The position numbers and the translations under genes are program-made. A DNA stretch of 64,000 nucleotides, taken from Balamuthia mandrillaris. Lineage: Eukaryota. Below, in pieces: positions 1-64,000 of the stretch. Where the stretch lies: positions 62,001-126,000 of the forward strand of contig JAVKOQ020000079.1 of NCBI GenBank assembly GCA_031835245.2. The letters are read 5' to 3'. Each line of letters begins with the position of its first letter. Within the stretch, counting starts at the first letter, position 1. The notes below the pieces were generated by a model. It saw nothing but the letters and a program-made list of their open reading frames with translations. It did not search any database and was not told the origin of the DNA.

Positions 1-455
1 GCCTGGTGGATCCTTGTTCCTTGCCGCCTCCCTCGGACTGTCCTGAGGCAGCTGAGGCCAAGTGCGTGGCAAACTACTGCGGAGGGTGCAACAGGGACTA
101 CTTCATCGATGGCAAGCAGGTTTGCGCCTCCTCCTGCGATGGAGATGGAGATGGACATGGTGGAAGCAGCAGCTCCGATGATAACGTGTTGTGTCCGGAT
201 GGCTCTCAACCGGTCAACTGCCTGGTGGATCCTTGCTCCTTGCCTCCTCCCGTGGAGCAGTGCCCTATCTCGCAGTACGCTGCATGCAGGTCCAACTATT
301 GTGGAGGATGCAACAGGGAGTACTATGTGCGCGGAGAGAGAGTTTGTACAGACGTGGAAGAAGTTATGGGAGGAGACAAAAACAACCAACAACAAGAGAT
401 GGAGGAGAGTGGGAACGTAAGTGCGCTTTTCCATTCTTTGTTTGGATGGATGTAA
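1..455 (+). CDS. Cysteine-rich repeat protein, 3' part (runs off window start)
   Basis: Two repeats of LVDPCSLPPP..CP...A.C..NYCGGCNR(D/E)Y....G..VC; stop TAA 453-455. Confidence 0.75.
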   Translation, partial: LVDPCSLPPPSDCPEAAEAKCVANYCGGCNRDYFIDGKQVCASSCDGDGDGHGGSSSSDDNVLCPDGSQPVNCLVDPCSLPPPVEQCPISQYAACRSNYCGGCNREYYVRGERVCTDVEEVMGGDKNNQQQEMEESGNVSALFHSLFGWM

Positions 456-473
456 AGAGAGCAGAACAAGTCG

Positions 474-2932
474 TTAAGAAGTTGAAGAAGAGTTGGAAGG
501 AAGAGGGCGATGACCTCGTTGAAACTTGCTTTGAAGAAATATGAAAAAGGAAGAAAAGCTCCGGTGCACAAACGACGTCAATAGAAAGAACAGCAACAAT
601 AACATTACCACGAATTGAATAAACTGATACCGTTTCTTCTCTGGCCGTATTCCTTCTTTCTCTAGCAAGGCTTCTATGCTTCGTTCTCGTTCTATCTTCT
701 TTACCGCGAGTTGTTGCAAAGTCTCGTCTTTTCCCTCATCCTTTCCTCCCTCTCGTTCTTCTTCCGTTATAAGTGGAAGCTTCGTCGCTTCTTGCTTTCC
801 TTTGCTTTGTTGTTCCGTTGTCAAGAGGGTCAGGAGTAGTTGCTGCGGTTCGATTGTTTGTAGCTCTCGTCGTTGTTCCTTTTCTTCTTCCTTCCATCTC
901 TTCCAAACTTGAACAACTTCACGTTGAAGCGCCCCCAGTACCGCCCCATCATCGTCGGAAGAAGGAAGCTCTAATCTTGTATTACTTTCTTCATTTGTTT
1001 GTTTTGGTTGTTCTTTTTGCTTCATTCTCTTCTTCTTTTTGCTGCTGTTCGTCTTTTGCTTGTCGATTAGCTCTTGTCTTGAGGTCTCTTTGTTGCTCTC
1101 TTGTTTGTACAGCTCGAAGGGAGTCAACGAATGGTACCAGTTCTTGTCTTTCATTTCTTTACGTTTCTTCCGTTTAGTCTTCTGTCTGTCCTTCATTCCA
1201 GCTTCTTCCTGCTCTTCTTCGTGGTTTAATGTTGAAGGCGTGGTTCTTTCTTCGTCCTGTTCCGTTTCCGTTGCTTTCCTTGTTTCTTTTTCCTTCTCCT
1301 TATCTTCTTCTTCACTTTCAACAACGAACGGAAGTACTGTTCCTTTCTTCTTTCTGCTCTTTTCTCTTTTCTTGCTCGTTCTTCTCTTTGGTTGTACCAG
1401 AGAAGAAAGGGGAAGCGGCGTTGAAAACGGAGAAGCATCTGGTGCAGAAGAGCGAGAAGAGGCAGACGACCAAAACGGAGAAGCGGATGAAGAAGAAGGA
1501 GTAAAAGCAGAAGGATAGGAAGGAGAGCGATAAGCAGGTATGGCCGAAGCGGAAGCATAGAATGAAGGTATTACCGGTAATCCCTCTCCGACCTCCTCGT
1601 CCTCTCCTCTGCTGCTTTCTAGCTCCTTTTTCTTCTCCTCATCTTCTCTCTTCTTCATCAAATGTTGGTGTTGATGTTGGAATAGTGCTTGAACTCGCGG
1701 ATGTAAGCGCTGATACTTTCGTTGAGGTGTTGTTGAGAGTACGTAATGCTCCATTCTTGCGATCTTCCTGAAAACATCAAATGGAGATGCAGCAGTAGCT
1801 GACGAAGAAGCAGAGAGAGAGGAAGAAGAAGAAGAAGAAGGAGCAGGAGTGCGAGAATAGGAAGACGTGGAACGAACGAGACGTCGTCGACGCGCACTTC
1901 CGCTACCATCATCCTTTGATTCTGTGTTGCTGGCGGTTGCAGAAGACATCTTTGTTTTTTTGGGTTGCGGAGTGAGAAAATGTTCGAGCCGTTTCTGTGT
2001 GTTGAGAGTAAAGCCGTTATGTGTGTTGTTTTGTTGCTCTTGTTCGTTGTTATTGTTGCTGGTGAGAGAATGGTGACGCGTTGTTGTTGGTGTTATTATT
2101 GGGACGTGTGTTTGGTTGTGTGCAGCTGTTTTGTCGACGTTCACGTCGTTGCTTTGGTTATGGTTTGCTGTAAGCGCTTTCGTAAAGTATTCATCCAATA
2201 CTCTCAAAAGTCCTTCCGCTTCGTTGTGGTCTCCCTCCTGTGCCTTTTCTTTCCTTTGCCTTTCATTTACAATGTTGTTTCCAATTTGTTTACGTTCGAG
2301 CCACATAGCCAACGTTTGTCGTAACATTAACTCCCTTTCTTCTCTTCGTTCTTTCTCTTTTTCTTTAACTTGCTCCGTTGCTCTGCTTTCGCTTTCTTTA
2401 AGCTCCTCATATAATACCATTCCTTCACTTTGTTGTTTATCATCCTCTTCATCATCGCCTGCTCGTTTTTCCTCTATTTGTGGGTCAAGAAGGGAGTTAT
2501 CCAATTCAAGAAGAAGGCTTTGTTCGTTTTCCTGAATGTGTTTTTGGTATTCCTCTTTTTCTCTCTCTAACTGCAGCAAAAGCTGTTGAAGATGTGCCTC
2601 TTTTTCCTCCGCTGAGGCTCTCAACAGTTGGTTTTCTTCTTGCAACTATGCAAAATGAACAAAAAGAGAAACATTAGCCAGAAAAGAAAGGAGATAAAAG
2701 AGAAGGAGAGAAGAAGCAAAGACTCCAAAAAAAAAAGATCAGAGGAAGATACCGAGAACAGTTGTTGCTTTAATATATGTTGTTTGTTGCGTTTGTTTAT
2801 TTCCAGCTGACGCATAGCGTCTTGAAGTTGTTGTACCTGTTCTTGAAGATGTTGCCCTCGTTTCAATTCAGAACTCAGAGTATCTATAGCGGCTTGTGTT
2901 ATGAACAGGTAACAAGAACTACAAAGGAGAAG

Positions 2933-2971
<39 letters not shown>

Positions 2972-3864
2972 CAGAGCAAACAGGAAGGAATACAGCGAAT
3001 GAAAGGGTACCTAATTGATGTTGCAAAGAAGAGTTTTCTTTTTTTAACAATGCGAAAGCGGCTTTCTTCTCTTCCAGCTCTTCTTTGTACGTTTCCACCT
3101 CTTCTTCGAATTGACGGGAATGTCGTCTCAAAGACTTGTCCTTCACCTGTTTAAGTTTGCGCCGCAGAGAGGCCTCTTCTTTGTTCATTTGCGCTTGTGC
3201 TTCCAACAGGCCTTGGTTCTCTGTTCGCAGTTCATCATTTCGCTAATGATGGACCAACGAGAGAAAGAAGCAAAGAAGAAGGAAAAAGGTGAACAACAAG
3301 AAAAAGAGAGAAAGTCCGAATGGAAAAACAAAAGAATAACGAACCTTCCGTAGATCTGCAACAACCGCGGTAAGCCTCTGCTCTTCCTCCCGATAACGTT
3401 CCGTTTGAGCGGCGTCCATCTGCAAGGCCTCCACTTTGTTCCGCCAGTCAAAGTCGAGCTGCTGCAGCTGTTCCTCCAGCTCCTGGTTCTTTTGGAGGAG
3501 CATCTGCCCCAACTCGGAGGCCATTTGGAGGTCCCGCTCTCGCTCCTCAACGCAGGCGTACACCATTTCCAGGTCCTCCACGAAGCTCGTTCCAAGGTCC
3601 TCTTCCTCTCCTCCTATTTCTTTTTCATATGTCGCTTCTTCTGAAAAAAAAAGAATGAACGATTAGAAAAACTTTGAAAGAGATAAAAAAAATATATAAG
3701 AGAGGGATGAAAAAGAAAAACCAACTTAATGTATTGAGTGCTTCCCGGAAGATGGCGATCCAATCGAAGCGCTCTTCCTCGTCCCCGTCCTCCTGATCGC
3801 CCCTTGCATGGTCGCTCTGTGGAGAGGAGAGGTTCCGCTCGTAAGCTTCTTCCGTCATCATCAT
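474..3864 (-). CDS. Multi-exon coiled-coil protein with an N-terminal HAP1_N/BICDR/CDR2-like (CC1-box-like) segment
   Basis: Exons in ORFs 3625-3864, 3243-3581, 2919-3206, 2621-2866 and 474-2645 separated by pyrimidine-rich introns; motif ERERDLQMASELGQMLLQKNQEL followed by heptad-rich E/Q/K/L sequence. Confidence 0.65.
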
Positions 3865-3961
3865 GGCAGAGCTAATAGTTTTTTAAAGAAAATGCAAGTA
3901 TTCAAAAAAAAATGCCTAAAGTCAAAAATGTCAAGCAAAAAATACAAAAAAAGAATAAGTT

Positions 3962-4032
3962 GGGCGCTGCCCGGAATCGAACCGGGGCCTCTCGCACCCT
4001 AAGCGAGAATTTTACCACTTAACTACAGCGCC
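3962..4032 (-). tRNA. tRNA-Pro(AGG)
   Basis: GGCGCTG/CAGCGCC acceptor stem; anticodon arm CTCGC-TTAGGGT-GCGAG; T arm CCCGG-TTCGATT-CCGGG; 71 nt. Confidence 0.95.
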
Positions 4033-4118
4033 TGAGCAAGAAGAGAGCAAAGGGCGCAGCTGCAGGAAGAGTTCGGCTACCGAAAAACGTCAAAAAAAAA
4101 ACAAATAAAAGAAAAGTT

Positions 4119-4189
4119 GGGCGCTGCCCGGAATCGAACCGGGGCCTCTCGCACCCTAAGCGAGAATTTTACCACTTAACTACAGCGCC
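4119..4189 (-). tRNA. tRNA-Pro(AGG)
   Basis: Identical to 3962-4032; T-run downstream on the minus strand. Confidence 0.95.
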
Positions 4190-4287
4190 TTGGTTGTTGG
4201 AACTAGAAAAATTTTAAAAAAACGAAAAAAGTTTTCTCTTTTCAAAACGGAGGGAAAGGAGAGAGAAAGAAGAAACGTGAGGAAAAG

Positions 4288-4329
<42 letters not shown>

Positions 4330-4332
<3 letters not shown>

Positions 4333-5820
4333 GATGCCATACATTTTACGTGTGTTCTCCCTTGTAACACGAACAACAGTCTCAATAGTCTCTTGTTTGA
4401 CTTCGGCAATCTTGGCTGCCACTAATGGGATCATTCCTGGATGGCCCGTCTTTCCTCTGTGCGGGACAGGAGCCATGCTAAAAGGTTTTTAATAGAATGG
4501 GTTAGACAGAGAAACGACAAGAAATGAAGGAAGAATACGAACAAGGGAGAATCCGTCTCTAACAGCAAGCGATCAAGTGGTAATTGTTTGACAACATCTC
4601 GAGATTGTTGGGCGCTGCCAAAAGTGATGACGCCAGTGAAGCCAAACCACAGGTTTGGAAAGTGAGCCATTAACGCTTCAGCCATGTCCCAACCTGAACC
4701 AAAGCAATGCATATGGATCTTTGTTTCTGGAGGAACGTTCTCTTTCATGATGCGCAAGGTATCCTTGTGTTTTTCTTTTTTTTAGGAATAGGGAAGCAGA
4801 CAAGCAGGAGCAGGGAACAAGAGAACTAGGGAGCAAGAGGACGAGAGGACAGGAGACCCAATGTCAAGCAGAGAACGAGAGAGCAAGCACGAAACGAACC
4901 TCATCAGCGTCTCTGGTATGTATGACCAAGGGCTTGCCCAAAGAAACCGCTCGCTTCAGCTGTTTCTCAAAAACTGTGCGTTGCACCTCCGCTGGGGACA
5001 TGTTCTTGAAGTAGTCCAGTCCCATCTCGCCCCAAGCCACCGTCTTTGGATGGGCCATCAGCTGGCAGATCTCTTCTTCCAGCTCGTCCGTGTAGTCACT
5101 GGCTTGGTGAGGATGAATGCCATATGTAGCCCAAACATTGGGTTTGCTTTCTACCATTTGCTTTGTCACCTTTTTATATTTGGGGAACACAAGTTGGTTT
5201 AGTTTTATTGTTGTGTGTTTTTGGTTGTTTTTTCATTCTCTCTCTTCTCTCTGCTCTCTGCTCTCTCTCTCTACTTTCATTCTCTCTCTCTCCTCGCTTC
5301 ATCGTTCTCCTCTTCGTCGTTCTCTTCTCTTCATTTTTCTCTTCTTCCTCTCTCTTGCAACGAACAGTAAGCAAGTGTAACAACAAACCTTGTACCCAGA
5401 AAGGAAGCAACAAATTTGGAGGCACCCATCAAAGTGGAAGTGGACCGGCAGAGAACAAGTGGGATCGACGGAAGCGTTCACCCGATCTACAGCCTCGTCC
5501 GAGAAATTTTGTTCGTAGAAGCCCTCAAAGCGTTCAATCACTTGCGAGGCCGTCTGAGCGCCTTCTCTCTCCAATATGAGATCCAGGTGGCAGTGGGAGT
5601 CGAAGAAAGGCAGCGCCTCTGTGGCTCGCAGGTCTCGTTGGGGCAGAGGGGATGAGGCGGTGTAAGTGGCGGCCGATTTTTTTCCAGCAGGCGACTTCGC
5701 GGCGGCCTGCTGCTGTTGTTTTTTGCTTTGTTGTTGTTGTTGTTTGACACGGGAGTTGCGCGCTTTGTCTTGGCGAGCATTGGCGTTGCTGCTGCTGCTG
5801 GTGTTACCAGGGTTCTCCAT
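4330..5820 (-). CDS. tatD: TatD family DNase (multi-exon)
   Basis: Motifs DSHCHLD, YGIHPH, GEMGLDY, LVIHTRDA, HMHCF, LLETDSP and C-terminal RENTRKMYGI*. Confidence 0.93.
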
Positions 5821-5961
5821 GATGCCTAGGCTTGGGACTACCACCACACAGAGAGCAGCTGCGGCAGATAACTTTCGCGGAAAAGACGATTGGGATATGT
5901 GTTTTTTATAACCCCATTCTCAAAAAGAAGATATTGGCTAATCACATTTTATCCACACGAA

Positions 5962-6032
5962 GGCGCTGTAGTTAAGTGGTAAAATTCTCGCTTAGGGTGC
6001 GAGAGGCCCCGGTTCGATTCCGGGCAGCGCCC
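5962..6032 (+). tRNA. tRNA-Pro(AGG)
   Basis: Same cloverleaf; followed by an oligo-T Pol III terminator. Confidence 0.95.
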
Positions 6033-6182
6033 AACTTTTTTTTTTGTGCTACTGCAGATATTTTGGGCAGACATATTTATTTGGGCGCTTTTGCTGTCCT
6101 GTTCCCGCGCAGGAATTGTTGGCACCATCGCCGAGCTGCATGTCTAACCCGGCATTGGTTAATCACATTTTATCCACACGAA

Positions 6183-6253
6183 GGCGCTGTAGTTAAGTGG
6201 TAAAATTCCTGCTTTGGGTGCAGGAGGCCCCGGTTCGATTCCGGGCAGCGCCC
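6183..6253 (+). tRNA. tRNA-Pro(TGG)
   Basis: Same body; anticodon arm CCTGC-TTTGGGT-GCAGG; oligo-T terminator. Confidence 0.95.
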
Positions 6254-6719
6254 AACCTTTTTTTTTTGCCATGATTCCAACAAGACAAGGAAGAGTGAAA
6301 GTGTCAAACGGTTCGTTTTTTTTTTCCCTGTTATTTTTTTTCCTCCTTCGCTTGTAATTATTTTCAGCAGAACAACGACTTGAGTTGTGCAGAGAGTGCG
6401 CCAAGCACCAGGCCATTCTTAAGTTAGAGCGCACCCACAATAGCAGGGCTATGCTATGGAGAGCACCCACAAAGAGCTTCCTTGCAAGTTTCCATATCAG
6501 CCTGGCGCGGCAAACATTAGCCAACCCTTCTTACACTGCGCTTCTGCGTCACCGACGGTTCTTCTTGACTCGGGTGGATGGTGGTGAAAACCCACCCCAG
6601 GCTTTTTATTTTTTGTGTAACTTACTCTGAAAAGTAAAAAGAAAGGGCAGCAACAGAGAATAGAGAACTAGGAGTGTGCTTCATCGAAAAGAAATGTTTG
6701 GAAAAGAAGAAAAAAGGTT

Positions 6720-6790
6720 GGGCGCTGCCCGGAATCGAACCGGGGCCTCCTGCACCCAAAGCAGGAATTTTACCACTTAACTACAGCGCC
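6720..6790 (-). tRNA. tRNA-Pro(TGG)
   Basis: Reverse complement of 6183-6253. Confidence 0.95.
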
Positions 6791-7729
6791 TTACGTTGAT
6801 AATCTCATACAAAACTAGTCATCACATAGCCTCAACCTCTTTTCCTTGGCATTCTTTTTATTCCCTGGTACTTCTTTTGTTTAATGCACTTGGATTTGAC
6901 AAAGGAAAGAACTCGTTTTTTGTTTTTGTTAAGTTTAATGGTAGCTTTTCTTTTCACCCAGTTCTCCTTTTGTCATCAACCTGAGGAAACCTTTCATCTT
7001 CCTTTTTTCCCTTCTTAATATTTCCTTTTCTCTTTCTTTTCTATTTTATGCTTTGTTCTTTATGGATCTTTTTTCTAATTTGAATACCTAATGTGAACAA
7101 AACAAAAACTAACTAATTAATTAAAAGAAAAAGAGAAGGAAGCAATGAAATAAAAAAGAAGCCTAGCAATGTGGCAGCAGGTGATTAGTCCACATCACAA
7201 ACATTGACAAAAAGAAAGGGAAGAAGCAATAGAGATAATATGTTGAGAGTAATTCTCAACAGTCTTGAACTTACTTTGTCTTCATTATTATTCCTGTTCT
7301 CATTTTACAATACCTCAAGCAACCACCTTGCCAAAAAGACAAAAAAGAGTAATAACCCAACTCAAATATTTAAAAAGAGTACATCTTCAATAAAGGAATC
7401 CTAGAGAAATAACAAGATTTTAAATGGTATATGGAAAACAAATGGACTTTACAAAAAGTTTGTTGATAGAATCACCAACACTGATCTCAAGACTCCTCAT
7501 GTTGGTTCAGACTCACTCTTTTTCTCCTTCCTTTCCCTTTCTTGGTGACTTTGAAGCAACATTGGAGATTCACTCTTGTTGTCCTTGCTCTATTCCCCTG
7601 AATACACTTCTTGTCTCGTCACAGACTCTTTTATTCCAAAGGTTGGATTCTACCAACAAGTTAGCAGTGATTCTATTGAGGTGTAGCAGCAGCTTTTCAA
7701 TCTAACAGGCTTTTCTATACAACGTTCCA

Positions 7730-7894
7730 CTCCTGTCAACATGACCAAGTCCTTCATCAACAAAAAAGGTGTCAACAGGCGAACAATGTTCTCGGAAACG
7801 ACCGGATGAAGTGCCAACGACACCTCCATCTCGAGAGGATAAGCGTCCTCCACGTTGTTTTCGTCATGCAAGCTTAACAGGGACTCGGTGAAGG
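7730..7894 (-). pseudogene. Truncated inverted copy of the 5' coding part of the F-box gene at 8991
   Basis: Near-identical to 9049-9213 (FTESLLSLHDENNVEDAYPLEMEVSLALHPVV.ENIVRLLTPFL..KDLV.L.G); lacks the start exon context and the rest of the gene. Confidence 0.85.
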
Positions 7895-7946
7895 AAAAAA
7901 ACAAAACACAGTAAACCACAACTTAATGCAAAAATCAAAAAAGGTT

Positions 7947-8017
7947 GGGCGCTGCCCGGAATCGAACCGGGGCCTCCTGCACCCAAAGCAGGAATTTTAC
8001 CACTTAACTACAGCGCC
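7947..8017 (-). tRNA. tRNA-Pro(TGG)
   Basis: Same as 6720-6790. Confidence 0.95.
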
Positions 8018-8724
8018 TTCTTGTGACGAGAACGTCAATGGGGATCTTGGGGAACAATGGTAAGTATGAGACCCAGCCCAAAAACCAATTACCTGACGCT
8101 GGATGTGTCTACTCAGCCATTCGACCAGCCTTTGGTTGCTTGCGGGAGACTTATCCGAGAGCATCTGAAATGTTTGAAGGTTTGCGAGGTGTAGTGTCGT
8201 GTACTCAAAATGGTACCTCACTCTTTGTACATGTCCTTCTTTTGAAGCGCCGCAAGGTGGACACAATAAACAACATGGTCCTGCGCGCTCACAGCTAAAC
8301 ACTGACTACGTAAAAACAAAAAACATCCCAACCACGTCGTCCTGAAACGAAACATGCTAAATACAAAGGTGCTGAGCAAAGCAGCACAGCGAGTTCGTCA
8401 GTGGCGAGCAAAAAAGAAACGAGAAAGGAGGAGAAGGAAAACCAGGAACAGCTGCTATGTGAAAAGAAGAAAACAACGAAGAACAGATGCTAAGCGGAAG
8501 CGCCGTCAACGGCAACATAGGAGACCACCGCCTTCTCCTGCTACGGGGGAGAGAGCTTTTTTTTGTAGACATTGTAGACAACCACAGCAAACTACGATCT
8601 ATCGAATACTCGCCAACAGGACACCGCAATTGCTCTGTGTCAGGAATGAAGAATCCATATGGAGCTTCTTGTGCTCACGCCCACCATGTAACTAGATAGA
8701 GAGGGATGACCATAAACAACCAAA

Positions 8725-8795
8725 GGCGCTGTAGTTAAGTGGTAAAATTCTCGCTTAGGGTGCGAGAGGCCCCGGTTCGATTCCGGGCAGCGCCC
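8725..8795 (+). tRNA. tRNA-Pro(AGG)
   Basis: Same as 5962-6032; oligo-T terminator. Confidence 0.95.
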
Positions 8796-8990
8796 AACCT
8801 TTTTTGATTTTTGCTTTTTTTGTTTTGGGGCATGAATCGTTCTCCAGGAGGGCCGGCGCACTAAGCAAGGGCGTGAAAAGAAAGAAAGTCTCTCTCTCTT
8901 TGTTTTTTTTCAGAAAGCTCTGTTTACTGCTTCGTGGAGAGGAAAGCGACATTGGAAAAAAAAAAAACAAAACAAAAAAAACTGAAAAAA

Positions 8991-10009
8991 ATGTACTGTA
9001 GTAAAGAGAAACGAGAGGAAGCTGCTCTGAGGAATGAAAGCCTGGCGGCCTTCACCGAGTCCCTGTTAAGCTTGCACGACGAAAACAACGTGGAGGACGC
9101 TTATCCTCTCGAGATGGAGGTGTCGTTGGCGCTTCATCCGGTCGTCACCGAGAACATTGTTCGCCTGTTGACACCTTTTTTGTCGGTGAAGGACTTGGTC
9201 ACGTTGGCCGGCGTCAATGCCTCGTTTCGGCGATGGGCTCTCTCTGCTCCAGTTTGGCGACCTCATGTTCTTCCTAGGCTGCGTATGTTTCCGCTCTCTT
9301 TGTCTTTTCTATTACTCTCTTCCTTTCATTTCTATCTTTCTCTCTGTCCTTCATTTTACATTCGTTCGTTTTCTCTCATGCTTCCCCTTTCAGAGCTGTT
9401 TCCAGATTCCATAGCCTTGTTATGGGGCTATGGCAACACAGAGAAGCGACTACGCTACGAACGGAAGGAAAAGAAAGTAACGTGGGTCGACGTCTACAGA
9501 AAGCTGTACCGATGGCCGCGGGTGGGCATGGTCTTTGAAGTGAAAGACACGTACGAGTTTTGGTCAGTTGCACGAGTGCATGCTCGTCTTGGCGAGAACT
9601 TGTTTCTGATTCACTATGAAGGTATACGTCTCTTGTTCCTTCTCTCTGTCTCTCTTTTTTTTTTGTTCTTATCCTCTCATGTTATTGTTCTGTCCTTCTT
9701 GCTTCGTATTTCGGTGTTGGCTGTTCTGTGCCATTCTTTCTTAACTTCTTTATTTTATTTCCACAAAAGGTTGGTCAGAAACGTGGACAGTATGGTACCA
9801 CAAGTACCATGACCGAGCAATTATACGAGCATTGACCAAAGAATGTCCAGGTTTATACGCTTCTTTCTTCTTCTTCGTCTTCTTCTTCTTCTTTTCTCCT
9901 CCTCCTCCCCTCTTCTCTCATCTCCTCTCTTCTTTTTCGTCGTTCACTTTATCTCTCTCCTCTCTTCCTCTCCCTCTTCCTCCTCCTCTTCCTCCTCCTC
10001 CTCCTCCTC

Positions 10010-10047
<38 letters not shown>

Positions 10048-10307
10048 CTTCCCTTTTCCTCTGCTCCTTCTGGTGCTTTCTCCCACTTCTTTCGTTAACA
10101 TTTGAAACGAATGATGAAGGTGTTGGTGGTGCTGGTAGTTACAAGAATGAAGAGGATTGGCATAGTTATCACGCTCGAGTTCTAAACAGACTTGTTACCA
10201 ACGCTGAAAAAGATCCCACCACTGGTTATCTTACCAGTCATTGGATTGCTCCAACGGCAAGAACAGGTTTGTATTTGCAAGTTGAACAGCCTCAGGTCAG
10301 TGACTAA
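8991..10307 (+). CDS. F-box-like protein with a Tudor/Agenet/MBT-like domain (multi-exon)
   Basis: F-box-like ENIVRLLTPFLSVKDLVTLAGVNASFRRWALSAPVWR; Royal-family-like GMVFEVKDTYEFWSVARV...LFLIHYEG|WSETWTVW. Confidence 0.65.
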
Positions 10308-10598
10308 TGATTGTTACAAAAAGGTATTCCACAATCTTCTCCTTATCATGAGCAAGAAACCCAGTTCACTTGTGTCATTCAGGTAAGTCGGAAAACAATA
10401 GCTCACACACAAACATCGCCATTCATATTGTTCTAACCTCTCTATTTCACTCTTTCAACAAATCGTGAAAAAAAAAAGGACGAAGCCAAGTGGCTACACC
10501 AACAGAAAGCGAAACCTTTTCGTGCTTGCCACACGGTCGTCAGTGAAAATTGTTTTGAGTAAATAGAGAAGGAAGCAAAAAACAAAAAAGTAAGTGTT

Positions 10599-10669
10599 GG
10601 GCGCTGCCCGGAATCGAACCGGGGCCTCTCGCACCCTAAGCGAGAATTTTACCACTTAACTACAGCGCC
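10599..10669 (-). tRNA. tRNA-Pro(AGG)
   Basis: Identical to the other AGG copies. Confidence 0.95.
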
Positions 10670-10837
10670 TTTGGTTGGTTACTGAGAGCATTAATTGGTT
10701 AGATGGTGGCCTTTTGGGACGGAAACCCTGACCTTCTGCGTCGCGGTGGCAGAAGAAGGATGTTGAGCGAGAGCCTGTTTAAAAGTTGGTTTTTTACTTT
10801 CACAAAAACTGTTTATAAACAAGAATAATGCACGAAA

Positions 10838-13141
10838 TCATCTTTTAGTTTCATACTTTTTCCATATAGTCTGATATGATGCAATTGCTGATTCCATCCA
10901 GGGCTTCTTCGATCCGTTCCAGTGCAACACCTTTGCTGCGTTCAGTCTCTGTTTGCTAGCAGCGGCGTTATTCCATCCTAAATCGATTACATTCCATTCT
11001 TCTCCAAGTTGCACCCACTGTTGATGAAACACCACCCAAATCAATGGCTGGGTGGCGAACATCCACAATGTCTCATATTTACTTCTTAGCTCGATCCACC
11101 ATAAGAACTCCTCCTCCACTCTGCGTTTCCTCCACTTTTTCAAGTCGGCTACAAACACTCCCGTGTTGAACGTTGCTTCCTCCGGGTTGTACCTTCTCTC
11201 TGGGTAAAGATACTGGAACGCCGTTTGCACACTTGAGTCGACTTCTCGCTTTAGCGGTCTATCAAATCGGGGAACTGCAGCCAGGGCAATTCCCTTCGCC
11301 GTCATGGGTGTTTGCCAAAGCTCTCTAAGATCTCCTAGCGCCAAAGTGTCGCTGTCCAACCAGATGATTCTGTCCAAGGAAGGAAATAACAGGTGCAAAA
11401 ACAGACGGGCGTAGTTGCTGTCCTCGTTCAGCTCTTCTCGGTAATGATTGTTCAGCTTGTCTTTGATCTCCCTTCTCAAGTTGAACTTCGTCACATCCAC
11501 TGGAGGGCAGCCTTCGCAAAGAACCTTTTGACCCAAGGCTGAAGCACCATGCTCCTCTCCGTTGTCGGCATCACTGGCGGAGATAATGACGTGCACCATA
11601 ACTGCTTCTGGGTGAGCAGTGTTCCTACCGATGGAACGAAGCAAAGCTAACAGCCCTACCAAGTAGTCCTTGTTCACTGCCACCACCACATGAATGGTGT
11701 CCAACCGCTTCACGTCTGTCGCAGCTACGTCGCAAACCTTCGATTCCCATTGTTGCCCTATCGCATGGCCTTCCACCAATGCTTCCTCCACACCGAAGAA
11801 TTCAAAACAAGCCTTGTGGTCCTTTTGATGTCTCACGAACAAGTCTCTAATTGTCACCGTATCTCCGTAGTTCGAGTTTGCAACAGCCATCTTCTTGGTC
11901 CTTCCTTCTTCAATTATCACATCTTCAATCCTTGCGAATCGAGGTCCGCCATTGTCTTTGCAGTTTCCACATGACTTGTAGAGAATGCCGTTCTGCCCTT
12001 TTGCTCTGAACCCTTTCGTCACAATAACTGTGCTGTTTTTGGCGTTGTGTTGGAAGATCTTGTCGGGGGTGCCTCCCCAACCTCCATTTCCGTTGAACGC
12101 CCACCCTCCTTCGATGGTCATGATTCCTCCATCTGCACTGTGAGTGGCTGCATCCTCGCAGATGTCTTCCCAAATGATATTGTCAAGATTACAATTGCCA
12201 CTGTTGCAATGGATGCCATCTGCGCCTCCATGTGCTGCAATGCGAAGGTTCTTCAAGGTGGCGTTGTAAAGTGTGATGACTGCTGGTTGGTCTTCTCTGT
12301 CTCCGTCACAGGAGAGGCCAACACGAGCCCCACCGCAATCCACCACCTCGTCTCTAAAGGTCGCTCCAGCAAAGCAGCGAGGATTTGGCTTAAGAAGGGG
12401 CACCACTTCGTTGTTGTGACAATGCACAGGACGTAGAAGAGGGAGAGAGTAGTGGTCGTGGTCGAGGTCGTGGTTGTAGATGACAAGACTGTCAATGAAC
12501 AAGAGCGAGAGCTCGCCGTGGCTTTTGTCGTTTGAGGCTTGAAGCACGATGCTGTTGACCCCAGGTGGTAAAATGGCGGTAACAGAGACGGACTGCCACG
12601 AGGCATTGGTGGCTTCCATTCCGAAGGAAAGGACTGCTTCCCAGTTGACCAAAAGGGAGAAAGTGACGGGTTGAGAGAGCAAAGAGAAGTACCAAAATTC
12701 CAAGGTGTGGACTTGTGCATTATCAGCAGAAGAATGCACTTTCCACTCGAAGCGAGCTTGATGGGGGAGATGAGAACGAACATAGCCACTGGCGGTGTAA
12801 CCCGGAAGGAGGTTGTCGACTGTCACGAAGGTGTCAGAATGGCAGCTTCCGGGATAGTTCTCTTGAAGCTCCAAAGCCGAAGGAGGATAAGAACGATGTG
12901 TGTGGGAGGGGGAAGTAGGAGAAGACGAGGAAGAAGATGACGACGACGACGACAACGAAGAAGATGGTGATGAAGGAGGAGGAGGAGGAGCAGAGGCTTT
13001 CAGGGAAGGGGTAGAAGAGGAAGCGGAGGGGGAGGCGAACTCATTCGAAGACGGAGAACGGTCGTTCCAAACGTAGACCTCGAAGGATAAGAGAAGAAAG
13101 ACCAAGAGGAGGTAAACGACACGCAAGCGGGCAAGCACCAT
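10838..13141 (-). CDS. Type II membrane protein: TM anchor, Ser/Pro linker, CBM35/CBM6-like, pectate lyase family 3, glycosyltransferase family 8 (intronless)
   Basis: Single open frame; likely start MVLARLRVVYLLLVFLLL. PL3 motifs ADGIHC, WEDICEDA, DKIFQHN, LYKSCGNC, NSNYGD. GT8 motifs NYARLFL, IIWLDSD, FNTGVFVADLKKW, WNVIDLG, LHWNGSKKPW. Confidence 0.9.
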   Translation of the reverse strand: MVLARLRVVYLLLVFLLLSFEVYVWNDRSPSSNEFASPSASSSTPSLKASAPPPPPSSPSSSLSSSSSSSSSSSPTSPSHTHRSYPPSALELQENYPGSCHSDTFVTVDNLLPGYTASGYVRSHLPHQARFEWKVHSSADNAQVHTLEFWYFSLLSQPVTFSLLVNWEAVLSFGMEATNASWQSVSVTAILPPGVNSIVLQASNDKSHGELSLLFIDSLVIYNHDLDHDHYSLPLLRPVHCHNNEVVPLLKPNPRCFAGATFRDEVVDCGGARVGLSCDGDREDQPAVITLYNATLKNLRIAAHGGADGIHCNSGNCNLDNIIWEDICEDAATHSADGGIMTIEGGWAFNGNGGWGGTPDKIFQHNAKNSTVIVTKGFRAKGQNGILYKSCGNCKDNGGPRFARIEDVIIEEGRTKKMAVANSNYGDTVTIRDLFVRHQKDHKACFEFFGVEEALVEGHAIGQQWESKVCDVAATDVKRLDTIHVVVAVNKDYLVGLLALLRSIGRNTAHPEAVMVHVIISASDADNGEEHGASALGQKVLCEGCPPVDVTKFNLRREIKDKLNNHYREELNEDSNYARLFLHLLFPSLDRIIWLDSDTLALGDLRELWQTPMTAKGIALAAVPRFDRPLKREVDSSVQTAFQYLYPERRYNPEEATFNTGVFVADLKKWRKRRVEEEFLWWIELRSKYETLWMFATQPLIWVVFHQQWVQLGEEWNVIDLGWNNAAASKQRLNAAKVLHWNGSKKPWMESAIASYQTIWKKYETKR

Positions 13142-13681
13142 TCCTCTGTTCAGATGGTGAGAAGAGTTTTTGTTTTTGTTGTTTTGTTTTTTTTTAAAAA
13201 AAAATAAACAACAAGTAAACGAACCGAGAACGAAGAGGTAGTTATATCTGTGCGTGCCAAAAAAAGGGATGTTGGATCCCAACCATGAAGCGTTACTGGC
13301 GGGAGAAGCCAACGACAAAAGGAAAAGGACTCTGTTTGCAGCTGTAAACAGTCTGCATTTGGGCGAGCATTCCCGCTGGCTTCCTTTGATTTTCTTTCGC
13401 CCGTCCATTAATACGATGGGGGGGGGGGGGCCCCCCCCCCCCGCTCCGTCAACGGGCAGAGAAACAGCAGTCTTTGGGCAGAAGGAAGGGGCTGAGAAGC
13501 GGTGGAGAGCGCAAGGGTAGCCGGCTCTTGGGTGGAGCGCTCGTTCAACGGCTGGGGAGGACAACGGCAGGCCACGGCTCCTCTGTCAGGTCGCACCGTA
13601 TCTGGACATATTTTAACGGTGTGCACCTCCCTCCCGTTTCTCCATTAAAAAGCCCTTTCGTTGAAAAATAGAAAAGAAGGA

Positions 13682-15203
13682 ATGGAACAGGCGCAGCCGG
13701 AGAGGCAGAAGGAGGCGCAGTACGGCCGAGTGGACGCGGCCGAGCTCCGCTCCTTCGTGGAGCGTTGCGCTCTGGCCGCTGGATGTCCCGCTGCCCACGC
13801 CAAGACCTTTGCCGAGGTCCTGGTCCTGGCTGACCTTCGCGGCGTTCACAGCCACGGCGTCAACCGTTTGCAAAGCTACATCATGGAGCTCAAGTTTGAC
13901 ACCGTTGACAAGAACGTGGAGCCCAAGATCGTCAAGTTTGTGGCTTTACCTCATCACCCTCTCTCTCTTCCCACTTCTCCATTCTCTTGTTCTTGTTCTT
14001 GTTCTTCTTGTTCTTCTTCTTATTCTCCTTCTTCTTGTTCTTGTTCTTGTTCTTCTTCTTCTTCTTCTTCTCTCCCGCTCTCTCTCACATCAAACTCGAA
14101 AAACAGTGAAACGGTGGCAACAGCCTGTGTAGATGGGCAAAACGGCATGGGCTCCGTCATTGGCAAGTTCTGCATGGAGCTGGCCATGCGCAAGGCCAAG
14201 GAAGTGGGCGTCGGCTGGGTGGTAGCCAGGAACAGCAACCACTACGGCATTGCCGGCTACTACGCCATGCTGGCCTCCCAGCAGGGCCTCATTGGCATGA
14301 GTTATTGCAACACATCGCCGGCGGTCTTTCCCACGAGGAGCGCTTGTGCTGCACTTGGAACCAATCCGATAGCGGTGGCTGCTCCCAGTCAAGATCCCAA
14401 AGGCAATTGCTCTTACTCCCATTTTCGCTCCTGTCGCTTCTATCATTTGTCTCTGACTCCATTGTTTGAACCCAAAACAAGACCCATTTGTGTTGGACAT
14501 GGCGACATCGGCCGTGGCTTTGGGTAAAGTGGAATACAAGCAAACGCAAGGGCTCAGCGTGCCGTTTGGCTGGGGCTGCGATGCAGAGGGCAAGTCCACC
14601 ACGGATGCTAAGACTATTCTCGATGAGGGCGGCGGTTTGAGACCTCTTGGAGGCGAAGAGTCCACTTCGGGTTATAAAGGGTGGGCTTTTTTGTTCATTC
14701 TTTGTTCATTCTGTTCAGCTGTCACTTTCCAACTTATCTTACTAAAAGGTATGGACTGGCAATGATGGTGGAGATCTTTTGTGGCATCCTCTCGGGCTCC
14801 AACTACGGCCCCAACATCCCTATTTGGCGCAGCAGCGACACCCAATGCAACCTTGGTACCTTTCTCCCTTTGTCTAGCTTCCTTCATGCCTCCTTCTCTC
14901 TTCGTACAGCTCTTCTTCTTTCCGCTCACACCATCCAATACAGGATTATGTTTTGTGGCGGTGGATCCCTCTAAGTTCAATACTGGCTTCGAAGACAGGA
15001 TGAGCGGTTTGATGCAACAAATGAGGGAGCTTCCACCCAGCGAGCCAGACAAGCCAGTTTTAGTGGCGGGTGACCCTGAAAAGGCCACGCAGGAGGAATA
15101 CACCGCCAAGGGAATCGCGTTGCACAACAACCTCATCCAAGATCTGAAGAAACTGGCTGAAACAATGAATGTGGAGCCATTGCCTTTGCTTTCGAGTGAG
15201 TAG
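13682..15203 (+). CDS. Ldh_2 family (malate/L-lactate-type) oxidoreductase (multi-exon)
   Basis: ADLRGVHSHGVNRL, NSNHYGIAGYY, LGTNPIAVAAP, FVLDMATS, GYKG|YGLAMMVEIFCGILSG, VLVAGDPE. Confidence 0.93.
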
Positions 15204-15226
15204 TTTACTGTACCATTTTCAAGTTT

Positions 15227-15938
15227 TTAATGTTGAAGTCGACGTTGGGAGAAGGCTGCATCTCGTTGTTTTCTCTCGAGTTCTTTCTTCAAAGCGGCTA
15301 GTTCTTCGTGATACATGTGACCTACCATGTAGCCAACGCAGTCACTGCTTCCACAGTAGCACTTTCGTTCTCCTCTTTCCAGTTCTTCCACGTTCCTTGG
15401 AGGAGGATAGCCATAGTCATAGCTTTTTGTTTTTCAATCAGCTCTCAACCAGCACCAGACAAACGGAACAAGAACAAACCTAAGTTCTTCCCCTTTTAGA
15501 ATGAGGCGATTGGAGTAGATGAAGATGCGACCTTTTTCGCTCCATACGTCAGAGCTGCAGTTGGGGTCGCAGGAGTGGTTGATGAAGCGCGCTGTGTTGT
15601 AGGAAACACTGCCATCGATCAACCACTCCTCATCCAAGCGATGAGTGTAGCACATGTCCTCCCATGAGAGGCAGCGCCATTGAGACTCTTTGATCTTTGG
15701 GCCAATGTACTCTATGATGCGTGTGTCTCTGGGGATGTTTTGCGTAGCAAACAGGCCAAAACCATGAACGCCTTTTTTTTTGGGTGATGTGCTGTTAGAG
15801 GTGCACGGTTTGGCAAACAAATGAAGGAAAGACGCGTCCCAAACCAGATTTCCGCGCCTCAGCATACGGGGATACCGTCGGAGGGATCAAACGCGCGTCC
15901 TCTTCTTCTTTCTTTTGCTGTTCCATTTGTGTAGACAT
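15227..15938 (-). CDS. Small stand-alone SET + post-SET lysine methyltransferase (3 exons)
   Basis: KS|GVHGFGLFA, IIEYIG, ARFINHSCDPNC, GEEL|.YDY and post-SET CYCGSSDCVGYM. Confidence 0.9.
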
Positions 15939-16268
15939 AAAATCGAACGTCTGATTTTCGATTGGGCAAGCAGGACTTTCACGTGGCAAAGTACGATTTT
16001 TAATTGGTCAACAGCCACAGGCTGGAAAACCCCAGAGACCTTCCGAGCTCAAGCGCCCCCTTCGAGAAGAAGAGAAAGGATGTTTGTTCCTTGCCTGCAT
16101 AGCAATGGACGATGAGCAGACGTCTCCTTCCTTGCGTGTGTGCTGCGGCAGTACCGGCGGTGGGCCGAGTAGAATTTTCCGGTGGACAAGGAGAGGGAGG
16201 AAGACGATGTCTTTGTTTCAATCCAACATTTTTTTTTTTTGCTTATGTTTCTTTTCAAAGGGGGTAAA

Positions 16269-17168
16269 CTAGTCTGCTCTTTTGAGGTCTTGTTTGTTGT
16301 TACCGTTGTTGTTGTTGTGGCCACTGCTCTTTCTTCGTTTGTTGTCCCGCTGGCCTTCATTCTCGTTGGAGTGGTGGTGCTCTTCCGTCGTGTCGTTGCT
16401 GCGTTTTTGCGTGCCATAACGACCAGCCGTTCTGTGGGCTATCTCGGTCGGTTCTTCTTCGCCTTCTGCGGTATCTGCATCGGTCTCTCTATCCCTTAGA
16501 TCCTCTTCTTTTGACTCTGTTCCTCTTTCTTCTTCGTAGTCCCATCGATCCATGCTTGTTTGCGTTTCCCTCCCTCGGTCCACTCTCCGTTCTTTCCTTT
16601 CTTTCTTTTCATCGTTTTCGTTCTCTGCCCCGTATTCTTCCTCTTCTTCCTCTTCCTCTTCGTCCCGGCTGTTTTCCCTCCGTTGAGCGCTTGTAGTCGT
16701 GGCGTCGTCCGTCGTCCAACCGGGTGGAAGAGGAAGCAAATAGAACTGGAGGTCCCGTTTCACCTTCTCCCGAGCGTACGCATCGAGACCCTTGGCATTC
16801 AACTCGCCTGTGCGGAGGTAGTCCAAGACCCGGTCAAAGAACTTTGGGTTCCGGTCGATAAAGTAGGTTCCGTCCTCGCTGCAGGGCTCTCCCGCGCAGA
16901 GCATGCTCCAAAAGAAGTTGTTCTCGAAGCGTGAGAAGGAAGACTTGGACGTGGCGAACCGTTTGCCTCCAACGTCCAGCAGCACCCGCTCCTTCACCTT
17001 GGAGTAGTTTGCGTGCATCAGATCAGCCACCTTCTTCATGTGGGCCTCCCTCTGCTCGATCGCTTTCTCCCGCTTCTCCAAGTTGGCGGCCACTCTGCGG
17101 TAGGCATCGATGGCCTGTGCGGTGATAGCTTCCAGGTCTTCCTCATCGCTGCGATAGTCGTTCTCCAT
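16269..17168 (-). CDS. KCTD-like BTB/POZ (T1-type) domain protein
   Basis: VLLDVGGKRFATSKSS...YFIDRNPKFFDRVLDYLRTG...LQFYLL with an acidic tail; single ORF. Confidence 0.88.
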   Translation of the reverse strand: MENDYRSDEEDLEAITAQAIDAYRRVAANLEKREKAIEQREAHMKKVADLMHANYSKVKERVLLDVGGKRFATSKSSFSRFENNFFWSMLCAGEPCSEDGTYFIDRNPKFFDRVLDYLRTGELNAKGLDAYAREKVKRDLQFYLLPLPPGWTTDDATTTSAQRRENSRDEEEEEEEEEYGAENENDEKKERKERRVDRGRETQTSMDRWDYEEERGTESKEEDLRDRETDADTAEGEEEPTEIAHRTAGRYGTQKRSNDTTEEHHHSNENEGQRDNKRRKSSGHNNNNGNNKQDLKRAD

Positions 17169-17435
17169 CTTTTTTTTTTTGTTTTCCGTTTTTTTTCGTT
17201 ATTTTTTTTGTGGACAAAGAACTGACTTCGTGTCGTCACAGAAAACAAACTGCTCATGTCGACACATGGATATGATCTGATCAAAGTCGACAAAAATGAG
17301 ATCGAGGGGGGATGGATGATGTGATGGATCAGCTGCAGAACTCGGATGGAAGAGCGAGAGCACGACGAGGAGAGCAACGAAGAGAACAATACAATATTTA
17401 CAATATATACAAAACAAAAAAACTAAATACATGTG

Positions 17436-17926
17436 TCATGATGAGGAAGAAGAAGAAGAAGAAGTAGAAGAATTTGGTTGCGAATGCGGCGAATGTTCGG
17501 CACAGTGCTTGCATATCCGTTGCAAGATGGGCTGCTCCACGCCTGGATACTTCAGCTCTCGTTCGTGTTGACAACAAGAGGCACAAAAGATACCGCTAAA
17601 ACCATCAAAAGTAACTTTAGTGACAAAGAACGAAAGAAAGAAATGACAAGAAAGAAATCGCAAGAAAGCATAATATAGACGAACCCGCAGATTCTACAAT
17701 GATGTCGCCGTAGAAACAAAGTGAACTCTGCTCCACACTCCATACAGTTGCGACAAAGTTCATCGTCTACCCACACCTTGCGATGGTGGTGGGTGATGAG
17801 CTCTTTGTCTACCTCTCTGTTGATCTGCTTTTCGATGAAGGAGCCTACAGAGTGGCCTAAACCTCCACCTGCTAAACCAAGAGTTGCTGCTCCGCCAGCA
17901 CCAACTTAAAAAGAAAAAGATAACAA

Positions 17927-17964
<38 letters not shown>

Positions 17965-17998
17965 AGAGAAAAGAGGTTAAGTACAAATTAAACAAGCA

Positions 17999-18032
<34 letters not shown>

Positions 18033-18089
18033 AGAGACAGAGACAAAGGGAGGAAGAAAGAGCACGCGCGAGAGGGAGAGAAGAGGGAA

Positions 18090-18123
<34 letters not shown>

Positions 18124-18737
18124 AGAGAACGTGACGGCAAATAAGACCTAACGAGGATTAAATCAAACGGAACAGGTGGATACATACGAATAAGAGCAGC
18201 AACAGGAGTCCCAACCAAGCCCAAGGCGCCGCCTGCCACAGCGCCAAGCCCCGAGCCAAGACCCGCGCCCCACAAAATGGATTTCAGGCGACAGGAGGCG
18301 GCGTTGATCCTGGAGGCCTTGGCCAAGGTAAAGACAGCCTCCTTCGTGTCCTGCTCAGCGTCCCCCACATTCTCTTCCACCACTTGGAGGTCCTCCCCTT
18401 GTTCCTGGACAAGGGTGTGGAGCATTTTTTGCAGCTCTAATAGAGCTAGGGTCTCTTCCTCGATGTGTTGGAGTTCCTGGTTGCGAAAACGTAGCAGGTC
18501 TTCTTCGGTGACTTCTTGCAAGAATCGTTCTAGTTGTTGTAGCTGTTGCAGCTGTTGTTGTTCTTGCTGTTCTTGTCCCTGAGATGAGATTTGTTGTTCT
18601 TGTTCTTCTTCTTCCGTTTCTTCGTTTCGTGCGGTGTCTGCATGATGAGTTTTGATTTCCTCACTTTCTTGGGATTGTGATGTTGATGTTGATGTTGTCG
18701 ATGTTGTCGTTTGCAAGAGCCGCCATACAGCATCCAT
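17436..18737 (-). CDS. Syntaxin-type SNARE with a glycine-rich hydrophobic hairpin and a C-terminal FYVE finger (3 exons)
   Basis: SNARE motif [26 protein letters not shown]...LAKA; Gly-rich hydrophobic segments; [37 protein letters not shown]...RICKHC. Confidence 0.85.
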
Positions 18738-18964
18738 CGTTCAAATTGTTCTTGTGCGTCTTTGCTCTAAGAATATATAAAATACAAAACAAAATAAACT
18801 CACCTTGGCTAACCTCGTTTTGTTGTTCTGTTTATTTTTTTTTTTTGGCCAAAGGACTTCTTTCTTCTTCTCTTTCACCAAAACTTCTTTGTGAAGTTTC
18901 ACTTCTTTCCCCATCCAAAATAGTGAACCTGTTTCATAGTTTAGTTGGAAGGCTACAGCTAATG

Positions 18965-19036
18965 GCACCCGTGGCGCAATGGAAACGCGTCTGCCTCCTA
19001 AGCAGAAGATTGTGGGTTCGATCCCCACCGGGTGCG
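18965..19036 (+). tRNA. tRNA-Arg(CCT)
   Basis: GCACCCG/CGGGTGC acceptor stem; TCTGC-CTCCTAA-GCAGA anticodon arm; GTTCGATC T loop. Confidence 0.95.
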
Positions 19037-19187
19037 ATTTCTTTTGTATTTTTTTAATATTAAAATGTTGCACTAATGGGGATCGATCCTCACCGTGTGC
19101 GAGTTTTTTTTTTTGTTATGGAAATTTTGTTCTTAGCTCATTTTTGCAATACGAAGAATAGCGTTTTGCAAACGGAGAAAGGGGACC

Positions 19188-19352
19188 ATGCACGCCAGAA
19201 GACGCCTTTTGTTGATCAGCAACTCCACTCTGCATGGCAGCGGCTATTTGGAGCATTGCTCAGATACCATCAAAGGTTTTTTACTTCGTGAGTCGCCGCA
19301 ACGAAGTACGTACCCTCCAGCACTCCTTGGATCTTTAAGGACAAACAAAACT

Positions 19353-19387
<35 letters not shown>

Positions 19388-20117
19388 TCTATCTCTCTCT
19401 CCTTCCATGTTCGTTCCAGTGAATGTGCTGTTTGTCCCATGGGCTCTTAGAGACTGGGACAACTACGAAAACACAGCGAAAAAGGCTTTCGAGGCCAACG
19501 GCTTTTCCCTTCGCAGCATCCACCAACACGCGGACCCCGTGCAAGCGGTGGAGGAGGCAGACGCCATCTTCATCGGCGGCGGCAACTCCTTTCGCCTCCT
19601 CAAAGCGCTCTACGACAACAACGTCATCGAGCCCATCCGCCAACGGGTAGCGCAGGGCATGCCTTACATCGGCACCAGTGCAGGCTCCAACGTGGCATGC
19701 TGTTCTATTCGGACCACAAATGATATGCCAATAGGTTAAACTTCTCCTCTCTTCTCCTCTCCTCTCCTCTCTCTCCCTCTCTCTCACACACACAAACCCA
19801 TATATACAGTTTATCCTCCTTCTTTTGATGCTTTGAACTTGGTACCTTTCAACATCAATCCCCACTATCTCGATCCAGACCCTTCCTCCAAACACATGGG
19901 CGAGACACGGGAGAAGCGACTGCAAGAGTTTCACGAGGTGGAGGAGAACCAGGGTCGAATGGTGGTGGGCCTGCGCGAGGGCGCCATGTTGCACGTCGAG
20001 GACGACAGCGTGCAGCTGGAAGGCATCAACGGAGCGCGCGTCTTTGTGCACGGGCAGCAGCCCAAGGAGCACACAAGCGGGAGCGACCTCAGCTTCCTCC
20101 TTCAATCCCACCAGTAA
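19188..20117 (+). CDS. pepE: Dipeptidase E / alpha-aspartyl dipeptidase (peptidase S51)
   Basis: LLLISNSTLHGSGYLEH, IFIGGGNSF, YIGTSAGSNV, TTNDMPI, INPHY, HMGETRE, VGLREG. Confidence 0.95.
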
Positions 20118-20405
20118 AATGAAGGTCGTGCAGAGCACTATGGCAGTTTTTTTTTATTTCAACGGAAAAGAAAAAGAAAAGAAAAAAAAAAAAAGAAATC
20201 ACCTGATCGTTGATAGATGATATCATCCACCCAATCCGAAATCATACGTTGTTGGGTCGACGAAAAAACACAAAAAAAAAGCGCGGGAAAGGTTTGCCCA
20301 AACATCCTCTCCCTTTGTTTGTCCCCACACACCACGAAAACACCCAAAAAAAAAAAAAAACAACGCCAGTGTGATGAAACCATAAGGGGAGAACAAAAAA
20401 AAAAA

Positions 20406-20691
20406 ATGGTGTTGGTGAAAGTAACGTGGATGGGGGAAGAGGCGTTCGAGTTGGAGGTGAAAAAATCGGACACGGTGAAGACGTTGCGAAAGCTGATCTT
20501 GGCGGAGGTGCGAAAGAAGAAAAACTATGCTTATGCTACTCCAAAACATCTTCGGTTTGTTTCTCTCTCTCTCTCTCTCTCTCTCTGCTCTCTGCTCTCT
20601 GCTCTCTGCTCTCTGCTCTCTGCTCTCTGCGCTCTGCGCTCTCCTCTCTGCTCTCTCCTCTCTGCTCTCTGCTCTCTGCTCTCTGCTCTCT

Positions 20692-20745
<54 letters not shown>

Positions 20746-21691
20746 CTCGCTCATACTCTCTTTTTGCTCTTTCGTTATAAGACTAACCAATCATTCCATC
20801 AAAAAAAGGTTGATAGGAGCGGGAACGGAATTGAGGGATGCCACGGCGCTCTGGCAATACAAACACGTGGAGCAAGGCCTGTTTGCGTTTGCGGTTTCGT
20901 TGGTGGTGCGGCCCGCGGATGCCTTCCTACCCAACGACGAGGGAGACGACGGGGAGAACGAAGCAAATCGAGGTAGCAACAACGAGGACCCCGAAGAACA
21001 GCCAGAAACAACGACCAAGGAAACGAAACTAAAGGAGGAAGCGTCACAAATGCTTGATGGAGAGCTTCTTCCTCCTGGAACTGGTTCGTTGTTGCTTTTT
21101 TTTTTCTTCAAACAAAAAGATCTTTCTCATCTTGGTTGGTACTTCAAAAGGGTTGATGCCTGAAACGATTCTGGAGACGAGCTGGGACAGCGCATCGGGC
21201 AACGTGGTGTGTCCATGTAAAACGGAGATCCCGTTGTTGCCCATCACGGATGACATCCCTGACTGGATGGTCTCGTCGCGGTGGTACTGGTCCTGGCATG
21301 TGAGCGAGCCCGTCCTCAAAGCATTGGAGCAAGTGAAACAAAAGGTTTGGAGCTTTCTTCCTTCCGCTTCTCGCTTCCTAGCATTTGTTTCTTTACTCTA
21401 ATGTTTTGTTATTACGGCAGGAGTCAGTGGAAATGCACTTCACTTTGAATGGAGCAGAAGGACAGGTCCAAACAAAAGAGCAGTATCTACTGTTGCAGCA
21501 TCGGCCAACGACCAAGACAAACCAGTCCTCCTGGGCTGCACTGGAAGAGGCAGTTATGAGCAAAGCGACGAAGGACAGAGTAGTGATTACTGTGAACCAC
21601 TCCATGCTTGCCAACGGAGGTTACTTCACGATTGGTGTCGCTGCTGAAAATTCTGGTTCGACTTGGCGTCTTTGTCTCTCTCCCACGCTCT

Positions 21692-21735
<44 letters not shown>

Positions 21736-24090
21736 ATTCTTTTTTCATTTTAGGTTGTAAGATCTGCGATAAAACAAATGAAAGTGAACAGTTGCTCATC
21801 TGTGATGAGTGTGATGAATGCTATCATACGTTTTGTCTCGATCCTCCATTAACAGCCATCCCAGAAGGTTATTTCTTACTTCTCTTCTCCCATTTTTTGA
21901 AACATGTTTTTATTGAACACACACAACTCGTTATAATCCTTGCAATACATGATAGGCGATTGGTATTGTCCCGAGTGCTATAACGACGGCAAACATGTTA
22001 AAAATGTTGGCAAGTTGACTAAAAGGAAACAAATGAAGCCAGCTGCTCATACTACCAAGAAGTGGGGCGGTGGTAAATCATGCGCCGCTCAAACAAAGAA
22101 GTGTACCATCGTTGATCAGCAGGTTCATTTTTGTCTTGTTTGTTTGTTTGTGGGCTCGAAAGTAATCTGCTGGTTATTCGTCTGCTGCAGCATTTCGGAC
22201 CGATTCCAGGAATACGAGTGGGTACCTGTTGGTCATCACGACAGGAATGCGGTGAGTCTGGCGTTCATCGTCCTCCTGTTGGAGGGATAGCCGGAAGACA
22301 AGACTTGGGCTCGCCAAGCATTGTGCTCTCTGGTGGGTATGAAGATGACATAGATGAGGGCATTCAGTTTGCTTATACTGGAAGGTATCTCTTTTTCTTG
22401 ATTCGTTATTCTTTCTTCTTTCCTCTTTCCTTTTGGCTTGTTAAACTTATTTGATGCGATTTTGTAAATTAAGTGGAGGAAGAGATCTTACAGGCAACAA
22501 ACGAACAGCTGAGCAAAGTTGTGACCAAAAGTTGGCTTCCTTCAACTTGGCTTTGGCTCGAAACTGTTTTGCCTTTTCGCATTCCTGTAAGAAGAAAAAT
22601 CCAGGGGGACATGCTTGCACTCAATGTCTTTCGAACTGGCGTAAAGGGCTTCCTGTACGTATGTTCAAAACAGACGATAAGAGAAAGAGGGCAAAGAAAA
22701 GGAAGGAGTCAAAGTGAAAGGGCAAAGAAGGGAAACAAAAGTAAGCCTTATTTTTTACGAAACTAACTCACCACAATAACTTAAATAGTTACGAGTGGTC
22801 CGAGGCTTTGAGAAGAAAAAACGAAGCAAACCATCGCCATACGCCCCCACCAAAGAACAAGGCTATCGCTATGACGGTATCTACAAAGTGATGGACTACT
22901 GGTTCGAGACCGGTCAGTCTGGATTTCAAGTCATTCGCTATTTCATGAAGAGGGATGACGAGGAGCCCTGCCCTTGGCTTGAAGATGAAGCAAACGCAAA
23001 GAAGAAAGAGAAAGAAGGAGCAGAAGCAGGAAAGGACGAAAGCGAGATTCCAGAGTGGTGGTGGAATGATTTGGAGGTGATAAGGGAATTGATAGCATTG
23101 GATGAGCACAACCGGAAGAAGTGGCAGGAGATATGCGAGGCGTTCTTTGGCCCTGACAAAAATAAGGTTTGTTATTTTGCTATTTTTGTCTTTTCATTCT
23201 CATTTCTTCTTTTGTTTTATTTTTTTTTTCTTCTTTCTAACCTGGCTACAAAAACCAAGGGACAATTTTTGGAGCAAGTCCAAAAGGAATTCGAGTGTGC
23301 CATATGCCAAGACGTGGTACGCAACCCAATGACGTCCACCTGCTGCAACAACAACTTTTGTGCCAGCTGCCTCAAGCGCGGAGAGACCAAAAGCAACAAG
23401 TCATCCATGTCTTGTCCCATGTGCAGGGCGCAACAAAAGCAACTCGTCTTGAATTCTGCTTTATGGGATGTTCTCGTTTTCCTCTTTCCTCATTTCCTTC
23501 AATCTTCATCCTCAACTCCTTCAAAACGAGGCAAAAAACAAGCGAAAGAACACAAGTTTCCAGAAGTAGTGGAAAGATGGAGGGTGGAGCAGGAGAAAAG
23601 GGAGGAAGAAAGATTGGAGCGTTTGAAGGAGGAGGATGAGGCATTTGTAAAGGAGGAGTACTTGCAACGAATTGCCAAATGGGATCGGTTGGTCAAGAAG
23701 AGGCAAGTGAAAAGCAGCGACAAAACAGAAGAAGAGGAAGAAGAGGAAGAAGAACCGGAAGGAACGAAGAAAAAGACAAACAATAAGAAGAAGGGGAAAG
23801 TTGGTTCTAGTTCGGGTACAACGACAAAGAAGAGAACTTCAGTTACGAGAAAGAAACAAAGCATCAAAGAAGAAGTAAAGGAAGAAGAAGAAGAGAATGA
23901 GGAAGACCGGTTGGAAGAAGACGAGGGATCCGGATTTTCAGATGATGAAGACTCTATGTTGCAAGAGAAGACGAACAAGAAACGAAAGCAAGCAACACGC
24001 AGGAAGACGACAATCTCCTCAACAACAACCACCACCAAAAGAAGAAGAAAAATGGATCCAACAAAAGAAGATGATATCATCGTGGATTAA
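20406..24090 (+). CDS. UHRF1: UHRF1-like protein: Ubl, PHD, SRA/YDG, RING (multi-exon)
   Basis: Ubl-like N-terminus; PHD CKIC...[99 protein letters not shown]...[10 protein letters not shown]...CPMCR. Confidence 0.9.
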
Positions 24091-24196
24091 CAAGAAGAGG
24101 AGTAACGAAAGAAAAAGAAACGAGAAGAAAAGCAAACGAGAAAGAAGAGAAGAACAACAACGAAATCAGTTTTGATAACCATACTTTTTTTGATTC

Positions 24197-25180
24197 TTAG
24201 AGAGGAAGAACTGTTTTGGCGGAAGAGGTGATGATGTTGTGACAAAACGGAATGTAGGAGGCGGCGTACCAGAACGCCGCCAGGAATTGGATCACCACAA
24301 ACACCATCGTTGCACCTGTCCGTTGCAGCTGGAATAAATAAATACAAAAAGATTAGAATACTTTTTTTAAAACAGAAAACGAAATATAGAAAAGAGAAAA
24401 GAAAAAAGAAACAAGAAACAAGAAACAAGAAACAAGAAAAAAGAAAAAAGAAAACGAAAAAAAAGAAAAACAAGAAAAGAAAGAGAGAAAGAGAAAGAAA
24501 GAGGTACACTGAGAGCAGCCCAAAGGGTGCCAGCGATGGCCAGAAAGTATATGATGGTGGCGGGCAGCCTGGACCGTTGCGTCATCGACCGTAACTGTTT
24601 CCATGGTCCCATCAAGAAGAATGTGCTGCACAAAATAAAAAGAGAAAAAAAAAAGAAAAAAAAGAAAAACAAAAAAAGAACAAAAATGTAAGAAAAGATT
24701 CAAAAACATTGCAAGTAACAAAAAAATAAAGAGATGTGAGAACCTTCCAAGCAGCATGAGAGAACCGAATGTGTAAAACTTGGCAAAACGTCGAGGACTA
24801 AGAATGAAGAAAGTGGACTGTACGTATTGTTTCGTCAGATGGTTGTTAACCATCAGATTTTAAAAAAAAACAGTTTAAAAAAAAAGAGGTAGAAAACCCC
24901 CAAAAAAACAATGGTCACTTACTACATAACAAAACAACACGCCCAAAAGAAGAAAAGTGATGAACGCCACCACCCGTTTGGAGTAAGACAAGGTGAGCTC
25001 CGATTGGAGGGTGGAGAGGAAGGATGGGGGTTCAGATGGCGGTGCAGTCCCACTGCCACCAAACAAGTTCTGTACAGAGTTCACGTTGGGAAGGTTGGTA
25101 GGGACGCTGCTTCGAAGGGTGTCCACCCCTCTCAGCACCCCCGTTCCAGCATGGAATGCAAAGGCAGAGACTCGTTCCAT
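24197..25180 (-). CDS. SFT2: SFT2/Got1 family vesicle transport protein (multi-exon)
   Basis: LSYSKRVVAF, PRRFAKFYTFGS, FLMGPWKQLRSM...RLPAT, QFLAAFWYAASYIPF. Confidence 0.9.
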
Positions 25181-25358
25181 TTCTTTCGTTCTTGCACCAA
25201 GAGGATTTTTGCGGATAATTTTTGTCGACTTCTGATTTTTTTGTAGACATGAAGTATGAAAAATGCCAGTTATGCGTATTCTTGTTTATCTCTCTGGTTC
25301 GGTTTGGAATTGGCCGTCGCATCCAGCGAAACAATAGCCACCTTCCAGACGTGAAGAA

Positions 25359-25430
25359 AGCAGAGTGGCGCAGTGGAAGCGTGGTGGGCCCATAACCCAC
25401 AGGTCGGAGGATCGAAACCTCTCTCTGCTA
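25359..25430 (+). tRNA. Initiator tRNA-Met(CAT)
   Basis: A1-U72 pair (AGCAGAG/CTCTGCT), GGG/CCC pairs in the anticodon stem, ATCGAAA T loop typical of eukaryotic initiator tRNA. Confidence 0.95.
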
Positions 25431-25642
25431 AGTACTCATTTTTTAGTCTGCCTGCTACATTCGTATTTCACCAGGACCTGGTCTGTTTAGCTGTCGACAA
25501 AATTTCAAGTGACGTGTTCAGCTAGTATGCAAAATATTTGAAAAATGGTTGAAATTTTTACTATTTAAAATATGATAAGATTTTGAATAATGTAAAACAT
25601 CTCAAGAATGCAAAGGGAAAGAAAAAAGAAGAGCAAAACGTG

Positions 25643-26418
25643 ATGTGGCGGTTCTCATTCTTCCTTCTTCTTCTTCTCTGTCTCTGCTGCTGGGTTTCTC
25701 TGTCATCTTCTTCTTCTTTTTCTTCCTCCTACGCTTCTTCCTCCTCCTCGTCACCACCCAACCCCTTGGTTCTTCGCCAACGCATCGCCGAGCTCTACAA
25801 GGTCCTTCAGGCCGAGCAAGCCCGCTCCACCCAATCCTTTCGCACCTTCCCCCTGCGCTGGGCTCAACAAAAAGGGCTCTACCACTCCTACATACACTTC
25901 AACTTTGTGCCGCCCGCCAACGCCTCCTTCGAGGAGGAGGCCGCCTACACCCTCCTCCGCCGCTACTTTGCCATCCCTGACTCCAACATGTTTGTCACCG
26001 CCTTTGTGCTGAGCTCCCTGCTGGAAGCCCATCAGTTGGGCTATCTTCTGCCCTCCTCCTCCTCCTCCTCTTCTTCTCGGCAAGAAGAGGAAGAGGAGTT
26101 GGAGAGGAGCGTAAGGGAAGGTCTGGAAGCCATTTTTACGTTTAGGGACAAGAATCAGCTCATGGGAGGGGAAGGAGAGGAGGTCCCCAAGTACATATTT
26201 TGGCCGCAAGAGCTGGAGCATGGCAGGTGGACCGCTGCCCCTGTCAACCTTGTCGTCCCCATTGAGGAATTTGGTTCGATTTTCTCTCTTCTATATCTTC
26301 CGTTCTCTGTCTCTCTGTCTCTCTCTTTCTGTCTCTCTCTCTGTCTCTCTGTCTCTCAGTCTCAGTCTCAGTCTCTCTCTCTCTCTCAGTCTCTCAGTCT
26401 CTCTTTCTCTCCCTCTTT

Positions 26419-26467
<49 letters not shown>

Positions 26468-28520
26468 CGTTTTGCTCTCTTCCTATGTTCTTATGTTACA
26501 TTTATTCTCCATCTTCATTTTCCTTCTCTGTTTACTCTTCGCTGGCAACTTCTCCTTTCTCCAGTCTTCATGTTCGTTCTCATTGTTTATTCGTTTCAAA
26601 ATAAAATACAGACACCATAGCCAACTTTGCCATCGCGATACTGGACGACCTTGGTCTGCAGTCATTAGCTCAATACTTGGAAAACGAGGAGGACAGTCTC
26701 AACTCCATGGCTGCTGCATTTCACATTCCCTCTGACCTGGATGATTCCTCGGTGAATCTTGCTTTGGGGGGCATCTTGGCGCGAAACAAAGACTCGTTTC
26801 CTTTGCTCAGTGATGCTTGGGAAAAGAGAAATGGAAACATAACTTCTCTGTTTGAATTGGAATTGAAGGTATGCTTCGCTGTGGTCTTCTGCCTTTTCTT
26901 CTTCTTGTTGTTCTTCTTTTCTTCTTCTTCTACTGCCATTATAACTGTCTCATCATTTGCCACATTATACAGTATGCCTACAAACCATTCCAAGCAGCCA
27001 TTCAAGATGGCACCAACTTACTCGACACGCGTTCCTACTACTTTCTTTCTTCCTTTCTCTACAACAACACCAAAAACTCCAAGCACAACAGTCACAACCT
27101 CAATGACCTTCTTTTGGGCCAAACTTGGTTGCTCGACTTGACAGAAAATCGCAAGCTCTTTCCTGAGGTAGCCATGCCATTCAACACCAACAACTTGGAC
27201 CTCTCTGTGCTCTCCAACTTTCTGTATGGCGTGTCTCACGCGGTGCTTTACTCTCTCAACAATGGAGAGGCGGCCGCTTACTTTCGACGAATGTCTACTT
27301 CTGCTTTCGGACGGCTATTCTTTGACTCTGCCTCTGTTGTGAGTTGGGCCGTTGAAAGCGGAGCTGCTGCGAGACGACCGGATATAGCATTGTTGTACTA
27401 TCCTTCTATTTATGACTTTGTGTGGATGACTGCTAGAACGGCTCGTCTTCTTTCTTCGATGACCCCTTTGCAAGTTCAAGGTTTGTTATTCTTTTTACTT
27501 TTGTTCGTTTTGTGTTGACTTTGGATTTGTTGTTTGTTTGGAAAAAATAGAATATCCGTTGTTAGCAAAAGTTGGCAAAATGTTAAAAGGTGCTCTGCAA
27601 ACCGCATGTCCCGCTTTATTAGTTGCTGGAGCTAAGCACGATATTGATGGGGGTGCTTTCTGGTATGTTAGTTTCGTTACATATGTCATCTTGTTGCTCT
27701 TTCTTTATTATTTCGTTGTTTCTATCTTCATACCACATTTTTGTCGTTGCTTTGTTGTAATTATAATTCTTCGTTCATGAAAATTCTTCGTTTCTTAGTT
27801 TCATCACTCATCTGTTCGTTCGTTCTTACACTCATTTGCCTTTTATCACAGGGATGACTTTTTGGGAGACTATGGCGGCGTGTTAAGAGGAGAGGATCGT
27901 CTCTTCTCCTCGGCATTAGCTCTCAACGCCCTAATGGACAGCTACTCCACTTTTGCTCCTGACAACAACGACTGTCACTGTTGGGACAAAGGTATTCCAC
28001 CTTCTATTCTTCAAACGGTTGAAGAAGGAGTGAACTATCTCCAAAGAGAAGTGCTAGCCGGACGATATCCGCCTTCCAATGCCTTCTTCTCCGGCTCAAT
28101 GAAGCAAGAGAGCTCTAACCCGTTTGCCTATCCTGGAACGTATTGCGCCTTTCTGAACGGAACGAAATGGGATCCACAGAGTGGAGAATTTCCGGAAGAT
28201 GGAGCACGACTCGTTTTTGCTATGAAGGTACGCAAAAAAGAGGAGAAAAAGAAAGATGAAAACAAAAGATGGGACAAAGAAACCAAGACACTAACATCAT
28301 TTAATTGTGGAAATAGGGCATTGTAAGCGAGGAAGAGTATGCAAAGCTCTTACAACAAAAGTGGTTTGGGTCGAGCGTCCCAAAGGGATTCTCTGGCTTC
28401 AACAGCGATGGAGGAGGCTGGCCCTACTGGAGCTCTCCAGCGATGACCTACTCTCTCTCCATCCTTGCCTTTTCCAACTATCTTTCTCTGTCCGCGGATG
28501 CTCAAACCTGTTGTCGTTAA
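25643..28520 (+). CDS. Uncharacterised secreted protein (multi-exon)
   Basis: Signal peptide MWRFSFFLLLLLCLCCWVS; high-complexity exons (PDSNMFVTAFV, FHIPSDLDDS, MPFNTNNLD, LLYYPSIYDF, EDRLFSSALALNAL). Confidence 0.75.
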
Positions 28521-28686
28521 ACCTAAACGATAACTTAAAAAAAAGGTAAACCAAAAAAAAAAAAGGTGTTGATTTCACGTCGTTGTGACATTGTTTTTGC
28601 CGACGGATTTAAGATGACCCCTCATTTAAGATGATCATCTTCGTGGGTGACATCATCCGATCACAAAAAAGAGGAGAAAAAGAAAG

Positions 28687-29338
28687 ATGGAGATGCCAAA
28701 CAACACAAACCCACTCGATGAGGGCGAGAAAGAGAGCATAGAAGAGTTTCTGGCTTCGATGGATCAAGTCGTGCCCACGGTGCGTGTTCCCTCTTCCTGT
28801 TAATGGTTCCTTCACATGTCAGACAGTTAGTTGCTCATTTGAGTGATTCAAACAAATGATTGTGCAGATTCCAGATGAGCTTCTCACCTATTATTTAAAC
28901 AAAACCGGATTTGTGTGCCCAGATATACGGGTGTTCGTGCTTTGCCATCTATTTGCGGTTTGAGTGGAGGTCATAACCTCATTCTTTCTTTCTCCTCAAC
29001 AGGAAGCGCATGATAGCACTCGCCACCCAAAAGTTTGTCTCTGATATCGCGAATGATGCACTCCAGTACTGCAAGCTGCGGCAACAAAGTCCTGCATACA
29101 GAGCAAAGGGCTCAGGAAAGGTTTTCTGTCTCTCTCGCCTTCTCTCTTTCTTTCTCTTCTCTTACTCTCCACACATATTCTATTTTACTAGGGACAAAGA
29201 ACGGTGTTAACGCTGGAGGACCTCACTCGTTCCCTCCATGAGTACGGCATTGATGTTAAAAAACCGGAATACTATGTAGACAGCTCATCCTCCTCCAAGG
29301 ACTCCTCCGTCAGCAGCAGCAAAGACCGAAAGAAATAA
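28687..29338 (+). CDS. TAF10: TFIID subunit TAF10 (4 exons)
   Basis: PT|IPDELLTYYL..TGF...D.R, IALATQKFVSDIANDALQYC, VLTLEDL...L.EYGIDVKKPEYY. Confidence 0.95.
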
Positions 29339-29579
29339 GAAGAAACCAACAACAAAACTCTTGAGAGAGAGATTCTTTTTGCCTGTTGACATTCTTCACA
29401 TTCCAATGAGTGAGGAAGAACAAGAATGAATGCAAAGAATAAAGAAAATGGGTACAATGTAAAGAATGGTTGCGATTCAAAGCATGCCAAGAACGAAGAA
29501 CATGCAAAAAATGTTAAGAATGATGGCCATGCAAAGCATGTCAAAAATGTAGAAAATGCAAAGAATTTGATAGAAGAAA

Positions 29580-31027
29580 ATGAAAAGAAAGAAAACGAAG
29601 AACAACCAAGAGGAGGAAGCACAACAGGACGAGGACCTGTTGAAAGCGACCCCGCGGCTGGTTTTGAAGGGCCACAGGCACTGGGTCCATCATTGCACCT
29701 TCTCGGGAGATGGCGGACGAGTGGTTTCTGGCGGCTGGGACAAAGAGCTTCGCGTGTGGGACGCCGAGCGGGGCGCCGCCCTTTTGAGTCTAAAAGGGCA
29801 CACCGCTCGTATTTGTTGCTGCTCCTTTTTTCCTGACAGTCCCGATGGAGGGTACCCTATTTTTTGCTTTTTCTCTTTCGTTAAATCACAAGGAACACTA
29901 AAGCAAAAAAAAAAAAAAAAAAAAAAAAAACACACCACAGGATGGTGATGTCCTGTTCGAAAGATAGAAGCTTGCGGCTGTGGGATACGCGAATGGATGA
30001 TCCTCTCATATGCGTTATTAAGAACCCTTCGAATCGTTCTGTAAGTTCTTCTATCTTTGCTGCTTTGCTGCTTTGCTTCTTTCTCCTCTGCTGTTACTTC
30101 TTTCTCTTCTTCATAGAACGTCTTTCTCTAACACTCACAAAAAGATAGAAAGTTGCGACATGGCACGAGATGGTAGAAAGATAGTATTCGGTGGAGAGGA
30201 CGCAGCGCTTCGCCTTTGGGACATTCGTCAAACACAGCAACAGGAACACGAGTGGAAAGGTCACACCGCATGCGTCAATGCTTGTCGCTTTTCTCCTTCT
30301 TCATCGTCGGCCTCTTCCTCGTCGCTGTTGGTTGCTTCTGCTTCCAGTGATTCAACTGTGCGCTTATGGACGATCAACGAAAGAGAGGAGGCAGGACAAG
30401 AAGGAACAAAAGGAGAGGAGATGATAAAAGTGGTAAAACACGGAGGAGGAGTTAGAGCGTGCGAATTTGCAGAAGATGGTCAAAGGATAGTTTCCGGAGG
30501 TTATGACAGACAGGCACGCATTTGGTCATTTTCTACAAAAACATCGACAACGAAACAACACGAAGAAGAAGAAAAAGAAAAAGAAAAGGAAGAAGAACGA
30601 AAAGAATCGAAAAAGAGATGCCGAGAAGAAGAAGAAGAGAACGAAGCAAAAGAAGAGATTCTATTTAAAGCAAGTCACGATGGATGGATATTTTCCTGTT
30701 GTTTCTCTCCAGGAGAGGAACCAAGCTATTTGGCCGTTGGCGTTGGCAATCCTGACTATAACGTTCACATTTGGGACACGTTTACTCGTGCGTAATTTTT
30801 CTTTTCTCTTTCCTTGTGTCTTCTTTTTCTTTTCTTCTGTGCTTTCTTCGTTGACATTCGCTTTACAAACAGAACAAAAAGTACTTCGGTTGAAGGGCAA
30901 CAAGGATCACGTTTCTTCTTGTGCATGGAGCAACAGCTGTGGTGGTTATCCAGGACGCTTTTTAGCATTGTTAACCAGCGGAGAGGACCATTGCCTTCGT
31001 CTTTGGGACCTATCCTCTCTGTTGTAA
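29580..31027 (+). CDS. WD40 repeat protein (multi-exon)
   Basis: Repeated GH...WD units (LKGHRHWV...LRVWD, KGHTACVNAC...VRLWT, SGEDHCLRLWD). Confidence 0.88.
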
Positions 31028-31065
31028 CAGCAATCAATTAACATTAATAATACCAAAAGAAGAAA

Positions 31066-31943
31066 ATGGAGAAAGAACGTAGTCCCAAGAGTGCATTCGA
31101 CTTCATGGACTATTGGAACCCGTCATGGCCTCGACGAACTTTATCCCGGTCCGCCTTTGCCCAAAGCTACGTTCACCGACTCTAACTGGAACATCAAAGC
31201 AAACCTATGTTTTCGGCCATTCGTTACGAAGGAGGTTTTGCCTGTACAGAAGAGAATCGCTTAAAGCAAAACTGAAAACTACAATCGCTACAGTACGTTT
31301 GAGGAAACTTGGAACCCAACAGCAGCTTGTTGAAGAGCTTTTGCAGCTGTTTGGGTTGAGGTTCGTGCCGCAGCACCTCGCAAAGTTTCGATGGGAGCTA
31401 CGCACGTTGGATCTATGCCGAGGGCATCCCTCCTTTCCACAACGACCTGGAATACTTTCTACAGCACCACCGGAACGAAGAAATAGAAGAGAATTGCTGG
31501 GAAGAGCAAATGAAACAGTTGTTTTGGAAGATTGCTTGTGCTGTTGGATGAAGCACAGTAGGAGCCAAGCCTTTGTGATGAAGAAAGTCCTGTTTCAGCC
31601 TATTGAAGCCTATGAGGGAAAGAGAAGCTTGGACCTGAAAGATGTGAACATGTACCACCTGGGTGCGGTTCGCTACAACATGTTGACCCTTGAGGCTCCC
31701 TTTCAGTCGCTTTCACCCTTGGCCCTCATGACAAACCTTTGTGAGGTCAGGTTTGACAAAGAGAGACGTCATTACGCCCGGCTCTCCTCCGCCGCCAAAC
31801 AGATCGTAGAGGGACAGGTTCTCCTAGACCCAACGAAAAGATGGCCCATGACCCAACTGCTGCGGCATGCATGGTTTGGCGGAAGGAACAAAGAGAAGAG
31901 GGAGGCAGAAGCGGATCGCCTGTTTGAGCTTCTCAGGAAGTGA
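31066..31943 (+). pseudogene. Degenerate protein kinase sequence
   Basis: Subdomain IX-XI-like YHLGAVRYNMLTLEAPF and LSSAAKQIV...LDPTKRWPMTQLLRHAWF, but no intact HRD or DFG; the upstream ATG frame at 31066 stops early. Confidence 0.6.
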
Positions 31944-32061
31944 AGCTCAGAAAAGCAGAGGAGAAGTGGCTGGCAACCCGGAAGCGTTGCGAAAACATAC
32001 AAGAATAAACTCTCCTTTTGTACAAAAAATATGTTGTTGTTTCTATATCGTCTCTCTCCTG

Positions 32062-32697
32062 TTAAAGCGCTTTCTTCAATGCATCGCTTGCACCTCCCCC
32101 TACAAGCCCTCCCAAGCTGGTGAGCTCTCCAGGGATGATGATGGTCTTGTTCTGGTCCCCAGCCATCTCAGCCAACGTCTGGAACCACCGCAGCTGCAGG
32201 GAGATGGGATTCTCGGCCATGATCTCAGCCGCCTCGTAGAGAGTGTCGGCCGCCTGCCTCTCGGCCTTGGCGGTGATGATCTTGGCGGAGCCCTCCCGGG
32301 TGGCCTCTGCCACGGCCGCCATGACCCGTTGCATGCTTGGGGGGATCTCCAGGTCCTTTATCTCCACGTCCGAGACCTCGATGCCCCACTCGTCCGTCTC
32401 CTCGTCGATGCAGCTGCGAAGGGACTCGGCGATCTTGGCGCGGTTGTTGAAGAGCTCATCGAGGGTGTTCTCCCCGATGGCGGTGCGGAGGCTGCTCTGG
32501 GCAAAGTTCATGGTGGCGTAGGAGTAGTTGTTCACGTTGAAGAGGGCCTTGCGGATGTCGGCTATGCGGTAGTAGACCACGGCGTTCACATCCACTGTCA
32601 CCTGATGATTGGCAAGAGAAAGCAGAGAGAGAGAGAGAGAGAGAGAGAATAAAGGATAAGCAAATAAGAACAGAGAAGAAAGGAATATAGAGGAGAG

Positions 32698-32746
<49 letters not shown>

Positions 32747-32834
32747 ACAAACAATACAAACAAGACCCTCTCTCTCTCTCTCTCTCCCGTAAACAGGGTT
32801 TACAGTGGTGGACTATGCCACATTTGGAGGAGAC

Positions 32835-32882
<48 letters not shown>

Positions 32883-33392
32883 CAGACAACGAGGGTACAT
32901 AGAAGCAAAAATAAACGGAACGAGAACGAGGACGAGAAAACGAAGAAGAACAACGAAGAAGAAGGGAGAGAATGGGGGGAAAGAGCAGGAGAAAAGCAAA
33001 AAATAAATGAAGGCACGAACGTTGTCTTTGGTCATCATGACCTGCCGGCTCAAGTCCATTGTCCTAACCTGGACGCTCTCCACGAGGTACTCCTCCACGC
33101 CCACGTTGTAATGATACGTGCCCGGCCCCACGATGCGACTGAACTTGCCGTAGCGGAGGACCACCGCGCGAGAGCCCTCCGGCACCACCTTGAGGGGACC
33201 CGCGCCCAGGAGGCCGCAGGGGCAGCAGATGACGGTGCAGCAGATGCCTTGGACCAGCTGCATGCTCTTGAAGATGTTGGAGCAGAGGTCGTTGTCCGAG
33301 TCCTCCTGGTAGTCCTCGTACTTTGTGGCCGCCGCTCCTCCGCCCGCTTTCTTCGTCATGGATTTGTGAGGCACTTTGACGCCAGAGCTCAT
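32062..33392 (-). CDS. Stomatin/SPFH (band 7) protein, paralog A
   Basis: VPEGSRAVVLRYGK, MMTKDNV, VNAVVYYRI, AQSSLRTAIG, WGIEVSDVEIKDL, AEATREG.AKII.A, LQLRWFQTL. Confidence 0.95.
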
Positions 33393-33885
33393 TTTCTTTG
33401 ATCTGTGTTTTATATTTTTTATTTTTATTTCTTTGGGGGGGGGGGAGGTCTTGCAAGAAAACAACAAAGTTCAAGTGAAGGTTCTTTTAAAAGAAGAAGC
33501 CAAAGGAAGATCAGGAAAGGGTGCCGTGCGGGAGAAAGCGAAAGGAACAAGAAGAAGCATAGCACTCTTCTTTAGCGAAAGGTTTGACCGTTACATCTCC
33601 AAAGGAATAGTCGATATCGGGTCAAATATTTCGCAAATATTCCATGAAAAAGCTGATGTGGCGCCATCGCATTGGTCCCTGGAAAACTCTATTGCCAATA
33701 AAATTCCTATAATTATTGTAATATAGGAAAAAAAAAAAGACCTTGTCTTGCTTCTTCTTTCTTCTTTTTAACTCTTTTTTTTTTTTGCCAAAGCTTGCGT
33801 CTGCCTCTTCTTTCGTCGTCACACAAAAGCAGAGCGAACAACCAAACTTAAACAAAAAAAAAAAACAAACAAACAAACAGTAATA

Positions 33886-35461
33886 ATGAGCAGCGATAAA
33901 GAACGTTTATCCTCTTCTTCTTCCTCCTCCTCCTCTGCTTCTGAGACGGAAGAAGACGCCGCTCTCACCGCCAGCGGCCAAAAAGCAGCTCCAGCCTCTT
34001 TGTCTGCTTCTGCCACCAAAGCAAAACCAAAAGCGCGGAAAGCCGACGACGACATTGATGTTGACGACGACGACGACGACTCCCTCTCTCTGCAAGAAGA
34101 TGAAGAGGGCTCGGCAAAGAAGGGTCCCTCCGCGCCGAGGAGCATGCGACGCAGCGCGGCGGGCAAGAAGGAGAGGAAAGGAGCCGTCACCGAGTACAAC
34201 GATTACGAGGAGGACCTGGACAACGACGGCTGCTCCAACATCTTCAAGAGCATGCTGGCCATCCGGGGCTACCTCAACACCGTGCTGTGCTGCCCTTGCG
34301 GAGTGCTCGGCTGCGGGCCGGTCATTCGGGTGAGGGAGGGACAGAGGGCCGCCGTCATTCGGTATGGCAAGCTCCACCGCATTGTTGGGCCTGGTTCGTC
34401 TCGTTGCTGCTGCTTGTTCTTGTTTCTTCTTTCCTCTTCCTGTGTTCTTGTTCTTTTCCTCTTCAGCATATGCTTCTATCTTTGCTTCTTTGCTTCTGTC
34501 TTCCCTCCTTAATGCTTCCTGTTCTTCTTGTCTTTCTTCTCTCTGTAATGCTGCGTGAGCGTATTCTATTTCTAACCTGACGGCACCACAAAAAAAGGAA
34601 CGTACCATTACAACACTGGCACAGAACAGTTCCGGATCGAAAACATCCAAACCCGAACGCTCGATGTGCCCAAACAAAACATGCTCACCAGAGATAACGT
34701 GCGTTCTTCCTCTTCCTTCTTTCTTCCCCTTTCCTTTCGCTTTTTTTCTCTTCTTTCTTTCTTCGTCCTTCCTTCCTCCGTTCCTCCTTCTTTTCTCTCT
34801 CTTGCTAACATCCAACGAACAGGTGCCCGTCGAAATCAACGCAGTGATCTACTATCGCATCGAGGACATCCGCAAGGCCCTCTTCAACGTCTCCGACTTT
34901 TGCCAGGCCACCACCAACTTTGCGCAGTCCACTCTCCGCACGGTGGTGGGCGAGGTCACCCTCGACGAGCTCTTCTCCGATCGCCACAGCGTTAACACGC
35001 ACCTCACCGAGCTCATCGATGCGGCGACGGATGGGTGGGGTATCTTCGTCTCGGCGGTGGAGATCAAGGACCTGGTCATCCCGGTGGACATGCAGAGAAC
35101 CATGGCGGCCGTGGCGGAGGCCACGCGGGAGGGCTCCGCCAAGATCATCACCGCCAAGGCGGAGAAGGAGGCGGCGGCCACGCTGTCGGAGGCGGCGGAG
35201 GTGATGGCGAGAAACCCGATTGCCTTGCAGTTGAGGTACTACCAGACGTTGACGGAGATCTCGGCGGAGCACAACAGCACCATCGTGGTGCCGAGCGAGT
35301 TTACGCCGAACAGGAGGGACAAGTATGCGTCGTTCCTGGAAGGAAATGGAGGAGGTGCTTCTTCATCATCGCAGCAGAGAAAGAAGAAGAAAGGAGGAGC
35401 ACCGGATATGTCGTTCTTGTTGCCGAGCTCCACGATGAAGAGCAAAGGCAAAGATGAGTAA
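33886..35461 (+). CDS. Stomatin/SPFH (band 7) protein, paralog B
   Basis: Same motifs (MLTRDNV, INAVIYYRI, AQSTLRTVVG, LQLRYYQTL) with acidic N-terminal and basic C-terminal extensions. Confidence 0.95.
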
Positions 35462-35522
35462 CTTAACCCATAGTTTCTGTTATTTTCTGTTTTGTACATG
35501 TTTTTGTCAATTAGTAATTCAA

Positions 35523-36003
35523 TCAAAGCGAAGATTTGTAAGAAGAAGAGTCTTCTTCCTTGTCCTTTTCTTTCGGCTGTTCTTCTTTGTTGTTGTGTGA
35601 AGAGGAGGGTGACGACGATGCTGTTTGGGCGAAACGACGATCAAACTCTTCCATGAAGACAACGACAGTGGGTTTGTCCCAGTTGGTGAAACGGACTTCA
35701 CGAAGGCTGCTCTCTGGATGCTCTTTGAGAAACTCTGCCACTGTGTCTATGTTTCAATATGAAAAAAGAGATGAGATAAAGGGTAAAAAAAAGGGCATCA
35801 GCAAAAGAGGACATACCGAAAAGCATGGTGGCACAACGGGGCTACATTCCATTAAAATTGAGCGCATAATGAGAAAGTGAGAGAGGAAAGAAGATTAAAC
35901 TAAGCAAGAGAGATAGAAACCTTTGGGTATCCAAATATACCAGAAGATATGGCTGTAGAAAAAAGCGAGAGTCAGTTAGAATAAGGTTGAGAGGGAAAGA
36001 TAC

Positions 36004-36075
<72 letters not shown>

Positions 36076-37547
36076 AGAGAGACAGAGAGAGAGAATAAAC
36101 CAGGAATGGCGATGGAGCGAAGGCCTAATTCAGTAGCTTTGAGCAACGAATTAAGAACAGCACTACGTAGCTCAGCATCCTTTTCCACCATCTCCGCTTT
36201 GTTGGAGCGGAAACAAATGGGTCCTACCGCATGGATGATGCACCGAATATTGGACATGCGGCCTGGTCCCGTGACTGTTTAACTCTCGTCAGTAACCACT
36301 TTAGAGAGAGAGAGAGAGAGAAAACATCAGTAAAAACGTACCTGCAACGTTACCAGTTGCAACTGGACCATGCTTTCGTACCCACTCATCGCTTTCGCTT
36401 TGAACCTTCCTGTTTTTCATAACGAAGAAGAAAAGAGGCAAGAAGGTTGATAAAGAGGAAGGAGAACATTAGAAAAGCAAAAGGCTGACCATCCCCCGGC
36501 TCTCATAATGGCACCAGCAACGCCAGCGCCATGCGCCAAATGGGTGTTGGCTGCATTCACGATGGTATCCACCGCCTCTCCCGTGATGTCTCCATGTCGT
36601 ACTTGCAGAATTCTGCCGCATTGCGTCCTGTGCTCTCTCAGCAACTGGCTGGTGGATCTGTCCTCTCGTTCTTCTTCCGCTGCTTCACCCTTTTCCTCTT
36701 CCCCTCCTCGTTGCAGCTTCTTTGCTTGCTCTTCGTTTCTCGACTCCGTGGCCAGCGCACGTTGCTGCTGTAGTTTTTGCTGGTGCTGTGCTATCAAATG
36801 CTTGGTAACGCTTTTTCGTTTGGAGAGAAGAGCATCGTTAAGGTTGAGAAGCGGCGAAGACAACGCTCGATGCAACGTCCTTCTTTTGTTTGGAGGCATT
36901 TGTTGTTCTACCACTTTTCCTCTGTCTTCTTGTTCTTCTGCTTCCTCCTCCTCCTCGCGTGGTGCTTGTTTTCTCTTTTGTCCACTTACTCTCTTCTGTT
37001 CATCTTCTTCTTTCTCTTTCTCCTTCTCCACATTCTCTTTCCCTTGCTCTTTTGCCTCTCCCTCTTTCTCTTTCTCTTTCTCCACTGCGGCTGCTTTGTG
37101 TAGCGGCACCACAAACTCTGTAGCGGGTGATGAAGGGGAAGCCACCTTGCAAGGAGGAGGAGAAGGGACCCGTATGATGCTCTTCGGGATGGACAAAGAC
37201 CTTGGCAAGGGCTTGCTTGCCACCGTCGTTGTGGTGGTGGTGGTGGTTGTGGCGGTTGAGCCCTTTTTTTCGGCTGCAGCTACTGCTGCTACTTTTTTCT
37301 TGGCGTCCTCTTCTCCTTGCGGAGGGGAGGCCTTGGCCGGGAAGAACTGGGAGAGCTGTCGTGTAAGACGAAAGTAAGGTTGGTAGCCATGGCGGGGGTG
37401 GTGGTGGTGGTGGGAGAAGAAGCTTGTGGTGGTGGTGGTGGTGGTGGAGGTGATTGAAAGACGACGCGCTGAAGCAAAGGAGAGGAGACAGCAAGAGGAA
37501 GAAGCAGGAAAAGAGGAGGAGCAAAGACGTACCCTTGTTTGGTGCAT
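35523..37547 (-). CDS. Macrodomain (MacroD-type ADP-ribose glycohydrolase-like) protein (multi-exon)
   Basis: [52 protein letters not shown]; Arg/Ser-rich, acid-free N-terminus resembles a mitochondrial presequence. Confidence 0.9.
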
Positions 37548-37979
37548 CTTTCTTTTCTCTTTGTGGTGTAACGCCTTCAACTCTTTCCCGCTCTTTTTTT
37601 TTTTTTGTGCTTGCCATTTACCAATCCGACGTCATTTATTGCAAGATTTGGAATACACATACGTGGCAACGAACATCTTGATGATTTTCAACGTCGATCG
37701 GCGAGGTGCACAATCTATTCAATTGACCGACGCGCAGTGGTTTGGTTTGGCAGTGGTCCTTGTCGACACTGATTTTCCCCAGCTGGAGGCAGCAGGGAAG
37801 GGCAGGGACTTTTCTTGCTGCCCTTTTTTCCCTTTCCATTTCAGTTCAGTGAATTATGTAGACATGGATATTGGATCTCTGGTTGCATTGGTGGATCTGA
37901 TACTCACCGGGAGATGCACTCTAAAAACAAGCTATAGGGGTTTGCTTCAGAAATAAAACAAACAAACAAACAAACCACA

Positions 37980-40545
37980 ATGAACGATGCGACAATGGCA
38001 ACAGAGGAAAGCTCCTCCTCCTCCTCTTTCTCCCGCTTGGACGACCGGCCATTGACGTCGAGCACCACCATCGCCAGTTCTCCTTCTCTTGGACGAAACA
38101 AGTCATGGAGCTCCCGAGGGACCCCTGCTGCTCCGTCGTTGCCTGCCTCCAGCAACAAGCAAAGGAGGAGAAGGAAGCTCTCCCTGCCTTCGTTGTTTGC
38201 GCCCGCCCACCACCTCAACAAAGCAGCAAACGGTACAGGTAGCAAAGACAAAGTTGGTGCCGCTTATGACTTTGATGATGCAGAAGTGAAAGAAGCGAAA
38301 GCAGAACAAGAAGCGGAACAATGGCAACGACCGAATAGGGATGAGATCGAAAGGGTAGAAAAAGAGGATGGAGGAAAAGAGCAGGCAAAAGAGAAAGAAA
38401 AAGAAAAGGAGAGACTTCTTATCGGCCACCTCCTTCGAAGGAAGCACACGAAGCTGAAAACACCTGAGGAGCCGATTCAAGGCCTTGACTCTGGTGGGAC
38501 TGAAGGTGAACCAGCGGCGTGTCTTGCCAACTTTCCTGATGAACTGTTCCTTCACATCCTTGCGTATTTGGGTTTGGAAGAACTGGGCACCATCGCGTTG
38601 GTGTGCCGCAAGCTGCTGGTATTCTTCCTTTGCCTTTTCGGCTTCCGTCCTGCTGCTCTTTCCTTCCCTCTTTCTCTGCGTCTGAACATCAAGCCTTTCT
38701 TGTCTGCTGCTCAACAAAAAGGTTCTTTCCGAAGATGACAGTCTATGGCGTGGCTTTTGTGAGCATAGATGGCGGAACAAGACTTTAGCAGGTTCTCCAT
38801 CCTCGTCCGCTTCTTCTTTTGGGGGGCCATCACCATCTCCCTACAATGACGGCAACGTGAGGACTTCTTGGAAGCGAGTCTACCTGTATAAGTCATGTGT
38901 GAACAAGACCTGGATGTCTCCTACGTATCGCCCGGGGGTCACGACGCTCACCGGCCATAAAGCGGACGTGCTTAAAGTGCGCTTCAACGAGAGCCTCATT
39001 GTCAGTGGCTCCAAAGACCGAAGCATCAAAATGTGGAACGTTCATACTGGCCAGTGCCTTAGAACCCTTCAGGGACACCGAGGTTTGTTCATTTGTTTCA
39101 CCGCTCTTCTCCCTTCCCTCTGTACCTCTTCTGTTTGTTCTTCCCTTAGTCGTCCTTCGAATCTACCCCTCTTCCGTCTGTTCTTCCTTCTCCCCTTCAT
39201 TCTCTCTTACAAGGACGCCCAAAGGGAACGTCTACTGTGTACGATTTGACGATAACAGGGTGGTCAGCTGCAGCCAAGACCAGACCATAAAAGTATGGGA
39301 CATCGAGACAGGCAAATGCATGCGCACCCTGCGAGGCCATACCGACCAAGTGTGGTGCGTACGTTTCGATGAGGAAAGTATAGTCAGGTTTGTTGTTCTA
39401 TTTCTCCCTCTTCCCTGGTGAATGCTTTCATTCTCTCTTCCTCTTTTCTCACCGCATGAGAATGAGCAGTGGCGGCTTCGATCATACGTTGAAGATATGG
39501 GACCTTCACTCCAAAAAGTGTCTTAGCACACTTACTGGGCATACGTTCGTATTCCCATCCTAGAACAATTCATCAAAGCTTGTTAAAACGCTTTATTGTG
39601 AACATAGGCATTATGTCTACGACCTGCAGTTTGATAAAGAAAAGGTGGTAAGCTGTGCGGCTCATCCGGACAACACCATCCGCATCTGGGATCAAAGAAA
39701 GGGGCGATGCCGCAACGTGCTCACTGGCCATTCTCACTATGTCTACTGCCTCCAATACGACCACGAAAAAATTGTATTCTTTTCCTCTTTTTCTGTCCTC
39801 TTATTTTCTTCTTCTACTTCTTGCGTGTTCTTCTTGCGTGTTCTTCTTTAGTGTTCATTATCCCGTTTTGTCTTGTTCATTCTTCTTTCTCTTTCGTTGT
39901 TTCTCTTTCTCTTCTCCTGTAGTTTGACAATAAGAACATCACACAATATAGAAAAGCGGCAGTGGAGACCAACAGATAAAGATATGGGACATTCAAACCG
40001 GAGAATGCACGGACACCCTCCAGGCTCACACTTCCGCCGTTTGGGCCATCCAATTCGACGAAGACAAGATAGTGAGCGGGAGCACCGACCAGTCCATCCG
40101 CATCTGGGACATCCACACCAAGAAGGTGGTCAACACTCTCCATGGCCACTCCGAGTCCGTTGCAACCCTTCAGTTTGATGACGAGAAGATCATCAGCGGC
40201 TCCGCCGACCGCACTCTCAAGGTCTGGAACTTTCGAGGTCGTCGATATAGACAACGAAAGAATGGAAGAGAAGCGAATGAAAGAGCAGTTCGGTCAGCAT
40301 GGGCAGCGGCAACGGCAGAGGGCAAGCCCTTTTGCTTGGAGTTGAGCGGCGACGACGAGGATGAAGAGGATGAAGATGAGATCGTGCCAAGCTATCAGAG
40401 GAGCAATTTTTACATAGGAGGCTCCTCACCATCACCTTTTATGCATCGGTATCATTATTATCGAGGTGGCAGTGGTGGCGGTGGTGGTGGTGAACCTCCA
40501 GCTTCCTTTGCCCGCAGCAACGAAAAGAAATGTGTTATTTGTTAG
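37980..40545 (+). CDS. F-box/WD40 protein (FBXW7/beta-TrCP-like; multi-exon)
   Basis: F-box [26 protein letters not shown]; many TL.GH...V.C..FD...IVSGS.D.TI..WD repeats. Confidence 0.92.
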
Positions 40546-41654
40546 TTAGCTTTGCGAGTTTGCTATCATCCACAGAGCATGCCTTCTTCTCTTCTGCTTC
40601 TCTTCCCCTTTTCTTGTGTTGTTTCTCCTCCATCTTTCTCTGCTTCACTTTTTGCTCAAAGTGGAGGAGGGCTCTTTTGTTGTCCAATCCTCCACTGAAG
40701 CCACGAAGTGAGCCGTCCGCCCCAATCACCCGATGGCAGGGCACGCAGATGCCCAATGGGTTGGCTCCATTACTTGCCCCCACAGCTCTTTGAGAGAGGG
40801 AAAACAGTAAGTAGATCGGCAAAGAGGAATGATAGAAAGAAAAGCAAGAGAGAAAGCAAGAAATAACACGACAAAGAAGAAAGCAAAAAAATTGTGAAAT
40901 GGCCTGGCCTACCTGACAGCTTTAGGTTTGCCAATGGTTCTCGCAATGGCGCTATACGATGTGGTGGTCCCAAACGGGATCGTTTGAAGGTGCTGCCAAA
41001 CCGACTATCAACATTGAATAACAAAAGTTTTAGCGTTTCGCAACAAGACAAGACAAAACAAAACAAAACAAACCTTTTGAAAGTCAGTAGCGAAAGGATG
41101 CTTGAATGGGAGGTCGAACTGAAGCCGTTCTCCACCAAAGTATTCTTGCAGCTGTGTTATTGCACGATGCAAAATGGGAGACTACAAAAGAAGAAAAAAG
41201 AGAAAAAAGAAAATAAATAACAGAAAAAGAAGATAAATAACAGAAAAAACAGAAAAAGAACAAGAAAAAGAAAAAGAAAAATAAAAAGAAAAAGAATAAA
41301 AAGAAAAAGATCAAAAGAAAAAAAAGAAAAAGGAGAAGGAACCTTTTGAGAAAGAGCATCAGGGTTATCGTTGCAAGGAACAAAGCGCCAGGCCGGAGGA
41401 ATGCCACTTTGGTTGCGTGGATAAGACGTGCAAAAGTGAACCATGTAGAGCCCTTCCTCATCCGCTGCAAGCAACAAATGAAGCGGAGCCAAAGCGTGGA
41501 GGTTGGCAAGGTCCTGCAGTTCCGGCACAGCCGTTCGCCAGTCCAACGTCCACTCTGTGTAGACCAGCGGGAGGCCCTTGTACAATAAAAAGTCGCCTCG
41601 CAAAGGGGAGGAGGCCCGCCGAGGCGACGCTGGTGCTGCGCTAGGCTCTTCCAT
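40535..41654 (-). CDS. MGMT: O6-methylguanine-DNA methyltransferase (multi-exon)
   Basis: [44 protein letters not shown]; upstream F+..V...L..IPFG.T.SY segment. Confidence 0.92.
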
Positions 41655-42492
41655 CTCTCTCTTCCAGTTGTTAAAATTCAGTGGTAGAATTTTTCTTAGA
41701 AAAAATTCATTAAAATATATATTTTGCCGACAAGCAGCGAAAGTGTTACCGCAAAGAGTCGAACTGAAGGCAGTCAGAAAAATGTCGACAAATTCAGAAA
41801 AATAAAAATGGTAATCGATGAGAGTCGAACAGCCGGAATTCAACCGTTTGAGGCACGTGTTTTTTTTTTTGCAGGTTTTTTCAGGGTTGAACAAAACTGA
41901 GAGTCGCGGCATACCAAACTGGCCACCCTGCGTTGCACCGTCGGGATTTAAAGGTAATGGTTGTGTGTGAATAAATCAGGGGGAAAAGCAAGGAGTTTGG
42001 CAGTAGGTAGAAAACCTTACACCTAGGAGCAATCACCATGGAGAGCTGCCAAACTCCTTAACACAAATAGAACATAGCCATTCCCTTTACCCTCTGCGAG
42101 GAAACGGTTTCCCCTACTATTCTTCACCATCCATTGGCATGGTACGCCGTCAACCGCTTCCACCTTTCCCCTATTTTTGTTTTCGCATTGCAACAGCGAG
42201 ATGCGCAAACCTCCTCCTGTAACAAACAATTGCCGGCATCCGCCTTTATCCGATTTTCGGATTTGGACACCAAATGTCCAGTAAACTGGGCGACTTGGCC
42301 ATGCTGAAATGGGCAAGAGAGAACGGATTCTTCCCCTGGAATGAACAGACTTGTAGATTGTGCTGTTTATAATGGACATTCGGAAGTGTCGGAATGGGCA
42401 AAGGAGAACCCCTTGAGATGGATACAGAGCGTTGTACAGTTGTTGATATGGGCAGAGAAGGAAAAAAGAACACACACACAGTTGACTTTTTT

Positions 42493-43932
42493 TTATAAAA
42501 CACCAAAGTTGTGGCGAGCCAGGAATTGCTCGCACTGCCTAACATGATATACAGAACATATCTCTTCAAACAACGTTTTTGCGTTCTCTACTTGTCTCAC
42601 TCTCCAGTCTTCACCGCCGTCATCTCCTTTTTCTTTCAGTTTTGATGAAGGAAGAGGATAAACTGCCGTCCACTGAAGCAACAGCGCTTTTGCAAACGGT
42701 TTGGTGCAATGATCTCCCATCAAGCCAAGTGCCCTGCTCCAACAACGATGTGCTCGAAAGTGGTCTCCTCGCATAGCAAAAGTCAGGCCTATAGCCACCC
42801 ACAACCATTCTTGAATGGCATATTCAAAGGACAGCTGTTGTAGCCAATCGCAGAGCGTGTCTGCCAGTCGAATGAACTCTTCAGCCTTGGTTGTTGCTCC
42901 TTCTTCATCGTTGTTCTTTCGGTCGTGGTGATGCTTCCAAAGTGCGTAACATTGTTCGAAGCAGAGTTGCAAAGAGATGAACATACGGAACTGAGTGACC
43001 ACTCCCGCCGAACAGAGTTGCATGGCTTTCCTAAAGAATAGTTCCAGCTCATCCCATCGCTCCTCCAACAAACAAGCCTGAGCCAATCTACAGTAGTAAC
43101 TCATTCTCGCCAGTGCAGAAACCTTGTGCATACCTCGCTGCTTCATCTCTCTGTCCACTTTTCTTGCTTCCTCCACTTTGCCGACTCTCAGCCACAACAG
43201 GCTCTGCAAACGAAGCGCGCTCTCCGCAGTGGCCAATGGAAAGCCTCCTCGTTTATGGATGACTCGTTCCACAAGCTCCTCAGCAATGGTTAGAGCTTTT
43301 TTGGTATCTCCAGCGGCATAAAGCAAGTTCAAGTGGATGGCTTGCATGTCGTCCAGTCCTTCCGCATTGCCCTCTCTGGCCAGCGCTTGCGCTCCTTGTT
43401 CAGCGGCTTGGAGGGCAGCAGGAAGCGTTTTGCTGTCGCGAATGTTGAGCAGCTTGAGGCGGCCGTTGGCTTGCATGCGAGTAGACATGGAGCCCTGGCA
43501 ATGGAGAAGGAGATGTTCCACTTTGCGAGAGTAGAGTCTGTGAACCCATCGCCATCCTAGCCCCCACCTCTTTGGTGGAAACCTTTGGTGTTGGTGAATG
43601 ATTATTAATGCAACGAGAAAAACAACAACAAGAAGCAGAACAAGACGAAGCAGCACTCCAACAAAAGCTTAAGAGGAAAGAGTAAAAAACCTTTGGTGGG
43701 TGGATCCACCGAGTTCCATGACAAGATAAGAGTAACTGTCCATCATCAAGTTTGGATCGTCCAGCAACTCCGCCAAGTTGATCATCTGCAAGTTACAAAG
43801 TAAAAAATGGTCCACGTCCCATGCTAATACGTTGCCAGTACTGGAGAAAGAGTCAACACAGATGAGAACGGACAAGGAAGAAAAGAAAGAAAGAAAGAAA
43901 CGACAAGAAAGAAACGACAAGAAAGAAACGAC

Positions 43933-44024
<92 letters not shown>

Positions 44025-46471
44025 AACGACAAGAAAGAAAGAAAGAAAGAAAGAAACGACAAGAAAGAAACTACAAGAAAGAAAGAAATGCGTACAAATA
44101 CAGCCGAAGGTACGCTTTGTAACACAGGCGAAGCATACGATCTCCTCTGCGCCTCCCTAAGAAGACTTTTGGATAGAGATGATGAAGCAAGTTGGCGCGA
44201 AGTATGTCTAACAGTCCGTCTGATGCTTTCGATTCTGGATAAGGTCGTCCTAAACGTTTCAAACCGGCTTTGATGCTTTTGACTCCTTCTCTGTAATTCC
44301 CTGTCTTTTGTTGTGCTATACCGATCATTATTTCCAACGAGCCAATTCTCCAACTTTCGTCTTCTTCTTCTTCTTCGGCTTCACGTCCAACTGTTTCTTC
44401 TTTTCCTGCTGAAGCACTCATCTTTTCCTGTTCTTCGTTTGACTTTTTTGCTGTTCCTTCTGTGTCGTAAGGAGAAGAGACTGACGGAGACAAAGAAGCA
44501 GTAGAAGGAGACGAAGAAGAATCATGATGAAGAGATAAAGAACTAGAAGATGAAGAAGGAGAAGATGGAGTTAACATTCTCCAAGGATGACGCTGTCCCT
44601 CTTTTTCAAGGGCGAGAGCTTTCTTCCAGGCTCTGATGGCTTCCATAAATGCGTTATTCTTGTTGGCAGCTGCTGCAGCTTTCTTATAGAAGAAGAGAGC
44701 TTTTTGCGGGATGCGAGCCCCGTCATAGTGATGAGCTATAAGGGGGTAAGTGAGCTGAGTGTTGCCATGCTTCTCTTCCAACCATTCGGCAATCATCCGA
44801 TGGGCTAATTGCCTCTTGGTAAACGGGATGGTCGTGTAAATAGTTTCTGACGACAAGAGTTAAACATCCTTCGAAAGAAACAAACACCAAACACAAAGAC
44901 ATAACGAAAGAAACAGTTTGACAGAAGAACAAAAGAACTTACTTTGAATAAAAGGATTCTTCACAAAGTAGATGAGCTCCTGCGAATCACCAAACCGGCT
45001 CAAAAAGTCCATCCTTACCAGCTCCTCTAGTTCGTCCTTAATCGTTATGCCTTGCTTAAACAGCTGCTCCAAGTAACCCATCCTCCTTGCCAGCTCTTGT
45101 GCATGGTCCACATGAAACCTCATCGCCAAGATGGAAGCCATTCGAAGGAGGACCTGTTGGGGAAGTGGCAAGGAATCCAATTGACTGAGTATTGCAGTTT
45201 CCAAAGAGATTGGTAAGCTATGCTCTTCTCTTTCTTCTTCCTCTTCATTTCTGTAACTTTGTTCGCCTCCTTCGTTGTCTTCTTCATTGTCTTTGCTTCT
45301 TTCGTTTTGTTCGGCTGCTTTCCTCCTGCATTCCCTTTGAAGGTGTTTAGCGAGGATGGAAGCTATTAGGGGATTGCCTTTGCTGAACGAAACAAGGCTG
45401 TTGCGTTGAGAAGGAGTGATGCGTTTGCAGCCGGAAACAACGAGGGCCAATCTATAGATCTCCTCCTCTTCCATTGGGCGAAGTTCGATAATCGTTGCGT
45501 TCTCATCTTTTGCCAACACCTTTTGCCAGTGTGGCAGTTGTTCTTGTTGCTCTTCATTTTCATCATCTTCTTCATCTTCTTGGTCGTCGTTCGTGGAAGC
45601 AGCTGCAGAAGAAGATGAAGATGAATCTGCTCCGCTTCTTCTTGTTCGAAGTTGGCGTCGAAGAGGAATAGGTCGTCCTAATAACATGACGAAACAATCG
45701 TTGGCGAGATGGTCTCCTTTGCTGTAAAGTTGCTTGACGGTGTCGAGAATGTACGCTAAACCTCTCCATGATGACGAATCCATCCAATGACAGTTTTCTA
45801 TGACGATGATGATGGGAAGAGAAGTCATATCGATGACCGTTTGCACCACGTAGGAAATGATAGTAATCATCATTCGCTCTCGCTTTTCTCCTGTCAATTG
45901 TTTGGTCTCTGCAATACACATATTATTTTGTATAAAAGTTATATAACAAAAAAAAAAAAGAAGAGAAGAAGAAACCTTCGTTTTCTTCTAGATTGACTGG
46001 CATAAAGGCGCTAAGCAATGGAGCATACTTTAACAATTCAGGTTCCTTCTTCAATACATCCAAAAATACCTCCAACATATCCGCTTGTTGAGTTGTGTGC
46101 TGGAACAACTGCGAAAAAACCTGGTAAAACACAAACCATGGGGTTGCTTTTATAATAGGGGAGAGTTAAACACACAAGAGCATTTGAGATAAGTGAAAAA
46201 GAAAGAGGATGAACCTTGTTCCACTTCAGTGGCTTGAACGTCCACTTCAATGGCAGTCGGAAAGTAGCTCAACAACTCGCTGAGAAGGACTGTCTTTCCC
46301 ATGCCTGATTCACCGTACAGATAGACAATTTTGAACCTACGATTGTCAAGATACTCCGCCATCAGTTGCTTCAACAGCGCTCTTTCGTTCTCACGTCCAA
46401 CTATCATATCCTACCATTTGATTTGTTATTACTTCAAGGCAACAGAGAGAAGGAGAGAAGAGAAGAAGATC

Positions 46472-46508
<37 letters not shown>

Positions 46509-46909
46509 TACCTTGTCGGCACTGTCGATACGTGGCATCCTTCTTCTTCCAAGACTGGGCGTAAACACAGGTACCGCTTTCTCTTTGCCTTTTACTAGAA
46601 TGTCTTCCATTCGCTTCAACAAAAACGTGGCTCCCATCTCTCTAACCGCTCTCTCCGTCGTTTCATCAATGAATATGGCGCCTTTTTCTCGTTTCTCTCC
46701 GTTTTCATCTTCCAACGATAAGCTGTTGTGATGACGAGCAGCTGCTCCCATCAAGCGAGCGCTGAGGTTGACGCAGTCTCCAACAATGCAATACTCACAT
46801 CGAGAGAGACTTCCAATGTTACCGCAGAAAGCGCGGCCCGTTGTAACACCGATAGAGTTTGGCACGTTTAATGCAAGCAACTTTTGAGGAAGTAAAGAGA
46901 GTGAGATAA

Positions 46910-46946
<37 letters not shown>

Positions 46947-46998
46947 AGCAGAAAGAGAGAAAGAAAGAGAGAGAGAAGCAGAAAGAGAGAAAGAAAGA

Positions 46999-47056
<58 letters not shown>

Positions 47057-48939
47057 TACCTTGAGGTTTATTGCCATAGCGGCATGAACAGCGGAGATGG
47101 CGTGATACTCCAAAGTGGAGAAGGAAAGCCCAAACACGGCGATAAGGACGGCTCCTTTATCGTCCACAATGAACTGACGAAGGTTGCCCTTGTAATGGTA
47201 TATTATGTCCAAAGTAGATGCCAACGAGTCCTGTAAAACGGGAAAGCAACTATCGCTAGTACAATTGACTAAAGAGAATGGGGAAGAGGGTGAGAAAAAG
47301 GAAAGATAGACACTGGAAAAAGAACAAGAACAAGAACAAGAACAAGAAGAACAAGGAAAGGAGAGGGAAAAGAAGGAGATGGAAGAAGCAAGAAAACGTA
47401 CTTCCGCAAAGAGAAATGAACAAGATTGTTGATTGTCGCACATCAGCCATGAAGGCTGCGTTAAGCCCGAGTTCCAGGCTCTTACGGATAACGCCAGGAG
47501 TGTACCCCAAAAGTGCTTCTTTCACTGCTATCAAACGCTCTTTCTGCACCAACTCATCTTTGATCTTTTCTCGTTCCAATCTAATTGCCTCCTTAAGCGC
47601 CTTATCTTCATCTTGTTCTGCCTCTTCGTTCTCTACGTTCTTACTCCTTTTCTCATCCACTCGAACGTTTCCAGAAGGCAACAGACGGGTTCCAACATAT
47701 TCTCCTGCCTCTTCTCCATCCCTTTGAAGAACATCCCAAACATACGGACTAACCACGACTGTTCCTGTTATAGCATCATGCTCCACCTCTGCCACTTGGA
47801 CCAACGCCTCTCCGCTCAACAGGAACTCCCATCGTGAGCCTTTGCCGAGGTGCATGGCAAAGAAAGGGCCAGCAGTGACCGCCACCTTCACACGAAGCAG
47901 CACCAAGTTGAGCAGCTCCACTATTTCGGCTTCGGGCGTGACGCCAGCACTGCTGCTCTCAGAGGAGCCAAAGTTATAGGAATGTTGTGCTTGCCAGTCC
48001 CATCTCCATTCCATTCTTTGTCGGTGTGTTTAGTGTGAAAGCTCAAAAGTGAGAATGTAATGTAAAGGAGGAATTGAGGAAGAATGAAAGAAATGAAGGA
48101 GAAGAAGAAGAAGAAGGAAAAGGAGAAGGAGAAGAAGAAGAGGAAGAACACAAGCACAAGATTAAGAAGGAAAGAAGGACAAGAATATACAAACTTGGAG
48201 GCAGCAAGCGAAAAGTCAACAGCTAACCGAACTGCTTTGTCTTCATCCAACAAAACAGAAGAGTCATGTGAATCCTCTGCTTTGTCAGTTTCTTTTGTTT
48301 CAACAGAGGAATGTATGGGAGGACAACACTCCCAAAAGACCAGAAGCGCGTCTCCTGCAAACTTGATGACATCGCCGCCACAGTCCTCCACCAGGTTCAA
48401 CAGAGCGGTGAAAAAGTCGGTCAGCACCAACCACATCAGCTCTCCTCCTTGCTGTTTGTTCGTGCATCAGCAAAGCGGAACAGGACAAAAGCAAATAACA
48501 TGGCACAAGCGAACGAAGCAACGAAACAAACAACCAAAGCGAGAAGAAAGAACAGAGCAAAGAGTTACAGCAGCATTGGAGCGACAAAGGGCTTCAGTGA
48601 GTGGTGTAAAACCGGAAATGTCCACAAAGGCAAGCACACCCCAGACCTGCTCTCTCGTTGCCGTCCGTTCCTTTTGCTCTTTTCTTTTGAAGTCCCTCGT
48701 TAACTCCACAACACGAAAAGAGAGAAGCTTTTACAGAAGAAGAAGAGAGGGAAAAAGAAATACTTGGCTTGCAGAAGAGACTCCAAGATGTAACGCTTGA
48801 CCATCCAGGGACAATAAGACATCAACATGGACACCTCCTCCTTGTCCCGCTCTTCCGAGTCCACTCGCAGCCATGCCTGCTTGTATATGTTGGACGAGGA
48901 GGAGGAGGAGAAGGAGGTAAAAGTGCTTTGCTCCGTCAT
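42493..48939 (-). CDS. Soluble adenylyl cyclase (ADCY10)-like: two class III cyclase domains, P-loop NTPase, TPR-like helical region (multi-exon)
   Basis: FVDISGFTPLTE, GGDVIKFAGDALL, RQFIVDDKG, IGVTTGRAFCG..G...RCEY.IVGDCVNLSARLM, Walker A GESGMGKT, IENCHWMDSSSW, GNPL. Confidence 0.9.
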
Positions 48940-49148
48940 TCTTTGGTTTTATTTTTTTTTTTGTTCTTTTTCTTTTCGTTTCTGTCAATTTGCCTTCTGA
49001 ACCACAAATAAAATTAGCGTAAATTGATCCAATGGGAATTATTCGGAACATTTATATGAATAATGATTGGAAGTTATTCTCCGAAAAAGATCCGAAATTA
49101 CCTTATTCCGATAATCCCGGGAAGTTGTCCTTTAAAAAAGAACGAAGA

Positions 49149-49961
49149 ATGAGCTTCGAAGCAAGAAGAAGAAGAAGCGACCCCAAAGAAAGGGTTTATC
49201 AAATCGCGGTGGTCGGCGATGGCGGCGTTGGAAAGAGCTCTCTGACCGTTCGTTTTGTGGAAAACATTTTTGTTCAGAAATATGGTTTGTTTCTCTTTTA
49301 AAAAAAAATTATTTCACCTAACAAAAAAAGTGGTTTGTCCAAAACAACAGATCCGACCATCGAAGATACCTACCAGACGCAAATCGCTCTGAACGACACC
49401 AGCTACGTTGTGGACATCCTCGACACGGCCAGCAGCTCGGACTACCTCGGCCTGTGGAAGGGCTACGTCCATCGGACGGACGGCTTTCTCATCGTCTACT
49501 CCATCAGCAGCCGGTCCTCCTTTGACGGCGCCGACGAAACCTATCGGATGATTCGCGAGGAAGAAAGAAAGAAGGCACCTTCTTCTGGTGTTGCCAGACG
49601 GAGGCCATGGGTGCTTTGTGGCAACAAAAACGATTTGGAGAAAGAGAGAATGGTGGCTGTTGCGGAAGGGCTCAGCCTGACAAAACGTTGGAGAAAAGAA
49701 GAGAATGAAGGGAAAGAAGAAAAATCAGAGCAAGGAGGAGGAGAAGGACAACAAGGACAAGAACAAGAAGAAGCAGAACAACAAGGAGAAAGAGAAGACA
49801 AAGAAGATGAAAAAGAACAGGAGATGCCTTTGTTTTTGGAATGCAGTGCGGTGAGCGGAGAGAACGTGGAGCAAGCGTTTCGGGCGGTGCTTCTGAGAAT
49901 ACTTGCTGCTGCTCCTTCTCTTGAGAGGAAGCAGAAGGAAAGGGAATGTGTTCTTGCGTAA
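49149..49961 (+). CDS. Ras-family small GTPase (2 exons)
   Basis: [33 protein letters not shown], CaaX CVLA*. Confidence 0.92.
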
Positions 49962-50036
49962 CGTCATGAAAGAAAAGAAACGACTGAAGAAAGGCAGAAA
50001 CATTAACGAGAAAGAGAAGAGAAGAAAGTGTGTATT

Positions 50037-51123
50037 TTAATGCGGAGAAGAAGACGATTCATGTCTGGCATACGAGTTTTTGGGAGGATTCCACCGACGA
50101 CCCATCATAATGTAATCGATGCCAACTGAAAACAAAGACGTGCCTACCACACTCAACGCTAATCCTGCTACGCCCGCTGGATAGAGAAAAGTGAGTAAAA
50201 GGTAGAAAGAAAGCACGAGAACGGAGAAACGGAGAAAGAAAGAAAACAACAACACAGGAAGAAGAATGGAAGAGAGGAGAAGACAAAAGCTTGAAGGAAG
50301 ACAGGAAAGGAAATTACATCGAGCGCCAAAGACAGTGCCAGCGCATGCTCCGGCAAGCAATGAGTTTTTGAGATCGGTTTGTCCTCTCCACTGTTTGATG
50401 TTGCACACAATAACAGCGGTTTTAAAAAGAGACAAAGCCAAAAGAAAAAAGAGACGAATAACAGCAAAGACAGAGAAACCAGAAACCAGAAACGAGAGAG
50501 AGGAAAAAAGAAAAGAGAAAGAGAAAGAAAAAAAGAGAGAGCAACGACAAAAGAGAAAGTAAAGGAGAAAGAACAACAACGAACCTTTTCAATGATACAT
50601 TCAAAAGTAACAAACACTCCACCAAAGACAGCAAAGCCTTTGGCCATCGAAGTGGCCGAACGGTACATGCTGCGGGCCACGTCCTTGACCTGCCCCTTAA
50701 AGTCCGGCTTCAAGGGTTGTCCCTGGTCCGTTATGCCAGAGAAGAACAGCCCAAACATGACTCCCATCGCACCACCTTTTTTTTTTAAATAAAAATAAAA
50801 TAAAAATTTCAAGAAAAAAGTAGCGATCGAAAAGAGAGAGAAAGAGAGAACGGAAAAGAAATAAAACCTGCAACAACAGCACCGGTGCCGCGCACCGCGC
50901 AGTGGTCAGGGAAGTCGGGGTGCATCAGGATGCGCTTGACGGGAGGGCCGTAGGTCATGTCCAAGCGGTGAAGGAAGCCCATGATCGAGTTATCGTTGTT
51001 GTTTTCACCATCATCGAGGTGGTTGTTGTTGTGCAGCGCAGGGGGGCTGGCTCCCTCCTCCGAAGGAATGCTGAGGTCGGGTATGGCTGGCCCCGCTGCG
51101 CCCTGCCGGTTCGTGTCGTTCAT
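50037..51123 (-). CDS. TIM22: Tim17/Tim22/Tim23 family protein, most like Tim22 (multi-exon)
   Basis: C......VVAG|GAMGVMFGLF, AKGFAVFGGVFVTFECIIEK|WRGQTD.KNS..AGACAG. Confidence 0.8.
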
Positions 51124-51223
51124 TTTACTTTCTTTTGTTTTCTTTTCACCAATCAGGACGACATGATAAATTCGCTCCTGCTCAAATTCTGCAGCAATTT
51201 TGCAACTTTTTTACTTTTTTTTT

Positions 51224-51512
51224 GTCGAGCTGGGGTGGTGGCAGGATGCAACAAAGCCGCAAGGCGGTACCCCACTCGATTCCTCTCGGGTCCAGCCCAG
51301 CTAAGATATTTGTCGACGTGGTTGTGGTTTCGTTCGCTTGTTGGGCTGGCGTCGCCAGGCGAGTAGGAGGAAGTAAACTCCAGGTTACTGCCAACCACTA
51401 CACTCGGTTTGCGGGCGAACACTCTGCGAAGAGGGCAGCAAACTAGAGGTTGGACAATGTCTGGGCCTGGTGGAAGTACAACCAAGCATCCGGGACGTCA
51501 CGATTTCAAATC
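51224..51512 (+). ncRNA. Candidate structured non-coding RNA of unknown class
   Basis: Intergenic, GC-richer than its flanks, with several local and long-range helices, two GNRA-capped hairpins and a T15 run immediately downstream. Confidence 0.45.
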
Positions 51513-51993
51513 TTTTTTTTTTTTTTTGTTTGCTTGGAATGGACACCCCAAAGTTGGAGAAGGAACTTGTCTCACTGACTCCAACCTGGGAGGTCAAAGC
51601 AAAGCCATTTTTGCGGCTCTTCGTTTATTTTAACTATTTCATTTTTTAAATTGCTCGTCACAGACGGGAGAGCGAAACAGGTTTGTTTCATCTTTTTCTT
51701 CAGCTTTTTCACAATGAGTTTTATGCCAACTTCATTATCACTCGCAAGTAATACTATTTGGGGTGAATGCCCCGACGTGGTAATCAAAACCCTAACGGTC
51801 CAACTACTCCAGCAGTGGATTGGTTTTCGGCAGATAAAGATCTTTATCGGTTGCCCTAGGGCAAACGCACTTTTAGCATCATTCATTTCATCAAGGCTAC
51901 AAATGAACTGGTTTACTTGGTCGAATTCTAACCGGTGGGTGAACTCCTTCACATCCACCGTTACCACGAGAGGAACAAAGAGAGCAAAGCAGC

Positions 51994-53299
51994 ATGAAGC
52001 TATTCTTGTTCTTTTGGCTGTTCCACAGTGCGCCGCTTTTGATGGGAGGCGGTATGACAGAGGCGGGACAGGGCCTCACCTTGGTGCCCTTCTCCCCCGT
52101 GCCTCCCCCTGGTTTCTGGTTCACCGCCAACTTCAAACCCTCATCCAACGAAGGATGGCTCATTGGCCAAGAGGTTGCTACCCCCCACGTTGTTGACTTG
52201 AGTACGTTCCTGCTTTGTTCGATGCCATTCCCCAAAACTCACCTGCAACACAAAAGATACCATGGCGGTAAGAACAGTTAACGCGACTGGAGAATTTCCA
52301 ACTTTTACTATCAATATGGGAGCTGGACAGTCCATCTTAGGGGACCTCATCTACAACGTGAATGGTCTAAACTTCCCAAACGCCAACACAAACAATCTCC
52401 ACGTTTTTGGTATTGTCTGTTTTGCTCTTTTAAACACTCATTCACCTCAACTAACACAATATGAAAAGACACCAACACGTATGAATGGACCCAACTGCCG
52501 GACGCACCAACCGACCTCACAAGAAGCGGTACAACGCTCATTACTGCCAATGGCAAGCTTTATGTGTTTGGGGGCTACGGCCCCAACCACCGAAGCGACC
52601 TGTATGAATACGACCCATGTTGGTTTCTTCCTTAGCTTTCATGTTATCCTTTTGAGTTTCTCTAAAAATAACACTCAAAGATATAAAATAGCAACCCAGG
52701 CATGGACTTTCCGAGGAGACTCTGCCGGAGTGGGAACTGCGTTTGCCTCTGGCACTAAGCTTGGTGACTTTCTCTTCTTCTACGGGGGAGAAACTACCAA
52801 TTCGGAAAAAATAAACCATGTCCTTCGCTTTAGCCTCAACACGAGTCAATGGGATACCGTCCAGCCCACCGGCCCATCGTTGTTTGAGGTCATCTTTCAC
52901 AAGATGTTTGCGGATGAGGAGAGAAAGTGCGTTTGGACGGTTTCTGGTTTCACTGAGGGCGTTCCACAGGATGTTGCCCACAGACTGTGTTTCGAGACGG
53001 AGGATGATTTAAGCCCTCGCGTGGAGGAGTTTCATTACGACTCAGATACGTTGACTGCACTCTTTGTTCATTCCGAGAGACGACGGGTCTATGTCGCAAG
53101 TGCGTTCTATCCACATCTTTCATTCAAACACCCTCCCTAACGTTGCAGTGGAATAAAATAGCTGCCGAGGAATTTGGAGAACTTCGGTTGGTTTGCAACT
53201 ATCCTTCTGGATGTCCTGTTATCACAACCCCGCTTACCTGTCCTCCTTCCCAACCCTATCGGTACACTTCTATTCTATTCTTGCTCCCCTTTTCTCTCT

Positions 53300-53346
<47 letters not shown>

Positions 53347-55769
53347 TTTTTTTAGTTTTGATTATTTCATGTTTTGAACAGATGCTCGTCAGAGTTTTGC
53401 ACGGAAGACCCAAACCATTGTGATACTCTTACAACGTCAGCACCCAACCGGGTGCTATGTTTTAACGGGGAAGGCGGTTCGTCTTGCTCTGATTGTATGG
53501 ACAAAACGACAGCCCCTTGTCCTTCTTCCAAGTTAACGTGTTGCGATGGCTCTTGCAAAGATAATTGGAATGAATGTCCTTCCACCACCTGTTCCTGGCG
53601 ATATCCTGTTAGGTGTGTCCTTCGTCTATCAGATGATATTTTAGCAGTGTTTTGTTGACTGTTTTTCAACCAGATGCTGGGACGGCACGTGTGCAGCTTC
53701 GCTGTCAGCCTGTGGGACGACCGTTTCTTGCACCGAAGGAAAAGTGATGTGTTCCGATGGAGTTTGTAGAAGCAACTGCGATTCATTCCAAGGATTAACT
53801 CTCTGTCCGCCAGGCACACAAATGTGTTGGAACTTGAAATGTTCTCCAGTTTGTACCTCATCTTTTGCTTCATCGTTGTGTTCAATACTTAACTATTCGT
53901 GTTTGTTAAGAATTGTGGGAAGCCACCCGCATGTGGTTCTGGAAAGGTATTATGTTGGGATGCCAGCTGTGCTTCGGGCTTGTCACGCTGCCCTCCTCCT
54001 TTAATCACCATTAAGACCGCTCCTATCTCTGGCCACCTCCATCATAGCGAGGATTTTATGGTGCTTCTCTTATTTCTTGTCTCCTTTTTTAATGTTCTCT
54101 CACATTCTTCTCATCCTTGGCGAACGGTTGCCGTTTTTTGCTCATTGCAGATATTACCTCTCAAGGATTGGAATGGCGCCCGTACCTTTGGCCAAGTAAC
54201 AGTTGATACAGCGGCGCTGTCCGCCAACACAACCGTCAACGTAGGGCCAGTATCTTTTATACCTATTCGACCGGAAAACCCTTTTATCCACGAGGGAGCA
54301 TCGTGTCGGGTCGTCGGTCCTTGCTTTCATTTCTTCGCCACGGAAGAGTTAAATCTTCCACCTGGCCAGTCGGTTGCATCCATCACCTTGGAGTTTTTGT
54401 TCTCCCAGCAAACGGTAAAGGCTTTTGCTGTTCTTTTAAAAACCGTGCTGATTTTTTTTTAAAGTTTGCGAACATGCTTCAACTTGCAGTACTTGAGGAA
54501 AGTGGATCCTGGCACCTCTTGACCACCAGCAACACTGTCACACCACAAACCACCTCATTATTCTCCGTTCAGCTCTCCGCGCAAACGAACTCCTTCGGTT
54601 CCATCTGCGCCATCTCGTCTTTCTTTTGTGGAGATGCTATTGTGAACGAAGGAGAAGGTTGTGACAGAGGGGCACCTCTCAACTCCGATTCTTCTCCGCT
54701 GCAATGCAGAAGCGATTGTACCAAATGCGGAGATGGGATTGTGGACTCTGAACTTCATGGAGAGCTTTGCGATGACGGCATCGTTGGCGGATTGTGCTTG
54801 AAATGGCAATGTACTTGCCCTTCTTCTTGCCCATCTTCCGCACTGACCATAATGGCCATCCTCCAAAGATGTGACTGTTATTGTCCAGCGGGCAAAGTCA
54901 GAGACGGCAGCGAATGCAGAGCGCCAACAAAACCACCGACAAATCCTTCCACAGAGGATTGTGATTCCGGAGCTATAACGAGTTGTGTGGGAGAAGTGTT
55001 GGTGGTTCTTCCTCCTCCTTCTCCAAGCGATGAAGGAGTAAGCAGCAACGTGACAGTGTTCGACAAGCGGACATTGGATGATGTACTGGTGGTGGAAGTG
55101 AAAGACCAGAAGCAGGCTGTCTGGTTGCAGATCAAGCCTGTGAAGGAAGAGGATCGCCCCAACGTCCCTGAAGACACGGAAGTCATCGCGGAAGTAGTTC
55201 AACTGCAACTTCTTTTCGGTAACATCGAAGACGAAGAGGACAGCAGCAGTTCGACTGAAGAAGGGGATGAAGATGGTGTAGAAGAAGAAGAAGAAGCAAG
55301 GCAGGTGATAGCGTTGAAATTTCGTTTGGGTTCAAGCAAGGACTTTCAAGGTGTGCTCCGACACAACCAGATGGCTTTTCTTGGCTTCAGCTTTCCTTCT
55401 TCTGCATCTCTTCCTCGTGATCGAACAAGACAAGCCAGCAACCAGGAGTTTTGGCAATTCCACTCGTCTGCTATGGCTCTGACCACAAGTAATGATGACA
55501 TCCTTTACGCCTCCGCCGAAGTTGATAAGACCAACAATGAGGACGAACATGGTGGCACGCTGTACACAGTTATTTTGGGTTATTCGGCAGAAGGAGATGA
55601 TGAAGATTCACCGTTGGCCATCATCATCGGAGTCTCCATTGGAACAGCGGGTTTGATTGTTGTGCTTGTGAGCGTGGCTGGGGGATTCTACGCCTCTCAC
55701 AAGAGGAAGAGGGAAAGAAAGAGGGTGGCCAAGAAGTTGAAGGGAGAAGGGGTTGAGGATTCCCTTTAG
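51994..55769 (+). CDS. Single-pass cell-surface protein with Kelch-like repeats and cysteine-rich repeats (multi-exon)
   Basis: Hydrophobic N-terminus MKLFLFFWLF; Kelch-like LYVFGGYG, LFFYGG; C.DG.C and CGD.IV..GE.CD.G repeats; TM IIIGVSIGTAGLIVVLVSVAGGFY followed by a basic stop-transfer segment. Confidence 0.72.
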
Positions 55770-56336
55770 ATGTCGTTTCGTAAGATGCTAGCGTATTATA
55801 ACGCCAAACTCTACTTTGTTCTTTCTTCCTTTCAATTGTGTTGTTGCGGAACTGCTACATGGTCTGAAGTTGTTGAAGGAACTTTAGTTTCCTTTCAATT
55901 GTGGTTAGATAATATACAATTGTGGTGAGGTGGAAACAGCCTACCGTCTTACGAGAACATTCTCAAGCGCTTTCAGCTTGGCCTCTTTTCGCAACTGATA
56001 ACTGCTTTCTTCTGGCGTTACTCTCACCGAGAAGTGCCCCTTCAGAAAATTCTTAGAACAAGAACAAGAACAAGAACAAGAAGAACAAGAAGAGGAACGA
56101 GAAGAACAAGACGAAGAAAGATAGAAGCAGATGCAAACCTCTGGTTCGAGGCGGGAGAGGGAACGAAGGAAGCTACTTATTGTGCAAAAGAAAATAACAA
56201 AGAAGAGCATAACCAGGAGAAGGGAGAAGGTAACTCTAAGAAGTAACCTAGAAATGGTGAAGAGTGAGAGCAGTAATCGTTGATGCACAGAATTCACACC
56301 GCAAATGTACGTTTTTTGTTTTCTGAGTTATTCTTC

Positions 56337-59130
56337 TTAAGCGCTCTCTCCTTCCTTCCCTTCATCTTCTGTTTTTTCTAGTTTCTCCTTTTCCTTCTTC
56401 AACTGCTGCACCTCAGCTTGAAGCTTCTTGCAAACCTCCTGGAACTCCTTCCTTCTCTCCGTTTCCAGCTCCAGCTTTCTTTCCAGCTCTTCCACCCTTT
56501 GCTTCAGCCCCTCGACGGTGTTCAAGTCCAATGGGAGAAGCAAAGTGGGATTGGAGTCCTTGCGTTCTGGCACGCCTAACGTGTGCTTGATGCCGCTTCC
56601 TTTGTGCTCTTTCTCTTTGTGTTCTTTTTCTTTTTCTTTCTTTTCTTTTTTCTCTGTTGATAAACAAAAACGTTAATGTACATTGAACGAAGAAGAAGAA
56701 GAAGAAGAAGAAGAAGAAGAAGAAGAAGAAGAAGAAGAAGAAGAAGAAGAAGAACAAGAAGAAGAAGAAGAAGAAGAAGAAGAACAAGAAGAAGAAGAAG
56801 AAGAAGAAGAAGAAGAAGAAGAAGAACAAAAGAAGAAGAAGAAGAAGAAGAAGAAGAAGAAGAAGAAGAAGAACAAGAAGAACAAGAAGAAGAAGAAGAA
56901 GAAGAAGAAGAAGAAGAAGAAGAACAAGAACAAGAAGAAGAACAAGAAGAACAAGAAGAAGAAGAAGAAGAACAAGAAGAAGAACAAGAAGAAGAACAAG
57001 AAGAAGAAGAACAAGAAGAAGAAGACGAAGAAGAAGACGAAGAAGACGAAGAAGACGAAGACGAAGAAAAATAAAGCTGATGCAAACCTCTGCTTCGAGG
57101 CGAGAGAGGAAACGAAGGAAGCTTCTTGGCGGAGCTCTGTCGGAAACCTTGGAAGGATATTCTGGAGCCCTTTGACTTCTTTTCAGACTTTTCTTTCTCC
57201 AACAATATTTGAGGAAGATCTATTTCCGTTGAAACACCTTTTTTTTTCAAACAAGTTAAGTTTGTTTCAAGGAGAAAAGAGAAAACATAACGTACTTTCG
57301 GCCAACTTCTTTGAGGTTGTTTCCATGGCTTCCGCCCATTCCAACAACGTCTTCTCGTCCACGAATGAGAGTTTGTAAATGCCCTTATGGTTTGATGTTT
57401 GCGAGATCAAATGCAAGCAGTAAGGAAACTTTTCTTTCTCTTTCTCCTTTTGGTGAGCCATCTTTTCTTTCTCCTTGTTCACCGCTGCATCTTTCTCGCT
57501 GTCCTTCTCGCGTTTTTCTTCCCTCGGTGTACTCTGCTCTTCGCTTTGGTTGTTGGAAGAGTAAATGATTTCGTTCAGCTTCAAAACGAGCTGTAAGTCC
57601 ATCTCGACTATGCCGTCCTTGTTTTGCTTCTTCTTGATGAGAGCGATGATGTCGTTGAAGAGAATGACGTAGCCCTTCTTGGTTGGTTTGATGTTGGGTC
57701 CTCCTATCTTGGCTTCTCCTTCTTTGACAACGAATCTATCTGACTTGAGAAAATCATATTTCTGGGAGAGAAAACAGAAAGCATTACAAACCAGATATAA
57801 GCAAAGAGAAAAACGCGAAGAGAAAAGGCGAATAAAGACAAATAAGAGAGGAAAGAGACCTCTTTCTCATTGACCATGGAGTACTGGATTTCAAGAAGAC
57901 GTTTGGCTTGTTCTTCTTTCTTGAGGCGTCCGTTGACCTCGTTGACCACAGCGCTGACGCACTCGAATGCCTCTTTGATAGCTGCATATTCATTATGGTC
58001 TTCTGCCGTGTTTTTCAAAAGTTCCTGCAACAAATAAATGATAAGAGCTCTAGAGAATGAGAAGAGAAGAGAGAGAAACAAGAGAGTACCCTAAGAAGGA
58101 GTGGATATTTGCACATCCTCTGGAGTGGCATAATCAGAAATGCATCCAAAGGAAGATTACGGCATTCTGGGTCCACCAGACATTCCTGTTGGTCGCCCAA
58201 CAAAAACACAAGGAGAAGAGCTATCAACATGTGCACATGAAAGACAAAAAGAGCCCGAGTCAACAAATACCTCCAAAAACTGAGCAAACTCGGCAGAGCG
58301 GTTCTTAAAGTTTTGAACCTTTTCTTGCGTGGTGCCATGGTTGCTGCAGTAAATAGCGTAGAGCTTGAACAAGTTGACATTCTCGATGAAAATGGTGGCG
58401 ATGCCTGCATCCACAAATGGTTTACTCTTTGCAACAAGTTCATCAAATTGCTAAAAGACAGACGGAATAAACCAAAAGAAGGATCAGGTAAACGGAAGTG
58501 TTGAGGAGGAAGAAGAACAAGAACAAACCGCCATCAGTTGAATATGTATTTCGTAGATCTTGTGAATGTTGGAGAAGACAGACCGAATCTCATTTTCAGT
58601 GAGAAGCGCTCGGTCTCTCAACTCGTTGATGAAGACATGTTGAATCAGCGCCAAATCTCTGACGTAAGACCTCTCCGTGTTGATCATTTCTGTGATCACT
58701 TTTTGTCTTTGTCGTTGCTTGCCGTCCATAGCTGCTGTTAGCGCTTCATCCAGCTGCAACTGCTTCAAAGAGGATTTGAGAGCATTTTGAATATTCTTAA
58801 GTTTTGCTTGCTTCTCTTGTTCTTTCTCCTATTGTTCGTTTGCGTTGAAAAACTGTGTTAGCGGAAGCTAAGAACAAGAAGGAAAGCGAAAATACCTTTG
58901 AGCTTCGTCTTTGGCGAAGGGAGAGCAGCAGATGAACCTCACCAGAGACATTGTCATCCTGGAATCGTTGCTGAAGTGGGAACCATTCATCGATGCCTTC
59001 TCCCGTGTTGAAAGTCTTCAATGGGATACGAACTTCTCCCAAAAAGTCTTTTTAACATCAAACAAACAACTTTAGAATGAGCGTATAGCAACAAAACAAA
59101 ATGGATGAAGAGAGAGAAAGAAAGTGAGAG

Positions 59131-59179
<49 letters not shown>

Positions 59180-59860
59180 AAATAATGTACCTGGGTTTGT
59201 CATCCGATTCCAATCCCAAACTTCAACAAGCAGTTCTTTCATTTGAACGGAAGAAGGCTTTGACTTACTGTTTCCCAAACAGTCGAAAGACAAGGAATTA
59301 AAAGAAGAGAAAAGAGAGAAGAGAAGAGAAAAGAATAGAAAAGAGAAAGAGAACGAGAACGAGAAAGAGAAAGAGAATGAGAACGAGAAAGAAAGAAACG
59401 ACAAGAAAGAAGGAAAGAAAGAAACGACAAGAAAGAAGGAAGGAAAGAAAGAAAGAAACGTACAATTGGAAGGTAAAATGCTCCTCCCACCACTTTGGGT
59501 TAAGAGTCTTGTACTCAGCTTTGGTTTTGAAGACATTGTCTCGCTTGGGATAGTTGTTCATAAAGTTATTCTTCTTGCTCTTCGAGTTGCCGAGAAGACT
59601 GCCGTACTCGCCTTCGCCCAACAGCGCGACCACGCAGTAAGGATCGCTAAAGCCATTACTGTCAGCAGCTGCCAGCTTGCGTGCTGCCACAACTGCAACA
59701 CGTCACAGACAAAACAAAACCAACAACAACAGAATGAGAGAGAAAAGAAAGCCACAACGACAACAACAACAACAGAAAAAAGGATTAGTTTCATGCACAT
59801 TAACATGAAAGGCTTTGATTGCTTGCAACCTTTGCCGGTAATCTTAAAATCTTCAGCCAT
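56337..59860 (-). CDS. C2 - RhoGEF (DH) - PH - coiled-coil protein (multi-exon)
   Basis: C2 AARKLAAADSNGFSDPY, KTLNPKW, VEVWDWN, FLGEVRIPL; DH RQKVITEMINTERSYVRDL, FLIMPLQRMCKYPLLLRELLKNT; PH-like YVILFNDIIAL...LLEWAEAM. Confidence 0.9.
56687..57068. repeat. ~380-bp compound (GAA)n/(GAACAA)/(GAC) microsatellite in an intron
   Basis: Directly visible; longest simple repeat in the window. Confidence 0.95.
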
Positions 59861-60158
59861 TATTCCTTGCCCTGCGGACGGTTGGGTCGAAAAGAAAGAG
59901 TTTTCCTACAACAAAAAAATAAGATCTGGCACAAAGCCATTACACTATTGCTATAATTCATTATTGGAACGCTTAATTAAATTTTTAAGGTAGACATGAG
60001 ACTGGACAAGAGAGATATTATCTAAAAATTCATGTCGTCATGAACGATTTAATCACGTCGTCGTGAATGAGATTTTAACAGAGAAGAAAGCGGGGTGGGC
60101 AAGAAAGAGAGCGAGAGTGGTGGTTTGGTTTTGGTTTTGGTTTTGGTTTCATTTCGTT

Positions 60159-60570
60159 TTATGTTCTCATGGCTTGCCCTTGCTTTTCCAATTCCGCTCT
60201 GTTATGTTGACAAAACAAAAAAAATAGTTGTGAGAGTGTAAGGGAAGAAGCACAACAAAACAAAAGGAGAGGCAGTCCTCTTACCGTAGTTGTTTGGAGA
60301 ACTCATCGTCCAACTCTTCGTCTTCCCAGTCGTCTTCCCATTGTTTTACGTCCTCCTCATCTTCCTCTGCTTCTTTCCACTCTGTAGGGAAAGAAATGGG
60401 AGTGAGTCTTTCAAACTTTGTCCATCCTCGCTCGAAACACAGTTTCCGCGTAGTACGCCACAAATCCAAATCTTCTTACCTTCGGTTTCGAATTCCTCGA
60501 ACTCATCATCTTCCTCCACAACCACTTCCTTGGGCTTCTTCGTCTCTGCTGCTGTCGTTGCTGCTGCCAT
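60159..60570 (-). CDS. SEM1: SEM1/DSS1 proteasome subunit (3 exons)
   Basis: EEDDEFEEF..E|EW...WEDDWEDEELDDEFSKQLR|AEL. Confidence 0.95.
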
Positions 60571-60928
60571 TCCCGTTTTTTATTGTGTGTGTTTTTTTTT
60601 TTTGCTCTTTGTGTTTTTGGCTGTGAAAGATCTTTGCTATTGTCTCTCTCTCTTCTTCCAATCTTTTTTTTTCTTCTTGCCTGCTGCGCTGACGTCACAG
60701 TGCCAACCAATCTGGGGCTGTGCGTCACACAACTACCCCTCAATCTAATTTTTCAAAAAACCAATAAAAAATCGAACAACAACGAAATCGATCAAATATT
60801 TCAACAATGCACCATTCTTTGCATTCTTTTCATTCCTTGTAATACATGAACCAAAAAAAAAAGTAGCACAATAGGACAGGAACAACAGCTGCTAGCTTTT
60901 TTTTTTTTTTTTTCTTGAACACACACAG

Positions 60929-61795
60929 ATGGCCGATGATACTGGAATTTGCCCCTCCCTGGGCCTCACGGATGCGGAGGAAAGAAAGCGCAAGGAGGAG
61001 GAACGTGTTTTGCGTAACATGATGGCCCGCACCAACCCCAAGGTTTCTTTTTTCGGGTTCCTTTGTTTGTTTGTTTTATTTAGTTTTTTTGCCTCTCTTT
61101 GTTGTCGTTCTCTGATCTTGTTATCTCCTCTCTCTCCCCTCTCTTCGTTGTCGTTGTCTTCTCTTCTTTCGTTCTCTTATCTTGTTCTCTCTCTCTCCCT
61201 CTCTTTTTGAAAAAAAACAAAAAAACAAAACAAAACAAAGGTGGACAAAACCGTGCTGAAGAAGCAATTGGCGGGAGAGATGGTCATGTCCGTCGACGAC
61301 CGTTTCCGCATCTATCTGGAGAACATGCCCGCTGAGCCTAACAAGCCCCTCATCGTGCACTTCAACGACAAGCAGGTCTACCACAGCGGGCAGAGCAGGG
61401 GACCCATCAACACCCACTTTGCGGCGCACATGGTGGGCGACGGGAGGACCACCCAGAGGCTGCGCCTGCAGATTGGCGTGAAGGCCTTTGACAACGTGCT
61501 TGACCTTGGTGCGTGCTTTGTGCTTTTCTCGTTGTTTTGTGCTTGTTCTATCATTCATTGCCGTTACACTTCTCATGTTGTTCTTGTTCTTGCTTCTTGT
61601 TCTTTTTCTTTTTCTTCTCCTTTTTCTCCTTCGCCTTCTGTGGTTCTTCTTCTTCTTGCATTCACGTGCTCTTATTTATTTCATTTTATTTTGTTGTTGT
61701 GATAAACAGACGCAACTGAAGGTTGTAACCTGAAGCTTGCCTTCACCGAACGAGGTCTTCTCACCAAACAACAAGTGCAAGCCTTTGACAAGTAA
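60929..61795 (+). CDS. Hypothetical protein (3 exons)
   Basis: GC3-rich exons joined in frame across GT-AG introns; no family recognised. Confidence 0.7.
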
Positions 61796-61876
61796 AAAAA
61801 AAACACACACGCACATTGTTTGCCAACTTCAGCTCTCATTTTTTTTCTTTTTCAACTGCACTAACAAAAACTTGTA

Positions 61877-63788
61877 TCAAACAACTTCAAAACGTGGAGA
61901 CTGCTTCTGATACCATCGAGTGAATAAACAAGCAGCAATGAAGACAGCCAGGAACGAAACAATTACCAAAATGCCAAAGTGTTCGGGGTCAGGCACTATC
62001 ATGCCCATCAAGTAGGAAAGCAACGAGAAGACGTTCGTGAGAGAGTATTCGACACTGTTGATAGTGCCTCGTTTGTTCTCCGGTACTGCCTCTTGCATGA
62101 TTTGACGTTCTCTGATGAAAGAAAGACCAAAACAAGATAAGATAGAAGAAGGCAAAAAAGAAAAGCAGAATGGAAGGAAACATTACGCAAGATCGAAGCT
62201 CCAAAGTCCTACTCTTGAGAGAATAAGAAACACAAGGAACATCCAAATGGCAGAAGCCTCCACAAACGACTCTCCAACATCCCAATGCAACCATCTTCCT
62301 GCGCTCTCCAAGGTACTCATTATCACCGTCCCTCGGGAAGCAGCACCAAAGAAGAACAGCAAGCAGATCACCAAGCAAAAAGTCTGTTGCCATAGTGAAT
62401 AGAGTCCAGTCTTCTCCTTGCCGTAAATTGTGAAAAGAGAGGGAGTGAGGAAGGTGGAGATCATGCCGACGGCAGCGGACACGGCCTGAAAGAGAGCGAT
62501 GCTCAGCTCGGAGAGACCGTGAGCGAGGAGAAAGGCGGAGAGCAAGGCACCAGGAGCTAAGGCTGTGAAGAAGAGCAAGGAAAAGGCGAAACTGGCTAGG
62601 AAGACCTCTTCGGTTTGCACGTAGGTTTTCCAGCCTTTATAGAGGTTCACAAATGGATTGCTCTTCTTCTGGCTTGTTTCTTTTGCTTGGGCTCGTGTTT
62701 CTCTCCGTTGTATGGCTTGTTCTTCATCTTCGGTTTCAATGTGTTGTTCTTGGTTGCGTTGTCTCGCTTCTGCTTCTCTTTCTTCTTCCTGTTCTTCATG
62801 TGGTTCAGTCGCAGAAGACGTTGCTGACATCAAACTCGTTTTAAGCTCTTGCATTTCTTGTTCTTCTTCCTCAATCTCTTCTTCTTTGATGACAACCGTT
62901 GAAGAAAGCTTGTGGTGTAATGCTGGAACGCGATGATAGATGTAAAGCAACGCCAAGCTCTCTGGAATTACGGAAAGCACGTTCCAGAGGCAGACAAAGA
63001 GCAACGCTATCCGCGTGGAGGCGTAGTTCATGACGAGACCGAAAGCCACTGGCGCTGCCACTTTGCACAGCAGTCCTATTCGAGTTAACATTGCGTTGGC
63101 TGCTGTACTTTTCAAAACGCACAAGGAGATAAAAACATGTCAGTATTTGAAGAAGAAGAAGAAGAAGAAGAAGAAGAAGAAGAAGAACAAGAAGAAGAAG
63201 AAGAAGAACAAGAAGAAGAACAAGAAGAAGAACAAGAAGAACAAAAACAAGAACAATGTGAGCACCAGTCAGGAAGGTCTTGTTTTGCGCAGAGATTACC
63301 ACCACCCAGTCCTTGCTTACCGCGATGTTCTCAGCCATGGAGGCCAACGCAGCCACACCCCCAAACAAGTTGAGCACCCCAAACAAGCCCCAAATGGATG
63401 CCACCCTCCATCCCGCCTGAGGCTCCTCCTCGTCACCGTTACGCAACCACAAAAAAGCGTACAGGAGCAACGAACAGATGAACACCGACCCGTTCTGAAC
63501 GAAGAGGGACAGCAGCAGCACTTGCTTTCGCCCTTTGTGGTCGATCCATTGGCCCACCACGGTGCCGAACAGGACGCAGGAGAGCTGGCCGGTGAAGGCG
63601 AACAGGGAGGCCGGGAGGAGGGTGGTCGGAAACGCCTTGGTCAGCAGGATGGGCACAGCGAAGCCCCACATGCGGTCCCCCCAGCTGGACAAGAAGGTCC
63701 CCAAGTAGAGCAACCGCAGCAGCTTTTGGGTTTGCCGTTGGGGCATGGCCTCCTCCTCCTCCTCCTCCTCCTCTCTGCGTTCTTCCAT
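61877..63788 (-). CDS. FPN1: Ferroportin (SLC40/FPN1) family metal exporter (3 exons)
   Basis: LSSWGDRMWGFA, LFVQN, KDWVVVI, SRVGLWSFDL, QIMQEAVPE..RG.INSVE. Confidence 0.92.
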
Positions 63789-64000
63789 TGCCTTTGGAGG
63801 TTAGTTATGTTTTGTCTGTTGTGATCATGCCTCCTTAATTGTAAGGTGATGCGTCAGCTTTACCTGAATTTGCATATTATACACGTCACGTGCGTTATTT
63901 CTAGCAGATCAAAGTATTGATCTCCATCACCAATCAAAAATCAAAATTAAGGGTAACGATCTTAGAAAAGAAAAAAAGTGACCACGAGTGATGTCTCTCG

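What the first reader, a model, noticed from the sequence alone, without database searches (positions are those of the whole stretch)
51224..51512. Unassigned ~290-nt structured RNA candidate with possible pseudoknots
Seen pairings: 51225-51236 with 51269-51279 (TCGAG-c-TGGGGT / ACCCCA-CTCGA); GCC-GCAA-GGC at 51256-51265; long-range 51287-51295 with 51461-51469 and 51304-51317 with 51449-51462; 51318-51324 with 51392-51398; 51333-51340 with 51356-51363; GGAG/CTCC at 51366-51381; GGTTTGC..CTCT-GCGA-AGAG..GCAAACT at 51406-51444. Possible crossing pairs: CCCAGC 51296-51301 with GTTGGG 51340-51345, and GGATGC 51244-51249 with GCATCC 51486-51491. G-U pairs and GNRA loops work on the + strand, and a T15 run follows. 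The size suits SRP or RNase P/MRP RNA, but I could not match their signature motifs by eye. Inference: a divergent known ncRNA or a new Pol III transcript or ribozyme.
Basis: partly seen in the sequence, partly recalled or inferred. Interest (0 to 1): 0.72.

Follow-up and report, generated by a model that had tools for sequence, protein, structure and literature searches.

The report
Orphan structured RNA family in Balamuthia
Beside a mitochondrial-import gene of the amoeba Balamuthia lies a non-coding stretch whose first ~90 bases are kept in a divergent allele and at a second place in the genome and match no catalogued RNA family, so it is likely a gene for a small folded RNA, though its expression and job are untested.

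Summary
The window is Balamuthia mandrillaris DNA; the stretch lies between a Tim22 gene and a kelch-repeat gene. No Rfam family matches; signature motifs of SRP, RNase P/MRP, telomerase RNA and snoRNAs are absent. The new evidence is conservation: a divergent allele keeps 51234-51286 (45 of 53 letters) next to unalignable spacer, and a second locus keeps 51238-51322 (70 of 85). One pair runs C-G, U.G, U-A across copies. No relative was found outside Balamuthia. Expression is untested. Best reading: a small family of likely Pol III-type structured RNA genes with a conserved 5' core and variable extensions (0.5). A lariat-capping-ribozyme reading rests on a 10-nt match at the cap site but fails most tests (0.05).

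The parts
51224..51512 (+). Candidate RNA gene, GC 56%, between T9 (51215-51223) and T15
   Evidence: one copy in the window
51234..51322 (+). Conserved 5' core
   Evidence: syntenic allele contig (X10 record 1) aligns 51234-51286 with 8 differences, its next 30 letters match 51287-51314 by eye at 24 of 30; contig of a second locus (X10 record 2, 2815 nt) aligns 51238-51322 with 15 differences, no gaps
51256..51265 (+). 3-bp hairpin with GCAA (GNRA) loop
   Evidence: inside both aligned pieces; differences there, if any, were not displayed
51266..51293 (+). Predicted helix D (51266-67/51292-93, 51269-72/51288-91) with a variable 15-nt loop
   Evidence: pair 51272/51288 is C-G here, U.G in the X2 second-locus contig, U-A in the X10 one; C51292T keeps G.U; changes at 51275, 51278, 51286, 51287 fall in the loop. 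Chosen after seeing the changes; not in the minimum-energy fold
51294..51314 (+). Conserved stretch with four alternative partners in this copy (51228-34, 51340-49, 51448-55, 51461-69); ends in AAGAUAUYUGUC
   Evidence: helix list; loose end of the allele
51323..51379 (+). Variable insert: two hairpins, holds one pseudoknot partner
   Evidence: replaced by about 7 nt at the second locus (loose end, read by eye); 10-nt deletion at 51348 in sample S2
51380..51406 (+). CCAGGUUACU motif and strand predicted to close the core by pairing with 51226-51244
   Evidence: pair probabilities 0.93-0.97 for most pairs; the same 10-mer and a strand complementary to 51236-51252 follow the core at the second locus, then TTT (by eye)
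51406..51444 (+). Hairpin with GCGA (GNRA) loop
   Evidence: z -1.6; not aligned in allele or second locus
51446..51512 (+). 3' extension: second GGAAGUA-loop hairpin (51468-84), GCAUCC (51486-91), 10-nt identity to the Didymium lariat-capping site (51484-93)
   Evidence: not aligned in allele or second locus
51513..51527 (+). T15 run, possible Pol III terminator
   Evidence: all 10 tRNA genes of the window are also followed by T runs
50168..51123 (-). Neighbour: Tim22 (Tim17 family) gene, divergent, start codon at 51123, 100 nt from the element
   Evidence: RNA reads
51994..53140 (+). Neighbour: 5' part of a multi-copy kelch-repeat gene (start codon inferred)

Best explanation
The stretch is likely one gene of a small Balamuthia family (at least two loci) of structured non-coding RNAs, likely read on the + strand from about 51224 to the T run by RNA polymerase III, and predicted to work as a protein-binding scaffold in the manner of vault RNAs. 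The shared unit is a core of about 120-160 nt: a closing stem, a GNRA hairpin, a helix with a variable loop, a conserved probably unpaired stretch and the CCAGGUUACU motif. This copy adds a ~57-nt insert and a ~110-nt 3' extension, which give it two competing folds. Shown: sequence, neighbours, conservation pattern, lack of family match. Inferred: strand, folding, transcription, polymerase, ends, and function.
For: Conserved island: between the two haplotypes Tim22 exon 1 differs at 11 of about 246 letters, the 107-nt spacer is replaced by 125 unalignable letters, and 51234-51286 keeps 45 of 53. An unlinked contig keeps 70 of 85 letters, in two samples from two studies (X2, X10). In sample S2 the element has 1 substitution and one 10-nt gap over 51224-51502, against 9 substitutions in the 406 nt downstream (one-sided p about 0.05, by hand). 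None of the displayed changes breaks the local core model; 51272/51288 goes C-G, U.G, U-A. At the second locus the letters after the core can pair with the core's 5' strand and are followed by TTT (by eye). Not coding: the only ATG frame (66 codons) is frameshifted and loses its stop in S2. Vault RNAs conserve little beyond internal promoter boxes and come as paralogues (PMC7058938, passages).
Against: No transcript seen; no valid test (see Tried and rejected). Whole-length folding is at chance level. The core model was fitted after seeing the changes, rests on one covarying pair, and is not the predicted minimum (5-9 kcal/mol above it). Only 7 of the 15 second-locus differences and 2 of the 8 allele differences were displayed. 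C>T is the commonest change over the whole stretch laid, so G.U-keeping changes are weak evidence of strand. The A- and B-box-like motifs (51239, 51274, 51504) are at chance level: 548 such pairs in the window at 2 mismatches each, 82 at one mismatch in B. The element is preceded by T9, whereas 8 of 10 tRNA genes here are preceded by AA. Nothing ties it to vaults.
Confidence: 0.5

Rival explanations
1. A remnant of a short non-autonomous mobile element (SINE- or MITE-like) present at a few loci; the pairings come from internal duplications and have no present function.
For: Dispersed second copy. Imperfect T-rich direct repeats flank it (51200-25 and 51504-29, 81%), and there are internal repeats (51221-33 with 51309-21; 51273-81 with 51401-09) that explain the alternative helices. 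Up to 16% of a Balamuthia assembly was annotated as repeats or elements (bioRxiv 10.1101/2025.02.25.640156, section 7).
Against: Only two other contigs at 80% or more in the source sample's run, none for the 3' two-thirds (depths). Kept at the same place in a haplotype whose adjacent spacer is unalignable. The second copy has no A/T tail next to the shared part and no terminal inverted repeat is present.
Confidence: 0.2
2. A DNA element: the conserved island is part of the Tim22 (or two-way) promoter and was duplicated to another gene; no separate RNA is made.
For: The core lies 110-200 nt upstream of the Tim22 start; Tim22 reads reach 51150. Other non-coding islands are conserved nearby (51669-51712, 51858 onward). 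Folding z is not significant.
Against: 82% identity over 85 nt plus a displaced 10-nt motif is more than shared factor sites need; the covarying pair and the closing stem at the second locus point to RNA structure.
Confidence: 0.15
3. A very divergent housekeeping RNA (SRP, RNase P/MRP, telomerase RNA). The reader's fold resembles SRP RNA in outline: a 5' three-way domain, a long interrupted helix and two distal arms.
For: Size; 51286-51470 on its own folds into that outline.
Against: No Rfam match at E up to 10. No SRP helix-8 motif, no P/MRP CR-I or CR-V, no TTAGGG template on either strand (motifs recalled; Balamuthia telomeres are TTAGGG). The distal arms are the least conserved part.
Confidence: 0.08
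4. A group I-derived, lariat-capping-type ribozyme outside rDNA that would cleave after G51486 and cap the downstream transcript.
For: 51484-51493 is identical to 10 nt around the Didymium cap site, and UCGGGU (51286-91) matches its P10 5' strand (sequence in PMC4436661); P10-, P15-, P9- and bulged-A P7-like helices can be drawn in the right order; T51310C in the allele turns a G.U of the P3-like helix into G-C.
Against: No hit to Rfam GIR1 or group I models. No room for P4-P6. P3 only 3 bp, no G.U at the base of P15, 5 extra nt between P7 and P9. The would-be catalytic 3' part does not align in the allele or the second locus; the X10 second-locus changes break 3 P10 pairs and A51294C breaks a P15 pair if partners are unchanged. 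The match was noticed among many families compared by eye.
Confidence: 0.05

Closest known systems
Vault RNAs (Pol III type-2 genes; PMC7058938)
   Same: Small paralogous genes, little sequence conservation, variable middle, predicted closing stem, T run at the end; vault proteins occur in Dictyostelium (reference titles).
   Different: A and B boxes here are no better than chance; the conserved core (about 90 nt) is longer than promoter boxes; 289 nt is well above the 84-141 nt given for vtRNAs (abstract of PMC8287541); no Rfam match; no link to vault protein tested.
Eukaryotic SRP RNA (7SL)
   Same: About 290 nt; one possible fold has the same outline.
   Different: No helix-8 SRP54 motif, no Rfam match, distal domain not conserved.
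Lariat-capping ribozyme GIR1 (Rfam RF01807; Didymium, Naegleria, Allovahlkampfia)
   Same: 10-nt identity at the cap site, a P10-like helix, drawable P15/P7/P9.
   Different: No P4-P6, not in an rDNA twin-ribozyme intron, no homing endonuclease gene, no Rfam match, 3' part not conserved.
tRNA-derived SINEs
   Same: Dispersed copies, weak A/B-box-like 5' part, T-rich flanks.
   Different: Very low copy number at 80% identity; no shared tail.

Membership tests
SRP RNA | Match to an Rfam SRP model | tested here: not met
SRP RNA | Helix 8 with SRP54-binding symmetric loop | tested here: not met
   recalled motif, both strands
SRP RNA | S domain is the most conserved part | tested here: not met
   51323-51512 does not align in allele or second locus at 80%
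RNase P / MRP RNA | CR-I and CR-V forming P4 | tested here: not met
   (recalled motifs); no Rfam hit
RNase P / MRP RNA | P1 joining 5' and 3' ends | tested here: not met
   no such helix among the 45 best of 5 bp or more or in the folds
Telomerase RNA | Template for the TTAGGG telomere | tested here: not met
   none of the 6 hexamer permutations on either strand; repeat
Lariat-capping ribozyme (GIR1) | G-CAU cap site followed by P10 | tested here: met
   51484-93 against the sequence; P10-like 51284-89/51490-95; this copy only
Lariat-capping ribozyme (GIR1) | P3/P15 pseudoknot and P7 | tested here: inconclusive
   drawable, but P3 has 3 bp and one seen change breaks P15; hallmark from PMC4167309
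Lariat-capping ribozyme (GIR1) | P4-P6 domain between P3 and P7 | tested here: not met
   2 nt (51301-02) at that place
Lariat-capping ribozyme (GIR1) | Inside an rDNA twin-ribozyme intron, upstream of a homing endonuclease gene | tested here: not met
   no rRNA in the window; neighbours are Tim22 and a kelch gene
Lariat-capping ribozyme (GIR1) | Self-cleavage with 2',5' branching | not testable with these tools
   needs an in vitro assay
Small self-cleaving ribozymes (HDV-like, hammerhead, hairpin) | Core motifs and topology | tested here: not met
   no hammerhead or hairpin core; one weak HDV-like P1/P3 arrangement (3 variants; 3 G.U in a 6-bp P1) inside the variable insert; no Rfam hit
C/D and H/ACA snoRNA, Sm snRNA | Boxes C/D, H/ACA or Sm site | tested here: not met
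   no C, D or Sm motif; an H-like hexamer at 51440-45 loses its last A in S2 and the 3' box reads AAA
Vault RNA | Internal A and B boxes | tested here: inconclusive
   imperfect matches at chance frequency
Vault RNA | 5' and 3' ends pair; T-run terminator | tested here: inconclusive
   fits the second locus by eye; in this copy the closing stem ends at 51406, 106 nt before the T run
Vault RNA | Binds vault particles (MVP/TEP1) | not testable with these tools
   needs pull-down
SINE / MITE | Many dispersed copies with target-site duplications or terminal inverted repeats | tested here: inconclusive
   two loci seen at 80% or more; low-complexity direct repeats; no whole genome held

The most novel reading that the evidence does not exclude
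A minimal group I-derived, lariat-capping-type ribozyme lacking P4-P6 that has left rDNA, sits on a normal chromosome and caps or switches a host transcript through two alternative folds.
Probability: 0.05. Interest if true: 0.85.

Novelty: new variant of a known kind. Interest (0 to 1): 0.42.

Why it matters
My literature searches turned up no described small RNA of Balamuthia beyond automated Rfam annotation. A conserved two-locus RNA family absent from Rfam would be a candidate for an RNA that amoebozoans may have but that my searches did not find described (a vault RNA, for one), and a small, cheap target for expression and probing tests. If the ribozyme reading held, it would be the first lariat-capping ribozyme outside rDNA introns as far as the papers read report.

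Tried and rejected
Expression: no RNA holder listed. Three raw RNA runs, 3-5% of each read, gave 7, 7 and 0 reads on 50601-52100, all on Tim22 and mostly of the divergent haplotype, none on the element; the cut-off of 85% sits at the allele's identity (45 of 53), so this is no test. Contigs of X13 and X16 (X16 only guessed to be RNA) show no piece on the element; not evidence. Whole genome: none held. Relatives elsewhere: viral contigs 0, 0 and 7 matches, metagenome contigs 0 and 10, prokaryote genomes 8; none of the 25 loci extends beyond its pattern by more than about 10 letters, so all were rejected as chance; phage blastn no match. Other copies in the window: none. Tim22 exon search gave only two Balamuthia proteins, so no syntenic outgroup. 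Coding: 66-codon frame rejected; Tim22 variant 2 does not extend into the element. tRNA: none called there. Permuted group I core (S-like 51303-14 before R-like 51452-57, P-like 51409-19; motifs recalled): rejected, P4 has only 3 pairs, J8/7 would be 8-9 nt, strict motifs absent. Short look-alikes of 5S rRNA, HDV, IRES and telomerase motifs noticed by eye from recall were dropped as chance. The bacterial promoter scan is not relevant. The alignment was not used. The LC crystal-structure paper was not held. The supplements of the Balamuthia preprint, which may list its 100 annotated ncRNAs, could not be seen and bear on whether ordinary SRP, P and MRP genes exist elsewhere.

Full report
Setting. 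The window is eukaryotic DNA with spliceosomal introns and ten tRNA genes. An exon of the gene next to the finding is 98% identical to Balamuthia mandrillaris Tim22, the only two hits among 23 candidates. The finding lies 100 nt upstream of the Tim22 start codon (51123, minus strand) and about 480 nt upstream of a kelch-repeat gene on the plus strand. No whole genome is held.

Observation. Two overlap at 51461-62. The stretch as a whole does not fold better than shuffles (z -0.94; 35 of 200 as good), and the predicted minimum is another fold, in which 51226-44 pairs with 51388-406 and 51292-301 with 51340-49. What is above chance is redundancy of complementarity: 16 helices with six or more straight Watson-Crick pairs against 7.3 +/- 2.9 (three related counts were not significant). 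The stretch 51289-51302 alone has four possible partners, and internal direct repeats explain part of this. The first 58 nt reach z -3.4, a level that 3 of 142 GC-rich windows of that size also reach.

Known families. Rfam gives nothing at gathering scores and, at E up to 10, only one chance hit on the T run. Recalled signature motifs of SRP helix 8, RNase P/MRP CR-I and CR-V, boxes C/D, the Sm site, hammerhead and hairpin cores and strict group I R and S elements are absent on both strands; one GARAR pentamer occurs on the minus strand and one weak HDV-like arrangement in the variable insert. There is no template for TTAGGG, the telomere repeat reported for Balamuthia (passages).

Conservation, the main new evidence. 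Four of 16 listed runs, from two studies, hold the stretch; one may be its source. In sample S2 (X3) one contig covers 51070-51502 with one substitution inside the element (51445) and a 10-nt deletion at 51348; the same contig has 9 substitutions in 51695-52100, and only 23 letters where the window has 192 (51503-51694), a joint the tool itself dropped as lying at a repeat. At 80% likeness, run X10 has a contig that runs from a divergent Tim22 allele (11 differences and a 15-nt gap in 261 nt) through 125 unalignable letters into 51234-51286 (8 differences); its next 30 letters match 51287-51314 at 24 of 30 by eye, with two one-base insertions. A second X10 contig of 2815 nt, with no other match to the stretch laid, aligns to 51238-51322 with 15 differences and no gaps: a second locus. 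Run X2 shows both kinds of contig at depths 7.9 and 8.9 beside 25.2 for the window's form; its allele contig jumps from 51286 to 51669 without an aligned piece between. X13 and X16 show nothing on the element. So the 5' ~90 nt are a conserved non-coding island shared by two haplotypes and two loci, while 51323-51512 is not alignable at this threshold in either. A Balamuthia preprint describes a diploid-like genome with uneven haplotypes (section 7), which fits.

Structure of the core. Only 7 of the 15 second-locus differences and 2 of the 8 allele differences were displayed, plus four read from the loose end. The local model has helix 51266-72/51288-93, whose pair 51272/51288 reads C-G, U.G and U-A in three copies, and whose loop takes four of the changes. 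It was fitted after the fact and is 5-9 kcal/mol above the minimum. After 51322 the second locus has about 7 nt, then the CCAGGUUACU motif found here at 51380-89, then a strand complementary to 51236-52, then TTT (by eye). That suggests a closed core of about 120 nt there, with this copy carrying an insert (51323-79) and a 3' extension. The second locus also has a GCGA hairpin, but 5' of its core.

How it most likely works. I commit, at 0.5, to a small family of structured RNA genes, read on the plus strand by Pol III up to the T run and acting as a protein-binding scaffold, most like vault RNAs in gene style (limited conservation, paralogues, internal boxes; PMC7058938, passages). Shown: the sequence, its neighbours, the conservation pattern, non-coding status (the 66-codon frame is broken in S2) and the lack of a family match. 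Inferred: strand, fold, ends, polymerase and function. The A/B-like boxes are at chance level, and the T9 in front is unlike the A-rich flanks of 8 of 10 tRNA genes here. Expression is untested.

Rivals. A low-copy mobile-element remnant (0.2), a duplicated promoter island (0.15), a very divergent housekeeping RNA (0.08), and a lariat-capping-type ribozyme (0.05). The last rests on 10 identical nucleotides around the cap site of the Didymium ribozyme (sequence in PMC4436661, passages) and on drawable P10, P15, P7 and P9. It lacks P4-P6, lies outside rDNA (PMC4167309, parts 1-2 of 5; PMC3679873, passages), misses the Rfam model, and its would-be catalytic part is the part that is not conserved.

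Relatives and novelty. Seven pattern or blast searches of viral, metagenome, prokaryote and phage collections gave 25 loci, all chance. These collections hold few amoeba genomes, so this does not show that the family is limited to Balamuthia. Literature searches (listings and abstracts only, apart from the papers named above and passages of PMC12133305) found no description of such an RNA. Earlier notes of this scan held no look-alike. Interest 0.42.

Noticed in passing
window 51528-51615: A long interrupted hairpin right after the T run (z -1.3; arms), inside the ~170 nt that appear to be missing from the S2 contig.
   Followed up: partly
window 51366-51381 and 51468-51484: Two 4-bp hairpins share the loop motif GAAGUA(A/C)A (D9); possibly two sites for one protein. 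Neither lies in the conserved core.
   Followed up: no
window 51669-51712 and 51858-52350: Further conserved non-coding island and several paralogous contigs of the kelch-repeat gene: a multi-copy family.
   Followed up: no
window 50866-51126: Two Tim22 haplotypes about 95% identical with a 15-nt indel at 51021, both present in some samples at unequal depth.
   Followed up: partly
window 3962-10669: Cluster of eight tRNA-Pro genes (5 AGG, 3 TGG) on both strands within 7 kb.
   Followed up: no
window 10838-13585 (-): Long stop-free frame of 915 codons that by eye (recalled motifs, not scanned) joins a pectate-lyase-like part to a glycosyltransferase-8-like part.
   Followed up: no
window 32062-35461: Two similar stomatin/SPFH-like genes head to head (by eye, not scanned).
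   Followed up: no
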